A stretch of DNA of 49,185 nt from an uncultured Candidatus Saccharibacteria bacterium (GTDB lineage Bacteria > Patescibacteriota > Minisyncoccia > Phycocordibacterales > Phycocordibacteraceae): contig CAYMNZ010000001.1 of NCBI GenBank assembly GCA_964391975.1, forward strand, positions 81,280 through 130,464, written 5' to 3'. Shown here in pieces: positions 1-49,185 of the stretch (within the stretch, counting starts at the first letter, position 1; each line of letters opens with the position of its first letter). The position numbers and the translations under genes were made by a program. The notes under the pieces were generated by a model that was given only the letters and a program-made list of their open reading frames with translations, was not told the DNA's origin and ran no database searches.

Positions 1-50
1 TGCATTTGACCAGAAGACCTTCGAGCGATACCTCTAGTGGTTAGCTGTAT

Positions 51-422
51 ATGCAGGATATAGAAGTCCGGGAATCTCCTATAGAAGGGAAGGGAGTTTT
101 TGCACTGCGTGATTTTAAGAAAGGAGAGCGTGTCGTTGAGTGGGGTGAACGGAAAGTGCTTTCAGACTCAGAACTAGCCGGCCTGTCAGAAGCTGAAAGA
201 TCTCGTTACGTAAGCTTTAAAGACGGTAAGCACCTTCTTTCCAATGAGCCCGCGAGGTATGTGAATCATTCTTGTGATTCCAACACCAACCCAAAAGATA
301 ATGGGGATGTAGCCATTCGAGATATTAAAGCCGGAGAGGAGATAACCTCTACATATAGGGATGAGGGCGTATCTTGCAACTGTGGGTCGCTACACTGTAA
401 GGGCACTCTTGAAGGGTTCTAA
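51..422 (+). CDS. SET domain protein (putative lysine methyltransferase)
   Basis: GKGVFA N-terminal motif, RYVNHSCDSN, GEEITSTY, and post-SET CNCGSLHC. Confidence 0.9.
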   Translation: MQDIEVRESPIEGKGVFALRDFKKGERVVEWGERKVLSDSELAGLSEAERSRYVSFKDGKHLLSNEPARYVNHSCDSNTNPKDNGDVAIRDIKAGEEITSTYRDEGVSCNCGSLHCKGTLEGF

Positions 423-440
423 CATCGTTCCAAGCTACCT
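416..440 (+). repeat. att-like motif, copy 1 (GTTCTAACATCGTTCCAAG...)
   Basis: Resembles the copies at 15614, 30315 and 32061; overlaps the SET stop codon; minus strand reads VAWNDVRT. Confidence 0.45.
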
Positions 441-493
441 TTCCTTGCTAAAAAGCGTATATAACGTACAACAAGGTTTACTCATCGCTTAGC

Positions 494-1186
494 ATGGAAA
501 CCGAACCTCAAGACAATATCGTAGTCCGTAGCAGGTACCTCATCTACATAGCGGTCGCCTTCGTCGCGGTGCTGATGATTTCCAACACTACGGCCGGAAA
601 GCTGATTGAAGTAGGTCCGCTCGCGGTTTCCGCCGCACTCATCATATTCCCGCTGAGCTATATCCTCGGTGACGTTCTCACCGAAGTCTACGGCTACCGC
701 GCGGCACGCAAGGTGGTATGGTCGGGTTTTGCTGCGCTCGCGCTAATGTCACTGGCGTACTGGATTATCCAAATATTGCCAGGAGCCGCGTTCTGGGAGA
801 ATCAGGGAGCGTATGACGTTATTCTCGGTGCGGTCCCACGCATCACGCTTGCTTCCATGATTGCGTACTTCTGCGGCGAGTTCGTGAACTCCTATGTCCT
901 GTCGAGGATGAAGGTATGGATGAACGGAAAACAACTCTGGATGCGCACCATCGCGTCGACCATCGCCGGAGAAGGCATAGACACTGTACTTTTCATGTTC
1001 GTGGCCTTCGCGGGCCTGCTTCCTCTCTCAGCAATTCTTATTCTGATTGTGTCGGAGTACGTCATCAAGGTAGCGTACGAGGTTGCGGCGACTCCTCTTA
1101 CGTACAAGGTCATCGCATGGCTCAAGCGCAAAGAGGGAATTGATGTGTACGACCGAGGAATCGACTACAACCCGTTTGCGCCCTAA
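494..1186 (+). CDS. yhhQ: Queuosine precursor transporter (YhhQ/VUT family)
   Basis: Multi-TM protein with IFPLSYILGDVLTEVYGY, RITLASMIAY and RTIASTIAGEGIDT motifs and a C-terminal YNPF. Confidence 0.9.
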   Translation: METEPQDNIVVRSRYLIYIAVAFVAVLMISNTTAGKLIEVGPLAVSAALIIFPLSYILGDVLTEVYGYRAARKVVWSGFAALALMSLAYWIIQILPGAAFWENQGAYDVILGAVPRITLASMIAYFCGEFVNSYVLSRMKVWMNGKQLWMRTIASTIAGEGIDTVLFMFVAFAGLLPLSAILILIVSEYVIKVAYEVAATPLTYKVIAWLKRKEGIDVYDRGIDYNPFAP

Positions 1187-1252
1187 CGCTACGGGTCACG
1201 CTCATAGGAAAAGCGTGGCGCATACACGCGAGATAGCGTAGGGTAGTGATAA

Positions 1253-2746
1253 ATGGCTGCTAAGAAGTCCAACAATACGGAGGCTGCACCTCCCCGCGAA
1301 GCGCTGTTGCGTTTTGAGGGCGTGTCCTTCGAATACGGGCACAATCACCCCATTCTCGATGAGGTGGATTTCTCGTTGCGTCGCGGTATGAAGGTGACGC
1401 TCATGGGCCAGAACGGTGCAGGCAAGTCGACGCTGTTCCACCTTATTACTGGGGATCTCCAGCCTGAACACGGCAAAGTACAGATAGTGCATGGGGTATC
1501 GATTGCGCTTGCCCGCCAGGTTATTCCTCCGGCGCTGCGTGAGGTTACTGTCCGCGAGTTCTTCGAAGCGAGTTTCCCAAAGCAGAAGGTCTACGATATC
1601 GACCCCAAGATTGATGCAGTACTCGAGGTGGTGAACCTCAGGGCTCCTAAGGACCGTATCGTGAAGTCCTTCTCTGGCGGCCAGCAAGCACGGCTTCTTT
1701 TAGCGAGCGCCCTTATTCAGGACCCGGACCTGCTTTTGCTCGATGAGCCAACCAACAATCTTGATACCGCAGGTATTGAGCACCTCACTGATTTCTTGAA
1801 GAACTACGAGAAGAGCTGTCTTGTTATCTCGCATGATGCGGAGTTCCTTAACTCCTTCACGCACGGCGTTCTATATCTTGATGTGCACACCAGGAAAGTA
1901 GAGCAGTACACCGGTAACTACTTCGACCTCCTTGAAGAGATTTCTGCTCGTATTGAGCGAGAGAACCGCAAGAACGCGCAGCTCGCTAAGAAGATTCAGG
2001 ACAACAAAGACAAGGCGAACTTCTTCGCGCAGAAGGGAGGCAAGATGCGCCTTGTCGCTAAGAAGATGCGCACCGAGATTGAAGAAATGGAGGAAGACAA
2101 GGTGGATGTACGTAAGGAAGACAAGACCATTCGTCCGTTTCTTATTCCTGCGCAGCCGGAACACATGGGAGCGCTTCTCACCATCACGTCCTACAGCACG
2201 ATGGATCCGAAGACGCATAAACCTAAAGAACATAAAAAAGAGTTGGTGCTTAAGAAAAACCACCACCTCCTGCTCTCTGGTCCTAACGGCATCGGAAAGA
2301 CCAGTCTTTTGGAATCGCTTGCACATGGGACTGCCAAGGGAGCCAAGATTCACGATGGTGTACGCGTGGGCTACTACCGCCAAGACTTCTCCACACTCAA
2401 CTTTGAGCACACGGTGCGGGAATCCCTACTCTCTGCGATGGAGAAGCAGGACGAAGAGAAGATGCGCGCTACCGCAGCAGGCTTCCTTATCAGTGCTGAT
2501 GTTATCGGCAAGAAGATTGGCGTCCTGTCAGAAGGGCAGAAGGGTCTTGTTGCCTTCGCTCGCCTCGTACTTGAGCGCCCAGGCCTCCTTATCCTTGATG
2601 AGCCCACCAACCACATCAACTTCCGTCACCTGCCAGTGATTGCTGCCGCGCTTTCTTCCTACGAAGGGGCAATGATACTGGTCTCTCACGTGCCGGAGTT
2701 CGTCTCCCAGATACGCATTGATGAAGTGCTCGACCTTGGGAAGTAG
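1253..2746 (+). CDS. ABC-F family ribosome-associated ATPase
   Basis: Two NBDs (GQNGAGKST / GPNGIGKT, FSGGQ / LSEGQ, LLLDEPTN twice), charged linker, no TM segments. Confidence 0.9.
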   Translation: MAAKKSNNTEAAPPREALLRFEGVSFEYGHNHPILDEVDFSLRRGMKVTLMGQNGAGKSTLFHLITGDLQPEHGKVQIVHGVSIALARQVIPPALREVTVREFFEASFPKQKVYDIDPKIDAVLEVVNLRAPKDRIVKSFSGGQQARLLLASALIQDPDLLLLDEPTNNLDTAGIEHLTDFLKNYEKSCLVISHDAEFLNSFTHGVLYLDVHTRKVEQYTGNYFDLLEEISARIERENRKNAQLAKKIQDNKDKANFFAQKGGKMRLVAKKMRTEIEEMEEDKVDVRKEDKTIRPFLIPAQPEHMGALLTITSYSTMDPKTHKPKEHKKELVLKKNHHLLLSGPNGIGKTSLLESLAHGTAKGAKIHDGVRVGYYRQDFSTLNFEHTVRESLLSAMEKQDEEKMRATAAGFLISADVIGKKIGVLSEGQKGLVAFARLVLERPGLLILDEPTNHINFRHLPVIAAALSSYEGAMILVSHVPEFVSQIRIDEVLDLGK

Positions 2747-2802
2747 CAGCAATCCCCTAGGGGCTTCCGTAGAGCCTCTCCGGCATGCGATAATCTACCT
2801 AT

Positions 2803-4008
2803 ATGTTGTTTAACTACCGCGCCCTCGACGCTGAGGGACACGAGCGTGAAGGCTCAATTGAGGCGCTCTCGATGGATGTGGCTGTGTCGACGCTTCAGCG
2901 CCGCTCACTCATCGTCTCTTCCATAGAGCCTGCAGACAAGAAAGGCCTCTTCTCCATGGACCTCGCGCTCTTCAAGGGCGTGTCGCACAAGGATGTGGTC
3001 ATCCTCTCGCGCCAGGTTGCCACACTCTTTGAGGCTCAGGTTTCAGCACTCCGTATCTTCCGCCTGCTTGCTTCCGAAGTAGACAACAAGTACCTCGCTG
3101 ATGTGCTAACTGAAGTTGCTGATGATATCCAGGGCGGAAGCCCGATTTCTAAAGCGATGGCCAAGCATGAGAAGGTTTTCAGCACCTTCTACGTGAACAT
3201 GGTGCGTTCGGGAGAGGAGTCCGGAAAACTCTCGCAGACCTTCATGTATCTTGCCGACTACCTTGATCGTACCTACGAGGTGATGAGTAAGGCGCAGAAC
3301 GCACTTATCTACCCAGCCTTCGTGGTGGTGACCTTCGTCGCGGTGATGGGACTCATGTTGACCATGGTTATTCCGCGCATTTCTCAGATTCTTCTTGAAT
3401 CAGGACAGGAAATTCCACTCTATACAAAGATAGTCATCGCTCTTTCCGAGTTCTTGGTCAACTACGGTGCCTTCTTCCTGGTCGCACTCGCTATCGGAGG
3501 GTTCTTTGCCTACCGTTCCATGCAGACGGCAGAAGGTCGCCTTATCTTTGATGCAGCAAAGCTTCAGATGCCGTACCTCGGAGACCTTTACGAGAAGCTC
3601 TATCTCTCGCGTATTGCCGACAACTTCTCGACCATGCTCGTTTCGGGTGTGCCAGTTGTTGAAGCGGTGGAGATTACGTCGACAGTGGTCGAAAACGCTG
3701 TGTACGAGGGCATCCTCAAGGACGTTGCCGAGGACGTGAAAGGGGGCGCCTCCATCTCTGACGCGCTTGGGAAGCATGACGAGATACCAGGCATCATGAT
3801 TGCCATGATTAAAGTGGGTGAGGAGACAGGAGAACTGGGTACCATTCTCGGCACACTTGCTAAATTCTACCGACGTGAGGTTTCTAACGCCGTGGATACC
3901 CTTGTCGACCTCATTGAGCCGCTCATGATTGTGTTTCTTGGTCTTGGTGTGGGAACCTTGCTTGCTGCGGTGCTCATCCCGATTTACAACCTCGCAGGCG
4001 GTATCTAG
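2803..4008 (+). CDS. pilC: Type IV pilus platform protein PilC (T2SS F family)
   Basis: Two T2SSF domains (GEESGKL, GEETGELG), YPAFV and LIEP motifs; next to pilins. Confidence 0.92.
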   Translation: MLFNYRALDAEGHEREGSIEALSMDVAVSTLQRRSLIVSSIEPADKKGLFSMDLALFKGVSHKDVVILSRQVATLFEAQVSALRIFRLLASEVDNKYLADVLTEVADDIQGGSPISKAMAKHEKVFSTFYVNMVRSGEESGKLSQTFMYLADYLDRTYEVMSKAQNALIYPAFVVVTFVAVMGLMLTMVIPRISQILLESGQEIPLYTKIVIALSEFLVNYGAFFLVALAIGGFFAYRSMQTAEGRLIFDAAKLQMPYLGDLYEKLYLSRIADNFSTMLVSGVPVVEAVEITSTVVENAVYEGILKDVAEDVKGGASISDALGKHDEIPGIMIAMIKVGEETGELGTILGTLAKFYRREVSNAVDTLVDLIEPLMIVFLGLGVGTLLAAVLIPIYNLAGGI

Positions 4009-4012
4009 TCCG

Positions 4013-4021
4013 TTATCCACA
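4013..4021 (+). promoter_or_regulatory. Consensus DnaA box TTATCCACA upstream of the major pilin
   Basis: Exact 9-mer match in the pilC-pilin intergenic region; function not shown. Confidence 0.4.
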
Positions 4022-4107
4022 GAGAGGCACACAGTGTGCCACTACTCGCGTAGAATAAGGGGAAGCGGACATTTACTATACGCCGCGTAACCCACACCAT
4101 CGTTATT

Positions 4108-4596
4108 ATGAAATTCGCATTCTCTAAGACCCGCCAGGGCCACATGAAGGGTTTCACCCTCATTGAGCTTCTCGTGGTGATCGCTATTATCGGCATTCTC
4201 TCATCCGTCGTGCTTGCTTCCCTCAACACCGCAAGGAACAAGGGAGCTGACACGGCAGTGAAGTCGAACCTCGCTGGTGCACGCGCACAGGCAGAGCTCT
4301 TCTACGATGCTAACGGCAACAGCTACGCTAACCTCTGTGGTACGACGGCAGTTGCTGGTGTGAAGACCATCAACTCTGCGGTCCTCGCAGCAGTCCAGGC
4401 TACGGGCGGCACCTCGATTGGTACCGGTCCTTCGACCGCAACCGCAGGTACCTGCAACGCATCGGCGACGGCATGGGGAGCGGAGGCAGCCCTTAAGAAC
4501 GGCACTGCTGGAGGCTACTACTGTGTCGACAGCACTGGTGCAGCAGCTACCTCGAGCAGCAGCATGCTCTCAGGTTCAACTGACTACGCTTGCTAA
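4108..4596 (+). CDS. Type IV pilin (probably the major pilin)
   Basis: KG|FTLIELLVVIAIIGIL N-methylation motif, C-terminal Cys pair, own terminator; start may be the internal Met near 4144. Confidence 0.9.
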   Translation: MKFAFSKTRQGHMKGFTLIELLVVIAIIGILSSVVLASLNTARNKGADTAVKSNLAGARAQAELFYDANGNSYANLCGTTAVAGVKTINSAVLAAVQATGGTSIGTGPSTATAGTCNASATAWGAEAALKNGTAGGYYCVDSTGAAATSSSSMLSGSTDYAC

Positions 4597-4616
4597 GCAA
4601 CGCTTTCGTTTGAGTG

Positions 4617-4646
4617 GAAAAGAGCCCGCAAGGGCTCTTTTCTTTT
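4617..4646 (+). terminator. Intrinsic terminator after the pilin
   Basis: GAAAAGAGCCC-GCAA-GGGCTCTTTTC followed by TTTT. Confidence 0.85.
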
Positions 4647-4695
4647 ATACCCATCATTGGCTTTTATAAAAAAGGGAGGCGGTATACTTAAGCAC

Positions 4696-5178
4696 ATGCA
4701 ACGACAGGCACTCCGCGGGTTCTCGCTCATTGAGCTCCTCACCGTCATCGCAATCATTGGCATACTCGCCACTGTCATCGTGGTGTCGCTGAGCGCTGCT
4801 CGTAATAAAGGTATTGATGCCGCGACGAAAGAAAATCTCAATACCGTTCGCAATCAGGCGGAGTTACGTCACTCAAACCTTGGAAGTTACGGTGTAGCAG
4901 TCGCAGTGCAGGGAACGGCGATTACTGCAGCACCTGCCTACAACGCCGTGGGCTCGAACTTCTTCATCTCCGATCAGCAAGCTAATCGCGCGCTTGCTGC
5001 CGCGCTCGCAGATGGTGACTCCGGGTACTACGCTATCGGTGTGAACGGTCAGAGCTGGGCGGTCGCGATTGCAACAAAATCGGTAACCGGATACTGGTGC
5101 GTCGACTCGCAAGGAACAGGGAAGGTGATTACGTCGACGGCGCTTGGTGGCGGTACCGCCGCTGCAGTCTGCCCGTAA
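4696..5178 (+). CDS. Type IV pilin paralog
   Basis: RG|FSLIELLTVIAIIG; shares the YWCVDS-type C-terminal motif with the 4108 pilin; ATG 4696 lies 7 nt after TATACT. Confidence 0.88.
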   Translation: MQRQALRGFSLIELLTVIAIIGILATVIVVSLSAARNKGIDAATKENLNTVRNQAELRHSNLGSYGVAVAVQGTAITAAPAYNAVGSNFFISDQQANRALAAALADGDSGYYAIGVNGQSWAVAIATKSVTGYWCVDSQGTGKVITSTALGGGTAAAVCP

Positions 5179-5930
5179 TGTTCGCGTTCTTTTTTACCGT
5201 GCTCGGTGCGGTTATCGGAAGCTTCGCTGGTGTTGTCAGTGAGCGTCTTCACACCGGAGAATCGTGGATGCGTGATCGTTCTCGTTGCAATTCCTGTGCA
5301 CGTGAGCTTGGCGTGGCCGATTTGGTACCGGTTCTGTCATGGCTGGTCTCGTTTGGCCGTTGTCGCTCCTGTGGTTCAAACATCACTGCGCTGTATGTGG
5401 TGGTGGAAGCAGCGCTCGCAGTCGTGTTTTACCTCGCATATTCGATGCTTGGTCTTGGCCTCCCGCTCTTTCTCTTCCTTGCAGCAGTCAGTACGCTTAC
5501 CGTTATTGTCCTCTATGACCTTAGGCACACGGTCGTGCCGCCGGGGCCCTCCATATTGTTCGGGCTTCTCTCTCTGGGGTACGCGCTCTCAGTGATGCAG
5601 AGCCTTCCGTCGTTTGGGCTTGCGCTTGCTTGCGCGGGTGTGGTGGGTCTCTGTTTCTTCATGGCGTACTTCATATCCAGCGGACGGGTTATGGGTCTCG
5701 GCGACGCACCCATTGCGTTCTCCCTCTCTCTGCTTGCAGCAGGGCACGTCATTCCCGGCATCCTCTTCTCCTTCTGGATTGGTGGCATCGTTGGGATAGC
5801 GATATTGGTTACGCGTCCGAAAGGGCATAGAATGGGTATAGAGGTCCCGTTCGTGCCGTTTCTGGCAGCTGGATTTCTCCTCGCTTTCTTTACCTCATGG
5901 AACCCGCTCGCACTCGTCACAAGCTACTGA
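5178..5930 (+). CDS. pilD: Prepilin peptidase (A24 family)
   Basis: GSF, RSRCNSC and GRCRSC Zn motifs, YDLRH, MGLGD, VPFVPFL; ATG overlaps the upstream TAA. Confidence 0.9.
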   Translation: MFAFFFTVLGAVIGSFAGVVSERLHTGESWMRDRSRCNSCARELGVADLVPVLSWLVSFGRCRSCGSNITALYVVVEAALAVVFYLAYSMLGLGLPLFLFLAAVSTLTVIVLYDLRHTVVPPGPSILFGLLSLGYALSVMQSLPSFGLALACAGVVGLCFFMAYFISSGRVMGLGDAPIAFSLSLLAAGHVIPGILFSFWIGGIVGIAILVTRPKGHRMGIEVPFVPFLAAGFLLAFFTSWNPLALVTSY

Positions 5931-6601
5931 CGCCCCCACCACAGCGCGGGTTCACCCTGGTCGAGATGCTCGTGGTGCTGGCTATCATCGTGATTATCAC
6001 GGGCATCGCGCTCGTGGGCCAATCGACCTTCAACCGTTCTCTCATACTCACTGACACCGCCTACACGGTGGCACTCTCTATTCGAGAGTCGCAGTCGCTC
6101 GGTCTTTCGAGTCGCAAGGTGCAGTCGACACTCATTCAAAACGCAGGCTATGGTGTGTACTTCACGCCGGGCCAGAGCTACGTGCAATACGCCGACATCT
6201 ATCCCACAAAGCCAGGAGACGGTCTACTTGGGAAGTGCGCTGGCCACACCAATCTCACTGGACCTGAGTCGAGACCAGGCAACTGTAAGTACGACTCAGG
6301 ACAGGACACCATCATAAAGACATACCGCTTTGACCGAGGGTTCACGGTCTCGCGTTTCTGCGGCGAGAGCGAAGGGGGCGTCGACTATTGCTCCTCAGGC
6401 GGAGACGGAGTTATCACCGGCCTTTCTATCGTATTCCTGCGCCCGAACACCGAGAGCTCAATCATTGGTATTCGATCTGGTGGTGAGGTTGAGCTCATCG
6501 ACGCTGAGATTTTCATCCAGTCTGCTGACGGACAGGCTTCGCGCGCGGTGTGTGTCTCCAAAGTTGGCCAGGTCGCCGTCGCTTCGTCTACATGCCCATG
6601 A
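5897..6601 (+). CDS. Minor pilin / pseudopilin (FimT/GspH-like)
   Basis: RG|FTLVEMLVVLAII motif. Confidence 0.82.
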   Translation: MEPARTRHKLLTPPPQRGFTLVEMLVVLAIIVIITGIALVGQSTFNRSLILTDTAYTVALSIRESQSLGLSSRKVQSTLIQNAGYGVYFTPGQSYVQYADIYPTKPGDGLLGKCAGHTNLTGPESRPGNCKYDSGQDTIIKTYRFDRGFTVSRFCGESEGGVDYCSSGGDGVITGLSIVFLRPNTESSIIGIRSGGEVELIDAEIFIQSADGQASRAVCVSKVGQVAVASSTCP

Positions 6602-7185
6602 TGACGCCAAAGACCATGCGCGGGTATACCCTCCTCGAAATGATTGTTGCAGTCGGCATCTTCAGTGTGGTGATGTTGATTGTGACGGGTGCGTACCTTT
6701 CTCTCATTGGGCTTGATCGAGAACTCCGAGCAAGTACCTCGCTGGTGACGAACCTTTCGTTCGCGCTTGATAGTATGTCGCGCGGTATCCGCACCGGAAA
6801 TTCCTACGGCTGCGGTTCGACCGGCGGGGATCCGCTTAATCCTTCAGCGGGGACTAACGCTGTGTGTACCTCCTTCTCCTATTATGATGTGTCGCTTGCC
6901 GACAAGGTGACCTACAAGCGTAAAAACGACGGCACCATCGGGCGCTGCACGGGCACAGCAGTGTGTACCGATGCGTCAGCGATATCACTCACTGACCCGA
7001 GCATCACTATTGCCAATCCTAGTGGTCTCACGTTCTACGTTCGAGGCATCGGTACCACGGGCGCGGGAGCGAACGTGCAACCGCAGGTCACTTTTACGCT
7101 TCGCGGTACTATAAAGGGAGATAAGAGCCATACGCTGGACTTCTCAATTCAGACCAGCGCCACCCAGCGCCTTATAGAGATATGA
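6598..7185 (+). CDS. Minor pilin (PilW/GspJ-like)
   Basis: RG|YTLLEMIVAVGIF; ATGA overlap with the previous stop. Confidence 0.82.
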   Translation: MMTPKTMRGYTLLEMIVAVGIFSVVMLIVTGAYLSLIGLDRELRASTSLVTNLSFALDSMSRGIRTGNSYGCGSTGGDPLNPSAGTNAVCTSFSYYDVSLADKVTYKRKNDGTIGRCTGTAVCTDASAISLTDPSITIANPSGLTFYVRGIGTTGAGANVQPQVTFTLRGTIKGDKSHTLDFSIQTSATQRLIEI

Positions 7186-7663
7186 CCATGAAAGGATTCA
7201 CCCTCATCGAGACCCTGGTTGCCGTGACGGTGCTTACGCTTGCGGTGGCAGGTCCTTTTAATGCACTGCGCGGAGCACTCGTGAACTCCTATATCGCTCG
7301 CGATCAGCTAGTGGCCACCTCGCTTGCCCAAGAAGGCATTGAGTATATCCGTAGTGTCCGGGATGCTAATTACCTTGCAGGCTCTTCCTGGCTTACTGGG
7401 CTAGGCTCCTGCCAGCCAGGCCCTTGTGTGGTTGATACCGCTTTTGGGACCATAAGTGGCACAGTCGCTCCGCTTCGCCTTAGTACGGGCGGTCTCTATA
7501 GTTACGTGACGTCCACGGGGGATAAGGTGAGCATCTACACACGGACGGTGTCCATCAGCACGCTTGCAGGAGGAACTGAAGCGAAGGTGACGTCGAGCGT
7601 TTCTTGGATAACGCGCGGTGTGACCTACACGACGACGTTAACTGAGAATATCCACGATTGGCT

Positions 7664-7667
<4 letters not shown>
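7182..7667 (+). CDS. Minor pilin (PilV/GspI-like)
   Basis: KG|FTLIETLVAV and LAQEGIEYIRSVRD; ATGA overlap. Confidence 0.82.
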
Positions 7668-10152
<2,485 letters not shown>

Positions 10153-10164
10153 TTTAATGGACGT

Positions 10165-10665
10165 ATGCATATCGTCTTCATACAGACAGGAGGAACCATC
10201 GACAAGGACTACCCGAGAGGAGAGACAGACCATGGCTATGAGTTTCAGATTGCGGCCCCAGCGTTCCAGTCGGTGCTTCCGTATTCGCATGTCATGTTTG
10301 ACTACAGTGTTGTCGAGGCCCTGAAGAAAGATAGCCTCGACATAACCGATGAGGACCGACAAATGATATTCAACACGGTTCAGTCTCAGAATGCTGACCG
10401 GATTGTCATCACTCACGGGACCGATACCATGGCGAAGACTGCCGAGGTGCTGAGCGCCATTGCCGGTAAGACCATTGTGCTTACGGGGGCCATGCTTCCT
10501 GAGAAATTCGTTACCTCTGACGCGCGCTTCAACATAGGGATGGCGACTGCCGCTGTCCAATCGCTCCCTCCGGGCGTCTATATAGCGCTCTATGGTCGCG
10601 TCGTTCCTTGGAAGGAGTTCCCAGCACTCCATCAGGAGTACGAAAAGCAGTCGTTATCGAAGTAA
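10165..10665 (+). CDS. Short asparaginase (N-terminal domain only)
   Basis: TGGTIDK and ITHGTDTM signatures, VLTGAM. Confidence 0.85.
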   Translation: MHIVFIQTGGTIDKDYPRGETDHGYEFQIAAPAFQSVLPYSHVMFDYSVVEALKKDSLDITDEDRQMIFNTVQSQNADRIVITHGTDTMAKTAEVLSAIAGKTIVLTGAMLPEKFVTSDARFNIGMATAAVQSLPPGVYIALYGRVVPWKEFPALHQEYEKQSLSK

Positions 10666-10689
10666 GCCTCACGTGCTACAGTAGCTCCC

Positions 10690-10980
10690 ATGACGTCTGC
10701 AGACGATGTACGGAAGCTGGCAGCGCTTGCGCGCATCACCCTTACCGACGAGGAGGTCGAGCGTTTCTCGAAGGAATTCGACAGTATTCTCGAGTATGCG
10801 GGACAGGTAGAGGCACTCAAGATACCCAAGGGAATGGAGTTCGAGCCTGCACTGCGTAACGTGTTGCGCGAGGACGGCGAACCTGACGAGAAGGCGAAGC
10901 ACACGAAGAAAATCGTGGAGCAGTTCCCGGACAAGGATGGCAACTCGCTCAAGGTAGCGAAGATTATCTCCTATGACTAA
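10690..10980 (+). CDS. gatC: Asp/Glu-tRNA amidotransferase subunit C
   Basis: VRKLAALARI and NVLRED motifs; overlaps gatA. Confidence 0.9.
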   Translation: MTSADDVRKLAALARITLTDEEVERFSKEFDSILEYAGQVEALKIPKGMEFEPALRNVLREDGEPDEKAKHTKKIVEQFPDKDGNSLKVAKIISYD

Positions 10981-12391
10981 GAAGTTGAACGAACTCACTA
11001 TTGAGGAAGCAGCGCGCGCTCTGCGAGCAGGTGAGTGCTCGGTGCACGAACTTTTTGAGGCATGTATGCATGCTGCGAAGGAAAAGAACGTCGAGCTTAA
11101 CGCCTACCTGGAGCTTTTTGATGCAGACGAGGTGGCCATTGCTGCGGCACAGGCTCGTATACAGAAAGAAGGCGATAACGCGCCCCTCTTGTGTGGTATC
11201 CCTCTCGCGATGAAGGACAACATCCTGATAGAGGGAAAGATTGCGAGCGCGGCCTCAAAAATCCTTTCCACCCACCGAGCTACCTATGATGCCACCATCA
11301 CCAAGAGGCTGAAGGACGCGAACGCACTTTTCATGGGAAGGACAAATATGGACGAGTTTGCGCTCGGTGGCTCTACCGAGAACTCGGCATTCGGTCCAAC
11401 ACGTAACCCTTTTGACACCACTCGTGTTGCTGGAGGAACGTCAGGAGGCTCTGCTGCGGCCGTGGCAGCGCATATGGCCATCGGAGGGTTAGGTACCGAC
11501 ACTGGTGGTTCGCTTCGTAACCCGGCAAGTTATTGCGGACTGGTAGGAGTGAAGTCGAGTTATGGGGCCGTGCCCCGAACAGGTCTCATTGCTGCGGCTT
11601 CTTCGTTTGACCAGGCCGGCCCGCTTACGAAGACGGTACGCGATGCACGTATTCTTCTCCATACCATTCGCGGTAAGGATGTGCTTGATAGCACCTCCAT
11701 TGAGCTGCCGACAAGCTCACGTCCTTTAAAAAAGAAGATAGGGGTGTTGCGTTCTCTGATGGAGGGGTCGCTCGCGCCAGATGTAACTGCGCGTTTTGAG
11801 GAAACGCTGGCAGGTCTCGGAGACTACGAGATAGTACCGATTGAAATTCCTTCGATTACACCCGCACTTGCGGCGTACTACATTATTAACTTTGCCGAGG
11901 TATCGACGAACCTCGCACGATTCGATGGTGTCCGATACGGCGTACACGCAAAAGGAGAGGACCTACTTGAAGACTACGTACGCTCGAGGACGGAAGGATT
12001 TGGTCCTGAGACTAAGCGCCGCATCCTACTTGGAACTTTTGTACTCTCCTCTGGGTATATCGACGCCTACTATCGCAAGGCGGACATGGCACGCAAGATA
12101 CTCAGACACGAAATGGACCAAGCATTCGAGTCCGTGGACTTCATTGCAACACCTACCATGCCGAGCCCCGCTTTCGTCATAGGAGAGCACTCAGACCCTC
12201 TTTCGCTCTACCTTGAGGACGTGTTCACTGTTACGGCAAACCTAACTGGGTTACCTGCGATATCGGTTCCTATGGGGACCCTAAGTCGTGATGGCAAAGA
12301 CTTGCCAGTTGGTATCCAGTTCATGGGAGCGCACGGGGAAGACGACCTCTTGTTCACAGCAGGCGCGATGGTGACGAAAGAGGCGCTATAA
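10973..12391 (+). CDS. gatA: Asp/Glu-tRNA amidotransferase subunit A
   Basis: KDNI, TNMDEFA, GGTSGGS, GTDTGGS, NLARFDGVRYG, RRILLGTFVLS. Confidence 0.95.
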   Translation: MTKKLNELTIEEAARALRAGECSVHELFEACMHAAKEKNVELNAYLELFDADEVAIAAAQARIQKEGDNAPLLCGIPLAMKDNILIEGKIASAASKILSTHRATYDATITKRLKDANALFMGRTNMDEFALGGSTENSAFGPTRNPFDTTRVAGGTSGGSAAAVAAHMAIGGLGTDTGGSLRNPASYCGLVGVKSSYGAVPRTGLIAAASSFDQAGPLTKTVRDARILLHTIRGKDVLDSTSIELPTSSRPLKKKIGVLRSLMEGSLAPDVTARFEETLAGLGDYEIVPIEIPSITPALAAYYIINFAEVSTNLARFDGVRYGVHAKGEDLLEDYVRSRTEGFGPETKRRILLGTFVLSSGYIDAYYRKADMARKILRHEMDQAFESVDFIATPTMPSPAFVIGEHSDPLSLYLEDVFTVTANLTGLPAISVPMGTLSRDGKDLPVGIQFMGAHGEDDLLFTAGAMVTKEAL

Positions 12392-12399
12392 TCAAGCGG

Positions 12400-13011
12400 A
12401 TGGCCGAAGGAACTACTGGACCGATTCATTTCCTCAACCTCGAATATTTCTTCCGACTCCTCTATGAGGCGATGTTTCGTGGTGGTGACTTCGAAGGCAC
12501 GGTAAGCGGTGGCGCCGTGCAGATAGGACCGTTCCTGAGCTCCATTTGGAACCTTGCGACGGTGCTTGGCTTTGTGCTCTCACTGCTGTTTCTTATGTTC
12601 CTCGTGTTCGCCACGGTGCGCATTTACCAGATACGGCACCAGGAAGAGCATCTCTACGAAGACATTGAGTTTGAGGAGGCAGATCGTCAGACGGACCGCT
12701 CTCGTTGGGCGCACGTGGCCTCGTTGGTAGAGAGTTCGCAGGAGCGCGATTGGCGCCAGGCACTGATTGAGGCAGACATCATGCTTGATGAGGTTTTGAC
12801 CGAGCAGGGATATGAGGGGAATACGGTGGCAGACAAACTTTCGAAGGTGGACCCTGCTCGCTTCAAGACCCTCAACGATGCATGGGAAGCGCACAACGTG
12901 CGTAACCAAATGGCGGCTAATCCAGATGAGCCCATTCGTGACGAAATTGCGTACCGCGCAATCAAACACTACGAAGCTGTCTTTAGAGAATTCAATACCA
13001 TCGACGCTTGA
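12400..13011 (+). CDS. Hypothetical single-pass membrane protein
   Basis: One TM helix and a conserved-looking C-terminal domain (ALIEADIMLD, AWEAHNVRN). Confidence 0.75.
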   Translation: MAEGTTGPIHFLNLEYFFRLLYEAMFRGGDFEGTVSGGAVQIGPFLSSIWNLATVLGFVLSLLFLMFLVFATVRIYQIRHQEEHLYEDIEFEEADRQTDRSRWAHVASLVESSQERDWRQALIEADIMLDEVLTEQGYEGNTVADKLSKVDPARFKTLNDAWEAHNVRNQMAANPDEPIRDEIAYRAIKHYEAVFREFNTIDA

Positions 13012-13045
13012 AAAAGGGTCATTTTCTGCTAAAGTGGCCTCATAT

Positions 13046-13116
13046 CGCGGGGTAGAGGAGAGGTACCTCGGGAGGCTCATAACCTCCAGACGCCGGTTCG
13101 ATTCCGGCCCCCGCAA
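13046..13116 (+). tRNA. Initiator tRNA-fMet (CAT), CCA not encoded
   Basis: CGCGGGG/CCCCGCA acceptor stem with C1:A72 mismatch, A11-U24 pair, anticodon loop CTCATAA, T-loop TTCGATT. Confidence 0.9.
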
Positions 13117-13123
13117 CAAGTAT

Positions 13124-13151
13124 GAAAACCGCCCGATACGGGCGGTTTTTC
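13124..13151. terminator. Bidirectional terminator
   Basis: AAAACCGCCCG-ATA-CGGGCGGTTTTT between the tRNA and a convergent gene. Confidence 0.8.
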
Positions 13152-13152
13152 G

Positions 13153-13887
13153 TTAGGCCTCGCTCGTTGTTGGCTTTGGTCGTGCCTCGAGCTCGCGGAT
13201 AGAGCGGTTGCGGTGGATGAGCTCGTCATTGCGAACTGAAGACAAGAACTCGTATTCACTCTTCACGTTCCGGCCGTAGAAGTCGAGGAAATCAGACTGT
13301 ATGGGTGTCTGCTTAAGTACTTCCTCGTTCTCATCGAGGAACTCCTGATACTGAGCGTACGCATGGCTCTCGAAGAGATAGTTGAGCTCCAGCGCTGTTT
13401 TGCGAGAAATCATGTAGAGAAGGTACACCACCCAGAAATACACAAGCGCGAAAAGCAGGGGAATGAGGGTGAAGCGGAAGAAACCGTGGTCTTTTTTCTT
13501 GCGCGCAAGGTGCGAGATGACCACCACGTGCATGGTCTCGTTGTCTTGAGCAAAGCGGCTGAAGGCGCTGGTCTTGCAGAGCTGGATGGCGATACCCTCA
13601 TTGCCATGGAAGGCCGATACCATGGTGTAGGCAGCAACTTCCCATGATTGGTACGGAATACGGGCGATAACCTCTATGGCCTTAAATTTCCCGTAGGAAG
13701 GGCGCTTGCCGTACATCAGGGTGCCGCTTCCAACGAGGATAGCGCCCAGGATTCTCGCTACGATGCCAGTTTTGTATCCATCATACGGGCGGGCGTACTG
13801 ATCCCGGAGATGGGGGTCGGCGAGCTCTCGCACCAAGGCCTCATGGGACTCAAATTCTTCGTTCATGTGTTCCTGAAACTCTAGCAT
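13153..13887 (-). CDS. Alternative oxidase / PTOX-like diiron protein
   Basis: IEVIARIPY, DNETMH (ExxH), FESHAY, RNDELIH (ExxH) and a central hydrophobic segment; start is 13887 or 13866 rather than 14067. Confidence 0.82.
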   Translation of the reverse strand: MLEFQEHMNEEFESHEALVRELADPHLRDQYARPYDGYKTGIVARILGAILVGSGTLMYGKRPSYGKFKAIEVIARIPYQSWEVAAYTMVSAFHGNEGIAIQLCKTSAFSRFAQDNETMHVVVISHLARKKKDHGFFRFTLIPLLFALVYFWVVYLLYMISRKTALELNYLFESHAYAQYQEFLDENEEVLKQTPIQSDFLDFYGRNVKSEYEFLSSVRNDELIHRNRSIRELEARPKPTTSEA

Positions 13888-13918
13888 ATAGGGGCGGTTA
13901 TATCGTATAGTGACCACA

Positions 13919-14602
13919 ATGCAGGCAGTCATCATGGCCGCGGGGGAGGGTAAGCGAATGCGTCCCCTCACAGAGACGCGCCCTAAGCCTCTTATCGAAG
14001 TGGCGGGTAAGCCCATCATCGTGCATGTGCTCGATGCACTTCCTAAGGAGATAACCGAGGTTGTCATCGTCGTGGGCTACAAGCACAAGATGGTTGAGGA
14101 GTTTCTTGGAAGCTCTTACAAAGGACTTCCCGTCACGTTTGTCCGTCAGTGGATGCCAGCTGGAACCGCTCACGCGCTCTCGGTTGCTCTTCCGTTTATA
14201 AAGGGACGCTTCCTCCTCATGAACGCTGATGACATTCATGGACCGGAGGCGCTTGCGGAAGCTGTGTCGCACCCGCGCTCAATTCTGGTTGCGGAGAGCG
14301 CACACCCTGAGACCATGGGTGTGGTGCAGGTTGCTGCTGACGGTACACTCGAGGGCATCATCGAGAAGCCAGAGAAACCGGTAGGCAACCTTGTTTCGAC
14401 CGGGGCTATGGTGCTCGACAAGGAACTGTTCGAGTACGAAGCGCTTCGTCACATCAGCGGGGAGTACTTTATGACCGACCCGTTGGCCCTCTACGCCAAG
14501 GATCACCCCATGACGGTGGTGCGCCAAGGGCTCTGGATTCCGGTTGGGACTCCGGCAGACATAGAGGTGGCGGAAAAGCGGCTCATTGAAGGAAGGGCGT
14601 AA
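13919..14602 (+). CDS. Sugar-phosphate nucleotidyltransferase (GlmU N-terminal-like)
   Basis: AVIMAAGEGKRMRPLT, PKPLI, GTAHAL, IIEKP. Confidence 0.9.
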   Translation: MQAVIMAAGEGKRMRPLTETRPKPLIEVAGKPIIVHVLDALPKEITEVVIVVGYKHKMVEEFLGSSYKGLPVTFVRQWMPAGTAHALSVALPFIKGRFLLMNADDIHGPEALAEAVSHPRSILVAESAHPETMGVVQVAADGTLEGIIEKPEKPVGNLVSTGAMVLDKELFEYEALRHISGEYFMTDPLALYAKDHPMTVVRQGLWIPVGTPADIEVAEKRLIEGRA

Positions 14603-14623
14603 AAATAGTAAGGTGCGGTTACT

Positions 14624-14700
14624 GCTGATGTAGCTCAGGTAGTTAGAGCATGGGACTCATAAACCCAAGGTCGGAGGTGCAAGTCCTCCCATCAGCACCA
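14624..14700 (+). tRNA. tRNA with CAT anticodon (elongator Met or Ile2), CCA encoded
   Basis: GCTGATG/CATCAGC acceptor stem, GCTC/GAGC D-stem, CTCATAA loop, GGAGG-TGCAAGT-CCTCC T-arm. Confidence 0.88.
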
Positions 14701-14951
14701 TGGATACAACTACCCTCATCGGGGTCATCGGCGCGACCCTTCTTCTCCTGGCTTTCATAGGGAATGCCGTAGGGAAGATGGAGCACGATGGTACCGGGTA
14801 CATCATCATTAACCTCGTCGGCGGGGTCTTCCTCGTCTGGTATGCGTCACTCATCGGCTCATGGCCGTTTATCGTCATTGAGTCGGTCTGGGCCATTGTC
14901 GCGTTCCGGGGACTGTGGGAGAAGCTTGCCGGGGGAGGCAAAACCCGTTAG
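14700..14951 (+). CDS. Small membrane protein (CBU_0592-like)
   Basis: Three TM helices; IGVIGATLLLLAF, YIIINLVGG and PFIVIESVW pattern. Confidence 0.75.
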   Translation: MDTTTLIGVIGATLLLLAFIGNAVGKMEHDGTGYIIINLVGGVFLVWYASLIGSWPFIVIESVWAIVAFRGLWEKLAGGGKTR

Positions 14952-14972
14952 AGTGCCCACTGTTACCACCTT

Positions 14973-15046
14973 GCAGCGGTAGCTCAACTGGTTAGAGCAC
15001 CCGCCTGTCACGCGGGAGGTTGCGGGTTCAAGTCCCGTCCGCTGCG
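14973..15046 (+). tRNA. tRNA-Asp (GTC), CCA not encoded
   Basis: GCAGCGG/CCGCTGC acceptor stem, CCCGC-CTGTCAC-GCGGG anticodon arm, discriminator G. Confidence 0.95.
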
Positions 15047-15052
15047 CACTTG

Positions 15053-15086
15053 CACAAAGCCACCCATTTGGGTGGCTTTGTGTTTT
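15053..15086 (+). terminator. Intrinsic terminator after tRNA-Asp
   Basis: CACAAAGCCACCC-ATTT-GGGTGGCTTTGTG followed by TTTT. Confidence 0.85.
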
Positions 15087-15124
15087 CATCTAAATACCGC
15101 TTCAATTGATATATAGTCTAGATT

Positions 15125-15592
15125 ATGAAAACTAAATTCGTCATAGGAGCAGTACTTGTACTTGTGTTCATCGCTTTTCTCGTCATACAAAATGGAGAGC
15201 GCAGCATGAGTACACAGAACACAGTACCGGTTATCCCCCACGAAAATCCACTTATTCTCGAAGATATTGCCGACGTGTACGCGGTACAAAATACGAATGA
15301 CCTCCACGATCAATATCTGGGACTTAACGAGGTGATCGTAAGTAGGGTAGTGAGCGATCGCCTATTCTATGTTCATCAGGGTGACGAATCGCAGCAGGTC
15401 CTTGTGTACGACGGAGCTGATAGTCAGGGTAGTAGAGTGCTGAAGGCAGGCGATGAGATTGGATACATCCGTGGCACACTTGCCGTTTCCGGGAGCCTTA
15501 CCTTTGTCGAGGACGATGAGTCTTCTCAAGAAGAAATTGATTTTCTAAAGAAAGAACAATTCTTCTTAAGGGCTATCCCCGCGGAGGGATAG
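15125..15592 (+). CDS. Hypothetical membrane-anchored acidic protein (cargo at tRNA-Asp)
   Basis: N-terminal TM helix; AT-richer DNA; flanked by a direct repeat. Confidence 0.7.
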   Translation: MKTKFVIGAVLVLVFIAFLVIQNGERSMSTQNTVPVIPHENPLILEDIADVYAVQNTNDLHDQYLGLNEVIVSRVVSDRLFYVHQGDESQQVLVYDGADSQGSRVLKAGDEIGYIRGTLAVSGSLTFVEDDESSQEEIDFLKKEQFFLRAIPAEG

Positions 15593-15613
15593 AATCATTG
15601 TTTCTGTATTTCA

Positions 15614-15669
15614 GTTCCAACAACGTCCATTAGCCCGCGCACTTTCACAAGCCAACCATCTGGGTGGCT
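15614..15669 (+). repeat. att-like motif, copy 2, joined to a degenerate duplicate of the tRNA-Asp 3' end and terminator
   Basis: GTTCCAACAACGTCCA, then 15637-15669 matches 15044-15077 at 30 of 34 positions. Confidence 0.75.
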
Positions 15670-15682
15670 GAATATAGTCTTG

Positions 15683-16576
15683 TTACCTAAGAAATTCTTG
15701 CTCGAATGCTTTTGCCGTTAGGGTAAGTGCTTCGAATCTTTTTTGGTACGTCATACTTATAGGAGGGGAAATAGAGGTTTTGTTTGCGTCCACAATATAT
15801 ATCTGTCTATCCTCTCTATCCCGCAGCACATCAAGCTCACCAAACTCCATGCCAATACGCGCTGCAAAGGCAGTGAGCTGCTGCTGTTCCGTTGCTGAAA
15901 ATACTTCGTCAGCGCTCTGAATTTCAGCATGTACGCTGCTACTTTCAAATCGACGTGTAGGCACTCTCTGTTTTCGGTAAACCACCGGAAGTTTCGTCCC
16001 GACTACCACTGCACGGAGGTCTTCGACAAACCTGCCGTCCTCAGAGACGTTGTTGATAAGGCGCTGGTATACATGATTCTTTCTTGGGGAAGCAAGCGGA
16101 GCTTGAACGATACGTCCATCGTGCACTCCGTTGGTTTCTGATTTTTCTACCATCAGGCCGGTGTAGTTTCTGGGGTCAACGCTAAGCGCTCTTCCACACA
16201 CCTCTGCAAACACACGCGCTACGGTGGTTTTATTAATATCGACACAGCGACCGTTTATATACTTCTGGTCTCCTCGCGGCAGTCTGCTTTCTTTAATTTC
16301 GGTAAGATCAAACCACAGCAACGTGTGCTTCTGTTCTCGTGCAACGAGTGTAAGCCCGAGCGTCTCTGCGACTCCCCAAATTGTATAGAGGGGAAGAGGG
16401 AGACGCGGCAGCACACCCAGTGTTCGGACTTCTTGGGTTCGACGTATGGAATGCCCGTAGAGGAGGAGACGAACGCTATGGGAGGTATAGCGCCACACCA
16501 CGCGCAGGAACTCCACAGGACGTTTTATTGAATTAGCCAACCGTCCAGCAAACTCAACTAAGGAGGTCCAAGGCAT
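15683..16576 (-). CDS. ATP-grasp-like protein
   Basis: VEKSETNGVHDG, VYQRLINN, EDLRAVVVG, FGELDVLRD, YIVDANKT resemble ATP-grasp motifs; start uncertain. Confidence 0.65.
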   Translation of the reverse strand: MPWTSLVEFAGRLANSIKRPVEFLRVVWRYTSHSVRLLLYGHSIRRTQEVRTLGVLPRLPLPLYTIWGVAETLGLTLVAREQKHTLLWFDLTEIKESRLPRGDQKYINGRCVDINKTTVARVFAEVCGRALSVDPRNYTGLMVEKSETNGVHDGRIVQAPLASPRKNHVYQRLINNVSEDGRFVEDLRAVVVGTKLPVVYRKQRVPTRRFESSSVHAEIQSADEVFSATEQQQLTAFAARIGMEFGELDVLRDREDRQIYIVDANKTSISPPISMTYQKRFEALTLTAKAFEQEFLR

Positions 16577-16627
16577 CTTCGGAAGGATACCATCAGGGGC
16601 CTGCTATACTTTCGCTCTCTTCTACTC

Positions 16628-17032
16628 ATGGCTTCCCTCGACAAAAAAGCCTTCGTTCGTTTCGGTAAATCGTTCGGGGTCGGTCTGGTGACCTTTTCGT
16701 TCGATTTGGCGCTTCTCTTTTTCCTCACGGACGTACTCAATCTGCAGTACCTCCTTTCGGCGGGAGCTGCGTTTATCCTTGCGACCTCGCTCAACTACCT
16801 CATTTCCCGTAAGCATGTGTTCGTGGGGAGTGCGCGGCCAGCGTATGCAGGATATTTGTTCTTTATCGTCATTGGTGGCGTCGGGCTCGTTCTGGTAACC
16901 ACCTTCATGTATGTATGCGTAGAGATATTTGGTCTCTATTACCTCTTGAGTAGAGTTCTGGTCGCGTGTCTGGTCGGGTGGTGGAACTACCTCATGAACT
17001 TATACGTAAACTTCAGAGTCGCGGGGACGTAA
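16628..17032 (+). CDS. GtrA family membrane protein
   Basis: Four TM helices; VGLVTFSFD, NYLISRKHVF, WNYLMN. Confidence 0.85.
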   Translation: MASLDKKAFVRFGKSFGVGLVTFSFDLALLFFLTDVLNLQYLLSAGAAFILATSLNYLISRKHVFVGSARPAYAGYLFFIVIGGVGLVLVTTFMYVCVEIFGLYYLLSRVLVACLVGWWNYLMNLYVNFRVAGT

Positions 17033-17054
17033 TGCCTGGTGGTATCATTTGGGT

Positions 17055-17438
17055 ATGAACACCAACATCATTCTTGCTGCTCTCGTTACGTTTCTTATAG
17101 GTGCGGGTGGTGGCTATTACATTGGCAACAGCCCAGACAATCGCCACCAGATGCCGGATGGAAGTGAAATGCACGGCTCTGCCCACAGTGACATGGAGAG
17201 CGAGATGGAGGGAATGATGGCTGCGCTCGACAACAAGACAGGGGATGAGTTCGACAAAGCCTTTCTCACTGAGATGATTGTGCACCACGAGGGTGCGGTA
17301 GAGATGGCGGAAGCCGCTCTACAGAACGCCAAGCACGCGGAACTAAAGACCATGGCAGAAGCTATTATTTCTGCACAGACAACTGAGATTGAGCAGATGC
17401 AGAACTGGCAGAAGAGCTGGTACGGATTGAACCAATGA
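17055..17438 (+). CDS. DUF305 family ferritin-like protein
   Basis: FDKAFLTEMIVHHEGAVEMA and IISAQTTEIEQM; N-terminal TM helix; Met/His-rich linker. Confidence 0.88.
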   Translation: MNTNIILAALVTFLIGAGGGYYIGNSPDNRHQMPDGSEMHGSAHSDMESEMEGMMAALDNKTGDEFDKAFLTEMIVHHEGAVEMAEAALQNAKHAELKTMAEAIISAQTTEIEQMQNWQKSWYGLNQ

Positions 17439-17485
17439 ACATAACGCAAGGACTAGTGAAAGACTAGCGGTGCTAAGATTTACCG

Positions 17486-18736
17486 ATGCCCATTCATAAC
17501 CGCCATCGCATAAGCGACCGCGTGCATATCCCGCACGAGGAAACTAAAGGATTGGCGCATGGCGTGAAGCTTCTTGCGTGGGCACGAACCGTCAGGTGGG
17601 CAGGGTGGGGGTTTGGTGAGTCGTTGCTCCCTCTGTTTATTTTTGCGTTCTCTGCTTCCTATGCCGAAGCAGGACTGCTCACATCCATCTACAGCATCGC
17701 GCTTTTGGTAGCACTTCCGATTGTGGGCATGCTCGCTGATCGTATGTCCGCCAAGGTGCTCATTCTTGCTGGCCTCGCGCTCTATCCATTGGTCGGTCTT
17801 GGGTACTTCCTCGCAGGGGCAGCAGGAGTTGCGTTGTTTGTGGTACTTGCACGCCTTATAAACGGTGTCTCGTGGGCGCTTGAGAGTGTCGGCATTGATA
17901 CTTACTACCGCCGGGTGACTGACCGCACGCTTCTCGCCTCCTCCTTCGGCTACATCGAAACAGTTGCGTACGCAGGGTGGATACTCGCCGCGCTCATAAG
18001 CATGCTGCTGGTGACGATTGTCCCCGTGCACTATCTGTTGTTGCTTATCCTACCGTTCTCGCTGCTTGCCATCCCGATTGCGCTTATGGCGCCGAAGGAC
18101 ACACCGCGCCCCGTCGTGAATCCGCTCAAGACCTTCGAGTCCTACAAGAGCGCACTGACAGAGTGGGGGACATGGGATATGCGTCTCAAGCTTCTCGGCG
18201 TTCTTGTTCTGTTCATGGGCGTCATTGATACGCTCACCGGACTCTTCATCCCAATTGATGCCTACATGGAGGGGGCGAACTTCCAGATGGTGGTGGTGCT
18301 CGCTATTGTTGCGACCATTCCACGCCTCTTTGGTTTTATGCTCGGCAAACTTGCGGACCACCACAACAAGTACAAGCTCGTCATGTGGGGGCTTCTTGGT
18401 GTTGCGGTGCTCATGAGCGCGCTCGCGTTCTTCCCGGGCTATGCGGTTCTTCTGATTGTCTCCTTCCTTCTCTGTGTACTGATGGAGCTCTTCACTGTCA
18501 TCGGAAAAGCACTGGTGACCACGCTTGGTCCTGAGGACCACTACGGGGTACGGGGAAGCACCTTCCAGAGCATCGCAACCATGGGGAACCTTGTGGCTCC
18601 GCTCCTGATAGGCATCTCGCTTGATGTGCTCGGGTTCGGGGCACTCGTAAGTATTCTCGCCGTGATTGCCGTTGCAATCGGACTTGCGTTTGGGATGCTC
18701 GCTATTCGACGGTCACCGACTTCGCAAGGTTCCTAG
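17486..18736 (+). CDS. MFS transporter
   Basis: About 12 TM helices; GMLADRMS and GKLADHH motif A-like loops. Confidence 0.88.
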   Translation: MPIHNRHRISDRVHIPHEETKGLAHGVKLLAWARTVRWAGWGFGESLLPLFIFAFSASYAEAGLLTSIYSIALLVALPIVGMLADRMSAKVLILAGLALYPLVGLGYFLAGAAGVALFVVLARLINGVSWALESVGIDTYYRRVTDRTLLASSFGYIETVAYAGWILAALISMLLVTIVPVHYLLLLILPFSLLAIPIALMAPKDTPRPVVNPLKTFESYKSALTEWGTWDMRLKLLGVLVLFMGVIDTLTGLFIPIDAYMEGANFQMVVVLAIVATIPRLFGFMLGKLADHHNKYKLVMWGLLGVAVLMSALAFFPGYAVLLIVSFLLCVLMELFTVIGKALVTTLGPEDHYGVRGSTFQSIATMGNLVAPLLIGISLDVLGFGALVSILAVIAVAIGLAFGMLAIRRSPTSQGS

Positions 18737-20528
18737 GTTTATCAATAGGGAGTCCGCGCTCAAGCGCGACATAGTAGGCAAAGAGCTGAAGGGGAATGGT
18801 GGTCAGTATTGGCATGAAAAGTTCATCGGCCTCGGGCACCGTGATGACGTCATCGGCAAGACCCTTGAGGTCGTCTTCTTTGCCTTCGGTCGTAATCGCG
18901 ATGATGCGTCCGCCGCGTGCGCGAATCTCCTGCATGTTTGACTTTGATTTCTCGTACATGGAATCGTTAGGAGCAAGCACCACCGAAAGGAACGAAGGCT
19001 CGATAAGCGCGATGGGGCCGTGCTTCATCTCACCTGCGCCGTAGGCTTCAGCGTGTATATAGGAAATTTCCTTGAGCTTGATGGCACCTTCGTAGGCGAT
19101 AGGGTACTGCATCTTGCGGCCAAGGAAGAAGGCACCAGTGGTGTCTGCGTAGCGTTTTGCGATGTCGCGAATCTTGTCGTGATTGGCGAGAATGGAGCGT
19201 GCAAGTTCCGGGACGCGTGCGAGCTCTTTCACGAGTCGCTCGCCTTCAGGGGCAGAGAGGCCGTTGTTGCGGCCAAGAAGAAGGGCAACGAGCGCGAGCA
19301 CCGTCATCTGGGAGACCACTGCCTTGGTTGAGGCAACGCTTATTTCAGGGCCTGCATGGTTGTAGACACCAGCATCAGTCTCGCGCGCAATAGAGGAGCC
19401 GACAACGTTCACGACACCGAGGCACAGTATGCCGTGGCGTTTTGCTTCGCGTATGGCCTCGATGGTGTCGAGTGTCTCGCCAGACTGAGAGATTGCAAAG
19501 AGAATCGTGTTCTCAGGGTCCATCGTGTTCCTGCGGTAGCGCAGTTCTGAGGCAAGGACCGTCTCAACGGGAATGCCGGTCAACTCTTCAATAAGGAGCT
19601 CACCAATCTGGGCTGCGTAGAAGGCGCTGCCGCAGGCGGTAATCACAATGTTCTTCACCTTCTTGATGCGAGGGAGCACATCGCGCAGTCCTCCGAGGTT
19701 TACCTCACCACTTGAAGGAACCAAACGACCACGGAGCGAGTTCTCAATTGCCTCCGGAATTTCCATCATCTCTTTGAGCATGAAATGCTCATAGCCTTTC
19801 TTTTGTGCGGATTCAATATCCCAGTCGAGCGTCTCTATTTCTTTCGTAAGCGGCTCCTGAGAGAGGGTCGTGACGCTATAGCCATCAGGAGTTAGCACTG
19901 CAATCTCGCGGTCGTCCAGATAAATAACGTCGCGGGTGTGCTTGAGAATTGGAGTGGCGTCAGAGGCGACGTAGTACTCGTCCTTACCGATGCCAAGCAT
20001 GATGGGGGAAGCCAGGCGTGCAGCCACAATCTTCTCTGGCTCGCGCTTACTTGCAACCGCAAGGCCGTAGGTGCCACGCACTTCTTTGAGCGCAGCTGCC
20101 ACGGCTTCCTCAAGCGGTACGTCCTTTGTGTACTTGCTCGCGATGAGGCCTGCGAGAACTTCGGTGTCAGTGTCTGACTTGAAGGTCATGCCGTCCTTGG
20201 CGAGCTTCTCCTTTATATCGGCATAGTTCTCGATGATGCCGTTGTGCACTAGCCAGACCTCACCACTCTCGTCTGAGTGCGGGTGTGCGTTGGTCTCCGT
20301 TGGAGCACCGTGGGTGGCCCAGCGGGTGTGTGCGATGCCGCAGGTGCCCTCGAAGGAGGCAGGGAGAGCATCAGCAAGCATAGCGACCTGGCCTGCGCGC
20401 TTCATGGAGCCTGCACCACTTATATAGATGCCCGCAGAGTCGTACCCACGGTACTCAAGGGCTCTAAGCCCATTCATCAGAATGGGGGATGCATTGCGGG
20501 GGCCTATGTAGCCAACGATTCCACACAT
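18702..20528 (-). CDS. glmS: Glutamine-fructose-6-phosphate aminotransferase
   Basis: MCGIVG, LEYRGYDSAG, HTRWATHG, SQSGET, PRNLAKSVTVE. Confidence 0.98.
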   Translation of the reverse strand: MCGIVGYIGPRNASPILMNGLRALEYRGYDSAGIYISGAGSMKRAGQVAMLADALPASFEGTCGIAHTRWATHGAPTETNAHPHSDESGEVWLVHNGIIENYADIKEKLAKDGMTFKSDTDTEVLAGLIASKYTKDVPLEEAVAAALKEVRGTYGLAVASKREPEKIVAARLASPIMLGIGKDEYYVASDATPILKHTRDVIYLDDREIAVLTPDGYSVTTLSQEPLTKEIETLDWDIESAQKKGYEHFMLKEMMEIPEAIENSLRGRLVPSSGEVNLGGLRDVLPRIKKVKNIVITACGSAFYAAQIGELLIEELTGIPVETVLASELRYRRNTMDPENTILFAISQSGETLDTIEAIREAKRHGILCLGVVNVVGSSIARETDAGVYNHAGPEISVASTKAVVSQMTVLALVALLLGRNNGLSAPEGERLVKELARVPELARSILANHDKIRDIAKRYADTTGAFFLGRKMQYPIAYEGAIKLKEISYIHAEAYGAGEMKHGPIALIEPSFLSVVLAPNDSMYEKSKSNMQEIRARGGRIIAITTEGKEDDLKGLADDVITVPEADELFMPILTTIPLQLFAYYVALERGLPIDKPRNLAKSVTVE

Positions 20529-20628
20529 ATGTTAAAGGAAGAGTATACCGTTAGTAACTTCGCGCAAGCTTACCAGGTTGCTTGGTGAAGATTGAAAGAA
20601 GTCCCGTAATCAGCTAGGATGCGGGAAC

Positions 20629-20704
20629 GCCGATGTAGCTCAGTTGGTAGAGCGCGTCCATGGTAAGGACGAGGTCTCCGGTTCGATCCCGGACATCGGC
20701 TCCA
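20629..20704 (+). tRNA. tRNA-Thr (GGT), CCA encoded
   Basis: GCCGATG/CATCGGC acceptor stem, CGTCC-ATGGTAA-GGACG anticodon arm. Confidence 0.95.
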
Positions 20705-20705
20705 T

Positions 20706-21413
20706 ATGAAGTGTTTCTCCGCCCTTCTCCTCGTTCTCGTACTTATTACTCCTTTTGGAGCGAATGCTGCTGCGCTCAAGAAGCCGGTTATCGTAAAGAG
20801 TGCACCGGTGGTATCTCCCATCGCTCGGATAGGGGAAGAGATTGCGATACATGGCAAATACCTCTACAACACCACTCGCGTTACGTTCACCGGAGACGCA
20901 GTAGCCACAGACGTACGTGAGTACGCCGGTACGCTCTCATCCGATGGGCACACCATGCTGAAGGATCGTATTCTTCTCACCGTGCCGCCGGGTGCTCGGG
21001 ATGGGGATATAGAGGTCTGTAACGGCACCAAGTGCGCAGTGATTAAGAAGGCCATCGATATCACCTCGGACGTGAATGCCGCCTCCATCATCACGCTCGT
21101 AGAGCCGAACAAGCAGAAGACCTATGACCCGAAGAAAAAGATGACGGTCAAATTTTCTATAGAGAACTGGAAAAACCAAGGAGTGGCCGTCTACCTCCTC
21201 CGCTACGACGGCAATCCAAAGGGACCGTCGCCTTATTTCCTCGGAAGCGTAGCAAGCAAGAAGAAGTCGTTCTCCTTCGTTCCCGCGTCTCTCCAGAACG
21301 CGTTCGTGAGCTACCCGGGTAATATCTACAAAATAAAGGTCTGCAACAATCCGTACTGCGAAATGATGGATGTGAGTGAGGAGTACTTTGGGTTTAAACC
21401 GAAGAAATACTAG
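20706..21413 (+). CDS. Secreted protein with probable Ig-like (IPT/TIG-like) domains
   Basis: Signal peptide ending ANA-A; beta-rich sequence; GEEIAIHG and LTVPPGARDG pattern. Confidence 0.65.
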   Translation: MKCFSALLLVLVLITPFGANAAALKKPVIVKSAPVVSPIARIGEEIAIHGKYLYNTTRVTFTGDAVATDVREYAGTLSSDGHTMLKDRILLTVPPGARDGDIEVCNGTKCAVIKKAIDITSDVNAASIITLVEPNKQKTYDPKKKMTVKFSIENWKNQGVAVYLLRYDGNPKGPSPYFLGSVASKKKSFSFVPASLQNAFVSYPGNIYKIKVCNNPYCEMMDVSEEYFGFKPKKY

Positions 21414-21846
21414 CCCCAGGTGCCTTGTTTCTCTGGTGTTTGAGTGCAGCGACAGACGTAAGCCACAGTGAACCAAAGAAGAGAATTGGTCCGGCTACCA
21501 TAAGGTAGAGGAACCCAGTCATGGCTGCTCCAAAATCACTCGGGAACAGTGTTCCGAGCTGGATGAGGTATAAGACGTGGAGTAGCACGAATGCCACGCA
21601 ACAAAGAACGATAAGTCCCTTTACGATTCTGCTGAAGAGACCCATGTATGGAGTGGAGAACACAAAGGCAAGTGCGATGAATGGAAGACCAAGGAACGCA
21701 TACTCAAGCATTGCGTTTGCAATAGGGTCCCATACACGCAGGTACCACCACACGGTGTTCGTGAACTGCTGCAGGACGAGCGAGAGAAGGTAAATGGCAA
21801 CAGGCGCCAGAAGCGCTATGTTTGCCAGTAGATAGAGTTTGCGCAT
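21394..21846 (-). CDS. Hypothetical membrane protein
   Basis: About four hydrophobic segments; directly downstream of the cupin PGI. Confidence 0.65.
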   Translation of the reverse strand: MRKLYLLANIALLAPVAIYLLSLVLQQFTNTVWWYLRVWDPIANAMLEYAFLGLPFIALAFVFSTPYMGLFSRIVKGLIVLCCVAFVLLHVLYLIQLGTLFPSDFGAAMTGFLYLMVAGPILFFGSLWLTSVAALKHQRNKAPGASISSV

Positions 21847-21847
21847 T

Positions 21848-22435
21848 TTATTGCTGCGTTACTGGAAGGCCTCCAAAATCTTCCTTTTGAATCTCTGTGT
21901 AAAGGGGATTGCGCAGCAGCGCGGGCTTTCCATCGCGCTCAACAACGTAGTAGGCGAATCCTTTCATCTGCTTTACGAGTCCGTAGTCAGCGTGTCCAGG
22001 GAGTCCTGCTGGGTCTGGGTCATCGAAGTGGACAGGGCTGTCGTCTGCCGTGACGAAGTAGGTCTTTCCGGTGTTCACGGCGAGATGTCCGTGGCCTGAT
22101 GGCATGTAGACTTCATCGCCCGCCTTGACCGGGACAGCGGTGAACTCTTCAATGACGCCAGGCGTCGCTCCCATCTTCTGTCGCAGGATGATTCCCTCAC
22201 CAAGAAGTATCCAGTACGTCTCATCGAGATCTCCTATATGGTAATGGCCGTAGGTTTTGATGTATTCATCGCCCACAAGCCCCGGCTCCCAGACGGTAAT
22301 GTTCCTCTGGTCCGTGCCGCCACGAATCATGTAGTAGTGCACTGAAGGCCCTGGAAGCTCAGGATGGAGGAGTACCTCCTGCATCTTCTCGTGCGTGCGA
22401 GCTGCGTAGTGCTTTGGGACGTTGCTGAAATCCAT
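21848..22435 (-). CDS. Cupin-type (archaeal-type) glucose-6-phosphate isomerase
   Basis: EYIKTYGHYH, ETYWILLGEG, YMPSGHGHLAVNTG; ATG 22435 lies 7 nt after TATACT. Confidence 0.82.
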   Translation of the reverse strand: MDFSNVPKHYAARTHEKMQEVLLHPELPGPSVHYYMIRGGTDQRNITVWEPGLVGDEYIKTYGHYHIGDLDETYWILLGEGIILRQKMGATPGVIEEFTAVPVKAGDEVYMPSGHGHLAVNTGKTYFVTADDSPVHFDDPDPAGLPGHADYGLVKQMKGFAYYVVERDGKPALLRNPLYTEIQKEDFGGLPVTQQ

Positions 22436-22490
22436 AGAAATAAGTATACCGCGTTGCGTGAGCCTCGCTAAAAGGCTATAAAAGGTACGC

Positions 22491-22566
22491 GCCACCGTAG
22501 CTCAGTTGGTAGAGCATCTCACTCGTAACGAGAAGGTCGCCAGTTCAATCCTGGCCGGTGGCTCCA
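22491..22566 (+). tRNA. tRNA-Thr (CGT), CCA encoded
   Basis: GCCACCG/CGGTGGC acceptor stem, CTCGTAA anticodon loop, TTCAATC T-loop. Confidence 0.93.
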
Positions 22567-22570
22567 CAAT

Positions 22571-22945
22571 ATGGCAGACGACGATTTTCCAGGCCCAGGA
22601 GACTACGCCCGTAAGCGTGCGGAAGAGATTGAGAAGGAGGCAAACATTGGTCCTCTTGAGATAAGTGGGCTCGGCATACCGTTTGAAGATTTGATACACG
22701 GTCATGCGGTTCCTCCAGATTTCGTAAGTCAGCTTATGGGGTACTACCGTGTGGCAATAGAAGAGCACGAAGGCTGGACGCCAACGCATGAGCTACAGGA
22801 TTCGGTACTGAAGTCAGTGCGCCGCTATCAAGACAAGAACGACCCGGACTCCTACGTCGTACAGTTCACCTATCCGCTTCCAACTGGACTCACTGGCGTG
22901 TATCGCTATTCAGTTTCGAAGGACGATTTCCCCCGCAAGCAGTGA
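22571..22945 (+). CDS. Hypothetical protein
   Basis: 124-aa ORF filling the gap between the tRNA and prfB. Confidence 0.6.
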   Translation: MADDDFPGPGDYARKRAEEIEKEANIGPLEISGLGIPFEDLIHGHAVPPDFVSQLMGYYRVAIEEHEGWTPTHELQDSVLKSVRRYQDKNDPDSYVVQFTYPLPTGLTGVYRYSVSKDDFPRKQ

Positions 22946-22972
22946 GAAAGCGCAGTGCGGTATACTCGTTCA

Positions 22973-23848
22973 ATGAACGAGGAGAACCCGCGTCTTGCGG
23001 AAATTGAGGCACTGATGGCCTCGCCAGATTTCTGGAGCGACAAGGATGCCGCGCAGCGCATCGTGCGCGAGTACCAGTCCCTTAAAGAAGGGGGAAGCGG
23101 AGACGCACATGATTCAGGGGACGCGACGCTTGCCGTGCTTGCAGGAGCTGGTGGCGACGACGCTGAAGACTTCGCCCGCATGCTTCGTCGTATGTATGAG
23201 GGGTATGCGGTAACCAAAGGGTGGACCGTGCGAGAGCTTGATGCCAACGAGAACAGTCAAGGAGGGTTTCGTAACGCGCTGATTGAAATCAATGGCACCA
23301 ACGCCTACGGACGATTGAAGCACGAGGCAGGCGTGCACCGACTGGTGCGCATCTCCCCTTACAACGCGCAGGCAAAGCGCCAGACCTCCTTTGCAATGGT
23401 TGAGGTATTGCCGCGCATCGCACCGTCGGAGAAGATTGAACTCAATCCGGACGACCTCGACATCCAGTTCGCTCGCTCTGGAGGAGCAGGAGGCCAGAAC
23501 GTGAACAAACGAGAGACTGCTGTTCGAATCGTGCACACTCCAACCGGAGTGTCTGCACACGTCTCTTCTGAGAGGAGTCAGATTGCTAACCGCGAGCGTG
23601 CACTTGAGCTGGTGAAGGCCAAGCTCTTCAAGCTTGAGGAGGAACGAAGGGAAGCGGAGGCTAAGGGTCGCTCCATAAGCTCCACTGTTAAGAATGAGTG
23701 GGGGAGCCAGCGCCGCTCCTACGTGCTCCATCCCTACAAGATGGTGAAAGACCATGAGACTGGGCACGAATCAGGCAATCCTGAGGCCGTACTTGAGGGA
23801 GACCTCGACGATTTCATAGACGCAAGTGCCAAAGGTGAGGTAGAATAG
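22973..23848 (+). CDS. prfB: Peptide chain release factor 2 (short form)
   Basis: [38 protein letters not shown]; located before ftsEX. Confidence 0.9.
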
Positions 23849-23857
23849 CTCGGTTAT

Positions 23858-24538
23858 ATGATCTACTTCGACAATGTGACGAAAGAGTATCGAGACGGAA
23901 CTCCCGCGCTCGAAGAAGTGACCCTCTCCATCGCCCCTAAAGAGTTCGTTTCCATCGTCGGTCAGTCAGGTGCAGGGAAGACCACACTTGTAAAGACTCT
24001 GCTTGCAGAGCTGAGGCCTTCAAGTGGTTCGGTGTTCTTTGAGTCAGTGGACATTCACACACTTCCCTCGACTTCGCTCCACCACTACCGCCGCAAGCTT
24101 GGCACCGTGTTCCAGGATTTCCGCCTCATTCCTAACAAGACTGCCTACGAGAACATCGCCTTTGCGATGGAAGCTGCAGGTCGCCCTGATGACGAAATCG
24201 AATCTGACGTTCCCTACATTCTCGACCTTGTTGATTTGAGTGATAAAGCAGAGCACTTCCCGTGGCAGATGTCTGGCGGTGAGCAGCAGCGCGTTGCCAT
24301 TGGCCGCGCCATTGTGAATCAGCCTGATGTCATCATCGCGGACGAGCCAACGGGCAACCTCGACCCAGTGAACACGTTTGAGATTATGGAAATATTGAAA
24401 AAGATTAACGAGCTTGGTACGACCATCATCCTTACCACGCACAACAAGGGAGTGGTTGATGCGATGAAGAAGCGCGTCATCACGATGGAGAAGGGTCGCA
24501 TCGTGCGTGATGATCCTAATGGGCACTACATTCTCTAG
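23858..24538 (+). CDS. ftsE: Cell division ATP-binding protein FtsE
   Basis: GQSGAGKTT, VFQDFRL, SGGEQQRV, ADEPTGNLD; next to ftsX. Confidence 0.93.
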   Translation: MIYFDNVTKEYRDGTPALEEVTLSIAPKEFVSIVGQSGAGKTTLVKTLLAELRPSSGSVFFESVDIHTLPSTSLHHYRRKLGTVFQDFRLIPNKTAYENIAFAMEAAGRPDDEIESDVPYILDLVDLSDKAEHFPWQMSGGEQQRVAIGRAIVNQPDVIIADEPTGNLDPVNTFEIMEILKKINELGTTIILTTHNKGVVDAMKKRVITMEKGRIVRDDPNGHYIL

Positions 24539-24541
24539 ACT

Positions 24542-25468
24542 ATGAACTTCACAATGATGAGAAGGATGATAACGGGAGGAGCGAAGAATTTCGTTCGCAG
24601 TGGCTCCGTCTCCTTTGCAACGGTGCTCATCATGACGGTCACCCTCATGATTATTGGGTTCTTGATTTTCGTCTCTGCAATTCTCTCGCACACCTTGATG
24701 GCGATTGAAGACAAGGTGGACGTGAACATCTATTTCCATACGAATGCGACTGAACCGGAGATTCTCCTGGTACGTGACCAGCTTGCTGCTCTTCCTGAGG
24801 TATCGGTGGTGACTTACACCTCTCGCGACCAGGCACTCGCAGAGTTCCGTGAGCGCCATGCTGACGACCAGCTCACGCTCCAGGCACTTGAGGAGCTCGG
24901 TGAGAACCCGCTTGGGGCTTCGCTTGCAGTGAAGGCAAAAGATCCAGGCCAGTACGAGGGCATTGTGAACTTCCTTTCAGACGAGGAAGGAACGGCTGGA
25001 GGAAGCTCAGGCGTCATCGACCGCATCAACTACTTCCAGAACAAGGTAGTGATTGACCGCCTTACTTCAGCCATCAGGGCTACTGAAGGGGCAGGGTTTA
25101 TCATCGTGCTTCTCTTTGCACTCGCCTCAGCAATCATCGCCTTTGCGACTATCCGGCTTGCTATCTACACTGCTCGCGATGAGATTTCCGTCATGCGGCT
25201 GGTGGGTGCCTCCAATATGTATATCCGTGGTCCCTTCATCGTGGCAGGCATCATGGCCGGGCTCCTTGCGGCTGCCATCACGCTTATTCTCTTCTATCCT
25301 ATTGCCTGGTATGTGGGCTCGACTGCCAGCGGATGGCTTGGTGGCTTCAATCTCTTTAACTACTACGTAGGAGAGTTCCCTAAGATCTTCCTCATCCTCG
25401 TTGGTGGAGGCGTACTCCTCAGCGGTGTAGCAAGCTGGTTTGCGGTGCGTAAGTACCTCAGGACCTAA
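24542..25468 (+). CDS. ftsX: Cell division permease FtsX
   Basis: Four TM helices; ENPL and TIRLAIYTARDEISVMRLVGA...IRGPF. Confidence 0.93.
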   Translation: MNFTMMRRMITGGAKNFVRSGSVSFATVLIMTVTLMIIGFLIFVSAILSHTLMAIEDKVDVNIYFHTNATEPEILLVRDQLAALPEVSVVTYTSRDQALAEFRERHADDQLTLQALEELGENPLGASLAVKAKDPGQYEGIVNFLSDEEGTAGGSSGVIDRINYFQNKVVIDRLTSAIRATEGAGFIIVLLFALASAIIAFATIRLAIYTARDEISVMRLVGASNMYIRGPFIVAGIMAGLLAAAITLILFYPIAWYVGSTASGWLGGFNLFNYYVGEFPKIFLILVGGGVLLSGVASWFAVRKYLRT

Positions 25469-25472
25469 GCGT

Positions 25473-27116
25473 ATGGCAACCAAAGGACACAAATACATAT
25501 TCGTAATAGGCGGTGTGATGAGCGGCGTCGGTAAGGGCATCGCGTCTTCCTCCATTGGTCTCATCCTCAAGCAGCGCGGGTACAAGGTGAACCTCGTGAA
25601 GATTGACCCGTATCTGAACGTGGATGCAGGAACGATGAACCCAACCGAGCACGGTGAGGTGTTCGTCTTGCGTAACGGACTCGAGACCGACCAGGACATG
25701 GGTAACTACGAGCGCTTCCTTGGTCGCGACCTTGGTCCTGAGGACTACATGACTTCGGGCATGGTCTACAAGTCAGTCATTGAAGCGGAGCGCGCGCTTA
25801 AGTACGGAGGAAAGTGTGTGGAAGCCATCCCGCACGTGCGTGATGAGATTCTTCGCCGCATCGAGGGAGCTGCAGCACACAACGGAAGTCAGGTGTCAGT
25901 CATAGAGATTGGTGGCACGGTAGGGGACTTCCAGAATGCCCTCTACATCGAAGCAGCGCGCGTGCTTAAGATGCACTACCCAGAGGATGTGCTCTATGTA
26001 ATGGTTTCCTACCTTCCGGTGCCGTCGACTCTTGGTGAAATGAAGACCAAGCCGACGCAGAGCGCGGTTCGTGAGCTGAATGCCTACGGGGTGCAGCCAG
26101 ATTTCATCATTGCTCGCTCAAAGGAGCGCATTGATGAGAAGCGCAAAGAGAAGATTGCGATTTCAACGAACGTGCGTCCGGAGCACATCATTTCTGCTCC
26201 TGACGTAAATTCTATCTATGATGTGCCGCTTAACTTTGAGAAGGATAATCTGGGCGACATTCTAACTGACCAACTTGGCCTCAAGAGGAGTTCCACTGAC
26301 CTCAAGGAGTGGGAGAAGTTTGTTTCTCGCGTTTCGGCAGGTGGCCCTGAGATTACGATTGGTATCGTCGGTAAGTATTTTGATACGGGTGATTACATTC
26401 TCTCCGATGCGTATCTTTCAGTGATTGAGGGTATTAAGTTCTCTGCTGCAGAGGTTGGGGTTACTGCCAAGATTGATTGGATTAACGCCAAGGACTTCCA
26501 GAATGGCGAGAACCTTGAGCGCCTCGCACAGTACGACGGCATTATCGTTCCGGGAGGATTTGGAGAGACGGGTATTGAAGGGAAGATTAATACCATTAAG
26601 TACGCACGCGAGAACAAGGTGCCGTACTTCGGCCTCTGCTACGGTATGCAGCTCGCTATGGTGGAGATTGCCCGCCACAAGATAGGACTTGAAGGAGCGC
26701 ACACAGTGGAGATTAATCCTGTCTGCCCTCACCCGATTATCGATGTGATGCCTGAGCAGAAGGACATCATTGCCACTGCTGATTACGGAGGCACTATGCG
26801 CCTTGGAAGCTATGTCGCAGAGCTTGGGAAGGGCACGATTGCACGCGAGGCCTATGGCACGGATAAGGTAGAGGAGCGCCACCGCCACCGCTATGAGGTG
26901 AATCCTGAGTACATCAAGCAGCTTGAAGATGCAGGTGTTGTCTTCTCTGGTAAGTCTCCAGACGGCGTTCTCATGGAAATTGCTGAGCTTCCACGCGATG
27001 TGCACCCGTTCTTCCTCGGCACGCAGTTTCATCCAGAGCTTCAGGCACGTCCGCTTGCTCCACACCCTTTGTTTACTGAGTTCTTGAAGGCCGCAAAGAA
27101 GCGCGCAGGGAAGTAG
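25473..27116 (+). CDS. pyrG: CTP synthase
   Basis: GGVMSGVGKG, KIDPYLNVDAGTM, GLCYGMQ, RHRHRYE, QFHPE. Confidence 0.98.
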   Translation: MATKGHKYIFVIGGVMSGVGKGIASSSIGLILKQRGYKVNLVKIDPYLNVDAGTMNPTEHGEVFVLRNGLETDQDMGNYERFLGRDLGPEDYMTSGMVYKSVIEAERALKYGGKCVEAIPHVRDEILRRIEGAAAHNGSQVSVIEIGGTVGDFQNALYIEAARVLKMHYPEDVLYVMVSYLPVPSTLGEMKTKPTQSAVRELNAYGVQPDFIIARSKERIDEKRKEKIAISTNVRPEHIISAPDVNSIYDVPLNFEKDNLGDILTDQLGLKRSSTDLKEWEKFVSRVSAGGPEITIGIVGKYFDTGDYILSDAYLSVIEGIKFSAAEVGVTAKIDWINAKDFQNGENLERLAQYDGIIVPGGFGETGIEGKINTIKYARENKVPYFGLCYGMQLAMVEIARHKIGLEGAHTVEINPVCPHPIIDVMPEQKDIIATADYGGTMRLGSYVAELGKGTIAREAYGTDKVEERHRHRYEVNPEYIKQLEDAGVVFSGKSPDGVLMEIAELPRDVHPFFLGTQFHPELQARPLAPHPLFTEFLKAAKKRAGK

Positions 27117-27121
27117 TCTCT

Positions 27122-27472
27122 ATGGGCACACTGCGCACGCCAGAAACAGAAGCTGCGTACACTAAGGTGAAAGAGGAGGGCCACCTTCGTGAAGGCTGCG
27201 TGCTCTGCACCATTCCTTCGGTGAAGGAGTTTAACGAGTGGAGGATTATTGAGAATAGGTTTCCGTATGACCTCATTGCGAGCGTGCACCACATGATTCT
27301 TCCAAAGCGCCATACTGCGGAGCTTTCCAAGAGCGAGCAGAAGGAGTACGAGGAAATCAAGGAGACGTACATGCAGCCCACCTATGAGTTCTTTATTGAG
27401 CCCGTGAATCGGCAGCGCTCCATTCCAGAGCACTGGCATCTGCATTTGATTACTGCCAAGCACACGTATTAA
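27122..27472 (+). CDS. HIT family protein
   Basis: CVLC, NRFPY and the HWHLH histidine triad. Confidence 0.8.
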   Translation: MGTLRTPETEAAYTKVKEEGHLREGCVLCTIPSVKEFNEWRIIENRFPYDLIASVHHMILPKRHTAELSKSEQKEYEEIKETYMQPTYEFFIEPVNRQRSIPEHWHLHLITAKHTY

Positions 27473-27498
27473 AAAAGCCCGGCACTGCCGGGCTTTTT
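27472..27498. terminator. Bidirectional terminator
   Basis: AAAAAGCCCGGCA-C-TGCCGGGCTTTTT between convergent genes. Confidence 0.85.
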
Positions 27499-27500
27499 GT

Positions 27501-28553
27501 TTAAATCTTTTCTATTGCTTCCCAAGGACGCCCTTCAACACCGAAGTGTCCGTAGGCAGCGGTCTCCTGGAAGATAGGACGGCGCAGCCCCAAGCGCTTC
27601 TCGATTTCTCGTGGGCGGAAGTCGAAGTTCTTGTTCACGATGTCAGAGAGGTTGTTTCCCTGGTCATCGAATGCCTCCACCATGACTGGGTCCACACGTC
27701 CGATAGCATAGGCCACTGAGACCAGTGCCTTCTTTGCGTGTCCGTTGGCCACAAGGTTCTTTGCGACAAAGCGGCACATGTAGGCTGCGGAGCGGTCCAC
27801 CTTGGTGGAGTCTTTTCCGGAGAAACAGCCGCCTCCGTGGGGGAGGAGACCACCATAGGTATCCACCATTATCTTCCTGCCTGTGAGGCCCGCATCTGCC
27901 TCAAAACCGCCCTGTACGAAGCGTCCGGTGGGGTTCACGAGTATCTCCACTCCCTCAGTGCTGCCGAGTATTGGAGTGAAGAGGTGCTCGATGAGGTCCT
28001 TACGAATGTCTTCCAGGTCTGCGTCTTCTGCGTGCTGGGTGGAGGTGAGTGCGGTGATGACCTTTCCATCCTTGATGGTTACTTGGGTCTTGCCGTCTGG
28101 GCGCAGGTAGGGGAGCGCGCCATCACGACGGAGCTTCTCGAGTCTCCTTGCGAGCGCGTGCGAGAGCACCACACCAAGCGGGAGGAACTCAGGAGTCTCA
28201 TCAGTTGCGTAGCCATACATGATGCCCTGGTCGCCAGCGCCTCCAGTGTCCACACCCATGGCGATGTCAGGGGACTGTGCGACCACACGAGAGAGGACTT
28301 CAAGGTCTTCGGTGTATCCAATGTCTGCGTATACCTTTCGTGCGATAGCTTCGCAGTCAGGGATGGCCTTGCTGGTGATTTCTCCTCCAATCATCAAGGT
28401 GCCGTGACTGCCGAAGGTCTCTACTGCAACGCGGGAGCTCGGGTCGCCTTCCAGACAGGCGTCGAGAATGGCATCTGACATCTGGTCACAGACTTTGTCC
28501 GGGTGTCCGGAGGTAACGCTTTCAGTGGTGTAGTGGGTAAGGGTATGGAACAT
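27501..28553 (-). CDS. metK: S-adenosylmethionine synthetase
   Basis: ESVTSGHPDK, GAGDQG, GLTGRKI, GGGCFSGKD..KVDRS. Confidence 0.98.
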   Translation of the reverse strand: MFHTLTHYTTESVTSGHPDKVCDQMSDAILDACLEGDPSSRVAVETFGSHGTLMIGGEITSKAIPDCEAIARKVYADIGYTEDLEVLSRVVAQSPDIAMGVDTGGAGDQGIMYGYATDETPEFLPLGVVLSHALARRLEKLRRDGALPYLRPDGKTQVTIKDGKVITALTSTQHAEDADLEDIRKDLIEHLFTPILGSTEGVEILVNPTGRFVQGGFEADAGLTGRKIMVDTYGGLLPHGGGCFSGKDSTKVDRSAAYMCRFVAKNLVANGHAKKALVSVAYAIGRVDPVMVEAFDDQGNNLSDIVNKNFDFRPREIEKRLGLRRPIFQETAAYGHFGVEGRPWEAIEKI

Positions 28554-28561
28554 AGTGGGTT

Positions 28562-28586
28562 AAATAAAAGTCCCGCCGTAGCGGGA
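28562..28586 (-). terminator. Attenuator terminator of the metK leader
   Basis: Minus strand TCCCGC-TACG-GCGGGA followed by CTTTTATTT, just before the metK ATG. Confidence 0.7.
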
Positions 28587-28596
28587 TGAGTGTGGT

Positions 28597-28693
28597 AAGC
28601 ATCGTCCCCCGTTCGGGGCTGGAGGCACCTTGCTTGTAGGCAGGTTGCCGGCGATGTCCTCGGGCCAGTACCCTCGTCGCGCTCTTGATACCT
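28597..28693 (-). ncRNA. SAM-I-family (S-box) riboswitch aptamer
   Basis: Minus strand TATCAAGAG...GAGGGTACTGGCCC...CGGCAACC...GGTGCC...GATG upstream of metK; P1 is AGGTATC/GATGCTT. Confidence 0.85.
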
Positions 28694-28762
28694 GATAATT
28701 GCTTCCGTTTGCGACTATACCACGGGTATATACTTGTGCCATAGCAACTAAATGGAACAGGT

Positions 28763-29182
28763 ATGGAAGTAGTCATTAACTGGTGGGCGATGCTCGGCTG
28801 CGTGGTCGCCGCAATGGCAATCGGTTCACTTTGGTTTGGTCCTCTGTTTGGGAAGATGTGGATGGGTCTCATCGGGCTTACGCCTGAGGGCATGAAGTCT
28901 ATGAAGATGACGGTTGCGGGCGCTATGTTTGGAGGGGCAGTAACGTCCTTCTTGATGGCGTATGTTCTTGCGCACGTCTACACTTTTGCGAGTGCGTACA
29001 CCGGCATGGTGGGTGTGACGGGTGGCCTCACTGCCGCCTTCTGGTGCTGGCTTGGCTTTGCGGTTCCCCTTACCGCAGGAGGGTTTCTCTGGGAAGGGAA
29101 GAGCTGGAAGTTGTGGGCGCTTACCGCTGCCTATTGGTTGGTGACCTTGCTAGCGATGGGCGCCATCATCGGCGGCTTCTAG
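28763..29182 (+). CDS. DUF1761 family membrane protein
   Basis: INWWA..., IGSLWFGPLFGKMWM; four TM helices. Confidence 0.85.
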   Translation: MEVVINWWAMLGCVVAAMAIGSLWFGPLFGKMWMGLIGLTPEGMKSMKMTVAGAMFGGAVTSFLMAYVLAHVYTFASAYTGMVGVTGGLTAAFWCWLGFAVPLTAGGFLWEGKSWKLWALTAAYWLVTLLAMGAIIGGF

Positions 29183-29244
29183 TTGAAGGAAATCGGTTTT
29201 TCAAGTATCGTGCGTTCTCAAGGCGACTCCTGTCGCCTTGAAAT

Positions 29245-29315
29245 TGCGGGATCGTCTAATGGTAGGACGCGACCCTCTGGAGGTCGTTATCTAGGTTCGA
29301 GTCCTAGTCCCGCAG
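29245..29315 (+). tRNA. tRNA-Gln (CTG), full CCA not encoded
   Basis: TGCGGGA/TCCCGCA acceptor stem, CGACC-CTCTGGA-GGTCG anticodon arm, CTAGG-TTCGAGT-CCTAG T-arm. Confidence 0.95.
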
Positions 29316-29336
29316 CCGCCTTGCTACACTTCAGTT

Positions 29337-30314
29337 ATGGAAGTCTCTAGAGAAATTTTTGTTCCAGCCGTCTGCTCAACAGACGGGGCATGTGAACTCG
29401 TCCAGGATTCAATGAGGCTCGATATTCTGCACCATGAAAATGGTCAAACAGCAGAGGCGTACCCAATTCATCTTGAAGATGGGAAATTCTTCTCGGAAGT
29501 ATTTGGCGCGTCTTTTTCAGAAGTTGAAGAGTATCGGAAGCACATACTCAATACGGTACATTTGATTACGAGTTCCTTTACCGATGGCGCGCTTGCATAT
29601 GAGCAGATTGATGTGGTGGGGAAGCGCATACAGGAAATCGATGTGGAATTTGCAAAGCCGAAGATTGGGCGACCACTCGACATCATTCATCAGCAGTATG
29701 GCCCCAACCCCAATCATCCATACCGCAAGATAACTCTCATTCGCACTACAGTCCCGGTGCGTATGGAGGAAGGTATCAAGCGGTTCTTTTTTGAGAAGTT
29801 CCTCGTTGTATATTCATTCCTAGATGAAAACGGAATGCGCCGTTCGACCATAACCCCTATACACTCGCATCCCTATAATCATGAGGTCGTCTATTTCGTA
29901 AAACACGGTCCTGGCTCGAGAGCTGTTGAACGAGAGTATTTACCTACTGACAAATCAGGTACTCCATTCGTTTCTGCTGAAGGCGTATTCAATCCGGCTT
30001 TAATCAGTTCTGATGGATTGCTCTCATTGGAGAATCTGCAAACCCAATTCAAGAAGGAAGAAACACTTGAAGGCACAGATGTGCCCATCCCGCTTGAACC
30101 ATTCGAATCAGAGTTCCTCTCTCGTAATCCGCACTTTATATCTCAAACTGATGGTCTCTTTCGACCCCACCAAGTGACGATCCATGACTCGGAGGAAGAA
30201 GGAGGGACACTCTACTACGCCTTCAATAACTACTGGGGACCGCTCGGCCGCGTCATCGTATACAACGATTCAGGCGAACCCCTCGTCTGGCGTCACAAGG
30301 AATGGGACAAATAG
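29337..30314 (+). CDS. Hypothetical protein with a cupin-like metal-binding motif
   Basis: TPIHSHPYNHE (HxHxxxxE) and a distal RPHQV histidine. Confidence 0.6.
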   Translation: MEVSREIFVPAVCSTDGACELVQDSMRLDILHHENGQTAEAYPIHLEDGKFFSEVFGASFSEVEEYRKHILNTVHLITSSFTDGALAYEQIDVVGKRIQEIDVEFAKPKIGRPLDIIHQQYGPNPNHPYRKITLIRTTVPVRMEEGIKRFFFEKFLVVYSFLDENGMRRSTITPIHSHPYNHEVVYFVKHGPGSRAVEREYLPTDKSGTPFVSAEGVFNPALISSDGLLSLENLQTQFKKEETLEGTDVPIPLEPFESEFLSRNPHFISQTDGLFRPHQVTIHDSEEEGGTLYYAFNNYWGPLGRVIVYNDSGEPLVWRHKEWDK

Positions 30315-30349
30315 GTTCGAATATCGTCCCAGACAGCCAGCAAAGTCGA
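30315..30349 (+). repeat. att-like motif, copy 3, containing the tRNA-Gln terminal CAGCC
   Basis: 30 of 35 nt identical to 32061-32095; begins right after the stop codon. Confidence 0.8.
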
Positions 30350-30469
30350 AAATCAGCGTTTTTGATGATAAAAAGACTAGTTTTCTCAACTATTGCATTC
30401 CAATAAGAGAGGAGCAGAATATGGGGTAGAAGTACAATACTCCAATTATTCCTTATTAATCACTCGAAC

Positions 30470-30859
30470 ATGGCAAAGCAGCGCGTCTTCATTAGCTTCG
30501 ATTACGACAACGATAGCGATATAAAAATGTTACTGGCTGGCCAGGCGAAATTAACGGACTCCCCTTTCGATTTTACTGATGCTTCTGTGAAAGAAGCCAT
30601 GTCAGGAGATTGGAAAGCAAAAGTAAAGCGTCGACTAGGAAATTGTGACCAGATGGCTGTTCTTTGTGGTGCGTCTACACACACAGCAAGTGGAGTATCT
30701 GCGGAGCTTGAAATCGCTCAAGAACTGGGCCTACCTTATTTTTTGCTGGAAGGACGGTCGGCTAAGACTTGTACTAAGCCAAAATCTGCTCGAACTACCG
30801 ACAAAATGTATTCCTGGACTTGGCCTAATCTTAAATCACTTATAGGAGGAGGAAGGTAA
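30470..30859 (+). CDS. TIR-like protein (ThsB/DUF1863 type)
   Basis: RVFISFDYDND, putative catalytic Glu in GVSAELEIA, WTWPNL C-terminus. Confidence 0.85.
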   Translation: MAKQRVFISFDYDNDSDIKMLLAGQAKLTDSPFDFTDASVKEAMSGDWKAKVKRRLGNCDQMAVLCGASTHTASGVSAELEIAQELGLPYFLLEGRSAKTCTKPKSARTTDKMYSWTWPNLKSLIGGGR

Positions 30860-31848
30860 TGAGAAAGGCACTTATAATCGGCATTGATAAGTACGCTAGT
30901 TCTCCTTTAACTGGTTGTGAAAATGATGCTGTTGCGATTGACAATACCTTGCAAACAAATGGTGACGGCTCACCAAACTTCACGACTAAACTAATCACTA
31001 GTGACAATGTAAATGTTACAAGCGAAGTTATACATAATGCACTTAAGGAATTATTTTCAGGTGACGCAGAGACTGCACTCCTCTATTTTGCCGGTCACGG
31101 AATAATAAGCCCGTCAACGAACGCTGGTTACATTGTTAGCCAAGATGGGAAGAATGGAAGCTGGGGTGTTTCCTTAAATGAAATTCTAGGAATGGCAAAT
31201 AAAGCCTATCCGAAGATTAATTCTACGGTGATAATTTTTGATAGCTGCAATTCTGGTTATACGGGTGAGGTTGAGGCTCTTAATAATGAGAATATTTCAG
31301 CAATAGGAACAGGTGTAACCATTCTTACTGCCTGCCATAGAGACGGTGGGGCAGCAGAGGCCAATGGGCACGGATTATTTACCCAGATACTATTAGACGG
31401 TCTTGCAGGTGCATCTGCCGATATCTTGGGACGTATTACTCCAGCTTCCGTTTATTCGCATATTGACCAGACTCTTGGTGCATGGGAACAAAGGCCTATC
31501 TATAAGGCAAATGTTCAAACTTTCGTTACATTGAGAAATGTAGCCCCGAAAATACCGCTTGAGGCATTACGTCGCTTAACAACATATTTTCCGACACCAA
31601 CAGAGCAGTTTCAGCTTGACCCCTCTTTTGAGCCTGACAGGGAGAATATTCCAGAGAAATTGAGGCATATTCCACAGGATGAAAATAATGTCCGTATCTT
31701 CAAAGAATTACAGGACTTCAATCGTTATGGACTAGTAGTCCCGGTTGATGCTGAGCATATGTATTATGCAGCCATTGAATCTAAATCCTGCAGGCTAACA
31801 GCTTTAGGAGCTCACTATAGAAATCTTGCGGAAAAAAATCGTATCTAA
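30859..31848 (+). CDS. Caspase-like protease (peptidase C14), putative Thoeris type IV effector
   Basis: RKALIIGIDKY, LTGCENDA, YFAGHG (His), FDSCNSG (Cys), GLFT; TAATG-coupled to the TIR gene. Confidence 0.9.
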   Translation: MRKALIIGIDKYASSPLTGCENDAVAIDNTLQTNGDGSPNFTTKLITSDNVNVTSEVIHNALKELFSGDAETALLYFAGHGIISPSTNAGYIVSQDGKNGSWGVSLNEILGMANKAYPKINSTVIIFDSCNSGYTGEVEALNNENISAIGTGVTILTACHRDGGAAEANGHGLFTQILLDGLAGASADILGRITPASVYSHIDQTLGAWEQRPIYKANVQTFVTLRNVAPKIPLEALRRLTTYFPTPTEQFQLDPSFEPDRENIPEKLRHIPQDENNVRIFKELQDFNRYGLVVPVDAEHMYYAAIESKSCRLTALGAHYRNLAEKNRI

Positions 31849-31856
31849 TTATTAAA

Positions 31857-31880
31857 ACGACCTCGGAGTTCCGAGGTCGT
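31857..31880 (+). terminator. Hairpin after the caspase gene (terminator-like)
   Basis: ACGACCTCGG-AGTT-CCGAGGTCGT; weak U tail. Confidence 0.55.
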
Positions 31881-31888
31881 ACTTAGTT

Positions 31889-31936
31889 AGATGGAGCCTT
31901 GTATGTTGCCTTGTGGCAACATACAAGGCTCCATCT
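31889..31936. repeat. Perfect 22-bp inverted repeat with a 4-nt loop
   Basis: AGATGGAGCCTTGTATGTTGCC-TTGT-GGCAACATACAAGGCTCCATCT. Confidence 0.95.
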
Positions 31937-32060
31937 TAAACGTCAAGAAAATAGAGACACAAATCTGTGCGCCAAGCAGCAACCAAGCTAATCTTGAGGT
32001 AAATGAGGTGCTAGAAAGCATAAATCTTCTGTTACAGTATATCAAACGTAGGCAAAAAAA

Positions 32061-32095
32061 GTTCCAACATCGTCCAAGACAGCCAGCCAAGTTGA
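32061..32095 (+). repeat. att-like motif, copy 4, containing the tRNA-Gln terminal CAGCC
   Basis: GTTCCAACATCGTCCAAGACAGCCAGCCAAGTTGA; direct repeat of 30315-30349. Confidence 0.8.
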
Positions 32096-32383
32096 GTGGG
32101 GTTCTGATGCAGGAGATACGTTGATTTTGTGGAAGTGGCTACTGGCCGTTAGAACTTCGCTGATGCAAAGCAACTCTTTATATTTCCTACGAGTGGCGGA
32201 TGACTGGGTATCATCGTAAGTACACGAAAGCCAATACGTGTCTACGGAGTGCCCAAAACTAGGACGGGAGATGGTTGGTTTGCTTGATGTCCCCACACTC
32301 TTGCACGATTTGCTTGTAGGTGTAATATACGGGTCATATAGTAATTATAAGCCGTACCCGTTAATTATTTAGCCTGAATACCT

Positions 32384-32596
32384 ATGGACAAGCAAGAACG
32401 CTTCAAGAAACTCGCAACGACTCGTACAAACGAGGTTCTTTATCGTTTGAAGGTCCTAGGCAACTGCTCTAACCGCCAACTGTATGCCTACGAGGAGAAG
32501 GACGTGGACAAGATTTTCTCTGAAATAGAGAAGAAGGTTAAGGAAGCGAAGGCAAAGTTCAATTTCCCTAAGAAGGGTGAGAAATTCAAACTCTAA
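32384..32596 (+). CDS. Small basic helical protein (possible regulator)
   Basis: 70 aa, first gene of a tightly packed four-gene operon. Confidence 0.75.
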   Translation: MDKQERFKKLATTRTNEVLYRLKVLGNCSNRQLYAYEEKDVDKIFSEIEKKVKEAKAKFNFPKKGEKFKL

Positions 32597-32601
32597 TACT
32601 T

Positions 32602-33222
32602 ATGGAAACGAACACACACGGCCTCAGTAGATTGGAAAAACTCATCCTCTTCCTTTACGAGAAGGGGAATGGCCAGCCTGTTAAGGTTCGCTACGAAGAT
32701 ATCGTAGTCGGAGTCTTCAAGAAGTATCCACACGACTTCCATCTCAAAGACTATCCAGAGTATCCAGATTCTGGAGACATGATTCACAAGCCACTCTACG
32801 ACGCTAAGAAAAAGGGCTATCTCAATGCCGCTAATAAAGTATTTGCTCTCACTGACCGTGGCCTCGACTACGCGAAACAACTTGCTGAAAGAGGCACTGG
32901 TAATAAGGAGACTGTTTCTAAAGACCGCCTCTCACGCAACACGACTATTGAGTTCGCACGAATCAAGGGCCTTGAAGGGTTTGAGTTGTTCGTAAAAGGA
33001 CAGGGACACAAACTCACCGACAACGACTTCTATGACTATCTTGGTGTGACGGTTCGTACCCAGAAGAATGCTGTGATAGGTCGTATGAACACGCTCGATG
33101 CCGTCCAAAAGGAACTAAAGAATCACGACAACAATCCCACCGCTGTGAAGGTAGTGGAATATCACGACTTCCTTGTGGCCAAGAACCAGAGCGTAGTCAG
33201 TTTCTTCACTTCTAAGAATTAA
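32602..33222 (+). CDS. Hypothetical protein with a probable winged-helix N-terminus
   Basis: Helix pattern ending in KKKGYL...FALTDRGLDYA, a wing-like signature. Confidence 0.65.
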   Translation: METNTHGLSRLEKLILFLYEKGNGQPVKVRYEDIVVGVFKKYPHDFHLKDYPEYPDSGDMIHKPLYDAKKKGYLNAANKVFALTDRGLDYAKQLAERGTGNKETVSKDRLSRNTTIEFARIKGLEGFELFVKGQGHKLTDNDFYDYLGVTVRTQKNAVIGRMNTLDAVQKELKNHDNNPTAVKVVEYHDFLVAKNQSVVSFFTSKN

Positions 33223-33224
33223 CT

Positions 33225-35342
33225 ATGGCTACCAACAAAATACTCGCAATCAAAGAGGTCGCAAACGAATTCGACGATAACATCCTCGATATTTTCGGGG
33301 CAGAATTCAAATTCGACCATGTAAAGGGAATGGCGGAGTGGCTTAAGAATTCCGTTGACGCATATCGTCGTAATGACGTTCCCGCTTCAGAACACACCAT
33401 CGTGTTTCGATTCCTAGACCAAGGGATGACTTTCCCGACTATCGAGTGCATAGACTTCATCGGAATGACGAAGGTTGATATTGAGAAGTCTTTCAAACGC
33501 TGGGGAGACCCAAATGCCGCTAAGCGAGGCAATAAGACCGACAAGAATAAGAAGATGTTTGGTGGCCACGGAAACGGAGGCAAGTTCTACATGCGCCAGA
33601 TGTTCAAGCAGTCGCGCTTCATAACCTACAAGGACGGAATGCTTAATGTGTTCGGTTTTAGTGAGAATCGGAAGTACGGCTTTGTGCCTGGATATGAGGA
33701 CAAGAAAATGACTCCAAAGCAAGCACTTGAGTACGCAGAATTGACTGGCCTCATTCCTGACGAACTCAAAAAGAAAATCCTAAATCACGAGACAGGCTTT
33801 ACGTCCGTTCAAGGTATTGGTCCAGATAGTGTGAAGGGAAAAATAAACGTTAAACGAGAGATGGAACGCTTCAAGAACTATCCTCAGTCTCGACGCATCC
33901 TTCTCCGAAGCCAAGTCTCCGTTACATACAACGACGGTGTTCTGTACCCAAGTCTCAAGCCAGACGAGCTTGACCCGTTGGAGAAATTCAAGGACCCGCG
34001 AATAATTCAGATTCCAGAGAAACTCACGACTCAATCTGGTTCACAGAAAGTGACTGTCGTGATGGTTACTCAGAAGTATCCGCCAGGCAATCTCGTCCTC
34101 AAGACCTCGTCGGAGGCTATGACAAGGGGAACCATATTGGGTGAACTCAACCGCATAGACATACTTGGAGAGGTGGGTGTAATCGGCTCGTACTCCTTGT
34201 ACGAACTGGGAGTTAAAGGTTTCCCTGCGGCTGGCTTCGTCTATGGAGAATTTGGACCTGCAGTTGAAAATGACGCGTCTATTCTTGAAGACCCTGACAA
34301 TGATTGTGTTACGAATGACCGATCAAAACTGTCGGTCAACGACACGACGAAGGCACTTCTTGAGTGGATAGCCACTGAGGTTGATAAACTCGCTGACGAA
34401 ATAACGGCAATCGAACGGGAGAAGCAAAAAGCAAACCAGAAGGAAATCACGTCAAAGTTCAATGACGTTCTCAACTCGTGGAAGAACAAGCACATGAGCA
34501 AAATCATGTCTGACTTCTTTGGGACTGGTGCAGAAGGAAAGGGAGGGGGTGGAGCAAATCCAACACCAGAACACCAGATACTTCCGCCACCTAACGGATT
34601 CGACTTCAAGTATCCACGAGCAGAAATCGAAATGGGAAAGAAGGCAAACATGACACTTAAGGTGTCTGTCCCGAACGTACTTCCTATTGGTGGAACGGTC
34701 TTTGTTTCTTCAAGTTCCGACAAAGTGTTCTTGGAGACTGAAAAGTATGTCGTTAAGTCCGACCTCATTAAGACGGATGAAAAGGGACAGGATATTGCCT
34801 TCATCAATGTCAGTGTCGAAGGTGTGGAAATCGGTGCAGAGGCAACTATTACCGCCACTGACAAGAAGCGCACCGCAACAATGACTGTTGTCGTTATTGC
34901 AGAGAAGGAAAGTCATAAGGGTAAGCAGTTCCCACAAGTGTTGCTTTCCAGCCACGATGCAGACCCTCTCGGTTCTGGTGGTGAGACAGTCGTTCTTGGA
35001 GAGCGCGACCCTATCGTCTACCAGCGACCACAGGACTTGCGATCCAATATCTATTGGATAAACACTTCAAGCCCGATGGCCTCGAAGATATATGACAAGT
35101 TCCGTTTCGATTCTCCTCAATGGCGAACCTATCTCTTTGACCGCTACGTGGACATCTTTGTTAAAGAGGCTGTGCATGACTTGGAAAAGAAGGACTTACA
35201 GAACTTCACGGCTGACTCTGTTGACCGACGCATAGAAGAAGTCGTGCGTAAGGTCCATCAGAGCGCAAACGAAGACTTGGAAGACTTCCTTTTCGACTCG
35301 ACCTACATAGTTCCTGAAACGGAAAAGTCCGAAAAGGATTAA
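33225..35342 (+). CDS. GHKL (MORC/Hsp90-like) ATPase
   Basis: EWLKNSVDA (N box), IDFIGMT (G1-like), GGHGNGGK (G2), TGFT; then a coiled coil, a Gly linker and a beta-rich region. Confidence 0.8.
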   Translation: MATNKILAIKEVANEFDDNILDIFGAEFKFDHVKGMAEWLKNSVDAYRRNDVPASEHTIVFRFLDQGMTFPTIECIDFIGMTKVDIEKSFKRWGDPNAAKRGNKTDKNKKMFGGHGNGGKFYMRQMFKQSRFITYKDGMLNVFGFSENRKYGFVPGYEDKKMTPKQALEYAELTGLIPDELKKKILNHETGFTSVQGIGPDSVKGKINVKREMERFKNYPQSRRILLRSQVSVTYNDGVLYPSLKPDELDPLEKFKDPRIIQIPEKLTTQSGSQKVTVVMVTQKYPPGNLVLKTSSEAMTRGTILGELNRIDILGEVGVIGSYSLYELGVKGFPAAGFVYGEFGPAVENDASILEDPDNDCVTNDRSKLSVNDTTKALLEWIATEVDKLADEITAIEREKQKANQKEITSKFNDVLNSWKNKHMSKIMSDFFGTGAEGKGGGGANPTPEHQILPPPNGFDFKYPRAEIEMGKKANMTLKVSVPNVLPIGGTVFVSSSSDKVFLETEKYVVKSDLIKTDEKGQDIAFINVSVEGVEIGAEATITATDKKRTATMTVVVIAEKESHKGKQFPQVLLSSHDADPLGSGGETVVLGERDPIVYQRPQDLRSNIYWINTSSPMASKIYDKFRFDSPQWRTYLFDRYVDIFVKEAVHDLEKKDLQNFTADSVDRRIEEVVRKVHQSANEDLEDFLFDSTYIVPETEKSEKD

Positions 35343-35346
35343 CGCA

Positions 35347-36642
35347 ATGACTACGCCCCCAATTACTGAAGGAAACGAAGTTGATTCCACAACTGTCCTT
35401 CCAGAATTGGGAGGAGATGATGACGTATTGGATACGTTGGCTAGTCTCTTTGGTGTATCCAAAGAAGCAGTCGAGGAGAAGTCCCGAAGACACGACATCG
35501 TAGGTATTCGACAGATGATTATGTACCTCCTTCGTGAGTACGGAGGAATGTCGTTCCCTTCGATTGGCCGCCTCATAGGTAATAGAGACCACACAACGGT
35601 CATGTACACCTATACGAAGGTAAAACAAGAGGTTGCAGACGACCCTTCTATTCTTGACGGGGTTGCTGGTCCAATCGTTGTAGCAAAAGCAATCAAAGTC
35701 CGGAAACAGCAACTTGAGGAAGAACTCAGGGGTATGAACGCCACGCTTTATGCGGAAGCAAGGGCCACGATTCAGTCTGCACGTCTTAAACGCAGGGAGC
35801 CACGCGTAAGACCTATACCAGAACGAGATACAAAAATCCTTGAGATGTATCGAGAGGGACTAACTCTACAGAACATTTCAGATCTTGTTGGGATTACGCG
35901 TGAACGTGTACGCCAAGTCGTACTCAGTACGATTCGCACCATAGCCATAAATGAATCAATCACGAAGGGTATCGTCATGGACATTGATGTACTCGTTGAG
36001 GAGGAGAATAAAAAACGTGACGCGGCAAAGGAATCGAAGAAGTCAGTTAAGGAAAAGAAGGAGAAACCAGAGGGCCCAAAACGTTGGAGTTGGTACTACG
36101 ATGTGTGTCAGGAATGTGGTTCGAGTACCTTTCCTCATAAACGAAAAGGCATCTGTCAGCGATGTCTAGGAGCATTTAGTGGTCCTGTTCGAGAGAAGAT
36201 TATCAATGACCACGATAACAAGTGTGCTGTTTGTGGTATCACTCGTCCAGAAGCCATAGGCACTCAAGGAAGGGACTTGTACATCATGAAAGACCAGACA
36301 GTGCTTTGTCGTAAGCACTTCCTAGAATCTTCTGGTCAACGAATGGGGGCTTACAAAAACCACGAATGGAGTCGTTTTCATGCTGCATGCAAGAAGTGTG
36401 GAACAACTACCGTATCTCACGCTAGTCGCGGGTTCTGTATGGATTGCAACCCTCTATTAACGAGTGAACAGCGTGAACATATAATAGTGAAGAAAGGGAG
36501 TGTTTGTAGTCGCTGCGGTATCGCACGAGAAGATGCTAAAAAGGAATACGATGCTGACTTTCGAGTTACGAAGACTGACGAAACTCTTTGTATGAAGTGT
36601 TTTTCGGAATACGCACGAGGCAACTTCAAGAAACCAGCCTAG
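35347..36642 (+). CDS. Fusion protein: DnaA domain IV HTH + sigma70 region-4 HTH + duplicated Zn-finger modules
   Basis: RQMIMYLLRE..SFPSIGRLIGNRDHTTVMY; TLQNISDLVGITRERVRQ; multiple CxxC pairs. Confidence 0.8.
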   Translation: MTTPPITEGNEVDSTTVLPELGGDDDVLDTLASLFGVSKEAVEEKSRRHDIVGIRQMIMYLLREYGGMSFPSIGRLIGNRDHTTVMYTYTKVKQEVADDPSILDGVAGPIVVAKAIKVRKQQLEEELRGMNATLYAEARATIQSARLKRREPRVRPIPERDTKILEMYREGLTLQNISDLVGITRERVRQVVLSTIRTIAINESITKGIVMDIDVLVEEENKKRDAAKESKKSVKEKKEKPEGPKRWSWYYDVCQECGSSTFPHKRKGICQRCLGAFSGPVREKIINDHDNKCAVCGITRPEAIGTQGRDLYIMKDQTVLCRKHFLESSGQRMGAYKNHEWSRFHAACKKCGTTTVSHASRGFCMDCNPLLTSEQREHIIVKKGSVCSRCGIAREDAKKEYDADFRVTKTDETLCMKCFSEYARGNFKKPA

Positions 36643-36644
36643 GC

Positions 36645-46139: not shown

Positions 46140-49100
46140 TTACCCCTCAATGGGAGCAGACGGCGGGACGGAAGTCTCGCCGTTTTCTTTAAACCGCTTC
46201 TTCACTGCGCTTCCCGGCCAGCGATGGTAGAGGACAGGGATGAGAAGAAGCGTGAGCGCCATCGAGAAGGTAAGACCGAACATAATCGCGAAGGCGAGCG
46301 GGCCCCAGAGCGCTGAAGCGAAGGAGAGCGGAATCATACCGACGACCGTCACGATGGTAGTGAGCACAATCGGGCGGAAGCGGGATGCTGCTGCCTCGAC
46401 CACCACATCAATCAGGGTCTGGTTTGGATTCTCACGCCCAATACGAGAAATGGAATCCATGAGAATAATGGCGTGGTTGATGATGACACCAGCCAGTGCA
46501 ATCACACCGAGCATTGAGGTGAAGGAGAGTGCCTGACGTGTAATCATGAGGCCGAAGAACACACCGATAAGCGAGAGCGGGATGATGGCAAGCAGATAGA
46601 AGGAGTGGCGGAAGGAGTTGAACTCAAGCACAAGGATGGCGAGCATGAACGCGAGGCCGGCCAAGAGTGCGAGTCCCATCTCGGCAAAGGATTGGTTGAC
46701 GTCCTCGCTCTCTCCACCAACGTTCAGTGTGACGCCAGCAGGAAGTTCTTGGGACGCCAGCGCATTGGTGAACTGGTTCGTAATCTCCACTGCGTTGCCG
46801 CCTGCTGCGACCTCTCCTGAAACCTGTGCAATGCGCTCGCCGGCTTCGTGCTGGATGATGGTAACGGCTGGCTCAAAGGAAACGGTTGCGATGGAGGAGA
46901 GGGGAACCGGGCCCTTGGTTCCCTGTATGGAGAGTCCACGCACAGCGTCAATTGAAGCGCGGGTAGCTTCGCTCGGGTCGGTGTAGGTAGGGTTGAGGTT
47001 GAGCTTCGTGCGTATCTCAATGTCCTCGCTTCCGGTGCGGATGGTGGTAGCTTCGCTGCCAAAGAGTGCTCCGCGAAGTGTTGCACCGACGCTTGCAGGG
47101 GAGACCCCGAGCTCTACCGCCTTGGCAGAATCAAGGCGCACCACGAACTCCGGCACATCTCCGCGCGTTGAGGCGCTGACGTTGATAGCCCCTGGAATGT
47201 CTGAGAGGGTGCGTGCTGCACGGTCTGCAGCAAGGGTAAGGTTACCAAGGTCATCTCCTGAGAAGGTGACGAGAAGTGGTGCGCCTGACGGAGGACCTCC
47301 AGCAAGTTCTGAGACGGTCACGCGTCCAGAGGTAATGTCAGCGAGTTTCTCGCGGTAGTCAGCAACAATCTCGGCACTCGAATCCTTGCGGTCGGAGCGG
47401 AGGTTGAGCGTTACGTTTGCGATATTCTCGTTACCGCCACCGGAAGCAAAGCCGCTGGTGAAGGAGCTTCCTGCACCTGTCTCGGTGACGAAGGACTCAA
47501 TACGCTCGTCTCCATAGAGGTATTCCTCCACTTCGCGCACGACAAGATCAGTTTCGGTAAGCGGGGTGCCTGGCGGTGTCTCTATTTCAATAATGGCGAG
47601 GTCCATGTCTTCTGGGGGGAAGAACTCCACCTTCACCAAGCCCACCATTGGAAGGAGGAGCGAAACGAAGAAGAGGGCGAGCATGCCCTGAAGGAAGCGG
47701 TTCTCCTTCTTGCGGTCACCGAGGACGCTGCGCAGCAATGACTTATACCAGTGCTGAGCCTTCTCGTTGTAGCGCTCTTGAATCATCTCTATCTTTGAGC
47801 GCTCCGGCTTGATGATGTACATCGTAAAGAGTGGCACGAGGCCAAGCGCCACGAAGATGGACGCCAAGAGCACGAAGATAAGCGTGAAAGGAATGGAGGC
47901 AACGAACTTGCCCACGATGCCTGATAGGAAGAAGAGGGGAACGAAGACCACGACGGTGGTGAAGGTACCGGCAATGAGTGGCCATGCGTACTCCTTAATT
48001 GCAGCGAGCGCTGCAGCACGCTTGTCGCCAAGCTTCGCAAGGCGAGTGTGAATGGCCTCCACAATCACGATGCCCGAGTCCACCAGAATACCGATAGCGA
48101 GAATCAGCGCGAAGAGCGAAATGAAGTTAATCGTGTTGCCGGAAGCATAGATACCGATAAACGCGATGAGGAAGGAGAGCGGTATCGAAAGGGCAGCAGC
48201 AAGCGATTCCCTCCACCCAAGTGTTGCAAAGAGCATGAGCATCACCAAGAAGACTGTCTCAAGACCCACGCGAGAGAGTTCGGTGAGGTCGTGAGAAATG
48301 TCATCGGCCGCATCAAAGGTAATCACCGTCTCGGTGCCTGCAAGCGTTGTCTTGGAAAGTTCGGCAAGGGTCTCCTTCACTTCAGTTCCCGTCTGAAGAA
48401 TGTTGCCGCCGCGACTCTTGAATACGGAAAGGGTAAGGGCAGGCGAGGAAGGAGCACTCTCAAGTGAGACGCGAGAGAAGGTGGCAGGGTCTGCAACGCT
48501 GTCGACGACGTCTGCGACGTCACGGATGTGGATGGCGTTTCCACCTGGTCCTGCAATGGCAACGTTGCCTACCTCCTCGGTACTCTCGAGTCCTGCTTCA
48601 AAGCGGACCGAGTACTTCACGTGGTCAATCGTAATGGTGCCTGCTGGGGAGGCAGCACCAGAGAGCCTGAGGGCATTGGTGACGTCTGAGAGCGAGAGAC
48701 CGTACTGAAGGAGCTTCTCCTGGCGCACGATGACTTGCACCTGGCGCTCACGAACTCCTGAGAGGGAAACACTAGAGACGCCCGGCACGCGCTCCAGCTC
48801 ATCCTTCACCGTCTCACCAAGCGCGGTCAACTCTCCTGGTGCGAGGTTGCCTGCGATAGAGGCGATGATGATAGGTTGGTCGGCGAAGTTAACGTCCGAG
48901 ACAATGGGGTCTTCCGCCTCCGCAGGAAGCTCAGGACGTACCTTATCGATTTCATCCTTAAGGAGCTGTATGGAGCGGTCGATGTCAGCGTTGGCCTCAA
49001 ATTCTACCGAAACACTTGAAACACCTGCACCAGAGGAGGAGGTTACCTTCGAGACACGTTCAAGCGAGAGTACGCGGTCTTCTACCTTGTCGGTGATGAG

Positions 49101-49185
49101 CTGCTCGATGTCTTCGGCAGAGGCTCCGGGAAGAATGGTCGTGACGATGCCAAGCGGCACCTGGATTTCAGGCGACGACTCCTTT
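46140..49185 (-). CDS. RND efflux permease (AcrB family), 5' end outside the window
   Basis: PGASAEDIE, GILVDSGIVIVE, GVIINHAII, RFRPIVLTT; the frame stays open to the window edge. Confidence 0.95.
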   Translation of the reverse strand, partial: KESSPEIQVPLGIVTTILPGASAEDIEQLITDKVEDRVLSLERVSKVTSSSGAGVSSVSVEFEANADIDRSIQLLKDEIDKVRPELPAEAEDPIVSDVNFADQPIIIASIAGNLAPGELTALGETVKDELERVPGVSSVSLSGVRERQVQVIVRQEKLLQYGLSLSDVTNALRLSGAASPAGTITIDHVKYSVRFEAGLESTEEVGNVAIAGPGGNAIHIRDVADVVDSVADPATFSRVSLESAPSSPALTLSVFKSRGGNILQTGTEVKETLAELSKTTLAGTETVITFDAADDISHDLTELSRVGLETVFLVMLMLFATLGWRESLAAALSIPLSFLIAFIGIYASGNTINFISLFALILAIGILVDSGIVIVEAIHTRLAKLGDKRAAALAAIKEYAWPLIAGTFTTVVVFVPLFFLSGIVGKFVASIPFTLIFVLLASIFVALGLVPLFTMYIIKPERSKIEMIQERYNEKAQHWYKSLLRSVLGDRKKENRFLQGMLALFFVSLLLPMVGLVKVEFFPPEDMDLAIIEIETPPGTPLTETDLVVREVEEYLYGDERIESFVTETGAGSSFTSGFASGGGNENIANVTLNLRSDRKDSSAEIVADYREKLADITSGRVTVSELAGGPPSGAPLLVTFSGDDLGNLTLAADRAARTLSDIPGAINVSASTRGDVPEFVVRLDSAKAVELGVSPASVGATLRGALFGSEATTIRTGSEDIEIRTKLNLNPTYTDPSEATRASIDAVRGLSIQGTKGPVPLSSIATVSFEPAVTIIQHEAGERIAQVSGEVAAGGNAVEITNQFTNALASQELPAGVTLNVGGESEDVNQSFAEMGLALLAGLAFMLAILVLEFNSFRHSFYLLAIIPLSLIGVFFGLMITRQALSFTSMLGVIALAGVIINHAIILMDSISRIGRENPNQTLIDVVVEAAASRFRPIVLTTIVTVVGMIPLSFASALWGPLAFAIMFGLTFSMALTLLLIPVLYHRWPGSAVKKRFKENGETSVPPSAPIEG

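Follow-up and report, generated by a model that had tools for sequence, protein, structure and literature searches.

The tRNA-Gln gene of the window (the whole 49,185-nt stretch of DNA analysed, from an uncultured Candidatus Saccharibacteria bacterium) is followed by short gene units that end in a repeat of the tRNA 3' end, raising the question of which kind of site and which kind of enzyme could stack such units in a window that, as an earlier note on this DNA had stated, encodes no integrase. That note interpreted the repeats as attR-type junctions of a recombinase targeting several tRNAs. The observation was confirmed and proved general, with the repeat (hereafter M) present in the window, the genome, its congeners and other Patescibacteria MAGs; the interpretation was supported in part.

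M is built of a conserved head, GTTCCAACATCG, and a tail that imperfectly copies the final 15-16 nt of the target tRNA (13-17 nt when M tails and T fragments are taken together), with Gln, Asp and Asn versions of this tail found. The corresponding host sequence is termed T, and the features of the window are collected in Table 1. The two units behind tRNA-Gln are each closed by the repeat as described, the copies at 30315 and 32061 being identical at 30 of 35 positions when read directly; a repeat search aligned the pair over 41 nt at 83% (family D8), and the 35-nt repeat is part of a full site of ~36 nt, extending from -6 to +29. The stop codon of the first gene abuts M1, and the label "cupin-like" formerly given to this gene found no backing, as its 325-aa product had no match in Pfam, NCBIfam or PADLOC. 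The TIR and caspase genes reported for the second unit were recovered as a ThsB-type TIR (30470-30859) followed by the caspase (30859-31848), with two hairpins behind them, one terminator-like (31860-31882) and one with a perfect 21-bp stem (31890-31937). The third unit contains ORFs of 70 aa, 206 aa and 705 aa (the last GHKL-ATPase-like by Atlas features), a 431-aa ORF with a DnaA_C HTH and sigma70 r4, plus a minus-strand C5 DNA methylase gene; a proper M is missing at the right end of the island. The further copies of the motif core noted at 15614 and 416 were also verified: the Asp-type M continues into GCGCA and then into a diverged version of the trailer and terminator that follow tRNA-Asp, behind a unit whose ORF (15125-15592, 155 aa) belongs to no family, and no T site was detected left of the copy at 416.

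Table 1. Features of the tRNA-anchored units, in window coordinates.
Feature	Position	Strand	Description
Variant M	416..445	+	GTTCTAACATCGTTCCAAGCTACC; overlaps the stop codon of a SET-domain gene (51-422)
tRNA-Asp	14973..15047	+	anchors a one-gene unit
tRNA-Asp unit	15048..15613	+	opens with a terminator hairpin resembling the resident one
Asp-type M	15614..15670	+	head GTTCCAACAACG + TCCATTAGCCCGCGCA
tRNA-Gln(ctg)	29245..29317	+	anchors the island
T site (attB-type)	29295-29317	+	last ~23 nt of tRNA-Gln, GGTTCGAGTCCTAGTCCCGCAGCC
Unit 1	29318..30314	+	single ORF 29337-30314, 325 aa, no family match
M1, attR/attP-type half-site	30309..30349	+	head GTTCGAATATCG + tail TCCCAGACAGCCAGC
Unit 2	30350..32054	+	TIR, caspase, two hairpins
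M2	32055..32095	+	GTTCCAACATCGTCCAAGACAGCCAGCC
Unit 3	32096..37795	.	low GC
Degenerate right-end site	37796..37823	+	GGTTCATGCTTACC then CTACAGCCCCAGCG; closes the island

The pattern GTTCNAAYATCGTCC with at most 2 mismatches matched the window four times (416, 15614, 30315 and 32061) against 0.51 expected, a count reached in 0 of 100 shuffles. With 3 mismatches the signal dissolved (20 found, 18.1 expected in the window), so that only these four copies are real. The genome carries 16 copies, 15 of them on the plus strand of contig C1, with unrelated flanks and with the head directly upstream of the tRNA-end repeat in every case. M was present in 11 of the 41 genomes scanned (a reversed control pattern gave 3 single matches in the 41), with counts among congeners of 23 (G020), 12 (G021), 6 (G022), 4 (G009) and 4 (G018) and arrays of up to 10 cassettes. 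M also occurs in many other Patescibacteria MAGs, and an exact 20-mer of it was present in at least 118 stretches of genome_contigs and at least 118 of metagenome_contigs.

The minus-strand peptides read from the four copies had led to the proposal that attP lies inside the C-terminal coding sequence of the recombinase. These peptides turned out to be the translated motif and nothing else: the pattern [WLM][DN]D[VI][RG]T was found in 1 of 2467 genome frames of at least 100 aa, namely the motif copy at 32061, and in 0 of 1485 frames of at least 250 aa across all loci examined. The third-codon positions of the LAVWDDVGT frame are the most conserved within M, so that M is maintained as DNA rather than as coding sequence (in the set of 315 sites, conservation at positions 1-20 is partly due to ascertainment). 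What stands of the proposal is that large-serine-recombinase (LSR) genes whose 3' ends overlap tRNA 3' ends do exist in the genus and class. The alignment of M showed no conservation on the right beyond about +30, and neither dyad symmetry nor an inverted partner was seen; in the 120 nt on either side, complementarity to the head was not in excess (7.09 vs 7.08 upstream, 7.14 vs 7.09 downstream).

The predicted association with tRNAs was borne out. Fifteen of the 16 copies in this genome lie in arrays that start at tRNA-Asp, tRNA-Gln (two genes), tRNA-Asn or an orphan T, the latter being a 3' fragment of tRNA-Gln of the GTTCGAATCCTGGGCGGCCAGC type. In other MAGs, a strict T match was located within 2.5 kb upstream in 7 of 20 arrays and downstream in 0 of 20. 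Orphan T fragments number 6 in this genome and about 4 each in G020 and G021, while T matches in five M-negative congeners are real tRNA-Gln genes only. Units have a median size of 549 nt and usually hold one gene, up to 10 loci occur per 0.77-Mb genome, and the same hot spots carry different gene content among relatives, in agreement with the suggested tandem stacking of recombinase-less units. The cargo consists mostly of small enzymes (NUDIX, HAD and GNAT) and not of the suggested defence genes.

The position of M relative to genes would also suit a regulatory or RNA-level element of accessory genes, such as a terminator-proximal or 5'-UTR signal: M sits 0-5 nt after stop codons, in this genome it precedes the next start codon by about 45-80 nt where that gene is on the same strand, and 19 cassettes have, next to M, a conserved 32-nt module that shows promoter-like features. 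Such a role is highly improbable as the explanation of M, because many cassettes carry an intrinsic terminator just ahead of it, 63 of 207 cassette ORFs (~30%) lie on the opposite strand, Rfam has no match at M, and tRNA-end hybrids, empty and occupied sites and strain-specific islands would not be expected.

One such island is that at tRNA-Gln. A contig from run X6 joins 29317, the end of the tRNA, to 37809 (shorter side 30 nt), resuming 1 nt before the stop of a convergent pseudouridine synthase gene, and its depth is 28.9 compared with 13.2 for the island contig. It thus indicates a co-occurring strain without the whole 8.5-kb island; the runs were examined as assembled contigs, in which neither circles nor excision junctions were seen, and this contig represents a presence/absence polymorphism, not excision. 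Apparent joints of 30341-30344 to 32052-32061, with sides of 21-27 nt, were motif cross-matches.

Occupied and empty sites also located the crossover. An empty site in G021 reads ...CCCTAGTC TGCCA ACTA (xer stop), and the occupied counterpart at locus L085 reads T+TGCCA+GCTACTG...M...head+TGCCA+ACTA. In site pairs sharing their upstream (58) or downstream (53) sequence, position 21 tracked the upstream side and positions 26-29 the downstream side, mapping the crossover to no finer than M positions 22-25, where LSR sites have a 2-bp core. Combined, the empty/occupied pair and this covariation place the crossover in the tRNA acceptor end, which is TGCCA in the congeners, CAGCC at the tRNA-Gln of the window and GCGCA at tRNA-Asp. 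Shuffling at the site is evident, as the M head moves with the upstream cassette and the post-crossover bases move with the downstream neighbour, which upholds the reading of these sites as attR-type junctions.

Exchange of this kind could in principle proceed without a site-specific enzyme, M and T serving as portable homology blocks that let homologous recombination exchange cassettes once DNA has been taken up. Consistent with this, M is 30-36 nt long and near-identical between distant MAGs, no array was found with a recombinase in cis, a phmmer search with Xer returned only housekeeping xer genes and nothing in 70 metagenome loci, and LSR-like frames occurred in just 2 of 183 M-bearing loci (1.10 Mb). 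However, T-M hybrid junctions have only about 5-10 nt in common, too short for RecA-type exchange, and the breakpoint is restricted to 4-5 nt; direct repeats would be expected to be deleted rather than to accumulate, and the fusion of one head to the tails of different tRNAs is left unexplained. Homology alone is therefore very unlikely to drive the system.

The geometry of the half-sites points instead to a serine recombinase of the LSR type. Before TGCCA, M has 20 nt and T has 15 nt, and the two have in common a 9-bp distal motif, GGTTCNAAY (the tRNA T-loop sequence), which lies ~16-24 bp from the crossover in M and ~11-19 bp in T, an offset of 5 bp. In the portion of Rutherford et al. (2013, PMC3783163) drawn on here, the 9-bp ZD motif of LSR attP occupies positions 16-24 and in attB is moved 5 bp toward the centre (T19-C11). 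M and T follow this rule of an attP half-site ~5 bp longer than attB with a shifted distal motif, and the half-site lengths agree (about 19 and 24 bp); they differ from the sites in that portion of the paper in that the left half-site alone is recognisable in M, the right halves being unrelated between copies (PMC3783163). The 5-bp shift is the hallmark that sets LSR attP half-sites apart from those of attB, which makes an LSR the likely enzyme.

With a probability of roughly 0.6, the M/T sites are thus used by a member of the LSR family that neighbours tRNA-Gln or T in relatives, M being the element-side (attP/attR-type) half of the recombination site and T (the final ~20 nt of a tRNA gene, in most cases tRNA-Gln, or else an orphan copy) the chromosome-side attB-type half, with cassettes accreting. 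The data show the anatomy of the sites, hybrid junctions, presence or absence between strains and shuffling at the site, and the argument for an LSR was built from sequence geometry at three loci; the enzyme, its cycle and any present-day activity are inferred. A candidate LSR gene would lie on the opposite strand beside a tRNA or T and end inside it, and LSR genes do occupy this position at the three loci. G413 has the order tRNA-Gln, minus-strand LSR, about 11 kb and then 5 M-type sites; L321 has tRNA-Gln, T, a minus-strand LSR ending in T and then 6 M copies; and L314 has the geometry of L321. A reverse-strand LSR beside attL was absent from the window and the whole genome and was found only in these relatives, partially so in L314. 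More broadly, at least one LSR was detected in 63 of 101 genus genomes, and among the 16 LSR frames with a 3' end inside the fetched locus, 8 end in a convergent tRNA or, in one case, 21 nt from it (Ala twice, Gln, Leu, Thr three times and, at 21 nt, Phe). Further LSR 3' ends fall in tRNA-Trp (G021), tRNA-Gln (G413 and G551) and a T fragment (L321); in G413, G551 and L321, the frame across CAG is the one in which M reads LAVWDDVGT.

This genome has no serine recombinase according to a Resolvase-domain search, nor any match for Y1_Tnp, rve, RVT_1, TnpB, IS110 or DDE_Tnp_1, so that its cassettes are recombinase-less and could move only in trans. Its sole tyrosine recombinase (one PF00589 match) is encoded outside the window on contig C4 and passes the XerA-type cut-off (248.8 vs 220 bits) while scoring 135.7 bits against TIGR02249 (cut-off 265). 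The cell's XerA-type enzyme might run the same cassette-and-site system, as with IMEX and pdif at dif: it is the only recombinase family detected here and the only tyrosine recombinase found in the five other M-bearing genomes checked (G009, G018, G020, G021 and G022), and an xer stop codon is abutted by an M copy in L085 and by a T fragment in G021. Such xer-adjacent sites are not conserved, as just 2 of 34 xer loci have one and another 2 hold dubious relics. Of the 101 genus genomes, 92 carry Xer, yet M is confined to a minority, and orphan T occurs only where M does. Elements that exploit Xer (IMEX, pdif) use a dif-like site in which a 6-bp spacer separates two 11-bp arms, whereas M lacks an 11-6-11 dyad, and we know of no counterpart of the 5-bp M/T offset in Xer sites. 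Overall, the Xer explanation is unlikely.

Under the favoured LSR reading, an LSR element would integrate at the tRNA end and leave the tRNA intact, placing its cargo-proximal end (gene, stop codon and M) on the far side. The recombinase module would later be excised or lost, so that gene and M remain and the tRNA end can be reused. Repeated rounds, and excision via a more distal M (accretion or cis-mobilisation), could then stack and reshuffle small units. In the window, the tRNA-Gln island (29318-37808) would comprise three such units, of which the last has a decayed site; one more would sit at tRNA-Asp, and the SET-domain gene would be another. Without a directionality factor, LSR attL and attR sites are normally not substrates; for the tRNA end to be used again and again, the right half-site would thus have to matter little.

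Several observations count against an LSR. Canonical LSR sites have two recognisable half-sites, and in M no two imperfect-dyad half-sites around a central dinucleotide were seen, nothing being conserved to its right. G020 (rich in M) and G018 (4 copies), like the genome studied here, gave no Resolvase-domain match despite carrying M, and the LSR density at M loci is, as an estimate, about that expected from the genus-wide frequency, with no enrichment. Orphan T fragments at non-tRNA loci and an island right end without a proper M likewise fit poorly. A possible but doubtful reading is a one-sided code, in which the LSR zinc-ribbon would read the T-loop sequence GGTTCNAAY and a single half-site would suffice, each integration recreating T and leaving a usable M. 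If so, Patescibacteria tRNA ends would be reversible, integron-like capture platforms for single-gene cassettes, and a change of tail alone would retarget the enzyme family among tRNAs (Gln, Asp, Asn and others).

To our knowledge, little has been described on how Patescibacteria (CPR), whose genomes are very small, keep a flexible gene pool; no paper on motif M or on cassette arrays in Patescibacteria was found. M marks the entry points of accessory genes, providing a simple sequence handle on the flexible genome in thousands of MAGs, and it points to a candidate recombinase family. If the half-site reading is correct, it would offer a natural example of serine integrases with reprogrammable targets and explain ordered stacks of foreign genes in recombinase-free genomes, including the TIR-caspase pair and methylase module of the window.

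The kind of system is not new. Its closest known parallel, with the same layout, is the ssrA islands of Dehalococcoides, which, in the sections of McMurdie et al. (2011, PMC3146451) used here, are tandem islands downstream of a small RNA gene, bounded by the ssrA 3' end or its repeats with a conserved non-target motif directly upstream of each; a serine recombinase of ~540 aa, encoded on the reverse strand, flanks attL, and units without an integration module are read as cis-mobilisable elements. M units are likewise bounded by the target 3' end and repeats with a non-target head upstream. Relative to those sections (PMC3146451), the units here target tRNA-Gln, Asp and Asn as well as orphan tRNA-Gln fragments at many loci instead of ssrA alone, the crossover is at the acceptor end instead of in the T-loop, the units are far smaller and spread over many loci of a small genome, and many hosts lack any recombinase. 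CIMEs, which have lost integration genes and kept att sites (Guedon et al. 2017 review, PMC5704250), also stand in tandem where a target gene ends and are potentially mobilised in cis or trans; those described in the consulted portion of that review are decayed ICEs/IMEs, several kb in size, that go with tyrosine integrases and repeat the tRNA end exactly, whereas M units are single genes with a dedicated head and a diverged tRNA tail (PMC5704250).

Integrons and CALINs resemble the M arrays in their small, mostly one-gene and very diverse cassettes with a site just past the stop codon. The GNAT and NUDIX cargo may also resemble that of chromosomal integrons. The integron analogy drawn previously fails on site structure: attC sites measure 55-140 nt and contain R''/L''-L'/R' inverted repeats, whereas M is short, asymmetric and free of attC-type inverted repeats. 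No IntI or attI lies beside the array loci, the genome's tyrosine recombinase being on another contig. Additionally, in contrast to integrons, roughly three in ten cassette ORFs here face the opposite way and many cassettes bring their own terminator.

The recurring site M, which occurs in the window at 30315 (M1) and 32061 (M2), is read from its sequence as an attR-type junction, in which an element half-site is followed by whatever lay past the crossover; the 3' end of a tRNA (mostly tRNA-Gln), or an orphan copy of such an end, here termed T, would be the attB/attL-type half. The earlier note had proposed such junctions for a recombinase whose attachment site lies within its own C-terminal coding sequence, with small integrase-less units stacking at tRNA ends. 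The attR-type junctions, the tRNA-end anchors, the stacked recombinase-less units and the overlap of a recombinase gene end with the att site stood, and the predicted recombinase tail did not: no large serine recombinase (LSR) in the DNA examined runs through an intact M to end in ...LAVWDD[VI][GR]T. The two repeats themselves are real, being identical at 30 of 35 positions by direct reading and returned as 41 nt at 83% in a repeat search. Four copies of the motif core were counted in the window against 0.51 expected, a number that none of 100 shuffles attained; the signal vanishes once three mismatches are allowed. A chance origin of the motif was ruled out by these shuffles and by reversed-pattern controls.

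Among 314 non-redundant copies, M is conserved from position -6 (A, 0.81, followed by AAAG) to about +29 (GCCAGCAA) and not beyond, with the conservation of positions 1-20 partly fixed by the way in which the copies were gathered. Compared with the tRNAs of the same genomes, M consists of a head, GTTCCAACATCG, and an imperfect copy of the tRNA T-stem 3' strand, acceptor 3' strand and discriminator, which differs by tRNA type (see table). An attC-like hairpin was ruled out: at 299 sites no inverted partner of the head lies in the 120 nt to its left or right, and its best complementarity is in no excess over that of a scrambled head (upstream 7.09 vs 7.08; downstream 7.14 vs 7.09). Coding constraint was likewise rejected, as conservation is highest at M positions 3, 6, 9, 12 and 15, which are third-codon positions in the LAVWDDVGT frame. 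Additionally, 19 cassettes with mutually unrelated opposite-strand ORFs (at L025:6037-6116 and 18 more loci) have a conserved 32-nt module, TCTRGACAGAACSTANCAYANRTTGCAnAAAG, immediately to the left of M. In most of them the module is preceded by CCTCC, which is GGAGG on the other strand, and it may act as a promoter directed outward or as a leader.

Anchors and recurring sites in the window and in its source genome (G000).
Feature	Position	Sequence or detection
tRNA-Asp	window 14973-15047	ARAGORN and Rfam
tRNA-Gln(ctg)	window 29245-29317	ARAGORN and Rfam
Gln-type M		TCCCAGAC[T/A]GCCAGC
Asp-type M	window 15614	TCCATTAGCCCGCGCA
Asn-type M	G000	TCCACCCAGCGGAGCA
Orphan T fragments	G000 contig C1: 41179, 44263, 144252, 181262, 313052, 473404 (minus strand)	GTTCGAATCCTGGGCGGCCAGC

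The source genome (772 kb, 9 contigs) carries 16 M copies with the consensus (G)GTTCCAACATCGTCCCAGACAGCCAGC, unrelated flanks and usually a stop codon 0-5 nt 5' of the site; 15 of the 16 lie on the plus strand of contig C1. The cumulative GC skew of C1 peaks near 345 kb, and the plus-strand copies extend up to 314 kb; past the peak there are one plus-strand copy associated with tRNA-Asn (396 kb) and one minus-strand copy (472 kb). Therefore, site orientation mostly follows the direction of replication. Matches to M were found in 11 of 41 relatives (23 in G020, 12 in G021, 6 in G022 and 4 each in G009 and G018), compared with three single matches for the reversed control pattern. Arrays of up to 10 units occupy the same chromosomal places in different genomes with differing contents, two such hot spots being 3' of an M23-peptidase-like gene and 3' of the DNA polymerase III tau / tRNA-Gln locus.

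Beyond these relatives, the exact 20-mer of M occurs in at least 118 stretches of genome_contigs and at least 118 of metagenome_contigs, the listed titles being mostly Patescibacteria, Paceibacterota or Parcubacteria MAGs. A phylum-wide spread was rejected on an even sample, in which 38 of 401 genomes (a tally that takes in G270, an unpublished genome on which no other result depends) match with at most one mismatch, but about 30 genomes match the reversed control too. Single matches are therefore noise, and more than two copies were found only in G413 (5), apart from the source genome (13); the element is therefore patchy. A viral origin of M was also set aside: the 34 IMG/VR stretches with an 18-mer of M (L034-L067) all represent one conserved high-GC prophage gene of Rhodobacterales-type genomes with an 18-20-mer identical to M, as do the alphaproteobacterial matches (13 among the 80 listed; loci within L068-L185). 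The flanks of this gene are conserved on both sides, and its identity with M is therefore due to chance. A literature search, with article supplements outside its scope, returned no account of M or of the cassette arrays in Patescibacteria.

The placement downstream of tRNA ends anticipated in the earlier note was borne out in the source genome, where a tRNA end or orphan fragment in the same orientation is found upstream of 15 of the 16 M copies. Its arrays start at tRNA-Asp, tRNA-Gln(ctg), tRNA-Gln(ttg) and tRNA-Asn or at orphan fragments, the one exception with neither being the SET-domain unit (window 416). Congeners display the same pattern, with GTTCGAT[A/C]CCTAGTCT[G/C]CCAGCAAT directly 3' of the stop codon of a core gene; six orphan fragments were counted in the source genome and about four in each of G020 and G021, and the same search returned real tRNA-Gln genes only in five M-negative congeners. 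Beside the arrays of other MAGs, a strict T match was seen upstream in 7 of 20 cases vs 0 of 20 downstream. Partial duplicates of the tRNA-Gln 3' end were also noted 26-56 nt 3' of the tRNA in two congeners (G071:C2:247040-247194 and G041:C6:10113-10266), and at L321:8-120 a tRNA-Gln(ttg) with an unusual T-loop (GGATCGTACC) is followed 16 nt later by a canonical orphan tRNA-Gln 3' fragment.

An empty and an occupied site locate the crossover. Between xth and xer (the housekeeping XerA-type recombinase gene), the empty site of G021 reads ...GCTTCGATCCCTAGTC TGCCA ACTA (CTA being the stop codon of xer); in L085 the same place holds two cassettes, the left junction keeping the T arm followed by TGCCA GCTACTG and the right junction having the M head followed by TGCCA ACTA. 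Covariation was assessed in 58 site pairs with common upstream sequence and 53 with common downstream sequence: identity at position 21 tracks the upstream partner (0.52 vs 0.38; random 0.27), and identity at positions 26-29 tracks the downstream partner (0.75/0.91/0.79/0.64 vs 0.55/0.71/0.47/0.55). Combined, these results place the inferred crossover within M positions 22-25, at the tRNA acceptor end, so that insertion would leave the tRNA gene intact. The tRNA-Asp unit opens with a terminator hairpin that resembles the resident one, and beyond its Asp-type M comes the resident trailer. This layout fits a unit born beside a tRNA-Asp elsewhere. Adjacency to xer as an insertion platform was rejected because it is not conserved.

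At tRNA-Gln, an arrangement lacking the island was seen in assembled contigs of sequencing runs. The window stretch was found in ten runs at a share of 0.95-1.00 and in an eleventh at 0.29. Run X6 includes a contig in which 29317 is joined directly to 37809, leaving out the 8491 bases between them. The shorter of its two sides measures 30 nt, which is what a branch in a 31-letter-word graph leaves (a Logan word length of 31 being assumed). The joining contig has a depth of 28.9 vs 13.2 for the 8.6-kb island contig, and flanking contigs of like depth carry SNPs. Therefore, in a co-occurring relative tRNA-Gln and the stop codon of the convergent pseudouridine synthase gene are 1 nt apart, and on this comparison the whole tRNA-Gln island is an insertion. 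Its right end, GGTTCATGCTTACC and then CTACAG across the boundary, is a decayed site only. Apparent M1-M2 joints in the runs were dismissed as motif cross-matches with sides of 21-27 nt. In run X10, tRNA-Gln and unit 1 (window 29244-30139) appear with zero differences at a contig depth of 41.4 in a different upstream context, with 511 bases skipped including a DUF1761 gene, so that unit 1 may be present in a second genomic background too.

The enzyme was sought in the source genome, in array loci and in relatives. The source genome encodes one tyrosine recombinase, of XerA type, and has no match for Resolvase, Y1_Tnp, rve, RVT_1, TnpB, IS110 or DDE_Tnp_1. Array loci hold no tyrosine recombinase except the xer of L085, and a recombinase hidden among the cassettes was rejected after clustering of 668 neighbouring ORFs, whose recurrent families are flanking core genes only. 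As Xer is the sole recombinase in M-rich, LSR-free genomes, the alternative that Xer acts on M and T keeps some weight; a loose dif probe on the source genome gave a single 8-mismatch match and no ATAA-N6-TTAT dyad.

An LSR is suggested by G413, from another family, in which the first gene after tRNA-Gln(ctg) lies on the opposite strand and encodes a 514-aa serine recombinase in a frame that runs through the tRNA; it is followed by restriction-modification-like genes, an HTH gene, a tyrosine integrase and five M-type sites in the orientation of the tRNA (one a 2-mismatch variant). Homologous modules were seen in four other genomes, with their ends in tRNA-Gln, Ala, Glu and His. Five elements from the taxonomic class (L369-L372 and L363) have a module in common, made up of an HTH protein of 113-133 aa, a tyrosine integrase of ~370-383 aa and an LSR that ends in a tRNA (Gln, Ala, Glu or His). 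Within the genus of the window, 63 of 101 genomes have Resolvase-domain matches, mostly frames of 440-630 aa, and 8 of the 16 LSR frames with a 3' end within the fetched locus end in a convergent tRNA (one of them 21 nt off). The single LSR of G021 was rejected as the tRNA-Gln enzyme because it ends in, and targets, tRNA-Trp. LSR-like frames occur in 2 of 183 M-bearing loci (1.1 Mb), an estimated lack of enrichment, so the evidence from these loci is positional only: both frames lie on the T side on the opposite strand. The order in L321 is tRNA-Gln(ttg) at 8-81, a T fragment at 98-120, the LSR frame and six M copies, with the frame ending ...IMLGD at a stop codon at 108-110 (translated by eye); L314 has the same geometry.

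The half-sites also point to an LSR. TGCCA is preceded by 20 nt in M and 15 in T, both starting with GGTTCNAAY, which spans positions 16-24 of M and 11-19 of T counted from the CA core. A 9-bp ZD motif lies at positions 16-24 of the LSR attP half-site and is displaced 5 bp towards the centre in attB, according to Rutherford et al. 2013 (PMC3783163). On the left, T thus resembles an LSR attB half-site and M an attP half-site; their right halves show no such resemblance and are unrelated between copies. Under the serine-recombinase reading, an LSR element would insert at a tRNA end, with the recombinase gene beside the tRNA and cargo beside M; the recombinase module would be lost or excised while cargo and M stay; more rounds would stack units, and excision using a distal M would reshuffle them. 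The same logic has been proposed for Dehalococcoides ssrA islands (PMC3146451) and for CIME accretion (PMC5704250). On this reading, the system would be a Patescibacterial form of serine-recombinase island stacking, miniaturised and spread over multiple loci, and not a new category.

In total, 236 distinct cassettes lie between consecutive M copies (median 549 nt, range 49-2678), with 144 ORFs on the same strand as M and 63 on the opposite strand. Pfam matches of the 150 largest of 207 cassette ORFs were led by NUDIX (11), HAD (5), GNAT (4) and DUF218 (3); neither a recombinase nor a defence gene is among the 25 most frequent families of this set (56 more families exist), and the recurrent small opposite-strand ORFs matched no family. 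The TIR-caspase pair and methylase module of the window are therefore not typical cargo, and the proposal that the cassettes deliver defence genes is not supported.

Within the window, GC falls from ~0.54 to 0.42-0.47 between 29.3 and 38 kb. The first gene 3' of tRNA-Gln is a 325-aa ORF that matched no family and gave no usable match in an Atlas search, leaving its earlier label of cupin-like unsupported. A ThsB-type TIR gene and a caspase gene follow, with five more genes beyond. These form unit 3 (32384-37658), which encodes 70-aa and 206-aa proteins without a family, a 705-aa protein that is GHKL (HATPase_c_3)-like on the basis of Atlas features only, a 431-aa DnaA_C HTH and sigma70-r4 protein and a C5 cytosine methylase, and looks like a defence or restriction-modification-type module. 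A terminator-like hairpin lies at 31860-31882, and a perfect hairpin with a 21-bp stem at 31890-31937, between the caspase gene and M2. A separate repeat family, D2 (4141-4165, 6613-6637, 7185-7209 and 14697-14721), reads ATG AAA GGN TTC ACC CTC ATC and encodes MKGFTLI, which we take to be a prepilin-type N-terminus; the first 15 kb of the window therefore hold several pilin-like genes.
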